A DNA stretch of 64,000 nt from an uncultured Nitrospiraceae bacterium. Lineage in GTDB: Bacteria; Nitrospirota; Thermodesulfovibrionia; Thermodesulfovibrionales; Dissulfurispiraceae. The notes under the pieces are model-generated. The model had not been told where the DNA came from. It searched no databases and worked only from the letters and a program-made list of their open reading frames with translations. The stretch covers positions 864,001 through 928,000 of the forward strand of contig CAVSHF010000003.1 in the NCBI GenBank assembly GCA_963727805.1, given 5' to 3'. Shown here one piece after another: positions 1-64,000 of the stretch. How positions within the stretch are numbered: position 1 is the stretch's first letter; each line of letters begins with the position of its first letter. The translations under genes were made by a program, and so were the position numbers.

Positions 1-107
1 TCGGCTCCATCGTACGCCCGCAATGTCTCGTAGCCTGTGGCCCTAAGAATGGCCTTAAAGAGCCTTTGGTTTGTTTCCTCATCATCTACGATTAGAATTC
101 TTCTCAC
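1..107 (-). CDS. Single-domain response regulator, N-terminal part (runs off window start)
   Basis: GTG start at 107 gives VRRILIVDDEETNQRLFKAILRATGYETLRAYDGAE, a close paralog of the RRs at 4154-4516 and 18261-18623. Confidence 0.85.
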   Translation of the reverse strand, partial: MRRILIVDDEETNQRLFKAILRATGYETLRAYDGA

Positions 108-109
108 TT

Positions 110-271
110 CTATGTTCCTGAGCGCATAGGTATTACAAATATGAAATTGCTCCTTTTGCCTGCTTCGCTGTCGACCCTAATCCTTCCGCCACGAAGCTCA
201 ACAAGCTTCTTGCATAAACTCAGGCCGAGACCGGTACTCTTGTATTTCCTTGTTAATCTCATATCAACCTG
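110..271 (-). pseudogene. Degenerate C-terminal HATPase fragment of a histidine kinase
   Basis: Translates [53 protein letters not shown]. It matches the C-termini at 4519 and 18626 but has substitutions in conserved G/H/W positions, and no upstream part is present. Confidence 0.8.
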
Positions 272-332
272 TGGGAACCTCTTATTTATATTTCAGTCCT
301 ACGTGACTAATAGAAGAGCGTCTACTTGAAAA

Positions 333-581
333 TTACCAAATGTAACTTGTTACGGTCTTGACGTCAAGGTTCATTATTACCGCAATCTCGTTGATATTCC
401 AGCCTTTGTTTTTCAAAAGCTGGGCTTTACCGCGATGCGAAAGTGTAACTTTGTCTTCTTTAGTTTCAATTGGTGGTTGTGGGACTGGCATTTGAGCGTG
501 TTGAGTCACATTGTGGTTGGCATCAGCTTGTTCCATTGTGTTATATTTTTGTGGCTCGATCCCAGAAATTAAAGATATCAT
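333..581 (-). CDS. Small hypothetical protein (82 aa) with DKVTLS motif and C-terminal HTH-like segment
   Basis: AGGAGG RBS before ATG at 581; GWNINEIAVIMNLDVKTVTSY looks HTH-like; sigma54 promoter upstream. Confidence 0.7.
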   Translation of the reverse strand: MISLISGIEPQKYNTMEQADANHNVTQHAQMPVPQPPIETKEDKVTLSHRGKAQLLKNKGWNINEIAVIMNLDVKTVTSYIW

Positions 582-634
582 CGCTCCAACCTCCTTTCCG
601 TTCACGCTCATAAGGTGTTGTCGACATTTATATA

Positions 635-651
635 AGCAAGAGACATGCCTA
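635..651 (-). promoter_or_regulatory. Sigma54 (-24/-12) promoter
   Basis: Minus strand TAGGCATGTCTCTTGCT = GG-N10-GC with TTGC at -12. Confidence 0.65.
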
Positions 652-812
652 ACAAAGATCTGTTGATTTTACAGAGGAATTAGCATGTGGATGAGATACG
701 GAGGTCTCGCAAGTTGCAATAGTAGAGCAATTTGCAATACTAAGAATTGTATTTAGCGGTGAATAGCATGAGGCTAAAGGTCGACTTAAACAGAGGTTGC
801 AACCCCAGAGGA

Positions 813-2174
813 CTAGGCGTCCATTTGCTTAATCTTTCTGTGGAGGGTCGAGCAGTCGATCTGAAGAAGGGAGGCCGCTTCGGTCTTGTTGCCGGATGTG
901 ACTTCCAGAGCTTTTTTAATCGCAATCTGTTCAAGTTCCTTGAGTTTCAGAGTCGGAAGCTTGCGCTGAAGGAGTGGCGAGTAGATTTTGCTTCCGTATC
1001 CGCCTCCCATGAGGAATTCAAGGTGCTCCGCCGTTATAACATCGCTTTCGGCGATGAGCACAGCGCGGCGCATGACATTCTTGAGTTCCCGAACATTGCC
1101 GGGCCATAAATGTCTCTTAAGTTGGTCGATCGCTTCACCCGAGATCTCCCGCATCGGCTTATTGAGCTCGGCAGCCACTTCGAGCATGAAGTTGCGGCTG
1201 AGATACGCTATATCATCGATCCTTTCCCTAAGCGGTGGTATGTCAATCGTGAACTCGCAGAGGCGGAAGAAGAGGTCTGACCTCAACTTATTTTCCTGCA
1301 TTGCCTTGCGGGCGTCAACATTTGTAGCCACAATTATACGAACATCTATTTCAACCGGCAGACGCGCCCCGATCGGAAAAATCTTCTTATCCTCCACGGC
1401 GTGCAAGAGTTTGCTCTGAGTATAAAGTGACACATTCTGGAGGTCATCGATCAGAATGGTTCCTCCAGCGGCAACTTCGAAAAATCCCTTTTTTTTATCG
1501 AGAGCTCCGGTAAATGCGCCCTTTTCGTGACCGAATAGTTCGCTTTCGACAAGCGTTTCAGGCATGCTGCCGACATCAACAGACACAAATGGGTTCAGCG
1601 AACGTTTGCTCATGTTATGAATCATGCGAGCAACCGTTGTCTTTCCAGTACCTGTTTCGCCCTGTATTATTATCGAAAAGTCCGTAAAAGCGACCTGTCT
1701 GATTTGCTCAATTACCTTTTTCATACCACTGCTGCTTCCGAGAAGGCTCTCAAGGGAGTTGTCGATAGCCGCATCCAGCTTCCTAAAGCCTCTGGAGAGC
1801 TTGCTCTTTTCCATCGCCCTGCTTATGATATTGGTGAGCGTGTCGAAATCGGGAGGTTTGACCATGAAATCATACGCGCCGATCTTGATTGCATTCACAG
1901 CATCCGAGACATCGGCATGAGCCGTTATTATTATAACCGGCATATCGCTGTCAAGGCTTTTCAGTTCACGTAGGGTTTCAAGCCCTCCCATCTTGGGCAT
2001 GCGCATATCGAGCAGCACTACCGAAGGCCTTTCCTTTGTGCACATCTCAAGAGCCTGCACTCCGTCATAAGCCTCTATCGTAGTCCAACCGTTCGATTCA
2101 ATGAGGGTCCTCATGATGACCCTCATTTTCCGATCGTCGTCTACGATAAGTATAGGATCTGGAGATGGATGCAT
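813..2174 (-). CDS. NtrC-family sigma54-dependent response regulator (REC-AAA+-Fis HTH)
   Basis: REC (ILIVDDD, LLDMRMP), Walker A GETGTGKT, GAFTGA, WPGNVREL, C-terminal HTH. Confidence 0.95.
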   Translation of the reverse strand: MHPSPDPILIVDDDRKMRVIMRTLIESNGWTTIEAYDGVQALEMCTKERPSVVLLDMRMPKMGGLETLRELKSLDSDMPVIIITAHADVSDAVNAIKIGAYDFMVKPPDFDTLTNIISRAMEKSKLSRGFRKLDAAIDNSLESLLGSSSGMKKVIEQIRQVAFTDFSIIIQGETGTGKTTVARMIHNMSKRSLNPFVSVDVGSMPETLVESELFGHEKGAFTGALDKKKGFFEVAAGGTILIDDLQNVSLYTQSKLLHAVEDKKIFPIGARLPVEIDVRIIVATNVDARKAMQENKLRSDLFFRLCEFTIDIPPLRERIDDIAYLSRNFMLEVAAELNKPMREISGEAIDQLKRHLWPGNVRELKNVMRRAVLIAESDVITAEHLEFLMGGGYGSKIYSPLLQRKLPTLKLKELEQIAIKKALEVTSGNKTEAASLLQIDCSTLHRKIKQMDA

Positions 2175-2219
2175 GCGTTTAAATATACCATACGGTCTTT
2201 ATAAATACTACACTCCTAT

Positions 2220-3544
2220 CACTAGTGTCCGGTTAAGAATCATATAGATTCAATTGGTTACGATTTACCATAGCATTTAATGCTGTGCCATTTTCCTGAA
2301 ACGCTTGCTGCAAGGGCATTTTCTCGAAGATGGTGACCGATAGGATCTGTAACAACGTATAGAGCGAAACATCGAGATTGAGCCTTTTCTTGATGATAGC
2401 GATAAGAACATAAACGGAAACAGCGATCCAGATTTGGGATTTGACGGCATTTTCTGAAATGCCGTAGAAACGCTTTATGCGAAGATGTTGCTTGATCCAT
2501 TTGAAGAACAGTTCGATCTGCCAGCGGCTCTTGTATAGTGAGCATATGGTCAATGCTGGCAAGGTATGGTGATTGGTGAGAAACAGCAATGTTTTGCCGG
2601 ACTCCGCGTCTTTGAAACGGATGCGGCGCAGATGGCCCGGAAAGTGTCTGCTGCTGTAATAACCATTCATGGCGATGGTCTGATCGCAGATCACGCCTGT
2701 AGTTCGATCTGCAGAGGCGGAATAAAGTCTTCTGGCATTCAGATTGGATTTGGCTCGGGTAACAAAAAAGCTGCCGGCCTGATGCAGGACATACAGACGC
2801 TCGAAGTCGAGATATGCTCGATCCATCACATAGAAGGCCCCGGCTTCTGGAATAAGCAGGTCCAGAACATTGATATCGTGAAGCTTGCCATCGGAGATAT
2901 GAATAAAGCTTGGGATAGAACCCCTGAGGTCCATCAGCGTATGAACTTTTACGGCAGCCTTGGCAGTCCGAAAAGGAGCCCAAGGAAACATCGACAGGCA
3001 GAGGTCTATGGTCGTAGAATCCAGAGCGTAGGCGGTATTGGAGATATCCACACCGAAGCTCTCTCCGGCATAGAGCTTTCTTGCTTGACCGATCAGCCGT
3101 TGAGCGAAGTCTGCGTAAATGCGCCAATCGCGAGATTCGTTGGCATCGGCCAGGGTCGAGCGACTGACTGGTCCTCGAAGGCCCATGTGATAAAGTTTTG
3201 CAGCTTGAGCCGACAAACAGGCTTCGATATCGCGGAGACTCTCCCGATAAGTAAGTTGCGCAAAAGCCATTATTCGAAATTGCTCGGCACAACGAAGACA
3301 GCGCACACGATGGTCGCCGCTGTATTTCTGAACAATACGATGAAAAGTGCTCCACGGGAGAACGTCCATAATCTGAGCAAAAAGGGTCTTGCCTGTATTC
3401 ATTGGTGCCTCCGGAACAACATGTTCCGAAACCATCACTGATATGCAGATGCAATTTCAAATCGACACCACCTTTTTTGCTCAGATTGCGATTGTTAATC
3501 ATATGCTTATGGGCTGCTTATTCATTTTTAACCGGACACTAATG
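2220..3544 (-). mobile_element. IS4-family insertion sequence, copy 1 (1325 bp)
   Basis: 17-bp TIRs CACTAGTGTCCGGTTAA / TTAACCGGACACTAATG; 9-bp target duplication CACTCCTAT at 2211-2219 and 3545-3553. Confidence 0.95.
2233..3402 (-). CDS. IS4-family DDE transposase
   Basis: DSTTI, MDRAY and YKSRWQIELFFKWIKQ (YREK) motifs; ATG at 3402 follows GGAGG. Confidence 0.95.
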   Translation of the reverse strand: MNTGKTLFAQIMDVLPWSTFHRIVQKYSGDHRVRCLRCAEQFRIMAFAQLTYRESLRDIEACLSAQAAKLYHMGLRGPVSRSTLADANESRDWRIYADFAQRLIGQARKLYAGESFGVDISNTAYALDSTTIDLCLSMFPWAPFRTAKAAVKVHTLMDLRGSIPSFIHISDGKLHDINVLDLLIPEAGAFYVMDRAYLDFERLYVLHQAGSFFVTRAKSNLNARRLYSASADRTTGVICDQTIAMNGYYSSRHFPGHLRRIRFKDAESGKTLLFLTNHHTLPALTICSLYKSRWQIELFFKWIKQHLRIKRFYGISENAVKSQIWIAVSVYVLIAIIKKRLNLDVSLYTLLQILSVTIFEKMPLQQAFQENGTALNAMVNRNQLNLYDS

Positions 3545-3728
3545 CACTCCTATGGGTACTAAAGTTACTCACATAAAAATGTTAACGGCTGGAATTATTA
3601 TTAGGGAAAGGGGATTTGCCGGTACCCGTCTGCCCGACCACATGCCGTAGGTCTCGTGGTTGCCGCGCATTGGGAAGAAGCCTTATGCACTTGGTCAACT
3701 GAGATCCGCATATCGCCGGAAAGAGCAA

Positions 3729-3929
3729 TTACCGCATTGCGATGGACAGGCGGGAATCAATCAGCAACCCTGCCAGACAGCATCTGCATACCCTTACTCC
3801 GCTGATGTCCGGAAGGAACAAGTCGAGGATAATAACATCTGGATCATAAAGTCTGGCCTTCTCGATGCCCGCCGCGTCGCTCGAAGCGGTCTCGCAGGCA
3901 TATCCGTAACTGGAGATATTGGCGGACAT
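3729..3929 (-). pseudogene. Degenerate receiver-domain fragment
   Basis: GYACETASSDAAGIEKARLYDPDVIILDLFLPDISGVRVC is REC-like but truncated. Confidence 0.6.
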
Positions 3930-4153
3930 GATTCTTTTGCATCATGTCGTCTTCGATTATGAGGATCTTGGGTTGAGAAAGTTTTCCGGTTTCTTGTAAA
4001 AGCATAGGTTGTTATGTTCCTTTTATTAAAAATACACCTGGATGTTGGGGCAAAAATATCAAAATTAAGTGTGGCTAAAGTTATAATCCCCGTGATCAGA
4101 CAAGCAAGCAAAGCGGTCATCAACTTTAACCGCCAAGGGTTGATACGATTCCC

Positions 4154-4516
4154 TCAGCTGCAATAAGAGTTAACCAACTCTACAAATTCAGGTATGGATA
4201 TTGGTTTGGCGATGTAATCTTTAAATCCAAGCGATAAGAACTTCTCCCTGTCGCCACTCATGGCGTAGGATGTTAGCGCTATGACAGGGATGTTTCTGGT
4301 TAACAGTTCAGACTGCAATATCTTAAATGCCTCTATCCCATCAATCTCTGGGACTTGAATGTCCATTAGGATAAGATCTGGCTGAGATTCCTTTGCAATT
4401 TTCACACCCTCGGCTCCGTCGTAGGCCTGTAATGTCTCGTATCCTTTTGCTTCAAGAATGGCTTGAAGTAACCTTTGGTTCGTTTCCTCATCATCTACGA
4501 TTAGAATTCTCCTCAC
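4154..4516 (-). CDS. Single-domain response regulator (DivK/CheY-like)
   Basis: GTG at 4516 directly after the HK stop; ILIVDD, LMDIQVP, ALTSYAM, IAKP. Confidence 0.9.
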   Translation of the reverse strand: MRRILIVDDEETNQRLLQAILEAKGYETLQAYDGAEGVKIAKESQPDLILMDIQVPEIDGIEAFKILQSELLTRNIPVIALTSYAMSGDREKFLSLGFKDYIAKPISIPEFVELVNSYCS

Positions 4517-4518
4517 TG

Positions 4519-7317
4519 TTATGCTCCGGGGCGCATAGGTATTACAAATATGAAGTTGCTCCCTTTGCCTGCTTCGCTCTCGACCCAGATCCTCCCGCCG
4601 TGAAGCTCCACAATTCTTTTGCATAAACTCAGGCCCAGACCAGTACCCTTGTATTTTCTTGTTAATCTCGTATCAACCTGCTGAAATGGCTTGAAGAGTT
4701 TATTTTGATCTTCATGGGATATTCCCATTCCATTGTCACTGACGGAGTATTTCAAGAATTCCTTATCATCAGTCAAGGTCGCCCCTACATGAATTTCCCC
4801 GCCCTCGCGTGTGAATTTCACTGCATTGCCCAGAAGATTGAACAATACCTGTTTTATTTTCCTTTCGTCACCAATCATTGTATCCAAGCCCTGTGCAATT
4901 TCGAAGGTCATCTCAAGACTTTGCTTGAATGCCTTTTCCTTAAATAAGGCAATGCTGGTTTCAATAAGTCTTTCTATGTTGAACTCCTTAATCTCCAGCT
5001 CCATCTTGCCGGCTTCCACCTTTGACAAATCAAGAATGTCATTAACTAAGCTGAGCAGGTGTTGTCCACTCGTGAATATATCGGCAACGTACTCTTTCTG
5101 TTGATTCGTTAGCGGCCCGCCCATTCCGAGCGACATCAGCTCGGCAAAACCAATGACGGCATTCAGCGGTGTCCTAAATTCATGGCTCATGCTCGCTAAA
5201 AAATCAGACTTGGCTTCGTTGGCCGCTTCGGCCGCTTCCTTCATCACTTTCGCGTCCATAGCCTCCTTGAATTCCGTGATGTCTTCGGCAATTCCTGCGA
5301 TGCGGTAGGCATGCCCTCTCGAATCCTTCACCTGAAACCCTCGAGCATGTATCCATCGAATCGATCCATCAGGCTGTATTATTCTATATTCTAAGGTGAA
5401 GTTGGCTCGCCTCGCACCTTTAGTGATTATTCCCACAGCCTTTTTGCGATCATCGGGATGAATTCCATCAATAAAAGATTTCGGGTCTTCATAGAGAGAT
5501 TTGCATGTACGTCCCCATACCCTTTCATAAGCAGGACTGATATAAATTATCGTCTCCAAATCGGGAGAAACCATCCAAAAAACTTCATTTATATTTTCAG
5601 TCAACTGACGAAATATTTGTTCGCTCGCTTTAAGGGCGGTCTCTGCCTCATGTTGCCGTACTTTTCCATCAAGATTCTCCAAGGCAAAGGAGATGTCTGT
5701 GGCAGCTTCCTTAAGCAGAGCGATTTCCTTGTCCCGAAAAATGCCCGATTCACTGTCATAAACTGCAAAGGCACCGCAGACTTCTTGCTTAAAGTGAATT
5801 GGGAAGGCGGCAACCGCTCGAAGTCCATGTGACGCCGCGGCCTGATGCCAAGGCGCTGACAGCTTGCTATTCTGAAAATCGTTGAACATACAAGGTCTGT
5901 CCTCGCGTATGCACGTCCCGACGGGACCATGTCCTTGGGGCCTGTCGTCAGTATAGACCTTGATTTTGTCGAGATACTCTTGTCCGTCCCCGGCGCGCCC
6001 GACAGGCTTGACCTCATGGCTCTCACGGTCGTGCCAGCCGATCCACACCACCTTGAAGCCTGTATGTTCGGCTGTAGCGCTACAGATTTCTTGGAACAAT
6101 TCCTCGCGCGACTTGACGCGAACAACAGCCTTATTTATGCCACTCATAGTTGCGTAAAGCTTATTTAGTCGTTCTATTTCCTGTTCGTGTGCCTTACGCT
6201 CCGTGACATCCCGCATAACATGCACCGAATATAGGCACTTGCCTTTCACATCGAATTTGGGATACATCCACACACTAAAAGTCTTCCCTAGCGAATCTAT
6301 TACAATCTCTGTACTCTGGGGTTTACCAGAAATCGCCACATCGCTGCATAGTTCATGAGGGCCGTCAGTCTTTGGGAATATATCGTAATAGGGTCTACCG
6401 ACAAATTCGCCGTATGGCAGACCTGCCATTTCTTCATAGGCCCTGTTCGCCCTTATTATCTTGTGATCACTATCATGACTGAAAATGATATCTGAGATGG
6501 CATCAAAGGTGTCCTCCCATTCTTCTTTTGCCTTAATTATTATCTCCTCCGTCTTTTTGCGCTCTGTGATATCCCGGATGATGGCCCACATGCCGGAAGG
6601 GCGCCCGGCATCATCCTTGAGCAGAACCGTTCGGAGTTCGGCGGCAATTACGGTTCCATCCTTCCGCCAGTACTCCTTCCGGTATATATCCGAGTACCCA
6701 CGCGATAGTACCTGCTGATCTATAATCCGGGCCTCTAAGTCATGCCAGCGTTTGGGAGTGACATCGACATAGGTCAGATGGCACATCTCCTCTGCCGTAT
6801 ATCCGAGCATATCCAGGAAAACGCCATTGCAATCAATGATTCGACCGGACATGTCGACTTGGGCGAATGCGTCCATCATGCTTTTGTAGAGTTGCCGGTA
6901 TTTAGCCTCCGATTGGCGCAGTGTCTCTTCCGACTGTTTGCGCTCAATCGCATATTTAATTGAGCGCACGAGGAGGTTCTTGTCTATCTGCCCCTTGACA
7001 AGATAATCCTGGGCGCCATGCTGGATTGCGGCCAACGCCACTCGCTCGTCACTGTTTCCGGTAAGCACGACTATGGGCAAACGAGAAGCTTCCTGCCGCA
7101 TGGTGCGGAGCGTGGCCAGCCCATCGCTGTCGGGGAGATTGAGATCTAGAATAAGAATGTCAAACCGGTCCCCTCCGACACATTTGAGCGCCTCTGAAAG
7201 CCGTGCTACACACTCGACTTCGAACAGCGTAGGGCCATCCCTCGGCAACAGCTCTGCTATCAGGTCTGCGTCGCCAGGGTTATCCTCGACAAGCAGAACT
7301 CGCAACAGATCGCTCAT
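4519..7317 (-). CDS. Hybrid sensor histidine kinase (REC-PAS-PAS-GAF-PAS-HisKA-HATPase)
   Basis: N-terminal REC; H-box [11 protein letters not shown] box [11 protein letters not shown] boxes GTGLGL. Confidence 0.95.
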
Positions 7318-7772
7318 TTCTTTGCTCCGTTAGGAGGCAAAACAACAATACTCAGCCAGAAGTCCTCGATCGACCTTACCACATTCAGAAACTGGTTCAG
7401 GTCAATGGGTTTTGTGATGTAACAATTGCAATGCAGATTATAGCTTTTGATGACGTCTTCCTCTGACCGTGAAGTGGTGAGTATGACCACAGGTATTCGC
7501 CTGAGGTCATCGTCTGCCTTGATTTCGGCCAGTACCTGCTTGCCGTCCTTTTTGGGAATGTTCAGATCGAGCAGAATCAGGTCGGGTCGTGACACTTTGG
7601 CATACAATCCATCCTGGCGAAGATACGCCATGGCCTTTTCGCCATCGTCAACGACATTCAGTATGTTGTTGAACTTACTCCCCTCCAGGGCTTCGCGCGC
7701 CAGGTCCGCATCACCCGGGTTGTCCTCCACCAGGAGGATTTCGATAGGCTTGACCAGTCGATGGTTGCTCAT
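7314..7772 (-). CDS. Response regulator, Rcp1-like
   Basis: [35 protein letters not shown]. Confidence 0.92.
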
Positions 7773-7787
7773 TAATGTTCTCTCCTT

Positions 7788-10154
7788 TCATTTGAGCAAA
7801 GTAAAATAGAACGTGGACCCCTTGCCGGGTTCGGACTCGTACCATATCCTGCCGCCGTGGTGCTCCACGATTCGTTTGCAGATCGCAAGCCCGATGCCGG
7901 TCCCCGGGTATTCCTGCTTGGTGTGCAAGCGCTGGAAAATAACGAACACCTTATCGGCATACTTCTCGTCGATGCCAATGCCGTTGTCATGCACTGAGAA
8001 GCGCCACTCGCTGCCGAGATCGCGGGCCGAAACATGGATGCGCGGCAAATCGGCACAACGGAATTTGATGGCATTACCAATCAGGTTTTGAAACAGCTGG
8101 CTCAATTGGGTCGCGTCGGCGCGCACCATAGGCAAATCGTCGTTGATGACGATGGCCCGATTCTCCTTGATGGTGGCAGACAGGTTTTGCAGTGCCGCTC
8201 CGAGCACCGAGTACGAGTCAATCGTTTCGAAGGGTTTCCTCTGCGTGTTCACGCGTGAGTACGTCAGCAGGTCGTTGATGAGCCCCTGCATGCGCACTGC
8301 GCCGTCCACAGCGTAGTCGATATACTTCTTTGCCTTCTCGTCGAACTGGTCCTCGTAACGCTGGGCAAGAAGCTGCGTATAACTCGATATCATCCTGAGC
8401 GGTTCCTGTAAATCATGCGAGGCAACGTAGGCGAACTGTTCAAGTTCCTTGTTGGAGCGTTCCAGGTCAGCCAGAACACTCATAAGTCTCTCCTCCGCCT
8501 GCTTCAGCACAGAGATATCGGTATTGGTGCCGAACCACCGGAGAACCTGGCCAGCCGAATCCTTCAATGGTAGCACCCGCGTCAGGAAGGTGCGGAATAC
8601 CCCGTCGGCTCCAAGCAGCGGGAATTCCATGTCAAACGGCTCGCCAGTGACAATCGACATCTTCCACCGCTCTAGGACCTGTGGCAGCATCTTTGGATCA
8701 TGTACGCTTTGCCAGCCCCAGCCTTCCATCTGCTCCGGTGTCGTGCCAGTATACTCATACCAGCGCTGGTTATACCATGTGATATAGCCATCTCCGTTTG
8801 CCCACCACGCAAGGTTGGGGATGGAATCAGCCAAACTGCGAAACTGCTCCCCGCTCCTCAGCAGCGCCTCTTCGGCCCGCTTGCGCTCGACGATCTCCCA
8901 GGCTACATCGGCCAGATAAGTGACCTGATTGACATCCTGTTCAGTGTACTCATGCGGCTTATTCCCCACGCCGAGGATGGCCACGATACGTTCGCCACGA
9001 AGAATCGGGACGACAAGTTCGCGGATCACATATACATGCCCTTCGGGCAGCCCTTTTCGGTGGGGGAGGGAGGCGTAATCGTTGTGGATCACCGGTTTGC
9101 GCTGTCGGACGCAATCGACCCAGACACCAGCCTTGTCCATGCTGTAATGAATTCCTTTCCCTTCGGCCTTGCAGAACCGCTCGAGCGTCAACGTAGACCA
9201 TGCTTGCAGCGAGAGGGTGTTCTGGTCGGGTTCGACGAAATGATAGAAGCCGATGGGGCTATCAACAAGTCGTCCAACCTCATCCAGGGTTTTGCGGAGC
9301 AGTTCCTCCAGAGTGTGCTTTATGGCATACTCAAACAGCATCATCCGGACCTGTATAAGTTCTTCCGTACGCTTGCGCCGCTCGATTTCCTTCTCCAAAT
9401 GGTCCACGGAGGTATACGATAGCTTCAGTTTGGCCGCCATTTCATTGCTCGCCAGGGCAAGACCGGAAAGCTCATCATCTCCCTCCACACTAATACAATA
9501 ATCAAGATCACCGGCCCCGATGATATCGACCCCTTTGCTAAGCGCCGCAATTCGTTCCGACAATATCCTATTGACAAAGACTGAATTTATAATGATCGCA
9601 ACAACACCGCAAATAATTGTAAGGATAATCGCAAGAAGCTCTCTGTCCTGCGCGGTTGTCCTTTTTCTTAGGGCTAATTCATGCAGCCTGCCGATGTTGT
9701 CACTCAAGGAATAAGCCTTCAGAAATACCTGCCCGATCAGCCTCGACTCGGCCTCGTTAAAATCAAAACCAATCTTTGCGACTCGTCCCTCTGTCTTATC
9801 CTTCTCCATAAATTGGCGAAATGAAGACAACGTGGCGTCAAAATCTTTCCGCGTGTCTACCAGCAAGGCTTTGTCCTCACTGCTTGTAAGTTGTTTAGAG
9901 GCAGTTTCAAATAATTCTCTGAGAATCTCGGACTTTGCATACCACTGGATTCTCGCACGCTCTTCCTGATATAGAAGATAATCATCCCTCAGCGCGATTC
10001 TATCAAAAGCAACTATCCTCATTTGTTCGACCAGATCTATGTCCCGGTTTGACTTTGAAAGCTCCCGAAACGACCATGCAATCGAAAGCAGTACCAGGGC
10101 AAGGACACCCATGGAAATGTAGGTGTTGAGTCTCAGCCTCGTCTTGATCTTCAT
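7788..10154 (-). CDS. Membrane sensor histidine kinase (TM-periplasmic-TM-HAMP-GAF-PAS-HisKA-HATPase)
   Basis: Two hydrophobic helices, HAMP (GDDELSGLA), H-box ASHDLQEPLR, GTGIGLAIC; start MKIKTR at 10154 avoids overlap with the upstream gene. Confidence 0.92.
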   Translation of the reverse strand: MKIKTRLRLNTYISMGVLALVLLSIAWSFRELSKSNRDIDLVEQMRIVAFDRIALRDDYLLYQEERARIQWYAKSEILRELFETASKQLTSSEDKALLVDTRKDFDATLSSFRQFMEKDKTEGRVAKIGFDFNEAESRLIGQVFLKAYSLSDNIGRLHELALRKRTTAQDRELLAIILTIICGVVAIIINSVFVNRILSERIAALSKGVDIIGAGDLDYCISVEGDDELSGLALASNEMAAKLKLSYTSVDHLEKEIERRKRTEELIQVRMMLFEYAIKHTLEELLRKTLDEVGRLVDSPIGFYHFVEPDQNTLSLQAWSTLTLERFCKAEGKGIHYSMDKAGVWVDCVRQRKPVIHNDYASLPHRKGLPEGHVYVIRELVVPILRGERIVAILGVGNKPHEYTEQDVNQVTYLADVAWEIVERKRAEEALLRSGEQFRSLADSIPNLAWWANGDGYITWYNQRWYEYTGTTPEQMEGWGWQSVHDPKMLPQVLERWKMSIVTGEPFDMEFPLLGADGVFRTFLTRVLPLKDSAGQVLRWFGTNTDISVLKQAEERLMSVLADLERSNKELEQFAYVASHDLQEPLRMISSYTQLLAQRYEDQFDEKAKKYIDYAVDGAVRMQGLINDLLTYSRVNTQRKPFETIDSYSVLGAALQNLSATIKENRAIVINDDLPMVRADATQLSQLFQNLIGNAIKFRCADLPRIHVSARDLGSEWRFSVHDNGIGIDEKYADKVFVIFQRLHTKQEYPGTGIGLAICKRIVEHHGGRIWYESEPGKGSTFYFTLLK

Positions 10155-10164
10155 GACTCTACCA

Positions 10165-11193
10165 CTATCGAAGTATCCTGACAGCCTCATGCTTGACTGA
10201 CAGCAGACCGTCAACGTAAATGAAATCAAGATAGTTGGGCATCTCATTGTGGGCGACCCGTCTCTTCTTCAACGCCCATCGTGTCTGATCCTCAAGGTCA
10301 ACAAGAAGGGCCTGATCAAGCGTTACCTTGGTTGTCCAAATGGGCCATATTTGGTCAAGAAGTAACTTGTCGATTTTTATGAACTCGGCCACGATGCGCC
10401 GTGCTTCCTCGGGGTTCTGTTGTATAAATGTCTCGGCCCTTATGAGTGCCCGAAGAACTTTTTTTATAGTTTCGGGATGTTTCTTCACATATTCCTGCAT
10501 TGCAGCAAGGCAGAAGGTTTCGGTATAGATTGACTCGTCGAAGAAGACTGCTCCTTTGTTCCCCAGTTCTTTCACCAGTAGGTTAAGTGTGGGGTTAAAT
10601 ATCGAAACCGCATCAACCCTTCCCGTGCCCAGTGCCGCTGCCATCTCATCTGGCTTCATGTCAACAAATTTGACTTTCGCCCTGTCGATACCATGGGCAA
10701 GCAGAAATGCCTCCGCAAAGAATTCAGCGGCAGTTCCTAATTTAACGCCTATCCTTTTTGCTTTAAGGTCGGAGGGTAACGCAATACCGCGATCCCGCCT
10801 CGCGACAATAGCGTTGTCCCTGTTTGAAGTCTGGATTGCCGCAAGCACTGTGATTTTCTTGCCGTTCATGACAGCTGAAACTATCGGAGTATCCGCGACA
10901 GTTGCCAGATCAGCTTGGCCATCGAGAACCGCGTCGAGGGCCAATTTTCCAAAGGCATGAGATTGTAGCGTTGCATCAAGGCCCTCTCCCGCAAGGTATC
11001 CCTTCGAAAAGGCTATATACATGACAATAGCATTTACCGCAGTTGAATACGCAATGGTGATCTTTTCAGGCGGTCCGACCACTTTATTTTCTTTATTGCA
11101 GGATGTGCTACATAAAATAAAAGAGGGAATCAAAAGTATTAGAAGAATGTCTCTCCAAAATAACAATAACTTCTTATTACTCAAAGGAACCAT
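10165..11193 (-). CDS. SsuA/NrtA/THI5-type ABC substrate-binding protein (probable lipoprotein)
   Basis: Hydrophobic N-terminus followed by Cys; DLKAKRIGV..GT, GRVDAV, YVKKHPE..KKVLRAL motifs. Confidence 0.85.
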   Translation of the reverse strand: MVPLSNKKLLLFWRDILLILLIPSFILCSTSCNKENKVVGPPEKITIAYSTAVNAIVMYIAFSKGYLAGEGLDATLQSHAFGKLALDAVLDGQADLATVADTPIVSAVMNGKKITVLAAIQTSNRDNAIVARRDRGIALPSDLKAKRIGVKLGTAAEFFAEAFLLAHGIDRAKVKFVDMKPDEMAAALGTGRVDAVSIFNPTLNLLVKELGNKGAVFFDESIYTETFCLAAMQEYVKKHPETIKKVLRALIRAETFIQQNPEEARRIVAEFIKIDKLLLDQIWPIWTTKVTLDQALLVDLEDQTRWALKKRRVAHNEMPNYLDFIYVDGLLSVKHEAVRILR

Positions 11194-11850
11194 GATATAT
11201 ATATATTATCACTATATTTCATGAATAACAATTTTAAAGTGCATTCTAAAGTGCATTATCGCAAGGTGAAGCTACATAATTGTATCTAAAACTTGATTAG
11301 TGTTCCGGAGACTGTTTCGATATCCCACAGCTTTTTCGCTAATAGGAATTTGGGTACGCTCTTATCCCTATACCACTGGCATAAGAACGCGTACTTACTA
11401 ATTACGCTATATCATCAATCACGGTTTTAGCATCCAAGTTCGTTTATATCCTATAAGCTAGGGTGGTGCTGTTTCGACTTGTACCGATTACTCCACTGTT
11501 GTCGTATGCAACATACTGACACCACCTTGAAATGTACAGTTTTCCCATAATATTACGATAACAACTAGACGAGTCGATGTTAGGCTATGCAAATTGCGGG
11601 GTCGACATGAATTCTATTATCGCATTGATTGAGGATGGGGCGGATTTAGCATGTGGTGAGATCCGGGTGCACAAGGCTGCTATTCAATACCAATTTAAAT
11701 AGAGGTGTTTGCAACTGCCACCGCATCAGGGACCGGAGACGAACTCCTAGAATGGGTAAGAGAGAATCGTCCGAAGACTTATATAGTGTGTTGGTTGGGC
11801 AGGTAGTTACTGAAAGAAAAGACACACGGCAATCATGACAGGGGGATATC

Positions 11851-13662
11851 GTGAGAAAGAAACTAGGGGATGTCCTGAGAGAGCAGGGGCTACTCTCAAA
11901 CGAGCAACTTGAAAATGCAATTGAGCACCAGAAGATTACCAGAAAAAATCTGGGGGAAACTCTCGTCACTCTCAACTATGCTACAAAAGAACAAGTAGTC
12001 GAAGCCTTGGCTGAGGCGTTTTCTCTGCCAATAATCGTCTTCGCGAATAATATCGACATAGTACTACGTCAGGAACTCCAAACTATCATACCAAAGAAAA
12101 TGGCCAAAGAGAAGATTATCTTCCCGCTTGAGAAGACCGATTCCACTCTTGTTCTGGTCATGGCCAACCCCATGGATTACAGCACGATAGACGACATTTC
12201 GTTCAACACCAAGCTTAGGATATCCACGATGATCTCCTACGAAAGCGCAATTCTCGGCGCAATAGAACATTATTATGTCGAAGGAGCAAGTAGTCTCGGA
12301 CTTCTTGACAATTACAGCTCGAATATCAGCGCCGACATCGACGCCGAAAACGAAGTCCAGTTCTTCTCTGAGGCGCAAAAAGTAGAAGAAACTGACTCCA
12401 ATATAGAGTCGCTGTACTCAAAGAGCAAGGCTCCCCCAATCGTTAAACTGGTTGCCATGATGATCGCAGAGGCTATCAAGATGAGTGCCAGCGACATCCA
12501 TATCGAGCCCCAGCGCGGCATGATACAGGTGCGGTTCAGGGTCGATGGAGACCTTAGGAATATCTTCACATATGAACGGAATATACACGACTCTGTCATA
12601 TCCCGCATCAAAATCATCTCAAATTTGGACATTACCAACCGCCGTCTGCCGCAGGACGGTGGTAGCCATGTCATGCTCAAAGGTAAGGAGATCGACCTCA
12701 GGATATCCACGATACCCTCCATATACGGAGAAAAGATAGTCATCAGGCTACTTGAGCAAAGTTCAGGCGTCGTCACACTACAGGGGCTTGGCATGCCTGA
12801 GGCTATGAGAAACTCGATTTCCAGCATTCTGAGGCGTCCGCAGGGTATGCTCATCGTTACAGGACCGACAGGGAGCGGCAAAACAACTACCCTTTATGCC
12901 GCACTTAATCATATGCGGTCGGAGACCAGGAATATTGTGACAATCGAAGACCCTGTTGAGTACAAAGTCGATGGCATTACACAGATACAGGTGAAGGACG
13001 ATATCGGAAGAACCTTTGCCAATATCCTAAGGTCCGTTCTACGGCAAGACCCTGACGTAATTAAGGTGGGCGAGATTCGTGATGCCGAAACAGCAGAAAT
13101 TGCCATGAGAGCATCCATGACAGGGCATCTGGTGCTGACGACTCTCCATACTAACAGTACTGCCGCGACGATAACGCGCCTCATCGATATGGGCGTAGCT
13201 CCTTATCTGCTTGGCTCATCTCTTAGCGCAATACTGGCACAGCGCCTTGTTAAGAAGATATGTCCATATTGCAAGGTTGAGTTGCCGGTATCCGATGAGC
13301 TTCTGGCACTTATGGAAGGATTCGAATTGCCTGAGATAACGAGGCATTACAAAGGAGAGGGTTGCCAGCATTGTTACAAAACAGGCTATCTCGGGAGAAC
13401 GGCAGTTTATGAGTACCTCCCTGTTAGCCTCGGCGTTAAGACGCTGCTCTTCAAAGATGCATCGGAGATAACTATAGCTAGGGTTGCCAAGCAGGAAGGC
13501 GTTAAACTTTTGTTCGTCGATGCATGGGAAAAGGTCGGGCAGGGTATCACTACTGCCGAGGATGTATTGGCGAAGATCCCTCTTGAAGAGGGACTGGTTA
13601 GCAAGCTACCCCAGACCTCTCGTGGAGCGGTAGAACTCGTGGAAGCAGTCGTTTTGTCATAG
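11851..13662 (+). CDS. GspE/PilB-family secretion/pilus assembly ATPase with N-terminal MshEN-like domain
   Basis: KLGDVL..QGLL...QLENA..HQ repeat; ASDIHIEP; RRLPQDG; GPTGSGKTT; LRQDPD; Zn-binding CPYC/CQHC. Confidence 0.93.
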   Translation: MRKKLGDVLREQGLLSNEQLENAIEHQKITRKNLGETLVTLNYATKEQVVEALAEAFSLPIIVFANNIDIVLRQELQTIIPKKMAKEKIIFPLEKTDSTLVLVMANPMDYSTIDDISFNTKLRISTMISYESAILGAIEHYYVEGASSLGLLDNYSSNISADIDAENEVQFFSEAQKVEETDSNIESLYSKSKAPPIVKLVAMMIAEAIKMSASDIHIEPQRGMIQVRFRVDGDLRNIFTYERNIHDSVISRIKIISNLDITNRRLPQDGGSHVMLKGKEIDLRISTIPSIYGEKIVIRLLEQSSGVVTLQGLGMPEAMRNSISSILRRPQGMLIVTGPTGSGKTTTLYAALNHMRSETRNIVTIEDPVEYKVDGITQIQVKDDIGRTFANILRSVLRQDPDVIKVGEIRDAETAEIAMRASMTGHLVLTTLHTNSTAATITRLIDMGVAPYLLGSSLSAILAQRLVKKICPYCKVELPVSDELLALMEGFELPEITRHYKGEGCQHCYKTGYLGRTAVYEYLPVSLGVKTLLFKDASEITIARVAKQEGVKLLFVDAWEKVGQGITTAEDVLAKIPLEEGLVSKLPQTSRGAVELVEAVVLS

Positions 13663-13680
13663 CAGGATGACAAGATAAGA

Positions 13681-13968
13681 ATGCAAGAAAGAGATAAAAT
13701 GGGAATGTACAGATTGGCGAACAAGGTTCGTAATGAATTGCGCGAAGCTGCCGAACATGGCGATGTTGCCCTATTCCGTGAACTGCGGTTCAGTGCTAGC
13801 GTGTGTGTCCACCGCTTCCCGAAAATCTCGACTCGTATGCAAACTAAATGGTCGGAGCTAATCACCAGTGGTGTGCATTACTTGGTAGAACGCCTCCCTT
13901 CAGCGAGTCAGATCAAGGCGTGTCAGAAGGAGACAATAGACGATTCGTCAATGATAGTTTTTTGGTAA
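13681..13968 (+). CDS. Hypothetical protein
   Basis: 95-aa ORF directly after the ATPase; no recognised motif. Confidence 0.3.
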   Translation: MQERDKMGMYRLANKVRNELREAAEHGDVALFRELRFSASVCVHRFPKISTRMQTKWSELITSGVHYLVERLPSASQIKACQKETIDDSSMIVFW

Positions 13969-14013
13969 TCACCAAATTCCTGGCATGGGTAAAAGCACAT
14001 GACTTTCAGTCAA

Positions 14014-15210
14014 CTATACAGCAGCCACCTCCTTTTTAAACGGCATTCTGTGTGTAAGCATAGAGAAGATAACCCTGATCAGCTTGTGAGTGGTTGCCAT
14101 TAATGCCTTCATCTTAGGCAATCCTTCAGCGACTCTTCTAAGGTAATATTCTCTGAATATATTGTCAGATCTTATTGCACAGAGTGTAATAAGATGGCTG
14201 ATGCGCCTCATATGACGATTCCCTCGTTTTGATATTTTGCTTGGCCCCACATGCTTCCCTGACTGATGAGTCGATGGATCGATCCCCATGTAAGCTATCA
14301 AACTCTTATATGATTTGAAGTTGGACAGCTCTCCCATCTCCGCCAGAAAGCTGCATCCAAGAATGTTTTTCACCCCATCGAGACTCTTCATTATCTCAAG
14401 CTCTTCGATCCGTGTTGCCTGACAAGCCTCTACCAATGCCTCGGTAATCTTCTCACACTGCTCCTGAAGATACAGGATCGTAGTTGCCTTCTCAGAGACA
14501 ATAAGCTCTTTCGCTTTACCAGCTGAGCCCACCGAGCGCTTTGCAGCAGCAATAAGATCGTCGGCGCTAATCTGGACTCTCTTGTGCTTCTCCCCAGGAC
14601 AGAGAAGAGCTTTGTCGATATCTTTTCTCTTGGCCTGCCGAATTAATCTGGCTGAAGGATACTGCCTAATAAAGTTCAGCATCGTATCAGTGTAAATATT
14701 CTTGCGGAGTGTCTCAAACTCGGGGAAAGTGCTCTGCAGCAGCCGTTTGAGGTCATTCTTAAGTGATGCGATCATCCATGACTGAGACTCTCGTTCCCTG
14801 GCCAGATCCCTCAGATCCTGTGCATCTTGGGTTGACGTCACCACGCAAAGCTTCTTCTCATTGTTCAGAAGAAACTGAGCTATGGTCATCGCATCCTTCT
14901 TATCTGTCTTGGTCTTTCTCAATGACCCCTGAACAAATTTGGATATCAGAAGTGGATTTACAACCACACAACGAAGTCCCTCCGCACATAGGAAGGAAAA
15001 GAGATTGATATGATAACAGCCGGTGGATTCCATCGCAACAGCAATATCATCCAGGTTCACACCGCATCCCTTAATCGCAGTCCGAAGCTCTGCAAACCCT
15101 GCTGAGTCCATTGAGAACCCTAAGTAAAAAAGCTTCTTCTCGTCACTACCGATGCCTTGGGCAGTCGAGTGCTCTTTTGACACATCGATGCCAACGAATG
15201 CTTTGCTCAT
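14014..15210 (-). CDS. IS110-family transposase (DEDD RuvC-like recombinase)
   Basis: VGIDVSK, MESTG, KTDKKDA, GIDPSTHQSG, ISKRGN motifs. Confidence 0.95.
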   Translation of the reverse strand: MSKAFVGIDVSKEHSTAQGIGSDEKKLFYLGFSMDSAGFAELRTAIKGCGVNLDDIAVAMESTGCYHINLFSFLCAEGLRCVVVNPLLISKFVQGSLRKTKTDKKDAMTIAQFLLNNEKKLCVVTSTQDAQDLRDLARERESQSWMIASLKNDLKRLLQSTFPEFETLRKNIYTDTMLNFIRQYPSARLIRQAKRKDIDKALLCPGEKHKRVQISADDLIAAAKRSVGSAGKAKELIVSEKATTILYLQEQCEKITEALVEACQATRIEELEIMKSLDGVKNILGCSFLAEMGELSNFKSYKSLIAYMGIDPSTHQSGKHVGPSKISKRGNRHMRRISHLITLCAIRSDNIFREYYLRRVAEGLPKMKALMATTHKLIRVIFSMLTHRMPFKKEVAAV

Positions 15211-15219
15211 TTTCAAGCA

Positions 15220-15405
15220 CCTCCCGCATAGGATCTTAGGCAGGAATGCCTCCCAACCATATCTCCATCTTTACAAGAGCTCGTAGCCCTATCAACTTAT
15301 CATGGCTTTGGGAGGCAGGGGACTGACTGAAAAAAGGATTCAATGACCCTGTAGCAAACCACGTCCTCCTGCCTCTTTATGAACAGTTAATAACCGTCCA
15401 TACTA
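15220..15405 (-). ncRNA. Putative IS110 bridge RNA
   Basis: Stems GAGGCAGG/CCTGCCTC and GCCTCCCAA/TTGGGAGGC enclose two large loops with internal hairpins; loops carry segments matching target and donor flanks; ends approximate. Confidence 0.65.
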
Positions 15406-15771
15406 TCGTTATACCATATTTGATGTGTAGGAGTAGTTACCACCTGACAGCAGATTCTCTCAGAAGTAATCGCGATACCCCGACGCGGTGATGAAGCTTT
15501 GTTTTTACCGGTAATCATCGAGGGGCTATACTCTTATCCGCTATGCAGTCATACCGCAGTCATTTTAGCCAAAAGTATGAGTTCCTCCCTCAATATAATT
15601 ATCATAATCGGACCTCTACCACAACGTGGATTATCTTGATAGACTTATACCAGGCGCCTTGGGAGGGGAGGACAGCTGCGATAGTCCTGTACACGTCTGA
15701 TATTTGCGATTGCACACAATTTGAATTGTTACAAAACAAATTACAAATAAACGAGAAGAGGTATAAACATT

Positions 15772-16203
15772 ATGCCACGGATGAAGAGTGTCGAAATTCT
15801 CCTTGTAGAGGATGATCCTGCAGATGTTGAATTAACACGCGAGGCAATGAAAGATTCTAAATTGCTTGTAACTATGACTGTCGTTGACGATGGAGTCAAG
15901 GCAATGAGATTCCTCAACCAAGAAGAGCCGTACACTGATGCCCGCAGACCCGACTTGGTCATACTTGATCTAAACCTTCCCCGGAAGGACGGGAGAGAAG
16001 TACTGCAGGAGATCAAGAATGACGAAAATCTCAGAAGCATTCCTGTTTGCATCCTCACCACATCTAATGATGCTTTAGATATAATAAAATGCTATGAATG
16101 GGGTGCCAACTGCTGGGTTACCAAGCCCATCGGCCTAAAGGAGTTTACTAGGGTTGTCAGTAGCATCCGTGACTTTTGGTTGACTGTTGTAAAGCTCGCA
16201 TAG
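15772..16203 (+). CDS. Response regulator, Rcp1-like
   Basis: ILLVEDDPAD, ILDLNLPRKDG, ILTTS, TKP, DFWL. Confidence 0.92.
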   Translation: MPRMKSVEILLVEDDPADVELTREAMKDSKLLVTMTVVDDGVKAMRFLNQEEPYTDARRPDLVILDLNLPRKDGREVLQEIKNDENLRSIPVCILTTSNDALDIIKCYEWGANCWVTKPIGLKEFTRVVSSIRDFWLTVVKLA

Positions 16204-16343
16204 ATAGACGTTTCTAAATGGAGATGTCGTTTGCGTCTTTCGGGCAGACTAATAAGCTAAATGATGCCAGTTTTTTGAAGTTAGTATTGTAGAGATTATC
16301 GTCGGCCAGCAATATACGCTTCAGTGTGCATGTCTTCTTATAT

Positions 16344-18079
16344 CTACTTTATTTTTGGCAGTGTAAAGTAAAATGTAGCGCCCCGTCCCTCAGCACCTTC
16401 GGCCCAGACCCTTCCGCCATGGCGCAATATTATGCGCTGCACATTCGCAAGGCCAATGCCAGTACCTTCAAATTCATCTTGGGTATGAAGACGCTGAAAG
16501 ACGCCAAAGAGCTTTTCGGCATATTGCATGTCAAACCCTACTCCATTATCCGAGATTGAACAGGTGAATTTATCATCCTCATCATTGCATCCAATCTTGA
16601 TTTCAGCCTGCGGACGAGTGCTTGTGAACTTAACTGCATTTGAGACAAGATTGACAATCACAAGTCTTAATAGTGATCGATCACCCAGTACGTCAGGCAA
16701 GTCATCGATCTTCCATCTAACCTGCCGTTCCTTCAGTTCATCCTTAATTTCGCGGACCACCTCTTTTAAGAGGGAGTTTAAACTCACCTTTCTCATTTGT
16801 AACTCTGCACGCCCGATGTGAGAAAAAGAGAGGAGATCGTCAATAAGCACCCCCATCTTTTTTGAGGCTGCTATTATCAAAGCCATGTATTGGTGAGTTT
16901 TTTCGTCAGGGTAGTCGAGTAGTTTTTTCTGAAGCATTGTTGCGAATCCGGCCATATGCCGTAAGGGTGCCCGAAGGTCGTGAGAAACCGAGTAACTAAA
17001 TGCTTCAAGTTCCTTATTGACCACTTCTAGCTTCAAGTTCAAATCATCGGCAAGTTCCCTTGCTTTCTTCATCTCATCGTGCTTCTGCTTGCGCTCGGTG
17101 ATGTCATCAAAAACAGCTACAAAATAATTCTTTTCAGTGCTATAAACTGAGATATATAGCCATGCCGCCAAAGGCTTGAATTCGATCTCGAATTTCTCCG
17201 GCTGACCAGTCAATGCCACCCGGCTATAAATCTCGAACAACTCCGGATGTGACTCCTTAATCCCAGGGATTACCTCTGTGACATTCTTACCCACTACATT
17301 GTGCAATCCTGTCAGCCGCCCGAATGCCGAGTTGACGGCGAGGTAGACAAAGTCTGTCGGATTGCCGTTATTATCGTAAAGCATTTTACAATATGCAGAC
17401 CCCTCAGACATGTTTTCAAACAGCGAGTGATAATGCTTTTCGCTTTTCTTTAGCTTCTCCTCTATCCGTTTACGCTCACTGACATCGATTATGATTGCAC
17501 GGGATCCCGTAGTGCCATCGGTGCCTGGCGCCGCGCCTAAATCTATTCGCACCCAGAAGGGGGCGTTGTCATTTCTCATCATTCTCATTATGCATGACTG
17601 AGGTGCTCGAGTTGCCATAAGCTGTTTGTGGCAAAGGTAATATAAGTCCTGATCTTCGGTGGATACAAAGCGGAAAAGCGGCTGCCCGACTAACTTGCTT
17701 CTCTCTACTCCCAACAATGTGGCGGACGATAGATTGGCCTCCAATATTATTCCCTTTTCGTTTAGGGAGACATATCCCGCTGGGGCTAGATCATATAGGT
17801 CAAAATATTTTTCGCGGGCTGCTTCGAGTTCCTGCTGTATGCGGCGCAGCTCATCATTCTGCATCTCCAGTTCGATCTGGTGCACCTGCAGTTCGTGGAC
17901 CATGCGCTGAACATCGGCGGGCGGAATCTTGTCCACTGAGACGGACTGTTTTAACAATATCTCTTCAGCCGGCGCAGGTCTGCACCGTCTTGAGGTATCC
18001 CTGCATCAGATCCGACAGGGAGCTCTTTACCAGGTGGCTGAATCTCGCTCTTCTTCGATGTTTTCTTCTTTCCGGCCAT
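16344..18079 (-). CDS. PAS-PAS sensor histidine kinase; probable frameshift near 17970 (main ORF 16344-17957)
   Basis: HELQVHQIELEMQN, H-box VSHDLRAPLR, GTGIGLA; ATG at 18079 reads into ...DLRR and needs one extra base to continue as AEEILLKQ. Confidence 0.8.
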
Positions 18080-18260
18080 CACGTTCCCCTATATCTGCTA
18101 AAGATCCTTCCCCAAGGGATACAGCAGATCATTTCTACAATATCTTCGATTGGATAATGACTATCGGTTGATATTGTTAGGGATTATTATAACAAGTTCA
18201 TCTCAGTATGGCTAAAGTAAGTACCACAGCAAGAGAAAAGCTAAGGCTGAGCATATTCTT

Positions 18261-18623
18261 TTAGCCGCAATGATAGTCGACCACCGCTAAAAAATCATTA
18301 ATGGCTATTGGCTTGGCAATGTAGTCTCGAAATCCGATCGACATGAACTTTTCCCTATCGCCACTCATGGCGTAAGATGTCAGAGCTATAACCGGGATGT
18401 TCATGGTTAACGGATCAGATTGCAATATCTCAAATGCTTCCATCCCGTCAACCTCCGGGACTTGAATATCCATTAGGATAAGATCGGGCCGATATTCCCT
18501 GGCAATTTTCACGCCCTCGGCTCCATCGTATGCTTCCAATGTCTCATATCCTTTCGCCTTAAGAAGGGCCTTTAGTAACCTTTGGTTAGTTTCCTCATCA
18601 TCTACTATCAGAATTCTCTTCAC
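18261..18623 (-). CDS. Single-domain response regulator (DivK/CheY-like)
   Basis: Paralog of 4154-4516. Confidence 0.92.
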   Translation of the reverse strand: MKRILIVDDEETNQRLLKALLKAKGYETLEAYDGAEGVKIAREYRPDLILMDIQVPEVDGMEAFEILQSDPLTMNIPVIALTSYAMSGDREKFMSIGFRDYIAKPIAINDFLAVVDYHCG

Positions 18624-18625
18624 TT

Positions 18626-21600
18626 TTATGCACCGGGGCGTACAGGTATCGTAAACATGAATTTGCTCCCTTTGCCGGTTTCGCTTTCAACCCAAATCCT
18701 TCCGCCGTGAAGCTCGACAAGCTGCTTGCATAGACTCAGACCCAGACCGGTCCCTTTATATTTCCTCGTTAGTCTCGTATCAACCTGCTCAAATGGCTTG
18801 AAGAGTTTATTGCGATCTTCAGGGGATATTCCAATGCCAGTGTCACTGACGGAGTATTTGAAGAATTCCCTATCATCAGTCAAGGCCGCCACTACATGAA
18901 TTGTCCCGCCGTCGGGTGTGAATTTCACAGCATTGCCCAAAAGATTGAACAATACTTGTTTTATTTTCCTCTCGTCTCCGATCATTGTATCCAGGCCTTC
19001 TGCAATCTCGAAAGTCATCTGAAGATTGTGCTTGTACTCCTTCTCCTTAAATAAGGCGATGCTGGTTTCAACAAGTCTTTTTATGTTGAACTCATTCATC
19101 TGCAGTTCCATCTTGCCCGCTTCCACTTTTGACAAATCAAGAATGTCCTCGACTAAGCTGAGCAGGTGTCGGCCACTCGTGAATATATCTGTTACGTGCC
19201 CTTTCTGTTGATCAGTTAGCGGACCGCTCAGTCCAGTCGCCATCAGCTCAGAAAAACCAATGATGGCATTCAGCGGTGTCCTGAATTCATGGCTCATACT
19301 AGCTAAGAAGTCCGACTTCGCTTTGTTCGCCGCTTCGGCCGTTTCTTTCATGATTTCAGCCTCTATCACCTTCTTGCGTTCCGTGATATCCATCATAACA
19401 TGCACCGAATATAGATACTTGCCTTCTTCGTCTCTTTTTGGATACATCCGCACACTAAAAGTCTTCCCTATGGAATCTATTGTGACCTCCTTTAACGCAG
19501 GTCTTCGAGATTTTACTGCCTCTTTGCATAAATCGTCGGAGGTGTCAGTTTTGGGAAATATCTCATAATAAGGTCGGCCGACAAAGTCAACGGGTGACAT
19601 ACCCGTCATTTGCTCATAGGCTTTGTTTGCCCTTATTATCCTGCCGTCACTGTCATGAATGAAAATCAATTCTGTGATGGCATCAAAGGTGTCCTCCCAT
19701 TCCTTCTTAGCATTTATTATTTTCTGCTCTATTTTTTTGCGCTCTGTGATGTCTCGGGCCATCCCGGCGAACCCGCTGATATTGCTATGATGATCCTTGA
19801 GCACGGAACCCATAAACTCATACGGAATCTGCCGGTGATCCTTCAAAAGCAAATAAGCATCCTGCTTTGCACGTCCCTCGTTAAGAACTATTCCGATTGA
19901 CTTGCTGATTCGCTTTCTATCTTTCTCTGCAAAGAAGTCTGTAGGGGGCATGGAATGCAACTCTTCATAGCTGTAACCAGTAATTCTGCTGAGAGCCTCA
20001 TTGCAAATTAATAATTTGCCATTCAGATCGTAGGCATAGAAAATATCATCAATGGCGTTCAAAGTGCTTTCAGTAAAGGCTTTTGCCTCCCTTAGTTTTT
20101 CCTCCGCCTGCTTACGCAGCTCCTTCTGAGCAAAACTATCTACAGCAAATGAAATGCTATCAACAATCTCTTGCATCAATTCTATTTCGTCTTTCTCAAA
20201 ATAAGCCGATTCCGATATATAAACAGTGATGGCTCCGATCACTTGTTTATGCTCCCTAATCGGAAATGCAGCTGAAGACAGGTATCCCCGTTTTATCGCT
20301 TCATCACTCCAGGGTCCCATATAAACATTCTCTTGGGTGCTATTGTTAATGATGTGGCGGTTTTCTCTTACGGCTGTCCCAGTCGGCCCTCTACCTCCAG
20401 GGACGCTGCTGTCAATAGTGATTCTTATTAAATTTAGATAGCCCTCTTCATATCCGAAGTGACTTGCCACATCAATATAATCACTGTCCCAGTTGACCAA
20501 GCCTATCCACGCCATTCTGAAATTGCCTCTTTCAACCATGATCCTGCAAATGTCTTCAAAGAACTGTGCACGATCATTTGCCTCTGCGATCGCCAGATTG
20601 ACATGACTTAACACCGCAAGCAATCTATTGATACGAATTAACTTCGCTTCTGCCTGCTTGCGCTCGGTGATAACGTCGAATACGGCTACAAAGTGTTCTT
20701 TTTGGGGGCTGTACACTGATATCCAAAACCACATCCGCAAGGCAGCTACATACATCTCAAAGCGCTCGGGTTTCCCGGACAAGGCAACTCGGCCGTATAT
20801 CTCAAATACCTCGGGATCAGACTTTCGTATTTCAGGAATGACCTCAGACACCTTCTTACCAACAACATTCTTTAAGCCTGTTAATGTTGTGAAGGCATCA
20901 TTTACTGCAAGGTATATGAAGTCCTGAGGCTGATCCTCCGAAAAAAGCATTCGGCAATAGGCAAAGCCGTTGAGCATGTTGTCAAACAAGGAGTGATATA
21001 ATTCTTCACTTCCGCGAAGCAAATCTTCTGCTTCGAATTTCGCCAAGGCTACGGCTAGGTGCCCCGCCAATCTTTCCCATAGAGCAATATCTTCAGGAGA
21101 GAAACGACCCTTTTGTCGGTCGTTCAACTGCAGTAGCCCCAGTCTGTCCTCGCCGACGTGCAGAGCGATCAGGGCCACCGATTCGTATCCCTCTCCGTTG
21201 CACCTGTTGCGCGTTCGAGCTTGTCGATCTGCTTCAGTTGTGGTTGCAAGTAGTTCGGTAGTACTGTTTGTCCAGAAGCTTCCACCGTGGGTAAAAAAAG
21301 GTTTTGACGGATCGAAGCGCCCGCAAATAACGTTCCCGCACATGCAATCCAAGACAGGATTGCCGGTGCTGTCGCAGATGACCGCTCCGGTCGTAGAGTG
21401 GGAGCACAACGAGTTTTCGGCCAATACAAACTCGACCGGAAATCCGCGAGCTTCATAATAAGGGTAGTCATTCTGATCATGCAGCCGGATCCCTGTAGCT
21501 TCACATCCAGAGTGCTGCTGCAGGAAAGTCGCCGCCGACTGAACCATATCCTTCTTATTCCTGCTCTCATTAACCAGACGGAGGAAATCGACTGCGATCG

Positions 21601-21889
21601 TCCTCTCCTTTTCGGCCCTTTTACGCTCGACAATGTCTTCTTGCAGCCTTTTTCTTTCAAGTCCCATCTTTGTTGTGTACCTAAGTATAGGCACTATCAC
21701 GGAAACCACGATGAGGGACACGACAATGGCGTCGACGGCACCGACTTCGATAAGTTCCCTTGAAATCATGCCATGCCGAAAGATACTTTGAAGCGAAGTA
21801 AGGACGAAGGTAAAAACTTCCGAAAATAGTACCGCAACAAGAATAAATTGCCAATTCTTTATACGTTCCAATGTTCGGAATATATCCAT
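18626..21889 (-). CDS. Membrane sensor histidine kinase (2TM, Cys-rich GAF, PAS, GAF, PAS, PAS, HisKA, HATPase)
   Basis: H-box [10 protein letters not shown]; repeated DITERK PAC ends; GTGLGL. Confidence 0.95.
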   Translation of the reverse strand: MDIFRTLERIKNWQFILVAVLFSEVFTFVLTSLQSIFRHGMISRELIEVGAVDAIVVSLIVVSVIVPILRYTTKMGLERKRLQEDIVERKRAEKERTIAVDFLRLVNESRNKKDMVQSAATFLQQHSGCEATGIRLHDQNDYPYYEARGFPVEFVLAENSLCSHSTTGAVICDSTGNPVLDCMCGNVICGRFDPSKPFFTHGGSFWTNSTTELLATTTEADRQARTRNRCNGEGYESVALIALHVGEDRLGLLQLNDRQKGRFSPEDIALWERLAGHLAVALAKFEAEDLLRGSEELYHSLFDNMLNGFAYCRMLFSEDQPQDFIYLAVNDAFTTLTGLKNVVGKKVSEVIPEIRKSDPEVFEIYGRVALSGKPERFEMYVAALRMWFWISVYSPQKEHFVAVFDVITERKQAEAKLIRINRLLAVLSHVNLAIAEANDRAQFFEDICRIMVERGNFRMAWIGLVNWDSDYIDVASHFGYEEGYLNLIRITIDSSVPGGRGPTGTAVRENRHIINNSTQENVYMGPWSDEAIKRGYLSSAAFPIREHKQVIGAITVYISESAYFEKDEIELMQEIVDSISFAVDSFAQKELRKQAEEKLREAKAFTESTLNAIDDIFYAYDLNGKLLICNEALSRITGYSYEELHSMPPTDFFAEKDRKRISKSIGIVLNEGRAKQDAYLLLKDHRQIPYEFMGSVLKDHHSNISGFAGMARDITERKKIEQKIINAKKEWEDTFDAITELIFIHDSDGRIIRANKAYEQMTGMSPVDFVGRPYYEIFPKTDTSDDLCKEAVKSRRPALKEVTIDSIGKTFSVRMYPKRDEEGKYLYSVHVMMDITERKKVIEAEIMKETAEAANKAKSDFLASMSHEFRTPLNAIIGFSELMATGLSGPLTDQQKGHVTDIFTSGRHLLSLVEDILDLSKVEAGKMELQMNEFNIKRLVETSIALFKEKEYKHNLQMTFEIAEGLDTMIGDERKIKQVLFNLLGNAVKFTPDGGTIHVVAALTDDREFFKYSVSDTGIGISPEDRNKLFKPFEQVDTRLTRKYKGTGLGLSLCKQLVELHGGRIWVESETGKGSKFMFTIPVRPGA

Positions 21890-22015
21890 AGTTGCAATTA
21901 TATCAGGTGCTATCTAATCCTGCTACTTATTTCTTAACTCTTGTTTCTTAACTCTGTGTTTTTTAACCCCGAATTGATTCACATAAAATGTTACCGGAGG
22001 TGAAAAGAAGAAGTA

Positions 22016-22430
22016 TCGTTGACTCATAATGCATGTTACCGAGGAAAAGCATGCATGGATAGGAAGGTACTATGAGTCCACGATCCAGAAAAGAATATCT
22101 CGAAGTCATATATGTTCGATACAAAAAAGCTTCTCGTAAAGAGAAAACGGGTATTCTCGATGAATTCTGTGCCTCATGCTGGTATCACCGAAAACATGCT
22201 ATACGATTGATTCATACGTTCAGACGCTATCAGAAAGCGAAGCACAAGAAGAGGGGTAGCCTTCTGTTTACCACAAAGAATCTATCCTTAGGCCTCTGAA
22301 GTGCATTTGGCATGCAGCAAACCTCCATTGCTCCAAAAGACTCAAAACGATCCTTCCTCTTTGGCTGCCCAGTTATCAAAAGCGGTATGGTTCGCTTTCA
22401 GAAGAGGAAAGGCAGGCACTCCTTAGCATT
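22016..22430 (+). pseudogene. Truncated, frameshifted transposase (integrase-core/ISNCY-like N-terminus) with its probable left end
   Basis: MSPRSRKEYL..RYKKASRKEKTGILDEFC...YHRKHAIRL continues in another frame as PSVYHKESILRPLKCIWHAANLHCSKRLK; terminus-like TCGTTGACTCATAATGCATGTTACCG. Confidence 0.65.
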
Positions 22431-22551
22431 CGTACTCTGCATGCAATTGCCTTATTCTGAAATTGGGGATAAATCGGTGCAACCTCAATTGCGCATCGAT
22501 GCTAATTTCTGCGTGTCAAAAGGATTCATTCATTGAAGCGGCTATCCGAGG

Positions 22552-23189
22552 GTCGAGTAGGCCGGTGGAATCGCACCACCAGCCCCTCACAGATTCCGTA
22601 CGTGAACCTCTCGATTCATACGGCTCGTGTCAATCATCAAGTTGAGTCTTTGCAGTCTCAACCATACACATTGAGCGATAGTTCCTCCTGGTCACCCAGT
22701 TGACTGGTACTCTTTGTGGATTGACCCATCCCCTTCCCTCCACGGCTTATTATCACCGCTTCATCGGTACTATTGGACGGTCCGACCCCTTCACCTGCAT
22801 CGATACTTTCCCCCTTCGTTTGCACTTATAGGGTTTTCTCTTAGCATCAGATGAAGAGTTCCCGCGTTCCACACAGGAGCCTAGATCAGCTTCATGCCGC
22901 CTCTATGCCGGACGCCGTTCAGGCAGTAAACAGGTATCTCCTGAACTAATCCTGATGCAAAGTAAGAACATCAGTTTTGACGTCGTCCTTTTCCTTTCGA
23001 CACCTCATCAGCGGTTCGCTTACGCTCATCTCTCTGATCCATCCCTGACACGATCTAGTCGTGCCTTTTCCTTTAACGCTCACCACCGGAGCCTTTCGAC
23101 TACAGCAGCTTAAGGTGGGTTGAAGCCTGCTCCTGCAAGCCGGCTTCGAGGGGCCAACCCTCATCTTCCTGTGCAGCCTCGTGGCGCAC
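22552..23189 (-). ncRNA. ORF-less group II intron (638 nt)
   Basis: 5' GTGCG at 23189; domain V GAGCCGTATGAATCGAGAGGTTCACGTACGGAATC; domain VI with bulged A, ending CTCGAC; EBS1 TTACTTTG complementary to the 5' exon CAAAGTAA. Confidence 0.9.
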
Positions 23190-23524
23190 TTACTTTGGGC
23201 AATCACCAAATTTCTAGTACTGGCAATATCGATGGTTCTCAATAGAACCAGGTCAGCTGTCTGGATATGGTTGCCGTGCTGATTTCGACATGAACCCCAC
23301 AGACTGAATATTTGCCTTAGGGCAAAGGTTAGAAACGGTAGGACTAAACCGCTGCGCGGTGGATTCGATTAGCAAGGGCCTATCAGTAGTAGTACCATCT
23401 TTTTCGAATAGCCACTTTTGCCTGATCACATTTCTTTGTTGAACCATCGAAGTCTTTTTACAATCTCTCTTTGCTGTGCTGCCGGCATGAGCTGGCAGAA
23501 AACAGTTTCAAAGGAGATTGTATT

Positions 23525-24370
23525 ATGAGCGCGTTGAAAGAACGGTTGCTGCAGGATCTTCAGTTGAAGGGCATTACGCTTGGTGTCCAAAGGAAATATC
23601 TCCGGGAAGTCGGTAACCTTGAGAATTATTTCGGCAAGTCTCCTGAAGAACTGAGTACAGAGGAAGTGAAGCAGTATCTGGTTCATCTTATGGAAGAAAG
23701 GGGTTTAACGAGGGGGACATACAGAACCTATGTGGCCGGGATCAAGTTCCTTTATAATACGACCCTGAATCGTGCGGATGTAGTCAATAATATTCAATAT
23801 CCGAAAGCCCAGAAGAAGCTGCCTCTCGTTTTGGATTTGTCCGAAGTCCAGGCGATTTTCTCAGTCACTGAAAACATCAAGCACAAGGCGCTTCTGATGA
23901 TCACCTATTCTGCCGGGTTGAGAATAAGTGAAGCTGCGCGACTGAAGGTGACAGATATCGACAGCAAGAGTATGCTGGTTTATGTCCGTCTTGGAAAAGG
24001 GGCAAAGGACCGTTACTCCATCTTATCGCAGACTGCCCTTGAGTGCTTAAGACAGTATTGGAGGGAATATCGCCCGGAGGAGTGGTTATTTGAAGGCGAG
24101 AAGGACAACACCCATATCACTATAAGCTCCATCTACCAGATATTCCAAAAATCCAAGAAACGCGCCGGCATCGCAAAGAATGCTTGCGTGCATACTCTGA
24201 GGCATAGTTTTGCGACACACCTTATCGAGGCGGGGACTAGTCTTCATCATGTCCAACTGCTTCTTGGGCACAGGTCACCGACGACCACGACCGTTTATCT
24301 TCATGTCAGCAAGATGAATCTGGCAAAAGTTGTCAGTCCGCTGGACATAGCAACTAAAAAATATCTGTAG
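23525..24370 (+). CDS. Tyrosine recombinase/integrase (N-terminal SAM-like, integron-integrase/Xer-like)
   Basis: GLRISE, GKGAKDR, HTLRHSFATH, LLGH, TTTVY catalytic motifs; AAGGAG RBS. Confidence 0.93.
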   Translation: MSALKERLLQDLQLKGITLGVQRKYLREVGNLENYFGKSPEELSTEEVKQYLVHLMEERGLTRGTYRTYVAGIKFLYNTTLNRADVVNNIQYPKAQKKLPLVLDLSEVQAIFSVTENIKHKALLMITYSAGLRISEAARLKVTDIDSKSMLVYVRLGKGAKDRYSILSQTALECLRQYWREYRPEEWLFEGEKDNTHITISSIYQIFQKSKKRAGIAKNACVHTLRHSFATHLIEAGTSLHHVQLLLGHRSPTTTTVYLHVSKMNLAKVVSPLDIATKKYL

Positions 24371-24391
24371 CACTCTGAGCCGTAAATCCAG

Positions 24392-25588
24392 ATGCGCCAG
24401 TCTCGTGGTGTGGAGGTGGCGGATATCTTACGCCGCTACGGCTCCGATTATCGGCAGTCTCATTCCTTGCCTCTTCGTCATCTGCGGGCCATGCACGCCG
24501 TGGAGATATGCAGGACGGCAGCACTCGGAGGCCATAGGGACAAGTGCGAGGATTGCGGCCACGTCGAGATATCCTACAACTCCTGCCGGAACAGGCACTG
24601 TCCCAAATGCCAGACCCTGAAAAAAGAACAGTGGATTGAGGCCAGACAACAGGACCTTTTGCCCATCCAGTACTTCCATGTAGTTTTCACTATCCCGTCG
24701 GAACTCAATCCGGTTGTCATAATGAATCAGAAGGTCATGTATGATCTGCTGTTCCGTTGTGTCTCCGAAACTCTCACCGAACTCTCAAATGACCAGAAGC
24801 ATCTCGGTGCCCGCATCGGCTTCATCAGCATCCTTCATACCTGGGGGCAGAATCTGATGGACCATCCCCATATCCACTGTGTCGTCACCGGAGGCGGCCT
24901 GTCTTGCGACGGAGACAGTTGGGTATCCTGCCGCAAAGGCTTCTTCATTCCGGTCAGGGTAATGTCGGCGTTGTTCCGGGGAAAGTTCCTCGATCATCTG
25001 AAAAGGATCTTTGAAGCGGGTGATCTTATCTTTCCCGGAGGAATAAGTCATCTCGGCGATTCCCATACCTTCGAGATGCTCAGAAGAAAGCTTTATCACA
25101 AGAAGTGGGTTGTCTACTGCAAACCGCCCTTCGACGGAGTTGGCGGCGTCCTGCAATATCTCGGCCGATATACGCACAGGATCGCCATCAGCAACAATCG
25201 TATAATCGAGGCCGAAAACGGCAAGGTCTCGTTCAAATGGCGTGATTACGCAGATGACGATAAGCACAAGGTGATGACTCTGCAGGCCGATGAGTTCATC
25301 AGAAGATTCCTTCTGCATGTACTGCCGAATCGATACGTTCGGATAAGGCACTTCGGCCTGCTGGCAAACAGGAAACGTAGAGATAACATTGCTGCATGCC
25401 GCGAGCTTCTTGACAGTCACAACACCGTAATGAAAGAGCAGGACAAGCCTGAGACCTGGCAGGAACAGCTGCTAAGGATCTGCGGCATTGACGTCACCAC
25501 CTGCCCCGTTTGCAAAAAAGGCAAGATGCGCCGAATTGAGATTCTGCCTCCCCGCCGCTGCAACGATCCTCCGGAGCAATGCCGATGA
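24392..25588 (+). CDS. IS91-family Y2 rolling-circle transposase
   Basis: Zn finger CEDC...SCRNRHCPKC, HUH motif HPHIH, YLGRY, RIRHFGLL. Confidence 0.93.
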   Translation: MRQSRGVEVADILRRYGSDYRQSHSLPLRHLRAMHAVEICRTAALGGHRDKCEDCGHVEISYNSCRNRHCPKCQTLKKEQWIEARQQDLLPIQYFHVVFTIPSELNPVVIMNQKVMYDLLFRCVSETLTELSNDQKHLGARIGFISILHTWGQNLMDHPHIHCVVTGGGLSCDGDSWVSCRKGFFIPVRVMSALFRGKFLDHLKRIFEAGDLIFPGGISHLGDSHTFEMLRRKLYHKKWVVYCKPPFDGVGGVLQYLGRYTHRIAISNNRIIEAENGKVSFKWRDYADDDKHKVMTLQADEFIRRFLLHVLPNRYVRIRHFGLLANRKRRDNIAACRELLDSHNTVMKEQDKPETWQEQLLRICGIDVTTCPVCKKGKMRRIEILPPRRCNDPPEQCR

Positions 25589-26009
25589 AAACCGTGGTCG
25601 TTTCAAAAATCGCCTCAATATCGCCCCGCGAAAAAAACATCTCTTTTCGCAACACGGTCTTGTTGTCCGAAAACGCCACTTTCGGCCCTTGCACATCATC
25701 GCAAAGGTCAAACAGGGGCATTAAAGACGCTGCCTATCAGCCTTGTTCAGCAAGACTTGCTCCTATATATCCTAAAAGATGCCACTGCCGATAGTATAAG
25801 GAAGGATAATCTTCGATTGAATTGACATATCCGCACAGCGGCTTAGTCCTTCACACGTCAATCCGCAACTTCGCAGCGGATTGACGCTTATTCGTAACTG
25901 TTACTGTGGCAAAATGTCTGCAGTGCGAAGTAGTCGGTGAACTTGAGATCAGAGAGGTCGTATTTTCTGGGGCATAATGTCATCGATATGTTAAATCATC
26001 CCGTCTGGC

Positions 26010-26104
26010 GTCCGAACTAAATTGGAATAGGTGCCCGAACTGTATTGGAATGCCTGTCCGAACTAAATCGGAACGGCTGTCCGAACCTACCCGGAATTTC
26101 CACA
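26010..26104 (+). repeat. Four 18-bp repeats at a 23-bp period ending in CA; probable solo IS21-family terminus
   Basis: GTCCGAACTAAATTGGAA variants at 26010, 26033, 26056 and 26079. Confidence 0.65.
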
Positions 26105-26256
26105 GCTGGACAGCACACTCCCTGCAGCCTTGCAGAAGTTGGATTGCCAAAAAATTAACACTTGTGGCGACCTGTGGTAGGCGTTTATTTCAGGGAACAC
26201 ACTGACGTAACGGTTCTGAAGGCCGAGGAAGCAACAAAGTTCCTCTGCCTATCCGA
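26105..26256 (+). pseudogene. Degenerate 3' remnant of a group II intron
   Basis: LAEVGLPK resembles a maturase C-terminus; followed by ACGTAACGGTTCTGAAGG...CCTATCCGAT, resembling domains V/VI. Confidence 0.4.
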
Positions 26257-26438
26257 TCTCTCTACTTTTTTTATTTACATTTATTGGTAAATGGAAGTAT
26301 TGCACGAAGAGAGCGACTCCATCTTGGCCGCACCTATTACATCGCATTCTATTATTGCGAAAACTGTTTTATGTGCAGCCAATCAACGTGCGTCTAAATT
26401 ATATTCGAGTGGCTGAAAGAGTCCCGGGGTTCAAGTTG

Positions 26439-27017
26439 TTACAGCAGGGACTTCTCTGTGACAATCTCTTGAGGCAGCGGTTTAAGCTCCTCCGATGGTG
26501 TGTCAGCTGATGACGTATCATTTTCATTCTGCACAGGTTGCTGGAGAGTATCTGTAGTGAAATTATCCGTCTGCTTCAAATTATCTTGTACTGGTTGCAT
26601 TTCTGATGCAGTGGATGCATTCGGCAGATTCGTCAGAATAGCTGCGAGTATGGCGCGCGCTCGGGGGGACTCGTTTGCGAATACACCGACACGGACAGCA
26701 ACCATACATGATTCTGTGCTGATGGACGTAATTTCTATCCAGACTGTGTCGCTATCAGACTTGGACTTTATTCCCACTGATGTGCCATCTTGATACTGGC
26801 CAGTGATGGACATATTGAGTTCAGTAAGAGTTGCAACTGTCGCTTCATACGCTGCAAGAGCAGATACATTTACCTTTTCTTCAAGTTGCTTATCAGCATT
26901 AATGGCCGTTTTGATATCCGCAACGCCACTCGACATAGTAGCACATGCCATTTGAACAAGAAACAGCCCGCATAAAAGAAATCTGATCAGCTTCAATCCA
27001 AATGCTTTGTCGTGCAT
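26439..27017 (-). CDS. Putative lipoprotein (DUF3568-like)
   Basis: Signal peptide ending MAC; VAVRVGVF motif; acidic low-complexity tail. Confidence 0.65.
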   Translation of the reverse strand: MHDKAFGLKLIRFLLCGLFLVQMACATMSSGVADIKTAINADKQLEEKVNVSALAAYEATVATLTELNMSITGQYQDGTSVGIKSKSDSDTVWIEITSISTESCMVAVRVGVFANESPRARAILAAILTNLPNASTASEMQPVQDNLKQTDNFTTDTLQQPVQNENDTSSADTPSEELKPLPQEIVTEKSLL

Positions 27018-27360
27018 ATTTTTTTCCCCTCAAATAGGTTTGTCTGGCAAATATACATTTCCTAGATTATTATAGCAGATGCACGTGCTGATTTCAGAGG
27101 TTGCAGGAGGGGAAAACTATATCGACATAACATTTAATAATACATTGCGCGCTATTTCGTTTGCGATTTTATCAACACAATTCAGATCTGGCTGCCGCCG
27201 TATTTATTTCTAAAAGAATATTACAAGGTTAGGTGTAGGCGGCTTGCGAGAATTACAAGAATTAGCGTTGCGCAGACCATTTTCCCGGACCCTGCATAGT
27301 TTGCCCCGAACTATTCACAGCCCTTGGCGACAACACGTGCAATGAATCGTTTTGGGCTTA

Positions 27361-29103
27361 TTATTGCCGCGGCAGAGTGAAACTGAAGGTGCTTCCCTTG
27401 CCGGCGGCACTCTCCACCCAGATTTCACCACTGTGGGCTTTTACGATCATTTTTGTGATTGACAGACCAAGACCCGATCCCTTGTTAGTCCCGGGTACTC
27501 GATAAAAAGCATCGAATATGTGAGGGAGGTGATCTTCGGGAATGCCAATACCAGTAGCCTTCACCTGAACAAGAACCTTAGTTTCAAGATTTCGAAGCTT
27601 GATGTTGACAGATTCGCCCTCAGTCGTATGCTTGACAGCATTATCTAGAAGATTTGCGATCACCCTCTGCATCATTACTTCATCGGCCATCAAGATCGGA
27701 AAAGGCTCCTCTGAGAATTCACAAATTATCCTTATTTGTTTATCGGCGGTCATTAACGTTGAGACCTCGATCTGTTTTCGAACAGCAGCCTCTATGTCGA
27801 AAGGCCCCATAACCGGGTTATATTCCCCCGCTTCAAGGCGTGAAAACAAGATGAAATCTGCAAGCATATCTTCAGCCGCTGTCAAGCCATCCGCTATCGG
27901 TATGACATCGGCATCGGCAAGACGGTAGCTGCCCGAGCGGATTCTGGATAAAAGCCAAATGGACGGGACGATCGCATCCTTGATATCGTGTGCGAACATT
28001 GACAGTATGTTCTCACGCTCTCTCTGCAGTTTTTTTACTTCTCTTAAATTACGCCTCAGTTCCCTCAGCATTCTGTGACGTTCAATTGCATATTGAATCG
28101 TCTTTTGTAGGAGAGCGCCATCTACCTCCCCTTTGACAATATAGTCCTGGGCGCCGCTCCGCACCGCGGTCGCCGCAAGTTCTTTGTCGCTGAGCCCAGT
28201 CAGCAAAACTATGGGGACATCCGGAATGACTGTGTTTATTTTGATGAATGTTTCGATGCCCTGACTGTCCGGCAGCGTAAGATCGGACAAGACAATATCG
28301 AAGCTTTCCTTTTGAAGCAGTCCGACCGCCGACGACAGGCGTTTAACACACATAATATCCAGGTGGACGTCTTTTGCATCAGTCGCAAGAGCTCGTACTA
28401 AATCTGCATCCCCCGGATCATCTTCAATCAGAAGTACCCTGATCTTATGAGGCTCTTTTGACAAATCGGCTGCTCCGCTTTCCATGAGTTCAGGGGACTC
28501 TTTTTTGATATGCTCATATATTTCGGGTTCCATCTTCTCAAGGCATTCCGGGCAGATGCCGTGAGAAAAGGATGCATCTGTGTGTTGCTCAATATACTTC
28601 TCTACTTTTTCCCAGTAACCCTTATGGTTGTGGACCTTCCGGCACCAAGCGCACATCGGTATGAGGCCTCTGAGTGTTTTTATTTCCCTTAACTGCTTAT
28701 CAACCTCAGTAAACAGTTTTTGCCGCTCGATGGAATATCTTATTCGCCGAAGAATCGAGTTGCCTTTAGCCACGCCTTTGATCAAATAATCCTGTGCGCC
28801 TTTATGAACGGCATCGATAGCGATATCCTGATTGCTTAATCCGGAGAGCACAACTACCGGTGTGTGCGGAAATTCAGCGTGGATCTTCATGAAAGTTTCA
28901 ACGCCTTCGCTGTCTGGAAGTTTCAGGTCGGTCACTACTATATCAAATGTCTCTGTCTTCAGCAGCTCAATCGCAGATAACACCCGACTTATCAATTGCA
29001 ATTCTATCTGTTCATCTTCAGCCTGCACAAGACTGCGGAATAGTTCGGCATCGTCAGGGTCATCTTCGATCAGCAAGACTCTTATCGATTTCTTCTTGTC
29101 CAT
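27361..29103 (-). CDS. Hybrid kinase REC-(Cys/His module)-REC-HisKA-HATPase
   Basis: Two REC domains; IPMCAWCRK...SHGICPEC module; H-box FAHDIK; GSGLGL. Confidence 0.9.
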   Translation of the reverse strand: MDKKKSIRVLLIEDDPDDAELFRSLVQAEDEQIELQLISRVLSAIELLKTETFDIVVTDLKLPDSEGVETFMKIHAEFPHTPVVVLSGLSNQDIAIDAVHKGAQDYLIKGVAKGNSILRRIRYSIERQKLFTEVDKQLREIKTLRGLIPMCAWCRKVHNHKGYWEKVEKYIEQHTDASFSHGICPECLEKMEPEIYEHIKKESPELMESGAADLSKEPHKIRVLLIEDDPGDADLVRALATDAKDVHLDIMCVKRLSSAVGLLQKESFDIVLSDLTLPDSQGIETFIKINTVIPDVPIVLLTGLSDKELAATAVRSGAQDYIVKGEVDGALLQKTIQYAIERHRMLRELRRNLREVKKLQRERENILSMFAHDIKDAIVPSIWLLSRIRSGSYRLADADVIPIADGLTAAEDMLADFILFSRLEAGEYNPVMGPFDIEAAVRKQIEVSTLMTADKQIRIICEFSEEPFPILMADEVMMQRVIANLLDNAVKHTTEGESVNIKLRNLETKVLVQVKATGIGIPEDHLPHIFDAFYRVPGTNKGSGLGLSITKMIVKAHSGEIWVESAAGKGSTFSFTLPRQ

Positions 29104-29286
29104 ATTTTTTGCCTCTCCGTACTTTTTAAGTGTATAAACTTTCTAGTACCATTCAAAAATTAAATGTTATTTTTGGTTAAAAAGCACGATACCCGGTTAA
29201 GCAAGCAGTTGCTTTTTGTTTCTGGAAATCCTCGGTCATGATACATTTTACAATTGTGATCAATTATTGTTTGCAATTGTAATAAA

Positions 29287-30766
29287 CCCAGAATCGTCAT
29301 TAGCCAACAATTTCTAATGGCCGCCATTAGGAATTGGTCTGGATAAGTTACTGAAAAAGCGATAAGATATTGCAATGCCTTTGGCACAAGCGGAAGCGAA
29401 AATGGTGTAAGGAATCTATTCATGGCACGAGAGCTTGAGCTGAGCTTTAGCGACAAAGAAATAACCCCATGGGGCGGCATGGCGTTGATGAATCGGATGC
29501 TTGGGAAAATGGACTTTCGTGGAGCATTAAAGCGGGCTGCACTGCCGATGCAAGGTTCCAATCGTGGGTATGCACCTGAGCAACTGATAGAACAGTTTCT
29601 AATAAGTGTGTGGTGCGGAGCCAACCGATTTGAGCATCTTGAAGTCACTCGGCACGATGAAGCAATACGGAAGATATTTGATTACAGACGTATGGCCGGG
29701 CATAAGTCAGTTCAAAGATATTTCAGGAAGTTTGGGCAAGCAACAAACCAGAGAGTGTTTCAGGAGCTCTATCAGTGGTTTTTCCAACGACTGCATTTTG
29801 ATAATTTCACCTTGGATTTGGACTCAACGGTTATGAGTCGGTACGGGCAACAGGAAGGAGCGCGGCGTGGCTATAATCCTCAGAAGCCAGGGAGAAACTC
29901 CCATCATCCACTGCTGGCATTTGTTGCGGATTGTCGAATGGTGGCCAACTGCTGGCTGAGATCTGGCGATGCCCATACGGCAAATAACTTTGAGGGATTT
30001 CTGCAAGACACTCTGGAACACCTTGCCGGCAAGAAGGTTGGTCTGTTGCGTGCAGATAGCGGATTTTGCCAGAAGACTATACTGGAGTATCTTGAGGAAC
30101 CGCAACATACAATCCCCTATATTATTGCCACACGACTACATGCGCCTGTACAGCGCATGCTTGCGGCGCATCGGCAGTGGGTTGAGGTTGAAGACGGCAT
30201 AGAAGTGGCTTCGGTTCTCTATACAGGCAATGGCTGGGGTAAAGAGCGCAGGATGGTCATGGTGCGACAACGGATTTCCAGAAGGCCGAAGGCAACTGGC
30301 AAAGTGCTGAGATTGTTTGCAGAGGAAGTGGAGATCAGGGACTATCGCTATGGCTGTTTTGTTACGAGTCTAGAGCTTCCGGCACACCTTGTGTGGAAAA
30401 TCTATCGGATGCGGGCAGATGCTGAGAACCGGATCAAGGAACTGAAGTATGACTTTGGTGCTGACAGTTTCAATATGCAAAGTTTCAGCGCCACTGAAAC
30501 AGCAATGAACTGCGTCATGCTTGCCTATAATCTGATGAGTCTGTTTCGGCAGGTAGTCTTGTGCAGTAAGGTTCAACCAACTTTAAAGACGATGCGATAC
30601 AAGGTATTTGCTGCTGGCGGCTACTTAGTCAAAGATGGTAATAGACGTATTCTTAAGCTTTGCCTGGCGATGCGGCGACGGCAATGGTTTGAAGGGCTCT
30701 GGGGCAAATCAAAGGATTTTGATCTGCCTGTTTCATTCACTTCACATCTCTAATGACAATTCTGGG
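29287..30766 (+). mobile_element. IS1380-family element, copy 1 (1480 bp)
   Basis: TIRs CCCAGAATCGTCATTAG / CTAATGACAATTCTGGG; AT-rich flanks. Confidence 0.9.
29422..30753 (+). CDS. IS1380-family DDE transposase
   Basis: LDLDST, HPLL, LRADSGF, YRMRADAENRIKELK. Confidence 0.92.
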   Translation: MARELELSFSDKEITPWGGMALMNRMLGKMDFRGALKRAALPMQGSNRGYAPEQLIEQFLISVWCGANRFEHLEVTRHDEAIRKIFDYRRMAGHKSVQRYFRKFGQATNQRVFQELYQWFFQRLHFDNFTLDLDSTVMSRYGQQEGARRGYNPQKPGRNSHHPLLAFVADCRMVANCWLRSGDAHTANNFEGFLQDTLEHLAGKKVGLLRADSGFCQKTILEYLEEPQHTIPYIIATRLHAPVQRMLAAHRQWVEVEDGIEVASVLYTGNGWGKERRMVMVRQRISRRPKATGKVLRLFAEEVEIRDYRYGCFVTSLELPAHLVWKIYRMRADAENRIKELKYDFGADSFNMQSFSATETAMNCVMLAYNLMSLFRQVVLCSKVQPTLKTMRYKVFAAGGYLVKDGNRRILKLCLAMRRRQWFEGLWGKSKDFDLPVSFTSHL

Positions 30767-30896
30767 ATAATAATGTTTTACGGATCATGCATCAGATACA
30801 TATCACAGTTTCAATGTACCGGCGGTTGATCTTAACGTCTTGATTTAATCTGGGCGGTGATAATATTGCAAAGCAATATTTGTCAATATATTTAGC

Positions 30897-32221
30897 CACT
30901 AGTGTCCGGTTAAGAATCATATAGATTCAATTGGTTACGATTTACCATAGCATTTAATGCTGTGCCATTTTCCTGAAACGCTTGCTGCAAGGGCATTTTC
31001 TCGAAGATGGTGACCGATAGGATCTGTAACAACGTATAGAGCGAAACATCGAGATTGAGCCTTTTCTTGATGATAGCGATAAGAACATAAACGGAAACAG
31101 CGATCCAGATTTGGGATTTGACGGCATTTTCTGAAATGCCGTAGAAACGCTTTATGCGAAGATGTTGCTTGATCCATTTGAAGAACAGTTCGATCTGCCA
31201 GCGGCTCTTGTATAGTGAGCATATGGTCAATGCTGGCAAGGTATGGTGATTGGTGAGAAACAGCAATGTTTTGCCGGACTCCGCGTCTTTGAAACGGATG
31301 CGGCGCAGATGGCCCGGAAAGTGTCTGCTGCTGTAATAACCATTCATGGCGATGGTCTGATCGCAGATCACGCCTGTAGTTCGATCTGCAGAGGCGGAAT
31401 AAAGTCTTCTGGCATTCAGATTGGATTTGGCTCGGGTAACAAAAAAGCTGCCGGCCTGATGCAGGACATACAGACGCTCGAAGTCGAGATATGCTCGATC
31501 CATCACATAGAAGGCCCCGGCTTCTGGAATAAGCAGGTCCAGAACATTGATATCGTGAAGCTTGCCATCGGAGATATGAATAAAGCTTGGGATAGAACCC
31601 CTGAGGTCCATCAGCGTATGAACTTTTACGGCAGCCTTGGCAGTCCGAAAAGGAGCCCAAGGAAACATCGACAGGCAGAGGTCTATGGTCGTAGAATCCA
31701 GAGCGTAGGCGGTATTGGAGATATCCACACCGAAGCTCTCTCCGGCATAGAGCTTTCTTGCTTGACCGATCAGCCGTTGAGCGAAGTCTGCGTAAATGCG
31801 CCAATCGCGAGATTCGTTGGCATCGGCCAGGGTCGAGCGACTGACTGGTCCTCGAAGGCCCATGTGATAAAGTTTTGCAGCTTGAGCCGACAAACAGGCT
31901 TCGATATCGCGGAGACTCTCCCGATAAGTAAGTTGCGCAAAAGCCATTATTCGAAATTGCTCGGCACAACGAAGACAGCGCACACGATGGTCGCCGCTGT
32001 ATTTCTGAACAATACGATGAAAAGTGCTCCACGGGAGAACGTCCATAATCTGAGCAAAAAGGGTCTTGCCTGTATTCATTGGTGCCTCCGGAACAACATG
32101 TTCCGAAACCATCACTGATATGCAGATGCAATTTCAAATCGACACCACCTTTTTTGCTCAGATTGCGATTGTTAATCATATGCTTATGGGCTGCTTATTC
32201 ATTTTTAACCGGACACTAATG
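30897..32221 (-). mobile_element. IS4-family insertion sequence, copy 2 (1325 bp)
   Basis: Same TIRs and protein as copy 1; 9-bp duplication ATATTTAGC at 30888-30896 and 32222-32230. Confidence 0.95.
30910..32079 (-). CDS. IS4-family DDE transposase
   Basis: Translation identical to 2233-3402. Confidence 0.95.
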   Translation of the reverse strand: MNTGKTLFAQIMDVLPWSTFHRIVQKYSGDHRVRCLRCAEQFRIMAFAQLTYRESLRDIEACLSAQAAKLYHMGLRGPVSRSTLADANESRDWRIYADFAQRLIGQARKLYAGESFGVDISNTAYALDSTTIDLCLSMFPWAPFRTAKAAVKVHTLMDLRGSIPSFIHISDGKLHDINVLDLLIPEAGAFYVMDRAYLDFERLYVLHQAGSFFVTRAKSNLNARRLYSASADRTTGVICDQTIAMNGYYSSRHFPGHLRRIRFKDAESGKTLLFLTNHHTLPALTICSLYKSRWQIELFFKWIKQHLRIKRFYGISENAVKSQIWIAVSVYVLIAIIKKRLNLDVSLYTLLQILSVTIFEKMPLQQAFQENGTALNAMVNRNQLNLYDS

Positions 32222-32725
32222 ATATTTAGCTAATAATCAGACTAATCAGTCTGATTATTGTTGACGTGCAACAAAACCTGTAGTATTTCTATTTAGCTAG
32301 TAAACGGCTGTCACAACAGTTCTTTCGTGGTTGACAACAGTGCTACAGGGAAATGACGGAAAATCTCTGCAAGACATAGGCCTGTCTGACCGTCGAGATA
32401 TTTTACATCAGCGTACTCGCCTGTTAAGACGTAAACCTATTGCTTCATCACAAATTATATCTACCTGCGCATTGCCCTTATCTTAGCGGTGTTTTATCAT
32501 GGCTCTAATTGCAAGGATAGTCAGCATTGCAAATGAGCATTTAACTGAATATTTCGTCCCATTTTATTTATAGCAATTTTAGCGGTTCCACGAATAAATA
32601 TGCAAAAATAAGATGAGATGAAAACTGCGTATTTAGGCGTGAAGTATGCTAAATGCGTTAACTGTGTTGCTGTGTCGTGGTGTCCGTACACGTGATTCGT
32701 TATGCATTCCTTTTGCTACAGGTAT

Positions 32726-33361
32726 TTATTCTTGGATGGAGCGTTCCTTTGTTTTTCTTCTCCTTTGGATATTTCGATAAAGAAAGAACCCGGTGATGCA
32801 ACTAACCATCATGAAGAAAATTAAATACTCATTTCTGCTAATGTCAATTCCTATATCTTTCAGACTGTGGCCACCCACATAGCCTATTGAAACCCACAAT
32901 GCAATGGTGACGGTGACAGTACAGGCATCTGTTAATAAGAATTTCAATGGATGCATCTTCATGATGCCGGAGACAATAAATATCTGAACCCTTATCCCGA
33001 TTATGTGCCTACCGAACAAGATAACCCAACTACCTTTTTTCTTGAATTGGTTTTCAAGTTCGGTGAGTTTTTCAGGAGATAGAAACCTATGAAACCATCT
33101 GTGGCAGACAACCATGCGACCATATTTTCTGCCAAAAGAATAGATCATAAAATCTGCTATTAGGACTCCCATATAAACAACAAACAAAGCAGGCAAGATT
33201 TGTACCGATTTGGCTTGAATTAAGAAACCACACAGAATAAATATAGCATCTTCAGGGAAAAAGGGGACTCCCATGCCGCCGAGAATCAATAAGACAAAAA
33301 GCCAAATATAGGGGGAAGTTTCTATAAGGGAATCTATTATTTGGTAAATTCCTTCAAACAT
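32726..33361 (-). CDS. DedA-family membrane protein
   Basis: GVPFFPED, YSFGRKYG, ILFGRHIIGIR, SGIMKM motifs; hydrophobic. Confidence 0.88.
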   Translation of the reverse strand: MFEGIYQIIDSLIETSPYIWLFVLLILGGMGVPFFPEDAIFILCGFLIQAKSVQILPALFVVYMGVLIADFMIYSFGRKYGRMVVCHRWFHRFLSPEKLTELENQFKKKGSWVILFGRHIIGIRVQIFIVSGIMKMHPLKFLLTDACTVTVTIALWVSIGYVGGHSLKDIGIDISRNEYLIFFMMVSCITGFFLYRNIQRRRKTKERSIQE

Positions 33362-33964
33362 GGTTTGCCGCCTATGGTTTTATTATACCCAAATCTATTT
33401 TGAGCAGTACGTCTTATCCCCACCGTAGGCTTATAGGTCACGTTGGTAAGCAGAGGTACATTACAGTTGCCGACAGCCTTATGGACGTTTAATTCTAAAA
33501 TAACAAATGGGTGTGATGGGTTGTAGCAGGCATTGACCACAGTAAGTACTGTTGCAGTAAGACCCGTCTTCAAGACTTTGCATCTTTCGCCCCGTACTGG
33601 TTTATGGCCATTTTGGAGGGTGCACTTACAACAGAGATTTATGAGAAAACTAAGAGAAATGAAGAGCAGTTTGAAAATTATCGCAGCTGTATTCTGCCCG
33701 CGAATTGATAAAATGATATCCCCCCATCTGGTATGCTCAGGCACTAACAAACGCCCAATATAATCATTTCGGGTTTTCCGCGCAATACTTTAATTATTCA
33801 ACGTGATAAGTATGGCTCTGTGGAATATGTGAATTGGCCGCCATTTAACTTCAGGAAGCGGTTGAAGCAGGGAGTTTCGCGATTCGCAGACACCAAACAT
33901 GCCCTTTAGACCACAAATACTTTAATCCACCGAAGCTGAGCCACGGCCTAGAAGCTTCCCTCTA

Positions 33965-33991
33965 TAAAGTACTGTATATAATTCCCGATAA
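33965..33991 (+). promoter_or_regulatory. Sigma28 (FliA)-type promoter upstream of cheW
   Basis: TAAA-N15-CCCGATAA. Confidence 0.65.
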
Positions 33992-34183
33992 TAAGTCATA
34001 CGCGTTCCACCAATGCCGTCCTGGGAGGACCATCATGTCTAGTGCTCAGTGGCGCTGCAGATGGAGGCAGGTCCACGTGACTTTCATTTATTTGAATATA
34101 GTGAAGCCCCTGAAATGTTTTGTCTTGTCGCTACTTAAAAAAGATTGCTAAAATTTTACTGAGACTTAATGGGGAGGAGTATA

Positions 34184-34675
34184 GTGGAAACAACGAGGAC
34201 TTCGAACGAATTGCTTCAATTAGTTACTTTTACGCTCAATGCTACCGAATATGCACTGGACATTCACGGCATTCAAGAGGTCAATAGGATGGGACAAATT
34301 ACTCCGTTGCCTGATTCTGCCAAGTGTATCGAGGGGATCATTAATCTCAGAGGTAAAATCGTGCCTATAATCAACCTGAGATCAAAATTTGGTCTTGAAT
34401 CGCAGATCGATGCTAGCCAATCGAGAATAATCGTAGTTGAGGCTGGCAGAACTGTCGGCATGATTGTGGATTCCGTCTCAGAGGTATTGCGCATATCGCC
34501 AGATATGATCGAAGCACCGCCGGATATTGCCGTTGAAGGTACATCACGATACCTGACCGGCATTATAAAATTGCCTGACCGACTCATCAGCATGCTGGAT
34601 ATTGGTGAGTTAATAGGCAGCGACAAGATGCAGCCTTTATCTTTGACGTATAACGAGTCTTCATTGGTACAATAA
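34184..34675 (+). CDS. cheW: Chemotaxis coupling protein CheW
   Basis: QLVTF, IEGIINLRGKIVPIINLR, GMIVDSVSEV; GTG start after GGGAGG (ORF track starts at 34169). Confidence 0.92.
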   Translation: METTRTSNELLQLVTFTLNATEYALDIHGIQEVNRMGQITPLPDSAKCIEGIINLRGKIVPIINLRSKFGLESQIDASQSRIIVVEAGRTVGMIVDSVSEVLRISPDMIEAPPDIAVEGTSRYLTGIIKLPDRLISMLDIGELIGSDKMQPLSLTYNESSLVQ

Positions 34676-34955
34676 GTGGAGATTGCAAATCTGAAGACGA
34701 AGAGGAATCGACAAAGCATTCAATCAGTATTGGGTTAAAGGCGGCGGACAGAACTGTCGATCTGAGTAATACATGATACAATAATTATCAAGGAGTGACA
34801 AAACAAAAAATAAAAAAAAATTTACTTGTTTTATATATTTCTAAACTAAAACAAATCCCCCCCCACCCCCCCCCTAGCTGCCAAAAGGTAATTTTATTGA
34901 TAAGTACCTTTGTATTAGGTAAAACACGGAGCTCTATCTAGTAGTAAAGTGAACT

Positions 34956-37900
34956 ATGCCCAATAACCCGAAAACCAGTCAGGATTACACCAACGAGGAA
35001 CTTCAGCAGAAATTTGCCGAAGTGACTTCCCTTAATTCTGCATTTCAGGCCATAACAGCAAGTCTAGACATGGCTCACGTTATCGATACCGCCCTTGACC
35101 AGATCCTAGCTACAGCGAAGCCCGATTTTGCAATGGTGTTTCTGAGGAGTGGGAATGAACTCAGCGTTACGGGAAGTCGCCATAGAGATTCCTCCCACGT
35201 TTCTTTACAGATGCCAGTCCACATAGTTGGAAAGTGTCTATGCGGGCTTGCTGTTTCTGAAGGCCGTCCGATCTACTCATTCGACATACATAATGATCTA
35301 CGCTGCGTCTGGAATGAGTGCAAGAATTATGGCATTCAGTCAGCTGCATCACTTCCTCTTCAAATCCGCGGGGACATTATTGGCGTTCTGACTATCGCCT
35401 CTCTAGTGCCTAGAGACTTTTCGCAGCGAAGGGAATTTCTGGAGATGATCGCTGGCCAGATTGCTGTCGGTATTAATAATGCCCAGCTGTATGAACGAAT
35501 CCAAAAACAGGCGGCCATCCAGCAGGAGCTTATTATTGAAAAGGATCGGCTACAGGCGGATCTCCTAACGAATGAGAAACGTTTCAGACAAGTGGCTGAG
35601 AGCACAGGCGTATGGATTTGGGAAGTGGACACTGATGGAATATATCAATATGCCAGTCCTGAAGTTCAAAAAATTCTTGGGTATTCTGTTGGTGAAATTG
35701 TCGGTGAAAAGTATTTCTATGATCTTTATGACCCAGACCTGCGAGAAGAGTTAAAGACGGCAGCATTTGAAGTTTTCGCTCGAAAGGAACCTTTCAGAGG
35801 GTTTTTAAATCCGACCGTCCACAAAGATGGCAGGATAGTCATGCTGGAGACTAGTGGCCTACCAATACTTGATGCGCAAAGCACACTCATAGGGTACCGT
35901 GGCTCGGCTCTTGATATCACAGAACGCAAGATGACTGAAGAGGCTCTTCGACGCACTCAGTTTTCTGTTGATCGGGCCCGCGAGGCCGTATTTCTGGTTA
36001 AATCGGACGCAGGATTGGCCTATGTTAATGATACTGCCTGCCGTTCTCTGGGGTATACAAAAGAAGAACTTCTGACCATGACCGTGTTTGATTTTGACCC
36101 AGAGTTCCCCAGAGATCAATGGGAGGAAATTTGGGTCAGAAATAGCGGAGTTGAATCCTATTTGACTGAAACCGTACATAAAACTAAGGATGGGCGTATC
36201 TTTCCTGTTGAATTAGTTGCCAATCCTCTTGTATTTGGCGGGAAGGAATATCGTGTTGTGTATGCCCGAGATATCACGGAACGCAAGCAGGCAGAAAAAG
36301 CACTTCGGGAGGGTGAGCGAAAGTATCGTGAACTCGTCGAGAATGCAAACAGCATTATTTTGAGGTGGGATCGGGAAGGTCGAATAACTTTCATGAATGA
36401 ATTTGGACTGCGCTTTTTTGGCTTTTCGACTGATGAGGTCATTGGGCATCATGTCATAGGCACTGTTGTCCCCTTGAACGAAACAAGCGGACGTGATATG
36501 CGGTCGCTGATGGATCAGATCTGTGCTAATCCGAAGGAATTTGAGCGTAATATAAATGAAAATGTCCGTAAAAGCGGTGAGAGGGTCTGGATAGACTGGA
36601 CCAACAAGACTGTACTCGATGCTAAAGGGCAGCTCATCGAGATTCTGAGCGTTGGCTCTGATATTACCGAGCGCAGGAAGCTGGAAGAACGCCTTACCAG
36701 ACTCAACAAATGTTTGCTGAGTTTCGGAGCCGATCCCATCGAAAATATCAACAAATTAGTGAGGTTGTGCGGAGAGCAGTTAGCCGCAACATGTGCTCTA
36801 TACAATAGGTTGGATGAAGGGATATTATACTCACTCGGCCAATGGAATACTCCGCCTGGTTTTCTTTTTAAGAATACTCCGGAAGGACACATTTGCTACG
36901 ACGTTATCCGGGACTCTTTATCAGAAGTTAAGGTCATGCGCAATCTCCACGAAACGCTCTATGCGACAACTGATCCGAATATACTTCTATATGGGTTGAA
37001 GACGTACATTGGGAAAGCCGTATCGTTCGGGAAAGAGCCGCACGGTTCACTTTGCGTCGTGTATCAGTCAGATCAGTATTTCACTGATAAAGATAAGGCA
37101 TTCCTGGAAATCGTAGCATCGGCCATCGGGGTTGAGGAAATGCGCAGGGAAGCAGAGAAGTCGCTCATTGAGAGCGAGCAACGCTTTAAAACGCTGGTTG
37201 AAGCATCTTTTGAAGGGATTGCATTGTCAGACTGTGGAGTTTTCGTGGATGTAAGCGATCGACTGGCAAGAATGCTTGGTTATGAACGCAATGAACTCAT
37301 TGGGAAAGCCGTCTTGCAAGTGGTATCTCCTGAGCGTCACGCTATAGTTGAACATTCGATCAAAAATGGTCTTATTGAACCTCTTGAGCATTTTATGCTC
37401 AGGAAAGATGGGACCGTCTTTCCGGCAGAAATACGGCTGAAAATGATACAGGTCGGAGGCCGAGATTTGCGGATGTCTGCAATCCGCGATATTACTGAAC
37501 ACAAGCAGGCGGAAAAGGAAAAAGCTAAGCTTGAATCACAATTACTGCAAGCTCAAAAGATGGAGGCAGTGGGTCAGCTTGCTGGCGGGATAGCCCATGA
37601 CTTTAATAATATTCTTACTGCGATTATAGGCTATGGATCGCTTCTTCAGACGAAATTAAACGATGACACTCTCTTGAGAGACTACATCAAAGAAATACTG
37701 GATGCTGCTAATAGAGCGACCGAAGTCGCCAGAAGCCTTCTTGCCTTCAGCAGAAAGCAAATAATGGATACCAGGCCTATCGACATAAATGACATTGTCC
37801 GACGCATGAATAAATTACTTTCCAGGCTCATCGGTGAAGATATCGAAATAAGTACCGTGTTGGCCAGCAAAAAAATCCTCTGTATGGTTGATACCGGTCA

Positions 37901-38678
37901 GATAGAACAGGTGCTCATGAATCTCACAACTAATGCCAGGGACGCGATGCCCAATGGGGGTAGGCTCATCTTACGTACGGAAGTTGTTGAAGTGGATGAT
38001 TCCCTCATCCAGAATCTTGGCTACGGTAAGCCGGGAAAGTATGCGCTTCTTTCCGTATCGGACACCGGTATTGGGATAAAACAAGAAAATATGGCGAAGA
38101 TCTTCGACCCCTTTTTTACTACCAAGAAGACTGGGAAGGGCACAGGTCTCGGGCTGGCTATGGTATACGGAATTATTAAGCAGCACGGAGGATATATCAA
38201 TGTCTACAGTGAACCCGACAAAGGAGCTATCTTTAGGATATATCTTCCGGCAACTCAGACAAAAGAAGAACTCCTCGTTAATAGATCTATCGAAACGCCA
38301 CTGACAGGCGGCACTGAAACCGTCCTTGTGGCAGAAGATGATGAGAAATTGCGCAAACTCTCAGAAATCGTCCTCACACAAAATGGTTATAAAGTGATTC
38401 TTGCACGAGATGGGGAACAGGCAGTACAAAAGTTTATCGAATATAAGGATAGAATTCAGCTTGTCATCATCGACATGATCATGCCTAAGAAAAGCGGTAA
38501 AGATACGTACGAAGAAATAAAAGCAATCAGACCTGACATAAAGGTACTATTTTCAAGTGGATATACTGGGGATCGGATTGAAAGCTTATTTTTTGGTAAG
38601 GAAGACTTGCATTTCATTAACAAGCCGGTCTCACCCAAGGATCTACTGAGAAAGGTGAGAGAAGTACTGGATAATTGA
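34956..38678 (+). CDS. Hybrid sensor kinase (GAF-PAS-PAS-PAS-GAF-PAS-HisKA-HATPase-REC)
   Basis: [35 protein letters not shown], C-terminal REC. Confidence 0.95.
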   Translation: [1240 protein letters not shown]

Positions 38679-38770
38679 CATCCTCCACGGTCTGAATACC
38701 GAGGCTTCCCGTCTCATACAGCAAGTTGAGACCTTAATTCATGTTTCTTAGAGTGGCCTGATGAAGCGGC
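38675..38770 (-). mobile_element. IS200/IS605 (tnpB-type) right-end remnant
   Basis: Minus strand ...GGGAAGCCTCGGTATTCAGACCGTGGAGGATGTCAA; homologous to 45206-45300. Confidence 0.6.
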
Positions 38771-38878
38771 CGAGATGCTGAAAGATACATATTATTCTTT
38801 TTATTAAGGAGCAAAGGACGTTCCGGATAAAAAATACGGCCAACATTAGAGCAGTCAGTGCCGTATGCAGAATACTTA

Positions 38879-40171
38879 TTAGAACCTGTATGTAATGCTT
38901 AGCGAGGCAATATGCAGATGAGACTTATACTCGCCGTTGGCAGCTGTCGTTGCATTGAAAGTGCCATCGTTGGGGTTGTCGTCGATGGTATTATTTTTTG
39001 TACGCTTTTGAAGGATTTGATATCCATATCCTGCTGCAAGACTCAGAGATTTCAGCTTTATCTCACTTCCGATCGTAAAGAGATGACCATCTGAATCGGG
39101 GATCGCTGGCTCAAACGTACTCGCCGGAACCGCACCGCGTTGATAAAGATATCCGCCGAGAAGAGCAACAGGCTTTGTCAGTTGGTATTTTAGGCCGATC
39201 ATGCCAGACCACGTATCGCGCCAATTCCGTTCCGAAATAACATCAGAACTGCCGACCACGGGTTGGCCCAACTGCAGGTCGAGTTGCTTGAACAATGACC
39301 ACTGCTCCCATCGTGTTGCAATCTCGAAAGTTAAAGGATAAAGCTGTTTAAAATAAATACCGGCATATGCTTGGGCAGGAAGGTCCAGCTTTGTAGTTGC
39401 GGATGTATTTGGAAACAACGGCCCGAGTATTGGAGCAACGGCGGCAGGGATGCCAAAGGTTACATTCCCATCGAGATCTGTACGAACTCTACTGCGATAG
39501 GAAAGGCCAATATTCACGTCTTTGGTCGGCTCTAATAAAAGACCGGCGTTAAATCCGAGACCGGAGCCAGTAGCATGGAATTTCTGGGTGCCGTCCGGCA
39601 GCGCAAGTCCTGGTACTGAGAAGTTAAGATGACGTTCAAGAGTCGTGTCCACATACATATAAACCAACCCGCCAGCCACTGTGATCCATGGAGCAAGACA
39701 AACCGATGCAACCGGATTAAAGGCAATGCTGGTCAATTTCGAATTTGTGGCGATATAACGACCTTCCCAGTTATCGGGCCATTTTGTCCCCAATCCAAAT
39801 GGACTAAAAACCCCAAATCCTACGCTGAATTTGTCATTCACAGCTTGGGTGACGTAGAAGGTTGACGGAAAGAAGACCTGTGACTCTGTTTTTGTGGTCT
39901 GTCCTGTCAAAGCACTTTTAAACTCTCGTGTGGGGCTGATAAGCGTTGTTTCGGCCTCAACCTGGGTACCCGTCAATTGATTGATGAGTGACGGATTATA
40001 GAAGATGGCAGAGGGATTATCCGAATGCGCTATAGTTGCCGCAGCTTGCGCTGTGCTAGAACTGTCCTGTGTGAAGATGCCGAACCCTGAACTGAACGAG
40101 TCGGTGACACTAATTGCGAGCACCGACACTATGATCAAGATCAGAATTGTTATACGATGTCTTTTTGTCAT
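38879..40171 (-). CDS. OmpP1/FadL/TodX outer-membrane hydrophobic-compound transporter
   Basis: Signal peptide; SGF..., DNPSAIFYNP, PFGLGTKW, PAIPD; C-terminal YRF. Confidence 0.9.
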   Translation of the reverse strand: MTKRHRITILILIIVSVLAISVTDSFSSGFGIFTQDSSSTAQAAATIAHSDNPSAIFYNPSLINQLTGTQVEAETTLISPTREFKSALTGQTTKTESQVFFPSTFYVTQAVNDKFSVGFGVFSPFGLGTKWPDNWEGRYIATNSKLTSIAFNPVASVCLAPWITVAGGLVYMYVDTTLERHLNFSVPGLALPDGTQKFHATGSGLGFNAGLLLEPTKDVNIGLSYRSRVRTDLDGNVTFGIPAAVAPILGPLFPNTSATTKLDLPAQAYAGIYFKQLYPLTFEIATRWEQWSLFKQLDLQLGQPVVGSSDVISERNWRDTWSGMIGLKYQLTKPVALLGGYLYQRGAVPASTFEPAIPDSDGHLFTIGSEIKLKSLSLAAGYGYQILQKRTKNNTIDDNPNDGTFNATTAANGEYKSHLHIASLSITYRF

Positions 40172-40266
40172 GGTCCCCCCCTTGGCAGTGCAAATTTATA
40201 CCGCATTGCTAAAAAGCGTGCTGAGGTATTATATTCTATATCGACAAGTTAACGAAATTCTTTACC

Positions 40267-41091
40267 GTGGAGGAGCGGGTGACGTCTAAGATTACTGGAT
40301 ATCTGATGGAAAGTTGTGACGAGGCTATAAGGCTGGACAAAAAAACCGAGGAGACCGTTGTTGAAAAGCAAGCTACTTGGGCTGGCTTGAAGTCCGGAAT
40401 GAGTGTTGCCGATGTGTGCTGTGGCTCCGGGAAGACTACGTCGGTTCTTCACAGGATCGTTTGCCCAACTGGTCAAGCCATTGGAATAGATGCCTCAGAG
40501 CAAAGAATTGCATATGCCCGCAAACACTATGGAAAAGCGCGACTTGATTTTGTCTGCAGGGATATCAAAGGACCTGTAGCGGATATCGGCAAATTTGATC
40601 TTGTGTGGGTAAGATTCGCCCTTGAATATTTCCGCGAGGAAGCCTTTGACTTAGTCAGCAATATCTCGTCCCTTGTCCGGCCAGGGGGCATCTTGTGCCT
40701 AATCGATCTTGATCACAACTGCCTTAATCATTATCAGATGCCGGAGAGGCTGGAGCGGACCGTATTTGATATATCTAGACAACTCACGATGAAGGCGAAC
40801 TTTGATCCGTACTCCGGCAGGAAACTTTATTCACACTTATATCGTCTCGGGTATGCAGATATTGAGGTCGATATCGGTGCTCACCATTTAATTGTAGGGG
40901 AACTCAAAGAGCACGAGGCTTATAACTGGCTGAAAAAGGTGGAAATGATATTCCACAAATTAAACTATAGCTTTCCAGAATATCCAGGTGGACATCAAGA
41001 ATTTCATGATGAGTTTTGGAGTTTCTTCATGGCTCCAGAGAGGTTTACGTATACCCCGATTATTTGTTGCCGGGGTAGACGTCCGGAATAG
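40267..41091 (+). CDS. Class I SAM-dependent methyltransferase
   Basis: VADVCCGSG, IGIDAS, FDLV, VRPGG motifs. Confidence 0.88.
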   Translation: MEERVTSKITGYLMESCDEAIRLDKKTEETVVEKQATWAGLKSGMSVADVCCGSGKTTSVLHRIVCPTGQAIGIDASEQRIAYARKHYGKARLDFVCRDIKGPVADIGKFDLVWVRFALEYFREEAFDLVSNISSLVRPGGILCLIDLDHNCLNHYQMPERLERTVFDISRQLTMKANFDPYSGRKLYSHLYRLGYADIEVDIGAHHLIVGELKEHEAYNWLKKVEMIFHKLNYSFPEYPGGHQEFHDEFWSFFMAPERFTYTPIICCRGRRPE

Positions 41092-43015
41092 ATATTGGCC
41101 GATCTACGAGACTCGCTTCGTATTCGTTATGAAGATATCGGAGAAAGGCGTCTGTTACTTCGCTATCGTAGTGTTTGTCTCTCTGCTCCTCAAGCAGTTT
41201 GACTGCTTTTTCAAAAGGAATCGGCTCACGGTAATGTCTCTTGGCTGTTACCGCTTCAAAGAAATCTGCTACAGCTATAATACGCGCTCCTAATGGAATC
41301 TCATCACCCTTAAGCCCTCTTGGATATCCAGAACCATCAATCTTTTCGTGATGAGCACCAGCTATTTCAGGGACATCCTTGTAAAGCCCTTCAAAGCCGA
41401 TCCGTCTCAATATTACCATGGTTTTTTCGGCATGAGTTTGAATCTCTTTATACTCCAGGGGAGAAAGAGGCCCCGTTTTCTTCAGGATTACATCGTCGAT
41501 TCCAATCTTGCCGTAATCATGAAGCAGAGATGCTACGCGTATCGTTTCTGTCATGTCGGCTGGGATATTCATTTCTCTACAAATACCCATAGCGAAGACC
41601 GTTACCTTTTCAGAGTGACCGGCCGTGAGAAAGTCCCTGGCGTCGATAGACGCAGCCAGTGTTGCCAGAATATCATGGAACTGTTTTTTTCGTGCCACAT
41701 TTAGGGAATAATTATGCATTGCTATGGCGATTTCAGGACATATCCCCATAAGGAGATTCAGGTCGCTTTGCAATAATGGACGATTGGTCGTCACATTGTC
41801 GACCGCGAGAACTCCTATGCTTTCCTCTTCGTAGATAATTGGACAGCAGCAGAAAGCCTTTGTTCCCATGGCCTTCGCAAAGGCAAGACTACGATCTGAA
41901 AGGGTTTGAGCAATTTCACCGATGTCATTAATCAAAAAAGGCTTCTGATCGTAGAATGCACGGACAAAAACGCCCGTGGAGGATTTATTAAGTTGAAAGC
42001 TCGCATCCTTAAGCGAATTAATCTGTTCATCCTGATACCCAAATCCTGCGCTGAATATCAGCTGAGTTTTGTCATCATTAGCAAGCATGATCATGCCTCG
42101 CTCGTAATCAAGACGATTCGAAAGTATGTGTACGACCTTATCCAAAATATCCGTAGTTGACTGCTGCTTGCTCAGTGCTAATCCTATTTCGTTAACAACT
42201 AAAGCATTATTATAATTCACTTTAATTTGTTCCATTAGCTGGTCCTGTGAACCTCTGATATGATCGAGTGCCGTTAATAGTTCGTCGTGCTCCAAACTCA
42301 TTACATTCATATTCAAAAGCAGGATGATACCAAAGGCAATCGGCACTAGCGTCATTAGCGTGAACGCGGGATAGGAAAGACTGCTCAAGAAGCAAGCAGT
42401 CGCGAGGAGAAGCGTTGCTGCATTCCGATATTTCTTCCTGCTATCGGACTGCACCTCTGTCCATGATATTTCGTACTTGCAAACAGCATCCCCCTTGAAC
42501 ATACATTGCGGATGTTCTATTTTTGGCATCTTATGTCCGAAAGCCATAGTTATTGCCTCGAAGTAACCAAGGCGATTTTCACACTGGAAAGGCCGTTCCT
42601 GGTATTCAGCTTTTGGAGTAACCGTTATTTCGACAATATTGGGTGCAATCCGCTTTGCCTGACACGTAGCGCTTCTTACAAACTGCGGCATCCATTTGCC
42701 GACGAGCTCATAAGCCCTTGCGGGACCGACAAGGCCAAGGATATAAGGCCGGAGAACTCCTACTGCATCTGGAGAATTTCCATAACGACCAGCCTCTCTT
42801 GCGATGTTGTCATTACCCGAAAGCTTTACGAGTCGGTCATAAAATCGATCTATCTGCTCCTGTGTAAACCAGTGCCCTTCATCATTGACCTGGTAAGGTT
42901 CCATCCCCGCATAGTGAAGCAATTCTCCGATGTCTATGTAGGTGTATTTATTCTTTATGAATTTGACATAAGTATTTATGATCCGACTATTGTAGATGCC
43001 CAGATTATCTGTCAT
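41060..43015 (-). CDS. HD-GYP c-di-GMP phosphodiesterase with N-terminal V4R-like domain, 2 TM and GAF
   Basis: HDYGK, HHEKIDGSGYP, ARIIAVAD; V4R-like CENRLG...HPQCMFKGDAVCKY. Confidence 0.88.
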   Translation of the reverse strand: MTDNLGIYNSRIINTYVKFIKNKYTYIDIGELLHYAGMEPYQVNDEGHWFTQEQIDRFYDRLVKLSGNDNIAREAGRYGNSPDAVGVLRPYILGLVGPARAYELVGKWMPQFVRSATCQAKRIAPNIVEITVTPKAEYQERPFQCENRLGYFEAITMAFGHKMPKIEHPQCMFKGDAVCKYEISWTEVQSDSRKKYRNAATLLLATACFLSSLSYPAFTLMTLVPIAFGIILLLNMNVMSLEHDELLTALDHIRGSQDQLMEQIKVNYNNALVVNEIGLALSKQQSTTDILDKVVHILSNRLDYERGMIMLANDDKTQLIFSAGFGYQDEQINSLKDASFQLNKSSTGVFVRAFYDQKPFLINDIGEIAQTLSDRSLAFAKAMGTKAFCCCPIIYEEESIGVLAVDNVTTNRPLLQSDLNLLMGICPEIAIAMHNYSLNVARKKQFHDILATLAASIDARDFLTAGHSEKVTVFAMGICREMNIPADMTETIRVASLLHDYGKIGIDDVILKKTGPLSPLEYKEIQTHAEKTMVILRRIGFEGLYKDVPEIAGAHHEKIDGSGYPRGLKGDEIPLGARIIAVADFFEAVTAKRHYREPIPFEKAVKLLEEQRDKHYDSEVTDAFLRYLHNEYEASLVDRPISIPDVYPGNK

Positions 43016-43036
43016 TAAATGGCCTCAATAGTACCA

Positions 43037-45097
43037 TTATTCATCATTGTGATGCCTCTGGCCTAATATACTCTCCATATACTTGATAAATGGTTCTGTC
43101 CCCTCCGCAGTAGTTATAGCCCATAAGTTATATATCTTTTCAAAAGGTATCGATTTTTGCATGGCATAATTGGCAGGGAAAATCATCACAGGCACATCGT
43201 TTTCAACATAAAAATGAGCGAGTTCAGAAAGCGCTGAATATAAGAGCTTGACGTCAAGACTTTCGAGCATAACAAACACTTTAATGCAGTTGGTCACATT
43301 GGACATGTTCAAGCCTGTATCGGTCACAGTGACAGCTATCAGTGCTTGTAGGCATCCGTCGACTCGTATGGAAAAGAGATGCCGTTCTCGCTTAAACCCC
43401 ACCTCACGGTATTGATCATTCAAGCCCTCAGCCTCAAGTGTATCGGGTGTGATATCAAGTGCATGCACCATAAGTCCACAATATTTATGCTCATAGAAGC
43501 GCTGGAATTCTATGATGTCAGAGGCTTGAGCTGTAGCCAACTCCCCGACCGTCTTGATCGGAAATCCTGGTTTCAACATATGGAAAAAAGCAAAAGGATC
43601 GATAGAGCAACATCTGGGATTGTTCAATAACTCCTTGAAACCGCCGAAGATTCTGTGCGGGAATCTGTTCTCAGGACGGTAATAAGATATAACGTAATGC
43701 ATGTGACTGGAGTTAAGTAAATAGAAGTTGTTCACATATTGACTTATCTGATTCAGGACGGCCAATCCGGCTTTTAGGCCATTCGACTTAGCCGCATGGT
43801 GGTGGAATAGCCATGTATTCTCATAAGCGCGAAGCATGGCTATGTGTCCGAGTATCTCGCCTCGATCCTGATACGTGAAATGCCGTGCGATGCTAGGACC
43901 GTCAATATATAGTTTTTTATACGTCTGTTTAAAAGATTCTTTGTGTTCGTGCATACTTGCGTATTTCTCGGGATAAATAAAGCCCACTTCGAAAAAAAAT
44001 TGCCATAGTGAATCTAGATCCACCTTGTTGCATGTAAACGCCCTTTTGTCTTGCATCTGTTGTAGGAGCGAGGAAAGGCAAACCTGGTCCTGCATGTCAA
44101 TATCCAAAAAGGCTATACCCGTCTTTACAGAGGCTTTTTCTTCATTGTCACTGATCAAAGATCTATGGACAACCTGAACCCGACAGCGTAGCGTCAGGTT
44201 GTTGGCGAGTTCGATTTTTAATTCTGGTATCACAAGACCAACCATGAGAACCGAACTGTCGTAATACTCCTTGACACTGAATCCAGACCCCGATATTCCA
44301 TCGACACAAAGATTTATCATTTTCCCGGTAAGCGGATGAGTAAAATATATACTTGGTGCAGGCTGCGGGAGGTATCGGGGGCTTCTACTAGTCTTCGACC
44401 GAAAGCGAGGGTGGTTAGAGGCTAATGGTCTCAATATAAGGCGTCTCTGAAGAGTTTCCGCTGTTTGCCGCACTATCATGCAGTCGCCGGAATAAAGTAT
44501 ATCCTTATCATTCTTAAGTATGGTATAGATTTTGTCCTTATCGTTAATCCAGAGAAAAGATTGAGGAGGCGCCGGGCTGACTTCAACACAGAATGTTTCG
44601 GCGCTGAAATCGATGAGTGTCCCCTTAAACAACCCGCTGCTCTGTAATAGCTCAACTGTGACGCCAGTACAAGGATGCCTCTTCACATTGCGCGAACTGA
44701 TTTCGACCCCTTTTTCCGGCAAAATAAAACTTGCCCCCTCGTTAGATATATTTTGAGGTTCGGCAGGGATTGAAATAAACTTCAAACCGTCTGTCACCAG
44801 AAGTTCGACAAAATAGTAGGATCTCCTATCGCGTTGAACATTGCCGGGGGATACCCAAACGCAGCTGACTATATCATCAATGCACGGCAGAGGTTGCGCT
44901 TGGACAGTTATAACGGTATCGAATCTGATATGTCTGAATATTGCAAGAATCATGCCGTCTTGGAAGTGGATATAATTGAGGATATTGGTGAGTTGTTTTT
45001 TGAGGATATCTTTCCCCTCGAGCCTATGGCCGCATTTAAAGCGTCCATCGATTGCATCAAACTTGTCCAAGGCCCCTCCAGACACAAATCTTAACAA
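43037..45097 (-). CDS. Large PilZ-domain-containing protein with uncharacterised (possibly GNAT/acyltransferase-like) C-terminal region
   Basis: RxxxR plus (D/G)xSxxG-like pairs (RNVKR..DFSAE; RSPR..GISGSG); the C-terminal fold is inferred only. Confidence 0.6.
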   Translation of the reverse strand: MLRFVSGGALDKFDAIDGRFKCGHRLEGKDILKKQLTNILNYIHFQDGMILAIFRHIRFDTVITVQAQPLPCIDDIVSCVWVSPGNVQRDRRSYYFVELLVTDGLKFISIPAEPQNISNEGASFILPEKGVEISSRNVKRHPCTGVTVELLQSSGLFKGTLIDFSAETFCVEVSPAPPQSFLWINDKDKIYTILKNDKDILYSGDCMIVRQTAETLQRRLILRPLASNHPRFRSKTSRSPRYLPQPAPSIYFTHPLTGKMINLCVDGISGSGFSVKEYYDSSVLMVGLVIPELKIELANNLTLRCRVQVVHRSLISDNEEKASVKTGIAFLDIDMQDQVCLSSLLQQMQDKRAFTCNKVDLDSLWQFFFEVGFIYPEKYASMHEHKESFKQTYKKLYIDGPSIARHFTYQDRGEILGHIAMLRAYENTWLFHHHAAKSNGLKAGLAVLNQISQYVNNFYLLNSSHMHYVISYYRPENRFPHRIFGGFKELLNNPRCCSIDPFAFFHMLKPGFPIKTVGELATAQASDIIEFQRFYEHKYCGLMVHALDITPDTLEAEGLNDQYREVGFKRERHLFSIRVDGCLQALIAVTVTDTGLNMSNVTNCIKVFVMLESLDVKLLYSALSELAHFYVENDVPVMIFPANYAMQKSIPFEKIYNLWAITTAEGTEPFIKYMESILGQRHHNDE

Positions 45098-45205
45098 GCA
45101 ATCGCGGTCATTCTGCTAACAAAGAATCGCGTAAGCTGCCTTTTATTTTAGGGGAAGGGGGTAGTTAAGTCAACATTATGTACGTTGTTATGTACGTTGT
45201 ATGCT

Positions 45206-45392
45206 TTGATGTTCTCCCCGGCCTGAAGGCCGTGAATTCCCGACTCATGCAGTAAGTCGACACCTTAGTTCGTGTTTCTTCGAGTGGCCTGACGTGCCAT
45301 CTCTCCGCATGCTAACGGGACGCGTCCCATCCCTAGAATATTATTTGCGGCATGCACATCCGCATGCTCTTTGCTTCCGCATGCTTGACTGC
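45206..45392 (-). mobile_element. tnpB C-terminal remnant with IS200/605 right end (omega-RNA region)
   Basis: Minus frame QACGSKEHADVHAANNILGMG (Zn-finger end + RuvC-III); hairpin CACGGCCTTCAGGCCGGG then CATCAA. Confidence 0.75.
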
Positions 45393-45612
45393 GGTGTACT
45401 GCCTGCAATGGCCGAGTTATCCTACTAAATCTGCCTTATTCTCTCACGTTTTCGGCTGCTTTAACGTAATCCTTAAAGTTAATTGTAAACGTCTCTCCAC
45501 ACCACATCGCGTCTTTGGCGTTGATAAGTATGTTTTTTTTAACTCGGTCGTTAGTGCAGGGTCTTCCATAAAACAACTGTTGCGGGTTTTAATCGGTATT
45601 GATTACATACAT

Positions 45613-45816
45613 CTATTTCATGTCCATAGTGTAATACAAGCTATCCTCCCATATAACCAATTTCTGTTCACTCATCCTGATGGACATCAGTTTAATCCGC
45701 TTGCCCTGCTCATTGCACAGGGTATAGGCCCCTAATATCTTCGTAGTGTAGCCCTTCTCCATGGCGTATTTTTCGAATATCTTCCACGCATCGCTTAATG
45801 ATATGACCATTTTCAT
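45613..45816 (-). CDS. Hypothetical protein
   Basis: 67 aa; G-rich RBS-like run before ATG. Confidence 0.45.
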   Translation of the reverse strand: MKMVISLSDAWKIFEKYAMEKGYTTKILGAYTLCNEQGKRIKLMSIRMSEQKLVIWEDSLYYTMDMK

Positions 45817-46296
45817 TGATTCCCCCTTTCAGAAAAACCTCGCAAAAACAGTAACAGTATTTGAGCTAACCCTTTTGGCGATTATTGAACGCGGACGCCC
45901 ATGAATGCACCAAATGATGTGCTGCATATGTGTTGTGCTAGCCTATAGCAGGTTTATTAAGTTTCAATTAAGAATTAATTAAATTATCTTCATTTTCACC
46001 TTAAACATGCGGATTTATATCTGGAACATTGCATGAAGCTGTATTGACCGTAGACCGTAGAATGATATCAGGAAGTAGTTACTTGCAATTTTTTAATTTG
46101 GAACCAACTTTGCCCCATCCCGAGGGTGGTAGTTTTCTGTTACAAGGGTTCAGGCAAACACCGAAACGAATGCATGAATACTGCCGCAATAGATCTCCCG
46201 AATGAATCCAGGATCGTTGTCTAAAATTATGCGGTATATACAAAAGTCATAAAAGTCGCTATATTGATATGAAATAGCTCATAACACGGAGGTAAG

Positions 46297-46524
46297 ATGG
46301 CAATAAAGAAAAAGATATCGACTGCAAAGGAAGCAAAGGAGACCAAGCCCAAAAAGCTTGTGAAAAAGACATCACCGAAGAAGCAGAAAGATCTCAAAGC
46401 GGGTGGCCATTACCAATGTGGCGTCTGCGGCCTTGCCGTAACCGTCAACGAGGTGTGCGGGTGCGTCGATTTTTGTGACATAATCTGTTGCGGCGAACAG
46501 ATGAAGTCTTTGAAGCACAAATAA
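46297..46524 (+). CDS. Small Cys-rich metal-binding protein (desulforedoxin-like C-terminus, Lys-rich N-terminus)
   Basis: YQCGVCG...CGC..C.IICCGEQM; GGAGG RBS. Confidence 0.75.
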   Translation: MAIKKKISTAKEAKETKPKKLVKKTSPKKQKDLKAGGHYQCGVCGLAVTVNEVCGCVDFCDIICCGEQMKSLKHK

Positions 46525-46538
46525 AAGGAGGAGGGAAG

Positions 46539-46910
46539 ATGAAACAATCGACAGTTACTCTTTTGGCAGTTTTTGTTGCTGTGGCTATCGCAGTGGTTGC
46601 CTTCGCGGCGTCAAATGGCGTAATGGACGTTAAGCCAGGAGATGAGATTTATGTTTGTGCATGCGGTGAGACCTGTCCCTGCGATACTATGTCGAGGAAT
46701 CCCGGCAAATGCAGCTGTGGGAAGGATATGGTAAAAGTAACCGTCACGAAAGTCGAAAATGGTATGGTCTATGTTGACGGTGGGAAAAAAGTCTACAAGC
46801 AGAAGGGAAAATATACATGCGCATGCGGTGATCAGTGCAAATGTGACACGATCAGCCAAAACCCTGGCAAGTGCAGCTGTGGGAAAGATATGGTCCCTGC
46901 AAAGCCATAG
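46539..46910 (+). CDS. Exported protein with two Cys-rich heavy-metal-binding-like repeats
   Basis: Signal peptide; Y.CACG..C.CDT.S.NPGKCSCGKDMV twice. Confidence 0.8.
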   Translation: MKQSTVTLLAVFVAVAIAVVAFAASNGVMDVKPGDEIYVCACGETCPCDTMSRNPGKCSCGKDMVKVTVTKVENGMVYVDGGKKVYKQKGKYTCACGDQCKCDTISQNPGKCSCGKDMVPAKP

Positions 46911-46924
46911 AAAGTTTTTTGCGG

Positions 46925-46955
46925 AGGAGGCTGGCTTCTGCCCAGCCTCCTTTTT
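46925..46955 (+). terminator. Rho-independent terminator
   Basis: AGGAGGCTGG-loop-CCAGCCTCCT followed by a T run. Confidence 0.8.
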
Positions 46956-47237
46956 ATCTGCTGCACTGAGACAATTGCTTCAATCCCCTTCGATGAACAT
47001 CTGCATACTGCTGAATAATAGAGTATGATTGGAAGATTTCAGTATTGAACTTAAAAGACTCGGCGCCTGAAAGGATATTTAACCGCGACAGGACATTAGG
47101 TCCACGTTCCGGGTCTGGCACGCCTTGATTACTGCATTTGAAATTCATTCTGCGCTCGGGAAATCTGTCTCCTCCTTGATACCGAAATGATATGGTAAAA
47201 CGTGCGCAAAGTCGCTGCATTACTAGCCTTAGATACT

Positions 47238-48248
47238 TCAGCTGCCAATCAAGTCGACTACCACTCGTCCAACTATTTTCCCGGTAAGCATCATTTTGAT
47301 TTTTTCCTCAAGTCCGTCAAGACTGCAATTCACAACGGCCTCTGAAAGGCGCTGCGGTTTCCAGGCATTCGCAAGTCTCCGCCAGACCTCCATCCGCAGA
47401 TCATAAGGACACTGTGCAGAGTCGATACCGATCAGGCTAACTCCACGGAGAATAAAAGGGTATACGTTTAGCGGCAGGTCGGGCGAGCCCGCCATCCCGC
47501 AGCAGGCGACCACACCACCGTACCTCATGCTCTTCAGCACAGCAGCTAGAGTAAGCCCGCCCACCACATCAATAGCGGCAGCCCAACGTTCTGATAAGAG
47601 TGCCTTTTCGGCTCCGGCTGTTAATTGTTCACGGTTGATAATAGCTGTAGCGCCGAGGCTTTTTAAATAATCAGCATGTTCCATCTTGCCAGTAGCTGCA
47701 ATTACCCTGTACCCTTCAGCCGCAAGGATGGAGACGGCAATGCTACCGACTCCGCCAGTCGCTCCTGTTACAAGGATTTCACCATCACTCGGTTTGAGCC
47801 CTGCCCTCTTGATTTTCAAAACCGAAAGGGCAGCTGTTAATCCGGCCGTGCCCAGTGCCATGCTCTCCCATAGTGTGAGTCCATCAGGAAGCCGGACAGC
47901 CCACTTGACAGGAATCTGGATATATTGCCCCCAGCCGCCAGCGGTATTCATGCCCAGGTCATTGCCAGTTACGATAACCTTTTCACCTTGTGCAAAGGTT
48001 CCGTCGCGGCAAAGGCTTACTTCGCCTGCAGCATCTATCCCCGGTGTATGTGGAAACTTTCGTGTCACTCCTGGATGCCCGCTGGCTGAAAGGGCGTCCT
48101 TGTAATTTAGTGATGAGTAATGAACCCGCACGACTAGATCACCAGAAGGCAGATCATCCAGCGTTTGTTCACGAATCTCTCGGATTACCTGATTGGTTGC
48201 GGTTTTGTTCACTATAAACGATTTAAAAGCAACCTTTTCGTTTATCAT
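47238..48248 (-). CDS. YhdH/AcuI-family NADPH-dependent acryloyl-CoA/quinone reductase
   Basis: YSSLNYKDAL, PGIDAAG, VTGATGGVGS, PFILRGVSLIGIDS; start MINEK inferred. Confidence 0.9.
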   Translation of the reverse strand: MINEKVAFKSFIVNKTATNQVIREIREQTLDDLPSGDLVVRVHYSSLNYKDALSASGHPGVTRKFPHTPGIDAAGEVSLCRDGTFAQGEKVIVTGNDLGMNTAGGWGQYIQIPVKWAVRLPDGLTLWESMALGTAGLTAALSVLKIKRAGLKPSDGEILVTGATGGVGSIAVSILAAEGYRVIAATGKMEHADYLKSLGATAIINREQLTAGAEKALLSERWAAAIDVVGGLTLAAVLKSMRYGGVVACCGMAGSPDLPLNVYPFILRGVSLIGIDSAQCPYDLRMEVWRRLANAWKPQRLSEAVVNCSLDGLEEKIKMMLTGKIVGRVVVDLIGS

Positions 48249-48765
48249 ATAAAGACCTTGAACACCGAGATTCCCAAATTCTTTATGCTTGTACAAATGA
48301 GCATACGTCGACACCTCGAGATCTCATAAGCTTTGTTAGTAACCACCTGTAGCTTATGGGATCAGACCATTGTTCACCGTTCCAACGCATCCTATATGTT
48401 ACATCATTTCAATTTTGAGATAATTAGTTATATTGCGAATAATACCTCAAGGAGATGGCTCTTAGGCCATCGTAATCAGCCCTCCGCTTATTAACTTATA
48501 GCATTAGACTGGTCTGCTCCAGATCATTTTACCACAGTCGAAGTCATACAGAGCGACTCGCTATAATCATTAAATAATCAACAGGTTACATCATGCTCGG
48601 TAAGAGCATGCTTATCCTGGATACTATATTCTCATTTTTTACATGTCCTATATATGCATTGCGATAAAAGATGGATTTGCATATTGCCTGTTGCACTAAA
48701 CATTACTTACCGAAAGCCTCTTGTGGGATCCAGCACCTTCTTCAAGATCAATCAAGAGTTGTAGC

Positions 48766-48792
48766 TAAAGTTAAGCGCAAACGTGCCGACAA
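48766..48792 (+). promoter_or_regulatory. Sigma28-type promoter upstream of hemerythrin gene
   Basis: TAAA-N15-GCCGACAA. Confidence 0.65.
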
Positions 48793-48961
48793 TATATAAA
48801 TAGGGACAGTAGGTTCCTATGGCAGGACTTTTTGAATTCTTTATCACGGAGGAGTTATGGCATTAATAGTTTGGTCAAATGATTTGAGTGTTAACATGAA
48901 GTTCCCCCGAAATGACGGACACCCCGAAAGGTTAGGTACAATATAACCTTGGAGGTGTCAA

Positions 48962-49264
48962 ATGCAGGAACGTGGTGGAAGAAGGAAGTACGACAAGCAG
49001 TTCAAGGAAGAAGCAGTCAAGCTTGTAACAGAGGGTGGCAGGACAGTAGCTGATGTAGCCCGGAGTCTTGGGATACATGAGAATCTGTTACACACATGGA
49101 AACGACAGCTCAAGGACGATCCAGCTGGCAGTTTTCCTGGCAAGGGGCATCAGAAGTCCCAGGATGAAGAGCTACGCAGACTGCAGAAAGAGAACGCCAG
49201 TCTGAAAGAGGATAAAGAAATCCTAAAAAAAGCGTTGGCCATCTTCTCAAAACACCCCAAATGA
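48962..49264 (+). CDS. IS3 transposase OrfA (HTH)
   Basis: YDKQFKEEAV, VADVARSLGI, EILKKA. Confidence 0.9.
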   Translation: MQERGGRRKYDKQFKEEAVKLVTEGGRTVADVARSLGIHENLLHTWKRQLKDDPAGSFPGKGHQKSQDEELRRLQKENASLKEDKEILKKALAIFSKHPK

Positions 49265-50124
49265 AATACTGGTTTATGGACCAGCATAGCTCCTCGCATG
49301 GGGTGCAGAAGATGTGCCGGGAAATAAGAGCATCAAGGAGCGGATATTACAGGTGGAAGAAAGAGCCTCAGAGCAAAAGGCAGAAGGAAAACGAGAAGAT
49401 ACTTTTGGGAATAAGAGAATCGCATAAGAACAGTGGCAAGGCCTATGGGAGTCCACGGATAACCGATGATCTGCGTGACAACGGGGCAAAATGTGGAGAA
49501 AACCGAGTGGCGCGCATTATGAGAGCTAATGGGATAGTCGGCAAAGCAAAGAAGAAATTCAAGGCGACGACGAACTCCAAGCATAATCTGCCGGTTGCGG
49601 AGAATCTTCTAGAGCAAAACTTTATGGCAGAGAGACCCAATACAAAATGGGTCGCGGATATAACTTATGTTTGGACAATGGAAGGCTGGTTATATCTGGC
49701 GGTGGTATTGGATCTTTATTCCCGTCAGGTTGTGGGATGGGCCATGAGTGATCGTCTAAAGTCAGGCTTTGTTATAGAAGCTTTGAGGCAGGCGGTAGGT
49801 CGTCGCGGTCCAGATCCAGGCTGTATATTTCATTCAGACAGAGGCGTTCAGTACGCTTGTGAGGATTTCAGAGCCGAATTAAAGGCATATGGTTTTATCC
49901 AGAGCATGAGCAGGAAGGGCAATTGTTATGACAATGCTGTTGCCGAGAGCTTCTTCCATACGCTAAAGACAGAGCATGTATATGATTACAGATATGAAAC
50001 ACGGGCAGAGGCACGGCAGAGTATTTTTGTATGGATCGAAATGGTCTATAATCGGAGGAGGAAGCATTCAGCACTTGGGAACCTTTCGCCGGTATCCTTT
50101 GAGCTGATGGCTTTAGCAGCCTAA
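49261..50124 (+). CDS. IS3 transposase OrfB (rve DDE)
   Basis: WVADITY, HSDRGVQY, DNAVAESFF. Confidence 0.93.
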   Translation: MKYWFMDQHSSSHGVQKMCREIRASRSGYYRWKKEPQSKRQKENEKILLGIRESHKNSGKAYGSPRITDDLRDNGAKCGENRVARIMRANGIVGKAKKKFKATTNSKHNLPVAENLLEQNFMAERPNTKWVADITYVWTMEGWLYLAVVLDLYSRQVVGWAMSDRLKSGFVIEALRQAVGRRGPDPGCIFHSDRGVQYACEDFRAELKAYGFIQSMSRKGNCYDNAVAESFFHTLKTEHVYDYRYETRAEARQSIFVWIEMVYNRRRKHSALGNLSPVSFELMALAA

Positions 50125-50375
50125 CTTAACTGGGTGTCCGAAATATCGGGGGAAGACCAACATCCATTCTATTGACGAGCAACACAGAAAACTTGTGGCA
50201 CTTGTGAATAATCTTAACGATGCTATGAGTTCTGGAAAAGGGCAGCAGATCATGGGCAAAATCCTTGATGATTTGGTTGCTTATACCAAGACACATTTTG
50301 CAACTGAAGAGCGGCTTATGACAACCCATACGTACCCCGGATACCTACTCCATAAGAAAGAGCATGACAATTTAA

Positions 50376-51855
50376 CCCAGAATCGTCATTAGCCAACAAT
50401 TTCTAATGGCCGCCATTAGGAATTGGTCTGGATAAGTTACTGAAAAAGCGATAAGATATTGCAATGCCTTTGGCACAAGCGGAAGCGAAAATGGTGTAAG
50501 GAATCTATTCATGGCACGAGAGCTTGAGCTGAGCTTTAGCGACAAAGAAATAACCCCATGGGGCGGCATGGCGTTGATGAATCGGATGCTTGGGAAAATG
50601 GACTTTCGTGGAGCATTAAAGCGGGCTGCACTGCCGATGCAAGGTTCCAATCGTGGGTATGCACCTGAGCAACTGATAGAACAGTTTCTAATAAGTGTGT
50701 GGTGCGGAGCCAACCGATTTGAGCATCTTGAAGTCACTCGGCACGATGAAGCAATACGGAAGATATTTGATTACAGACGTATGGCCGGGCATAAGTCAGT
50801 TCAAAGATATTTCAGGAAGTTTGGGCAAGCAACAAACCAGAGAGTGTTTCAGGAGCTCTATCAGTGGTTTTTCCAACGACTGCATTTTGATAATTTCACC
50901 TTGGATTTGGACTCAACGGTTATGAGTCGGTACGGGCAACAGGAAGGAGCGCGGCGTGGCTATAATCCTCAGAAGCCAGGGAGAAACTCCCATCATCCAC
51001 TGCTGGCATTTGTTGCGGATTGTCGAATGGTGGCCAACTGCTGGCTGAGATCTGGCGATGCCCATACGGCAAATAACTTTGAGGGATTTCTGCAAGACAC
51101 TCTGGAACACCTTGCCGGCAAGAAGGTTGGTCTGTTGCGTGCAGATAGCGGATTTTGCCAGAAGACTATACTGGAGTATCTTGAGGAACCGCAACATACA
51201 ATCCCCTATATTATTGCCACACGACTACATGCGCCTGTACAGCGCATGCTTGCGGCGCATCGGCAGTGGGTTGAGGTTGAAGACGGCATAGAAGTGGCTT
51301 CGGTTCTCTATACAGGCAATGGCTGGGGTAAAGAGCGCAGGATGGTCATGGTGCGACAACGGATTTCCAGAAGGCCGAAGGCAACTGGCAAAGTGCTGAG
51401 ATTGTTTGCAGAGGAAGTGGAGATCAGGGACTATCGCTATGGCTGTTTTGTTACGAGTCTAGAGCTTCCGGCACACCTTGTGTGGAAAATCTATCGGATG
51501 CGGGCAGATGCTGAGAACCGGATCAAGGAACTGAAGTATGACTTTGGTGCTGACAGTTTCAATATGCAAAGTTTCAGCGCCACTGAAACAGCAATGAACT
51601 GCGTCATGCTTGCCTATAATCTGATGAGTCTGTTTCGGCAGGTAGTCTTGTGCAGTAAGGTTCAACCAACTTTAAAGACGATGCGATACAAGGTATTTGC
51701 TGCTGGCGGCTACTTAGTCAAAGATGGTAATAGACGTATTCTTAAGCTTTGCCTGGCGATGCGGCGACGGCAATGGTTTGAAGGGCTCTGGGGCAAATCA
51801 AAGGATTTTGATCTGCCTGTTTCATTCACTTCACATCTCTAATGACAATTCTGGG
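50376..51855 (+). mobile_element. IS1380-family element, copy 2 (1480 bp)
   Basis: Same TIRs and protein as 29287-30766. Confidence 0.92.
50511..51842 (+). CDS. IS1380-family DDE transposase
   Basis: Translation identical to 29422-30753. Confidence 0.92.
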   Translation: MARELELSFSDKEITPWGGMALMNRMLGKMDFRGALKRAALPMQGSNRGYAPEQLIEQFLISVWCGANRFEHLEVTRHDEAIRKIFDYRRMAGHKSVQRYFRKFGQATNQRVFQELYQWFFQRLHFDNFTLDLDSTVMSRYGQQEGARRGYNPQKPGRNSHHPLLAFVADCRMVANCWLRSGDAHTANNFEGFLQDTLEHLAGKKVGLLRADSGFCQKTILEYLEEPQHTIPYIIATRLHAPVQRMLAAHRQWVEVEDGIEVASVLYTGNGWGKERRMVMVRQRISRRPKATGKVLRLFAEEVEIRDYRYGCFVTSLELPAHLVWKIYRMRADAENRIKELKYDFGADSFNMQSFSATETAMNCVMLAYNLMSLFRQVVLCSKVQPTLKTMRYKVFAAGGYLVKDGNRRILKLCLAMRRRQWFEGLWGKSKDFDLPVSFTSHL

Positions 51856-52273
51856 TTAAACTCGGCAGGTGGTGAGCTTGCACCAGGATTTCAAAGAGGG
51901 AAAGCCGGTTATCACCGTGGCGCTTATGAGTTTTCTCAAGGACTGGCTCGGCAAGCATATTAAAGGCACTGATCAAAAATACAGCCCCTTCCTGATCAAC
52001 AAAGGAGTATCATAGTCTAATTTCCCTGGGGAACTGCCCCAGAAATTTTGTCTGGTAAAAGCCCTGTGAGCCGCCTTTGCTAAAATAAGTGAGGGGAGGC
52101 TCATAAGGGCGTTGCATTAACATGATTGCGGAAATATTTAGATCATGGCCCAGATGCTATAGTGGCTATTAACATTAATACGTAGTGGTCTCCATTTTAT
52201 AAAGGGAGCAGCCTCTTCTCGTGCTGGCGCCGTAAATCTTTTTTAAGAATATCTCCTGATGTGAATTTCTCAA

Positions 52274-52474
52274 TCAATTCTTTTCCATGTCCGCTTCAGG
52301 CTCGAAGGCGTCTACGTCGATCACTTCCCTGATATGCTTATTCTGCGTAAGGATGCTCCTGATGATGCGCTCGACATATTTGGGATGCTCCCCTTTTGCG
52401 GCCACAGATTGACCTACCTCGACGATAAAATTACACTCGATGAGGATTGTCGATTCCTTCATCTTGTTAATCAT
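52274..52474 (-). CDS. Hypothetical protein
   Basis: 66-aa ORF directly downstream of the OmpH gene with a GAGAGGA RBS-like sequence. Confidence 0.5.
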   Translation of the reverse strand: MINKMKESTILIECNFIVEVGQSVAAKGEHPKYVERIIRSILTQNKHIREVIDVDAFEPEADMEKN

Positions 52475-52490
52475 GGCAATTCAGATCCTC

Positions 52491-53039
52491 TCATTTCTTG
52501 CCGCTTTTGTGCTGCGACTCATCATATTTCCTTATCACCTTATCGGTGATGTCAATCGCCTTGTCCGCAAAGACCACGATGGCCTCATTGTTCTCAAGAA
52601 TGAGGTTATATTTATCCTCTGCTGCCATGACCTGAATGATTTCCCTGAGGCCCACGAGAACGCTGCGGATGAGCTCGTTTTCTTTTTTCCCGATTTCACC
52701 CTGAGAATCCGCAACAGTCCGTTGGTACTCACGTGTACGGCGCTCGAGTTCATCCTGCTTGTTCTTTATTGCTACTGCGGAAATTACGTCTCCCTGTTTC
52801 TCAAGGTCGGTTTTTAATTTCTCGATATTCGTGCCCATTTCATCAAGGACTCCCTGTTTACTTTTGGCAAAAGCCTCGAGTTCTGCTTTTGCCTTCATTC
52901 CCTGCTCCGATCCTGTGACCGCTTTTTTGAGATCGACTATGCCGATCTTCATCGATATGTCAGACGCGAGTGCAGGGGATGCTGCAAAAACAAACAAGGA
53001 CAAAACCAGAATTCCCTTAAATACAATATTCTTCATCAT
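52491..53039 (-). CDS. OmpH/Skp periplasmic chaperone
   Basis: Signal peptide; KIGIVDL; coiled coil; YNLILE..DITDKVI. Confidence 0.9.
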   Translation of the reverse strand: MMKNIVFKGILVLSLFVFAASPALASDISMKIGIVDLKKAVTGSEQGMKAKAELEAFAKSKQGVLDEMGTNIEKLKTDLEKQGDVISAVAIKNKQDELERRTREYQRTVADSQGEIGKKENELIRSVLVGLREIIQVMAAEDKYNLILENNEAIVVFADKAIDITDKVIRKYDESQHKSGKK

Positions 53040-53315
53040 TTCCTCCGTTTGATTATTCTCTTGCGAAATAGCTCTTACCCAATTATTTACATTGACAAAT
53101 AATTGTGAAACCGCCGTAAAGACATTATGAATAATTGTGAACACAGCCTACTCTCCCGAAGATATCGCAGTCTTTCAACAATGTATAGCTTGGGCAGTAT
53201 TTAGCTGATTAAAACCACTGCAAGTCGTGATCATACGGTCGTCTGCATGACTTATCACTTCGCATAACTTTCATCCTTCTTGTCTGCATGTAATTTATGC
53301 CCATTGAAAACGATT

Positions 53316-53705
53316 TCATCTATTATTCTCTTCGCCCTCATGCCTTTTCTTCCGCTCTGCTACGATTTTATTGAACGTTTCAAGCTGATCCGGACGCAGT
53401 ATCGTACGCACCCTATCCTGTGATCGCTGCAGTATCTCCTCGATCTGCGGCCGATACTGTTTTCGCACGCTCCTCATCTGAGCATGCGTTTCCAGTACAA
53501 TGGTGCGCAACTGTTCCAGTTGGACCGCATCCAGATTGAGTTTCTGGTTGAGCCGCGTCACGATAATTTCGCTTGTCATACCGGATTCGCCTTTCATAAT
53601 GCTTTCGATCTTCTGCTGATCGATTCCATGCATAACAAGCGCACCCGCCATTCCCCCCAGCACAAAGATAAGGACCACGCTGACAATAACTTTCCATCCT
53701 CTCAT
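53316..53705 (-). CDS. Membrane-anchored Spy/CpxP-like periplasmic protein
   Basis: N-terminal TM; LNLDAVQ and ILRPDQ (LTxxQ-like). Confidence 0.7.
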   Translation of the reverse strand: MRGWKVIVSVVLIFVLGGMAGALVMHGIDQQKIESIMKGESGMTSEIIVTRLNQKLNLDAVQLEQLRTIVLETHAQMRSVRKQYRPQIEEILQRSQDRVRTILRPDQLETFNKIVAERKKRHEGEENNR

Positions 53706-53706
53706 C

Positions 53707-54018
53707 TCATTCTCCCGTTAAAGAAGCCACAAGCATTGTTTCTTCATTATTTATTCCCGCAATCGAACTTAGGTCCACCAACTGTTTATGTTCCGCCATG
53801 AATGTCCATATACCGAGTAGCAGAACAGCGGAGACAAAGGCCGGCATAAGGCGCCATGCCCACGAAAAGAAAGTCTTCCGCTTTTCACGCTGTGCCTTGA
53901 TCTTCGCCATTAATCGGGTTTCAAACCCATGTTCTATTTTTGTATTGTAGGGTTGGACTTTGCGCGCAGCTTCAAAAAGCCTGTCGATCCTGTCATCATC
54001 ACCATTATTTTCCATCAT
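53707..54018 (-). CDS. Putative single-TM anti-sigma factor
   Basis: Overlaps the ECF sigma stop; GFETRLMAKI followed by a TM helix. Confidence 0.7.
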   Translation of the reverse strand: MMENNGDDDRIDRLFEAARKVQPYNTKIEHGFETRLMAKIKAQREKRKTFFSWAWRLMPAFVSAVLLLGIWTFMAEHKQLVDLSSIAGINNEETMLVASLTGE

Positions 54019-54568
54019 TACCCTCCATGATTCTTTTCAGTTCCTTTCGTGCCCTGAATGCACGAACTTTAACATTGGACTCGCTCCAGCCGGTAAGCAA
54101 CGCAGTTTCCCGCACAGTTTTTTCTTCCAGGTTCAGCAGCGTTATTACCATCCTATCTTCAGGGCGCAGTTTGGTCATCGCAGACCTTAGAACAGCCCAT
54201 GCCTCTTGGCCAGACAGGTTCTCTGCAGGCGACGGATCTCCCAGAGAGAAAGCAACGCTGTCCAATGATACATCATACCGTCTGCGGCTTTGCTTGCGCA
54301 GCACATCATAACAGACATTGACGGCTATTTTTGTCAACCAGTGCTCAAAAGGGGCATCCCCGCGAAATTTATTTAGGCTTTGATAAGCCTTGATAAACGC
54401 CTCCTGGCAGATATCGTCCAACTCGTCGCTATCCCTGACAAACCGTGCAGAAAGTCTCAATACTTTTTGTTTATATCGCCGGACCAGTTCGGCGAATGCC
54501 TCTTCATCACCCGAAAGTGTAGCTTTGACGAGACGTTCATCTGTGGACACCTGTTGCGGTGTGTTCAT
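54005..54568 (-). CDS. ECF RNA polymerase sigma factor
   Basis: GDEEAFAELVRRY, DICQEAFIKAY, WLTKIAVN, NVKVRAFRAR; start MNTPQ after GGAG. Confidence 0.93.
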   Translation of the reverse strand: MNTPQQVSTDERLVKATLSGDEEAFAELVRRYKQKVLRLSARFVRDSDELDDICQEAFIKAYQSLNKFRGDAPFEHWLTKIAVNVCYDVLRKQSRRRYDVSLDSVAFSLGDPSPAENLSGQEAWAVLRSAMTKLRPEDRMVITLLNLEEKTVRETALLTGWSESNVKVRAFRARKELKRIMEGNDGK

Positions 54569-54639
54569 CTTATCTCCATGTCCTTCCCGTCCTTCGCCCC
54601 GACAAGTCGAAACAAGTGCCAGTCGCTCTTCACTCCCAC

Positions 54640-55038
54640 CCTTTACTGTTTGACCTGTGAAAGTTTCCTGGACTGCTTCTGCGTCAGTACCCTCCACATA
54701 GCCTGTATCGGGTGTGCTAGCTGTACTGCAACCTTGGCGTTCTTTGCGCCGATTGCAGATTAATCGACTGGTCCGTGATGGATCATAACCCTCAATACAT
54801 ACATCTCGGCATACTGTTCCATCGATTGAAGTGATGGCCGATATTCCTGCATGGCATCCTTCAACTACCTTCTGGTCACCCATTGCACCAAGCGTCTTAA
54901 CCATGCCGTGATTATGTATCATCACATGTTGAGGCCCATAAACTGCCTGTAATAACATATAAATTCATATGCCAAGCCTGCAATTGCCACCATCGCCGAC
55001 ACTAAAAGAACAAGTATACCACCACTGTATCTCTTCAT
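54640..55038 (-). pseudogene. Degenerate exported Spy/CpxP-like gene
   Basis: GGAGGAG RBS + MKRYSGGILVLL signal peptide with an early stop; downstream frame AKVAVQLAHPIQAMWRVLTQKQ (LTxxQ). Confidence 0.45.
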
Positions 55039-55217
55039 GTAAGCTCCTCCTTTGTCAAGAAGCAAGACGATGAAAGCGATCGTGAGGTTACAATAAGCAA
55101 GCAAGATTATTCTGTTGAAAGTAAGCGACATATCGAAAGCCGTGGACGCAATCTTTACCAAGAGGTGTTTGAATTTCATCATCAGTTCCTTCACGTTTTA
55201 GTCTCTTTTTAATTATG

Positions 55218-55245
55218 AGACGGCCGGGTCAAGCAAAAGGTTACA
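55218..55245 (-). promoter_or_regulatory. ECF-type promoter
   Basis: TGTAACC-N16-CGTCT. Confidence 0.7.
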
Positions 55246-55375
55246 ATATGCGTAAGCGATCACGACGTGATGAGGGAAAAGGAATGATTAATCAGCTGCC
55301 AATCTAATGGCTTGAAGGACAGTCAGCGTTGTGTATGAGTCCTTACTTCAACAGCAATATTTTGACGTGAATATC

Positions 55376-55414
55376 AAAAGGGGAAGGGCTTCAGGACATC
55401 CCTTCCCCTTTTTT
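55376..55414. terminator. Bidirectional Rho-independent terminator
   Basis: AAAAGGGGAAGGG...CCCTTCCCCTTTT. Confidence 0.8.
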
Positions 55415-55427
55415 GGGAGTTTGCGAG

Positions 55428-55940
55428 TCATACCTTCGAGGACAGCAACGTACCTATTATGGCATCCGAAGCTCCCGTTGAACCAGAAACAATGCTGCTA
55501 CTGTTAGTGTAATTCTGGGACGCTAAGCCTTGCGCGCCGTGATGGTGGTGATGATGATGGCCCTTTTGGATACCGGAAAGGTCAGATCCCAGTGTGTTTT
55601 CCGCGTTTTGTATTAGCTTTTGATTGCCCGACTGTATCGCGCTTTGAAGGTTTGTCAGGTCCTGATTAAGGGTCTGAAGAGTGGTTGCTTTTGTGCCAGG
55701 AGCGGGACTGGCACCCGTTGTGTTGTTGCTTGTTCCACCGGCCGAATTCAGCAGAGAGGAAATATCACTCTGGAAAGTGGCTGCAGCCTTTTGTAGTGCA
55801 TCTTGTGAGATAGTGACTTGATCCTTATTACCCGAACTCTGAGAGCCTTGAGCAGCAGTAAGGGACTGGTTAAGGTTCTGGAGATCAGTCTTCATCGTCT
55901 GCCAAAGTGTTTGGCCGGCACTGACCGGTTGAATCGACAT
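55428..55940 (-). CDS. Gln/Ser/Thr-rich hypothetical protein with His7 tract
   Basis: AAGGAGGTG RBS before ATG at 55940; sigma54 promoter upstream and terminator downstream. Confidence 0.8.
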   Translation of the reverse strand: MSIQPVSAGQTLWQTMKTDLQNLNQSLTAAQGSQSSGNKDQVTISQDALQKAAATFQSDISSLLNSAGGTSNNTTGASPAPGTKATTLQTLNQDLTNLQSAIQSGNQKLIQNAENTLGSDLSGIQKGHHHHHHHGAQGLASQNYTNSSSIVSGSTGASDAIIGTLLSSKV

Positions 55941-55978
55941 ATATTTCACCTCCTTTCGTAATAATTCTTAAACTTTCT

Positions 55979-55994
55979 TACAATTTATGTGCCA
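55979..55994 (-). promoter_or_regulatory. Sigma54-like promoter
   Basis: TGGCACATAAATTGTA (-24 perfect, -12 TTGT variant). Confidence 0.55.
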
Positions 55995-56302
55995 TCAAAT
56001 TCATAATATCCATTAACTTATAAATAATGTTATAAAACAAGCCGTTGGTGTGCTCCACTGAAACAATTCTTAGGTTAGCAACCAAGCACATTCTTCCATT
56101 TCATAAGACCACTAGGAATTTTTTTCCATCTATCGAGAAAGGATCACTGCACTGTCAGCAAGCAGCTCGGTCCTTAGAACTTTTCTAATTGTCGCCGGTT
56201 CATCAATCTTTTTCATTCCTCTCCACAATATAACGGCATCTAAAAAGTTATCTGGCAACCGCAAAGTTTTTGCCTTCAAGTGTACTGTCGACGGCAATGC
56301 GT

Positions 56303-56330
56303 TGTAACCTCTTACGGATCATTTCCGTCT
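56303..56330 (+). promoter_or_regulatory. ECF-type promoter
   Basis: TGTAACC-N16-CGTCT, same motif as 55218-55245. Confidence 0.7.
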
Positions 56331-56371
56331 TTAGTTTATATGGGGCATTTAATTTTAAAGGAGGAAGTGCA

Positions 56372-56914
56372 ATGAGAGGGATTAGACGTTTTTCGGTGTT
56401 GGCTGCAGCCGTTTCGCTCGCTATGTTGCTTGGAGGAAGCATGGGGTCCAATGTGTATGCGGAAAGTGGACATGACGGCCACCAGAAGCAGTTTATGAAT
56501 AAAGAGAAGGCCGAGCACGGCAAACAGGGGAGGCACTGCGGGCATCACAAATGGGACCTGTTTAAGGGGCTCAACCTTAACGCAGCTCAAAAAGAACAGA
56601 TCAAAGGCATCATGAAGGGACATCACAAAGAGTTCATCGAGGGTAAGATTGCCGTTCTGCAGGCAAAACAGAACCTGATGACGGCAACGACCAGCGCCAC
56701 ATTTGATCAAACGGCTGTGCAGAGGGCATTCGGCGATGTTTCAGCGGCACAGGAGAAGATGATAATTTTACGCGCAAAAGTCTTCAGTGAGGTGATGCCG
56801 ATATTAACGCCTGACCAGAAGGCTGTAGTGTCTGGCCGGCTAGCGAAGTCCAAGCTTCGCATGCAAAAGGTCATCTCAAAGCTTGAATCAAAGCTAAAAT
56901 CACCGACTGAATAA
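56372..56914 (+). CDS. Spy/CpxP-family periplasmic chaperone
   Basis: Signal peptide; His-rich linker; LNLNAAQ and ILTPDQ; AGGAGG RBS. Confidence 0.85.
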   Translation: MRGIRRFSVLAAAVSLAMLLGGSMGSNVYAESGHDGHQKQFMNKEKAEHGKQGRHCGHHKWDLFKGLNLNAAQKEQIKGIMKGHHKEFIEGKIAVLQAKQNLMTATTSATFDQTAVQRAFGDVSAAQEKMIILRAKVFSEVMPILTPDQKAVVSGRLAKSKLRMQKVISKLESKLKSPTE

Positions 56915-57062
56915 CCCACAGCCATTGAGTATGCCGGGGGAATAAGGGCATAACATAGGGGATGTCAGATGCAACCATCCCCTTGTACTCAATATTGTCT
57001 GGTAGCTTGCAAGGATCATAAAAGGCATGGAAATGAAAGGAGTTGAAGGATCATAAACGCAG

Positions 57063-57503
57063 ATGGACAAACACAAGAGCAATACTTCGCATTTTGCAGC
57101 AGCTGTTATCCTTGTTGTGGAGGATGATCCAGTGCAGAGAGATATCCTCCAGATAATCCTTGCTGATGAGGGGTACCAGACGCATGTTGCGTCATCGGCT
57201 GAGGAGGCGCTAAAGGTGGCGAAAGCGTTAAAGCCGGATGTCGTTTTGACAGATCTTCGCATGCACAAAATGAATGGTATAGAACTCATGGAAGAACTCA
57301 GATCACAAGGGGATGCGCCGGAGGTGATTATAATGTCTGCCTCTGGCACCCCCCTCATAATAGAGGAATCGGTAGGAAAGGGGGCGTTCAGTTTTATACA
57401 AAAACCTCTTGATATACCTCAAGTTTTATTGAACATAAATCGGGCCTTAGGGATAAGTGCTCGATTAAAATATCCGGATCAAAAATCTCAACGTTTATAT
57501 TGA
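57063..57503 (+). CDS. Single-domain response regulator
   Basis: ILVVEDD, LTDLRM, IIMSA, QKP. Confidence 0.9.
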   Translation: MDKHKSNTSHFAAAVILVVEDDPVQRDILQIILADEGYQTHVASSAEEALKVAKALKPDVVLTDLRMHKMNGIELMEELRSQGDAPEVIIMSASGTPLIIEESVGKGAFSFIQKPLDIPQVLLNINRALGISARLKYPDQKSQRLY

Positions 57504-57518
57504 GAACAGGAGGTCGCC

Positions 57519-57965
57519 GTGCGCATCAGAATGAACTTAAATATAACAATGCAAGCACTTGCGTTCTCAGTTTATATTCTTTTTGTGGCGGTTTTTTTTA
57601 TTCCGTCGGTTACGGCTCAAATCGACAATGCGTCCAACATCAACAAATCCCCCGAGGAAATAGTATCCCAGCTGAGGGAGCGACTTCACCTAACTGAAGA
57701 GCAGACAACAATGATTCGTCCTATCATCGAGGAAAGTTACACCAAACGTCGCGATATTTTCAATAGCAATGCAGATGGGAAAGCAATGAAAAGTGCTTTA
57801 CAGCAGGTTCAGTGGACAACCGATATTAAACTTGGGCAGATTCTGACAAAAGAACAGATGGAATCATATCAAAACCTCTCCGAAGAACAGAGGGATAAGA
57901 CACAGAGCAATGATACGCACCGAGGCCGGGGTGGCGAGCGTGGCGGAGGAATGCGAAGCTTTTAG
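57519..57965 (+). CDS. Exported LTxxQ-motif protein
   Basis: Signal peptide; LHLTEEQ and ILTKEQ; Gly/Arg tail. Confidence 0.75.
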   Translation: MRIRMNLNITMQALAFSVYILFVAVFFIPSVTAQIDNASNINKSPEEIVSQLRERLHLTEEQTTMIRPIIEESYTKRRDIFNSNADGKAMKSALQQVQWTTDIKLGQILTKEQMESYQNLSEEQRDKTQSNDTHRGRGGERGGGMRSF

Positions 57966-58052
57966 CTACTGCGACTGTTACGCACGAAATCTGTTGTGTA
58001 AATATATCTGCAGGAGCAGCGTCATAAACAACTATAATTGTGAGGGCAGATC

Positions 58053-58703
58053 ATGTTCAGGATTATAGTCAACGTCTCTATATTGACTATCGTTGCCATT
58101 TACGTGACATCAACGAACGTGTCAGCACAAATGGCCAGTAAAGTGTTCGGCACACAATATATACAAATCGCTTCCTTAAGCGATTCGGCGTTGGTATCTC
58201 ATTCAGTCCCAGACGGCGATAGATCGTGGACGAATAAGCCATTGTTAGCGAAAGATTACAATGAACAGGGCGTCACATATTCGAAACAAGGTCAATATGA
58301 CCTTGCAATTTTGGAATTCAATAAAGCCCTTGAGATTGACCCTACGTTAACGGATGCCTACAATAATCGAGGCATTACTTATTCAAAAAAAGGCCAATAT
58401 GATTCGGCCATTTCTGATTTCTCAAAGGCCTTGGAGATAGAGCCCAAAGATACCAAAGTCCTTTATAATCGTGGCATTACTCATGCAATAGAGGGTCAGT
58501 TTGACCTTGCCCTGTCTGATCTAAGCAAATGTCTGGAACTTTCTCCAAACAATGCCGATGCCTATGACTTCAGAGGCATTATATATGAAGGGTTGGCATG
58601 TTTAGATTGGGTACAAGCCTGTAAATTCGGGCATTGCGACAAGTTAAATGATGCTAAGAGAGGGGGGCTTTGCTCTGACCTTAGCACAATAAATAATATG
58701 TGA
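58053..58703 (+). CDS. Exported tetratricopeptide-repeat protein
   Basis: Repeated YNNRG..Y...GQYD.AI.DF.KALEI.P. Confidence 0.9.
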   Translation: MFRIIVNVSILTIVAIYVTSTNVSAQMASKVFGTQYIQIASLSDSALVSHSVPDGDRSWTNKPLLAKDYNEQGVTYSKQGQYDLAILEFNKALEIDPTLTDAYNNRGITYSKKGQYDSAISDFSKALEIEPKDTKVLYNRGITHAIEGQFDLALSDLSKCLELSPNNADAYDFRGIIYEGLACLDWVQACKFGHCDKLNDAKRGGLCSDLSTINNM

Positions 58704-59012
58704 TGATCGTAAACTTGATTGTAGTAACCACAGCTACAGCAACACTTTTTTGATGGATTCTTTTATACCTTCATACAAGGCCTCGGTATAGAATAATAAG
58801 GAGGCAGTGAATCAAGGAAATAATCAGGAGTGACTGTAAATACATCTACGCAGCAACTGCACAATTTTTGGTTAATGCTGAAGTGAGGACGAGATACATT
58901 CCTGAACAAAAGAGAAAATCGTTGATAAAATAATATTAATGACAAGCAATTGAGATCCAACGATGGGGTGGCATATAAATAAACGAAACGTTCCACGCAA
59001 AGGAGGTTGGAA

Positions 59013-59411
59013 ATGAAAAAGGGGTTTGCTGTTGTTGTTATTGCTGTCTTGGTCCTGCTTTCAGTAAGTATGCTATCTGGAGATGCAGCCGCACGAGTCT
59101 TTGTCAGAGGAGGTGTATGGATTGGTCCTGGATGGGGTCCATGGTGGGGTCCTTCCTATTATCCCTACTATCCTTACAATCCGTACTATGAAGCTCCACC
59201 CGTTGTCATCCAGCAGCGGCCGACATATAGCGAGCCAACACCACAACCAGAGGAGCAGAGTTACTGGTATTTTTGCACGAAGCCACAAGGCTACTATCCA
59301 TACGTAAAAAAGTGTCCTGGCGGTTGGCTGAAGGTAGTTCCTCCTTCTGCTCCACCCGATCAGAGGATGGATAATACACCGTATCCGGATTTGCCGGATC
59401 AGAGGAGGTGA
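59013..59411 (+). CDS. Exported Pro/Tyr-rich protein
   Basis: Signal peptide; YWYFC...GYYPYVKKCPGGWLKV. Confidence 0.8.
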   Translation: MKKGFAVVVIAVLVLLSVSMLSGDAAARVFVRGGVWIGPGWGPWWGPSYYPYYPYNPYYEAPPVVIQQRPTYSEPTPQPEEQSYWYFCTKPQGYYPYVKKCPGGWLKVVPPSAPPDQRMDNTPYPDLPDQRR

Positions 59412-59415
59412 AGAC

Positions 59416-59979
59416 ATGATGAAGCGCAGAGGAAGTGTCTTTTCATTTTTTATGGTCTTACTTGTGCTGCTGACGATAGGCGGGTGTGCGACCGTCCCAC
59501 CTGGTCCCAGCGTAATGTCATTACCACCCCCAGGGAAACCGTTTGAGGAATTCCAGGCCGATGACGCCACTTGCAGGCAGTGGGCAGCACAACAGATTGG
59601 ACAGAGTCCGCAGGAGACGGTCACCCAGAATACCGCCACAGGGGCAGTTGTTGGTACGGCCATCGGCGCTGGTCTCGGTGCCGCCATCGGGGCTGCGTCG
59701 GGACATATGGGGACTGGCGCAGCCATCGGAGCTGGGAGTGGACTTCTCGTTGGAACAGCGTCAGGAGCCAATGCGGGGCAAGTATACGGCCGGGAGGCGC
59801 AACGCCGATATGATAACGCATATATTCAATGCATGTATGCCAAGGGGAACCAGGTGCCCGGAGCGGGACCGACTTATCAGTCTCGCCGCGTCCGGAGAAT
59901 TCCGCCACCTCCACCCCCAGATCTCGGCTCTGAGCCTCCAATCTATGAGGCTCCTCCTGCGCTGCCTCCAATGCAATAG
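59416..59979 (+). CDS. Glycine-zipper lipoprotein
   Basis: Lipobox GGC; GAxxG repeats; YIQCMYAKG. Confidence 0.85.
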   Translation: MMKRRGSVFSFFMVLLVLLTIGGCATVPPGPSVMSLPPPGKPFEEFQADDATCRQWAAQQIGQSPQETVTQNTATGAVVGTAIGAGLGAAIGAASGHMGTGAAIGAGSGLLVGTASGANAGQVYGREAQRRYDNAYIQCMYAKGNQVPGAGPTYQSRRVRRIPPPPPPDLGSEPPIYEAPPALPPMQ

Positions 59980-60333
59980 CGGGGCTTGACGAGCGGAGTT
60001 TGTGGATTATTGCATGACAAGGAAGGACAGGGCGAATATCCTGTACTGCACCGGCTGGATGCTATCGAACACAAGAAAGCGATTTGACAGGGTGCACTGT
60101 AATCTTCCATCCACCGATTGTGACTGTCAAGCAGCGGGGAGGGCTGAGGCCCTTCCCGCTTTGCATAATATATATTTTTTTTAACTTGGCATATTTGCCC
60201 ATAACGGAGTGAAGAATGACCGGATTCTGCAAGGACAGGTCATATGTTTGACAATGGAGACTGACTCTTGTATGGAGTGCAAAATCAAGAGAAATCCAAT
60301 GCTTTGTCGTTCCGTTTATCTCCTAAAGCGCAG

Positions 60334-61386
60334 TCATTGAGCACTTACCTTGGCCACTTCTTTTTGGAGATTGCCAGCCCTAACCCCGATGAGCCGGACC
60401 TTTTTATTCTTGAGCTCCACACGCCCCAGGCATTCGAAAGCGGCTTTCCGTATTCCCTCGATGGAATCCACAGCACAGTCGAGAGTTTTTGCCCTGGTCA
60501 CTGTTTTGAAGTTGTCGTACCTGACTTTGACAGTAATGGTCTTTCCCTTGTGTCCCGTCCGCAACAAATCTTTTGAAACTTCACGGCAAAGTTGAGCCAG
60601 ATTTTTAGCGATCTCCTGCCAGTTGTCGATGTCTGCCTGGAATGTCGTTTCCCTGCTTGATGATTTCGGCTCCCAGTGGGTGATCACAGGGCTTTCGTCG
60701 ATCCCGCGTGACGCATTGTAAAGATAGTTTCCGTATGAAATACCGAATTCTTCCACGAGCTTGTCAAGCGCAACGGCGGCAAGCTCTCCGATCGTGTTGA
60801 CGTTGATCCCTTTGAGATGGGCTTCCGTCTTGGGACCAACTCCCCAGAGCTTTCTTACTGGAAGCCGCCATATCTTGGTCTCGATGTCTGCCGGGGTGAT
60901 AATCGTGAGCCAATCTGGCTTATGCATGTCTGAAGCGATTTTGGCCAGGAGCTTATTAGTTGCAATGCCTATCGAGCAAGACAGGTTCGTAGCCTCGCGG
61001 ATCTTCCCCTTGATCTCATGTGCTATCTCTTCAGACGACGCATGCAGTTCCGAAATATCGAGAAATGCTTCATCAATGCCGACATCTTCAAGATACGGCG
61101 TAAACTCCCGGAGTATCGCCTTAAAGATATGCGAGACCCGCACATATTCTTCATAATCGACAGGCAGAAAGATAGCGTCGGGGCAGAGCTTATACGCAGT
61201 CCGAAGCGGCATTGCAGAATGAATACCGTATTTCCTCGCTTCGTACGAAGCGGTTGAAACAACTCCTCGTTTCGTGGGATCGCCTGATCCGCCTATAACG
61301 ACAGGTTTCCCTATCAGACTGGGATTTCGCTGCTGTTCGACAGCGGCAAAAAAGGCATCCATGTCCATATGCAATATCCGTCTCAT
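60334..61386 (-). CDS. dinB: DNA polymerase IV
   Basis: HMDMDAFFAAVE, SYEARKYG, IDEAFLD, VRLIGV. Confidence 0.95.
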   Translation of the reverse strand: MRRILHMDMDAFFAAVEQQRNPSLIGKPVVIGGSGDPTKRGVVSTASYEARKYGIHSAMPLRTAYKLCPDAIFLPVDYEEYVRVSHIFKAILREFTPYLEDVGIDEAFLDISELHASSEEIAHEIKGKIREATNLSCSIGIATNKLLAKIASDMHKPDWLTIITPADIETKIWRLPVRKLWGVGPKTEAHLKGINVNTIGELAAVALDKLVEEFGISYGNYLYNASRGIDESPVITHWEPKSSSRETTFQADIDNWQEIAKNLAQLCREVSKDLLRTGHKGKTITVKVRYDNFKTVTRAKTLDCAVDSIEGIRKAAFECLGRVELKNKKVRLIGVRAGNLQKEVAKVSAQ

Positions 61387-61580
61387 ACACCATTTATTGT
61401 ACTCCGCGCATTAAAACACGACAAGGCTGGTCAGAACTTTCTATTCCTCCCGTTTCTGTAGGTCCTACCTTGATAACACGGATGATTCCGGAAAGTGCAT
61501 ACGGTTTCTGGAAAGTTACTGCTTTGTCAAAGTCAAGCCAGAAGACGGCCCGGTGCGTCAATTAGAAGTCAATTAGAATG

Positions 61581-62603
61581 TCATCTTACATTAAGATTTG
61601 TCGGTGGTGAAGGTCTTACCGGAGTTATCTGTTTTGCCTGCCCGGAATCGGAATTTATAATTAATGAAGACTCATCTATAGCCTCAAATGAGGAACCCGT
61701 GACGCGCCCCAGTTCGTGGAGCACGTCATTGTTCCATCCGGGATCTGGCGCTCCCGATATATACCACGATGACCCATTGTCAGCTAAGATCATCCCGTAC
61801 TTTTTGAGTGCCGTGAGGATGACTTGCGTATCCTTTGAAAAACCGGACATGTCAAAATTCGCCTTCAACCGAAACCGCTGACCCATCGGAGGATATTGCT
61901 GCCCTGTCAGACTTGATGCTTGATGACGGGCAGGCCACATGAATGCATTACGAGTCTGGGGTACTGTAAAACGCACGGCATGCTTTATCTCACCGGCTAC
62001 CACTTCGTCATACCTCACCAATCCAGGCAGGATAGAAAGTCCGGCCGCGTCGGCAGAAGTCCAGGTTGAAGGGCGTAGGGCATTGGAGCTTAGGTTGAAG
62101 ATGGCTCCCGAGCCCGCCTGCCATGTGCCATCTGCCTGTGGGTAGGCTGAATAGAGCTCATAGAGAATGCAATGATCTTTGTCCACGACCAGAACATGCC
62201 TGTCCCCGGTAGACTGAGGACCTCCTTCGATCGGCGCATCAGGCGGGATCGGGTACGGACCCGGATCACTTTCGTCGGCGTAGCCAAAAGCTATGACTAC
62301 TTTTGGCTGTGTACCGTCTACTACAGTATATGGAATACCAATGGGACCGCCATTCCATAATCCTGACCCGAAATCTGCATGGAGGCCGCTGTTTGCTCCG
62401 ATGGTTGTAATATAGTTTTGCGAATTAGCATCAACCGGCAAGGTGTCAACAGGCGTATTCCATACATTGTCAGCTGGGAAGACAAGACATCCTGCAACGG
62501 ATGGGGATGCGAAGGCATCGGCAACAAACGCGAACGGAACTAGCGCAATTATGATAACAGAGCGAATATCTTTGATGGATTTGAACGCATGTGAGATGTT
62601 CAT
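61581..62603 (-). CDS. Secreted hypothetical protein
   Basis: Signal peptide; FPADNVWN, GDRH, WTSADAAGL, YGMILADNG. Confidence 0.8.
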   Translation of the reverse strand: MNISHAFKSIKDIRSVIIIALVPFAFVADAFASPSVAGCLVFPADNVWNTPVDTLPVDANSQNYITTIGANSGLHADFGSGLWNGGPIGIPYTVVDGTQPKVVIAFGYADESDPGPYPIPPDAPIEGGPQSTGDRHVLVVDKDHCILYELYSAYPQADGTWQAGSGAIFNLSSNALRPSTWTSADAAGLSILPGLVRYDEVVAGEIKHAVRFTVPQTRNAFMWPARHQASSLTGQQYPPMGQRFRLKANFDMSGFSKDTQVILTALKKYGMILADNGSSWYISGAPDPGWNNDVLHELGRVTGSSFEAIDESSLIINSDSGQAKQITPVRPSPPTNLNVR

Positions 62604-62831
62604 TCGGCCTCCTAATCATTATATCGGTGGTTATGCTGCATAACATAATAATCTCACAATCACAGATTTCAAGGGGTGACAGGCATCACAATATTGAAGT
62701 ATCTTCAGTTCGAATAAATTACGGCACCCATCCTCAGTGAACGTATGAATTGAGAATCATGATCCCATCAAAACAATGACAGTGTTCGTTCGGATGCCAA
62801 CTATGAATCACTCGACAAGAAAAGCTTTTTG

Positions 62832-63827
62832 CTATTTTTTGACGTGAACTATTGCGACCCTATTCTGCCCGCTACAAGCTAGGTACAAATCCCCTTCCTC
62901 GGTCGCCACCATATTCCGAACCACCCCGCCCCCTGAGGGAATTGTCCATGTTGAAAAAGATTCCACCTTAGGGTCAAATCTCACGACTGTGTTGGGCGTA
63001 ACACCAGACTCACTATACCATATTATACCGTCCTGTGTAGCTGTGATAGCATAAGGTTTTGACTTAGCTCCGCCCGGTGACCTCCATTCCCTGATCTTCC
63101 TGCTGCCAGGATTCAGACTGCCAAGAATTCCGCGTGCATAATCGGTATAGTAAATTAAGTCATCAGGTGCAACCACAATCCGTCTTGGCCGCGCTCCTTC
63201 CGGCAGCATATATTCTGATATGTCGAACGTGTCGGGATTGATTTCCGCGATTTTGTTGGTCCCAAACTCACAAAAAAAAGGGTTCTGTTTTGAATTTAGG
63301 GCAATACCGTAGGGCAGTGAGTTTGGAGACGGTGAATGTTTCAACTGGATGCGTCCGGTGATGGGATCTAAACGACCAACGAAATTACCTCGTTGCACCG
63401 TAAACCAAATTATACCTTTTTTGTCGATAACCAGAGAATGAGGATCGCTGGCCGATCTGTCAGGCAACGGATATTCTTTCACCTCACCCGTTGCCGGATT
63501 GAGCTTCCCGATATAGCCCTTATAATTTGCAGTAAACCAGATGATGCCATCTTTATCGGCTGCCAAGCCATGAGGCCCCGAGTCAGGAGTCAGCAAGTGA
63601 TACTCTTTTATCGTTCCTATCTTAGAATCGAGTCGACCGAGGGTATTGGCCATGATGCCCGTATACCAAAGGGCTCCATCGGGAGCTACAGCAGGATCGT
63701 GAGGGAATGTGTTCGCCGAAGGAACAGTCCATTCTTTAAAGGTCACTTCATGAGAGGCCGCAAAAACTAGTGAGACAGAAACTAATATTATTACAATAAT
63801 GGACAATAACCCCTTGAATTCCATCAA
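62832..63827 (-). CDS. Vgb (virginiamycin B lyase)-like beta-propeller protein, exported
   Basis: Repeated PH.....DG.IWFT....IG.L.P.TG blades; signal peptide. Confidence 0.85.
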   Translation of the reverse strand: MMEFKGLLSIIVIILVSVSLVFAASHEVTFKEWTVPSANTFPHDPAVAPDGALWYTGIMANTLGRLDSKIGTIKEYHLLTPDSGPHGLAADKDGIIWFTANYKGYIGKLNPATGEVKEYPLPDRSASDPHSLVIDKKGIIWFTVQRGNFVGRLDPITGRIQLKHSPSPNSLPYGIALNSKQNPFFCEFGTNKIAEINPDTFDISEYMLPEGARPRRIVVAPDDLIYYTDYARGILGSLNPGSRKIREWRSPGGAKSKPYAITATQDGIIWYSESGVTPNTVVRFDPKVESFSTWTIPSGGGVVRNMVATEEGDLYLACSGQNRVAIVHVKK

Positions 63828-64000
63828 GTTAACCCTCCTGCGCTATCGCCTTTAATACTCGCAGATAATTTCTGATCCGTTTGGCATTGGTCCCAATATC
63901 GCTTACTCCGACCCTTGAAACGGAACGCACATCAATGCGGCTGCCTTTTGCATCCGGAGAGATACGTATTGCTACATCGTCTTTAAACCCAAACCAAAAC

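Follow-up and report, generated by a model that had tools for sequence, protein, structure and literature searches.

The system closest to the locus studied here is IS621. As far as its published accounts are available (PMC11208160, PMC11208158, PMC13626964; PDB 8wt6), they describe a recombinase with DEDD residues and a serine, a left-end RNA with a 5' hairpin and two loops, a CT core, 7-nt left guides, a discontinuous right donor guide, handshake bases, a junction promoter and insertion in a host repeat, all of which recur in our element, the junction promoter as a prediction. The same accounts state that the two loops in the IS621 complex come from different RNA molecules (PMC11208158), that insertion screens favoured perfect matches (PMC11208160) and that handshake pairing governs the bias towards insertion (PMC13626964). 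Natural redirection of guides has been reported across orthologues (PMC11208160) and for ISEc11/ISXne4, a pair 72% identical in which the guide changes with the target, and attC-targeting ISKpn4/ISPst6 use the recombination site of another system as a safe harbour; in the accessible text these are IS1111-type elements with a downstream RNA, unlike the element described here (PMC11187229). Insertions of ISPpu10 are reported to be confined to a repeated intergenic sequence beyond what its guide predicts, the extra determinant being a stem-loop in identical copies (10.64898/2026.03.19.712850). Published models of excision differ, some proposing cut-out and others copy-out (10.1101/2025.10.25.684509; 10.64898/2026.08.31.748434, as far as these texts are available).

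In this study we describe an IS110 element in a 64,000-nucleotide stretch (the window) of an uncultured Nitrospiraceae genome, together with its copies elsewhere in that genome. Our main reading, to which we give a probability of roughly 0.88, is that they form a functional family of IS110-group bridge recombinases specialised on a degenerate dispersed repeat, with five target-loop versions tuned to the sub-types of that repeat. Its basis in the sequence consists of intact catalytic residues and ends, a conserved two-loop RNA, covariation of guides and flanks, one common donor and the same insertion position in 8/8 copies.

The element and its ends

The element, its gene and its ends comprise the following features:
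14008..15433, minus strand: IS110 element including both CT cores, 1422 bp between the cores
14014..15210, minus strand: open reading frame of a 398-aa DEDD recombinase (ATG at 15210, stop codon at 14016-14014), from profile matches and residue alignment
14008..14009, minus strand: right core CT, the same in all copies
14010..14016, minus strand: left donor TAGTTGA, which overlaps the stop codon and supplies the -35 box; identical in 8/8 copies
15408..15416, minus strand: extended -10 box TGgTATAAC, which in the circle would lie 18 bp behind TTGACT of the right end
15425..15431, minus strand: right donor CCTACAC, the start of the left end; CCTACAC in 6/8 and CCTACGC in 2/8 copies, CCTA in 12/15 relatives
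15432..15433, minus strand: left core CT in the corrected register, from empty paralogues and relatives
15434..15440, minus strand: left target GTAACTA, host repeat DNA; empty paralogues read TAACTA-CT-GAAAG, for example at G000:C5:10151 (G000 being the element's own genome)

The 398-aa frame scores above the cut-offs of PF01548, PF02371 and NF033542, and D9, E61, D103, D106 and S317 align with the catalytic residues D11, E60, D102, D105 and S241 of IS621. The protein combines a DEDD RuvC domain with a Transposase_20 domain that carries the catalytic serine, the criterion for the IS110 family, and the first-pass annotation was right to call the recombinase intact. It is distantly related to IS621 (PDB 8wt6, E=4e-13; 398 vs 326 aa) and to ISCro4 (E=5e-12), and the best of 1720 matches in a comparison with plasmids was about 32% identical. 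We found 69 related loci, the closest of which (45-91% identity) are Nitrospirota and Thermodesulfobacteriota records, pointing to a probable Nitrospirota host. The own genome holds 8 full-length copies, 88-99.9% identical, with the 398-aa frame open in every one. They fall into five lineages, separated by dN/dS values of 0.11-0.22 and dS values of 0.16-0.47, and share one donor while carrying five versions of the target loop. Identity between copies is mosaic, indicating that tracts have been exchanged between lineages. An Rfam search of the window returned no family over the element; it gave 2 group II intron hits in another part of the window. By comparison with IS621 we regard the element as an intact, ordinary but very readable IS110-group bridge recombinase, which would form a circle, express its RNA and be active as IS621 is.

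Three further observations concern the family. A truncated and frameshifted copy in another genome (G003, L072:1500-2150) is fused to an inverted second left end with a different left flank. A second element of the IS110 family (375 aa), which carries inverted repeats close to its ends, likewise adjoins the repeat (G000:C5:50551-52145 and C5:121907-123476). One IS110 copy sits in a repeat at G000:C3:2245850-2245945, about 17 bp behind a tRNA-like gene with the anticodon CAT, as judged by eye; a position behind a tRNA gene is a typical attachment place of islands.

The non-coding left end extends 221 bp upstream of the gene, the right end consists only of the 7-bp donor arm that overlaps the stop codon, and no subterminal inverted repeats were seen by eye. 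Both ends are shared by 8/8 copies. The right end reads TAGTTGA-CT in all of them, so the right boundary TAGTTGA-CT-GAAAG proposed earlier, with its core at 14009-14008, is borne out. The left start, CTACTCCTAC in all eight, is compatible with two core registers. The first-pass annotation had placed the left core at 15430-15429, with CTACTC as part of the target and relaxed recognition on the left. CTACTC does precede that CT in all 8 copies, and one genomic site fits. However, the empty-site pattern in that register occurs 1 time in the genome and the exact empty target it implies, CTACTC[CT]GAAAG, 0 times, whereas the corrected degenerate pattern occurs 32 times against 8.5 expected from composition, and the empty paralogues lack the extra 4 bases. 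The 10-mer CTACTGAAAG by itself is not enriched in the genome (11 vs 8), and it is the longer pattern, together with the aligned empty sites, that carries the argument. Among relatives the three bases before the CT (CTA, CAC, TTC, ATC, TTT) vary together with the left guide, and CCTAC behind it hardly varies. The left guides match in the corrected register, the other would leave a promoter spacer of 14-15 bp, and GGAG of the donor guide pairs with CTCC just as GAAG pairs with CTTC in the related locus L003. We therefore reject the earlier left boundary, which the sequence itself already refutes, and give the reading built on it next to no credence; the core lies at 15433-15432 (GTAACTA-CT-CCTACAC), the boundary having been 4 bases off.

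In the corrected register the target of the window copy is GTAACTA[CT]GAAAG. CT stands at both ends in 8/8 copies and once in the empty paralogues, which marks it as a short core with no other target duplication. The predicted circle junction becomes TAGTTGA-CT-CCTACAC with an 18-bp spacer, in place of TAGTTGA[CT]ACACATC with 15 bp. The idea of a promoter assembled at the junction agrees with the sequence even though its spacer length was wrong: reconstructed junctions have a -35/-10 spacer of 17-18 bp in 23/23 elements with a readable left end (16-19 bp being accepted by the script). In the linear element no sigma-70 promoter match was found at the position of the extended -10 box. Contigs of two DNA runs depart from the window sequence at 14006-14008 and at 15436, which agrees with both registers. 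No circle junction appeared in 4 of 24 public runs, where contigs alone were searched; contigs drop rare forms, and absence is not implied.

The bridge RNA and its guides

The RNA predicted in the left end has these parts:
15378..15402, minus strand: 5' stem-loop of the predicted bridge RNA, from the minimum free energy (MFE) fold; absent in several relatives
15314..15373, minus strand: target-binding loop (stem, left guide, inner hairpin, right guide, handshake bases), from fold and alignment
15351..15358, minus strand: left target guide TTTGCTAC, which covaries with left flanks
15327..15333, minus strand: right target guide TTTTCAG, which covaries with right flanks
15325..15326, minus strand: target-loop handshake bases UC, which can pair with donor positions 7-6 (A, G), by analogy with the IS621 structure as far as described in PMC11208158
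15247..15317, minus strand: donor-binding loop, from fold and alignment
15291..15298, minus strand: left donor guide AAGTTGAT, read in all 8 copies
15263..15275, minus strand: discontinuous right donor guide, with GGAG (15266-15263) opposite CTCC, TGTA (15275-15272) opposite TACA and 5 bases looped out

The claim of a bridge RNA in the left non-coding end, with bipartite guides for target and donor, holds up in both its fold and its covariation. The MFE fold of 15211-15405 (z = -2.8) contains a 5' hairpin and two stem-loops with inner hairpins. In 21 sequences its helices are 99% paired, and 2-3 pairs are changed on both sides. The covariation score was reached by 0/500 shuffles and slid controls drop to 34-63% paired, with kinship inflating this signal. 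Two folds account for the sequences equally well, one like that of IS621 and one multibranched and closed by a 3' TCCTGCC, and covariation does not separate them. This second TCCTGCC, at 15239-15245 on the minus strand, follows the donor loop, lies near the ribosome-binding site and is kept in 21/21 sequences. The alternative helix, which can fold both loops into one multibranch structure, sets the element apart from IS621 and might act as a switch. Contigs of the RNA runs span the whole element and reveal neither the ends nor the strand of a transcript.

The earlier reading of the loops was largely accurate. TTTCAG in loop 1, as part of TTTTCAG, complements CTGAAA, and AGTTGA in loop 2 matches the left donor. 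TGTA indeed lies 3' of the inner hairpin and pairs with TACA, but it forms the distal, discontinuous part of the right donor guide, the core-proximal part being GGAG. Four relatives with the donor TAGATGA carry the guide AGGATGAT, and in L003 the right donor guide GAAG goes with CTTC. Between left donors and left donor guides of relatives there are 64/84 matches (P=0.002), a signal that stems from a single clade of 4 members. The right target guide is 7 nt long and the donor guide loops out 5 bases, compared with 2 in IS621 according to its available description, and both features differ from that element.

Covariation of guides and flanks was measured on the 8 own copies and 17 relatives (L003-L019 except L015, plus L073; L020-L069, mostly below 40% identity, were left out), with a junction readable on the left in 15 relatives and on the right in 12. 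The own copies match their flanks at 41/56 left positions (permutation mean 34.8, P=0.011) and 34/40 right positions (mean 25.5, P=0.002), above permutation on both sides. Relatives match at 76/105 positions on the left (n=15) and 45/60 on the right (n=12), P<1e-4 each. With one copy per lineage (5 copies, 8 combinations) P is 0.017 each, left and right. These P values overstate the case because copies and relatives are kin. As judged from sequence, the eight copies carry five guide versions, each of which fits the version of the repeat in which the copy sits.

Position by position, the left guide matches in 4, 14, 15, 17, 22, 22 and 23 of 23 elements, which leaves position 1 unmatched in 19/23 and positions 5-7 matched in 22, 22 and 23. 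The window copy matches its left target at 4/7 positions (5/8 over 8 positions) plus one G-T wobble, and its right target at 4/5 plus a wobble. The copies have 0-3 mismatches to their own guides over 11 positions, and the window copy has 3, which counts against our main reading given the preference for perfect matches in the IS621 screens. That its left guide fits the site poorly, as was claimed, follows largely from the wrong register, and the relaxed left specificity deduced from this is mostly an artefact because the left core was misplaced. What remains of it is that the window copy has more left mismatches than most elements. The guide of a sister copy, G000:C3:802531, fits the left target of the window copy at 6/7 positions. 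In 14/15 relatives the donor-loop handshake base pairs with target position 7. This lineage has A at position 7 in both target and donor, and its donor-loop handshake pairs with neither, so the insertion bias that handshake pairing governs should be weaker here (1 to 2 pairs, compared with 1 to 3 in IS621). The missing donor-loop handshake and a target that is not a palindrome are further differences from IS621.

The target repeat

The element lies in a dispersed repeat of about 60 bp, of which the window holds these copies:
13948..14007, minus strand: right target GAAAG and the rest of a G-type repeat copy; the reconstructed empty site has E = 3e-9 and a distal-only score of 25.7, occupied sites having been left out of training
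about 23180-23250, minus strand: further repeat copy, from the genome-wide repeat search

The repeat reads roughly NNNCTA-CT-KAWARTC, followed by 31 variable bases and then by GWTTWC-N5-GWAATC (T type) or the related G type. Iterated profiles found 140 sites at E<0.05 in the genome, 77 of type G and 63 of type T, and the reversed genome gave none. By a crude ORF mask 124/140 are intergenic, and the sites cluster in accessory regions rich in mobile elements. Of neighbouring repeats within 5 kb, 67/85 share their orientation, and pairs recur at about 92-94 bp (T to G) and about 80 bp (G to T) in the own genome and in relatives. All eight IS110 copies are inserted at the same position and in the same orientation within it. 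Profile searches found the repeat in 11/80 relatives: in 5/7 genomes of the genus, with up to at least 41 hits among the matches listed, and in 6/73 genomes outside it, 5 of these with one weak hit. A strict pattern had 0 occurrences in 150 genomes that belong to the order but not to the genus, and proved too strict.

The repeat shows no sign of folding: over 56 sites the mean z is -0.08 on one strand and +0.05 on the other, with z<-2 at 5 and 2 sites. Its sites resemble integron attC arrays in being intergenic, often in one orientation, with single genes between some of them, and in being visited by IS110/IS1111 elements, group II introns and IS91-type elements. They differ from attC in their lack of a hairpin, their two alternating sub-types and a modest bias of gene orientation. 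The consensus of integron attC sites is RYYYAAC/GTTRRRY; it was not found in the repeat, and no protein in the genome exceeded the TIGR02249 cut-off for integron integrases. We thus rejected attC, and also a REP element, which would be a short GC-rich palindrome. No published description of such a repeat was found in the literature searched, and it is apparently undescribed.

At least two other kinds of mobile element in the window use the repeat, and a further recombinase is flanked by it:
about 23340-25900 of the window, plus strand: 2.56-kb element with a tyrosine recombinase and an IS91 Y2 transposase (ORFs 23471-24370 and 24392-25588); 8 near-identical copies in the genome, one of them in the window
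22549-23199 of the window, minus strand: ORF-less group II intron, 638 nt (Rfam RF00029, RF01999); 10 near-identical full copies
G000:C5:27489-28460 (L101:7489-8460), minus strand: Xer-like tyrosine recombinase of 324 aa with repeats facing outward on its flanks; it may be the enzyme of the repeat

The recombinase of the IS91-type element has 299 aa. Scored as repeats, 5/8 of the element's junctions reach 7.5 or more, and the element joins the repeat within about 3 bp of the IS110 core. Many of the intron's 10 full copies lie at the distal box, as seen by eye; group II reverse transcriptases are encoded elsewhere (L102:5200-6435, L107:7005-8474). The module of the 324-aa recombinase is 95% identical to one in G003. 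The array at C3:790-797 kb looks like cassettes, with single genes set between sites that point the same way, several of them starting with their own extended -10 box, and a 765-bp unit with a WG-repeat gene occurs twice at 96% identity in different contexts with a site at each end.

Targeting, guide variation and the nature of the repeat

By analogy with IS621, the element would be excised or copied out as a circle, which would join TTGACT to TATAAC and switch on bridge RNA and recombinase. The donor loop would then bind TAGTTGA[CT]CCTAC and the target loop NNNNCTA[CT]KAWAR, and a tetramer would recombine both at CT. Because the strong promoter would exist on the circle only, each copy should mostly use its own guide, hence the covariation of guides and flanks. 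Sister RNAs could also act in trans since all copies have the same donor, and this can explain partly mismatched sites such as that of the window copy; it is plausible as the two loops of the IS621 complex are reported to come from different RNAs (PMC11208158, from the part of it available).

Point changes and recombination between copies may have produced the five target-loop versions. Alternatively, the guides were not retuned in this lineage at all, and five variants with different guides arrived separately by horizontal transfer, each inserting into fitting repeats. We rate this just short of an even chance. The dS values indicate that the lineage splits are old, and a pool of variants exists in soil, peat and wetland runs, where many contigs map at 90-99% identity, including guide-region indels. 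Against it stand the mosaic tracts exchanged between lineages and the copies C3:2246164 and C5:60079, which are 99.8% identical and already differ in the right guide; moreover, separate arrival would alter where retuning happened, not that it did. It might also be that targeting goes beyond the guide, with the recombinase, about 70 residues longer than that of IS621, reading the distal boxes or being attracted by sites that the repeat's own recombinase has opened or bound. We scored these boxes with a matrix of positions 22-60 behind the core of 110 unoccupied repeats, trained on unoccupied sites only in order to avoid circularity. All 8 occupied right flanks score at least 7.5 (the threshold being the lowest of the 8, that of C3:802531, a copy missed by full-length repeat models), against 71/2901 genome positions that match any guide with at most 3 mismatches. 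Counting intergenic guide matches alone, 11-31% are repeats by the crude ORF mask, and 8/8 then has a probability of about 1e-5. Given this share, much of the enrichment could come from selection, with insertions into other intergenic DNA perhaps being purged. Among right flanks of relatives (n=16) the distal boxes reach p<=0.003 in 6 and are weak in 4, and 6 have no clear signal with either matrix. A determinant outside the guide is reported for ISPpu10 (10.64898/2026.03.19.712850, in its available text); its target is a stem-loop in identical copies, whereas the repeat here is degenerate and shows no folding, with a mean z of about 0 over 56 sites. Insertions are over-represented in the repeat relative to other sites that match a guide, which suggests a further layer of targeting or purifying selection, or both, and a second cue in the strict sense is an idea that we hold tentatively, at distinctly less than even odds.

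As for the repeat itself, it looks like a recombination site for gene modules. It could serve a gene-module system of this Nitrospirota genus that is not an integron and has not been described. The site would be double-stranded, with boxes paired at a distance of 5 bp and two alternating sub-types, and its enzyme would be an IntI-related tyrosine recombinase or the 324-aa one (IS91-associated recombinases have been grouped with IntI in the accessible part of 10.1101/542381); the IS110 family would parasitise this site, diversifying its guides to track the site's drift and finding it by a second, guide-independent cue. Taken as a whole this is rather unlikely. A simple cassette model is weakened by the modest bias of gene orientation (62/93 on the distal side, with opposite trends of T and G on the core side), by the lack of modules bounded by sites at both ends and common to the own genome and 20 stretches of relatives (0/79 alignments), and by the lack of a clean association between the repeat and either candidate recombinase: G004 contains 22 repeats but, at the thresholds applied, neither of the two proteins, in a genome of about 250 contigs. 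Much less probable still is that the repeats are products of IS110 itself, either scars or half-match expansions, and not an independent system. Module boundaries do lie no more than about 3 bp from the IS110 core, the parts available of 10.64898/2026.08.31.748434 and 10.64898/2026.08.14.744561 report half-match recombination and local expansion, and a few repeats have CCTA right after the core, like the footprint of a left end (G000:C3:777113 and C3:2255805 on the minus strand, C3:60595 on the plus strand), possibly as scars of imprecise excision. The conserved boxes 40-55 bp from the core, with their fixed spacing and two sub-types, are nevertheless unlike the element's ends and unreadable by the guide, and about 140 diverged repeats stand against 8 elements.

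In conclusion, the mechanism of such elements is known, and what our analysis adds is a family with five guides in one genome, a further difference from IS621, together with an apparently undescribed target repeat. Guides change here between copies 88-99.8% identical within one genome, whereas the redirected pair ISEc11/ISXne4 is far more diverged, and a word search of the open-access literature found no paper on guide diversification within a genome. With one scaffold and one donor for five target loops, and with 8 sites occupied and about 100 empty ones that match to graded degrees, the family amounts to a natural experiment. Mismatch tolerance, use of bridge RNAs in cis or in trans and guide-independent specificity, which govern off-target insertion in bridge editing, become directly testable. 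The element leads, moreover, to a family of repeats that three or more kinds of mobile element use and that may be the site of an undescribed gene-shuffling system.
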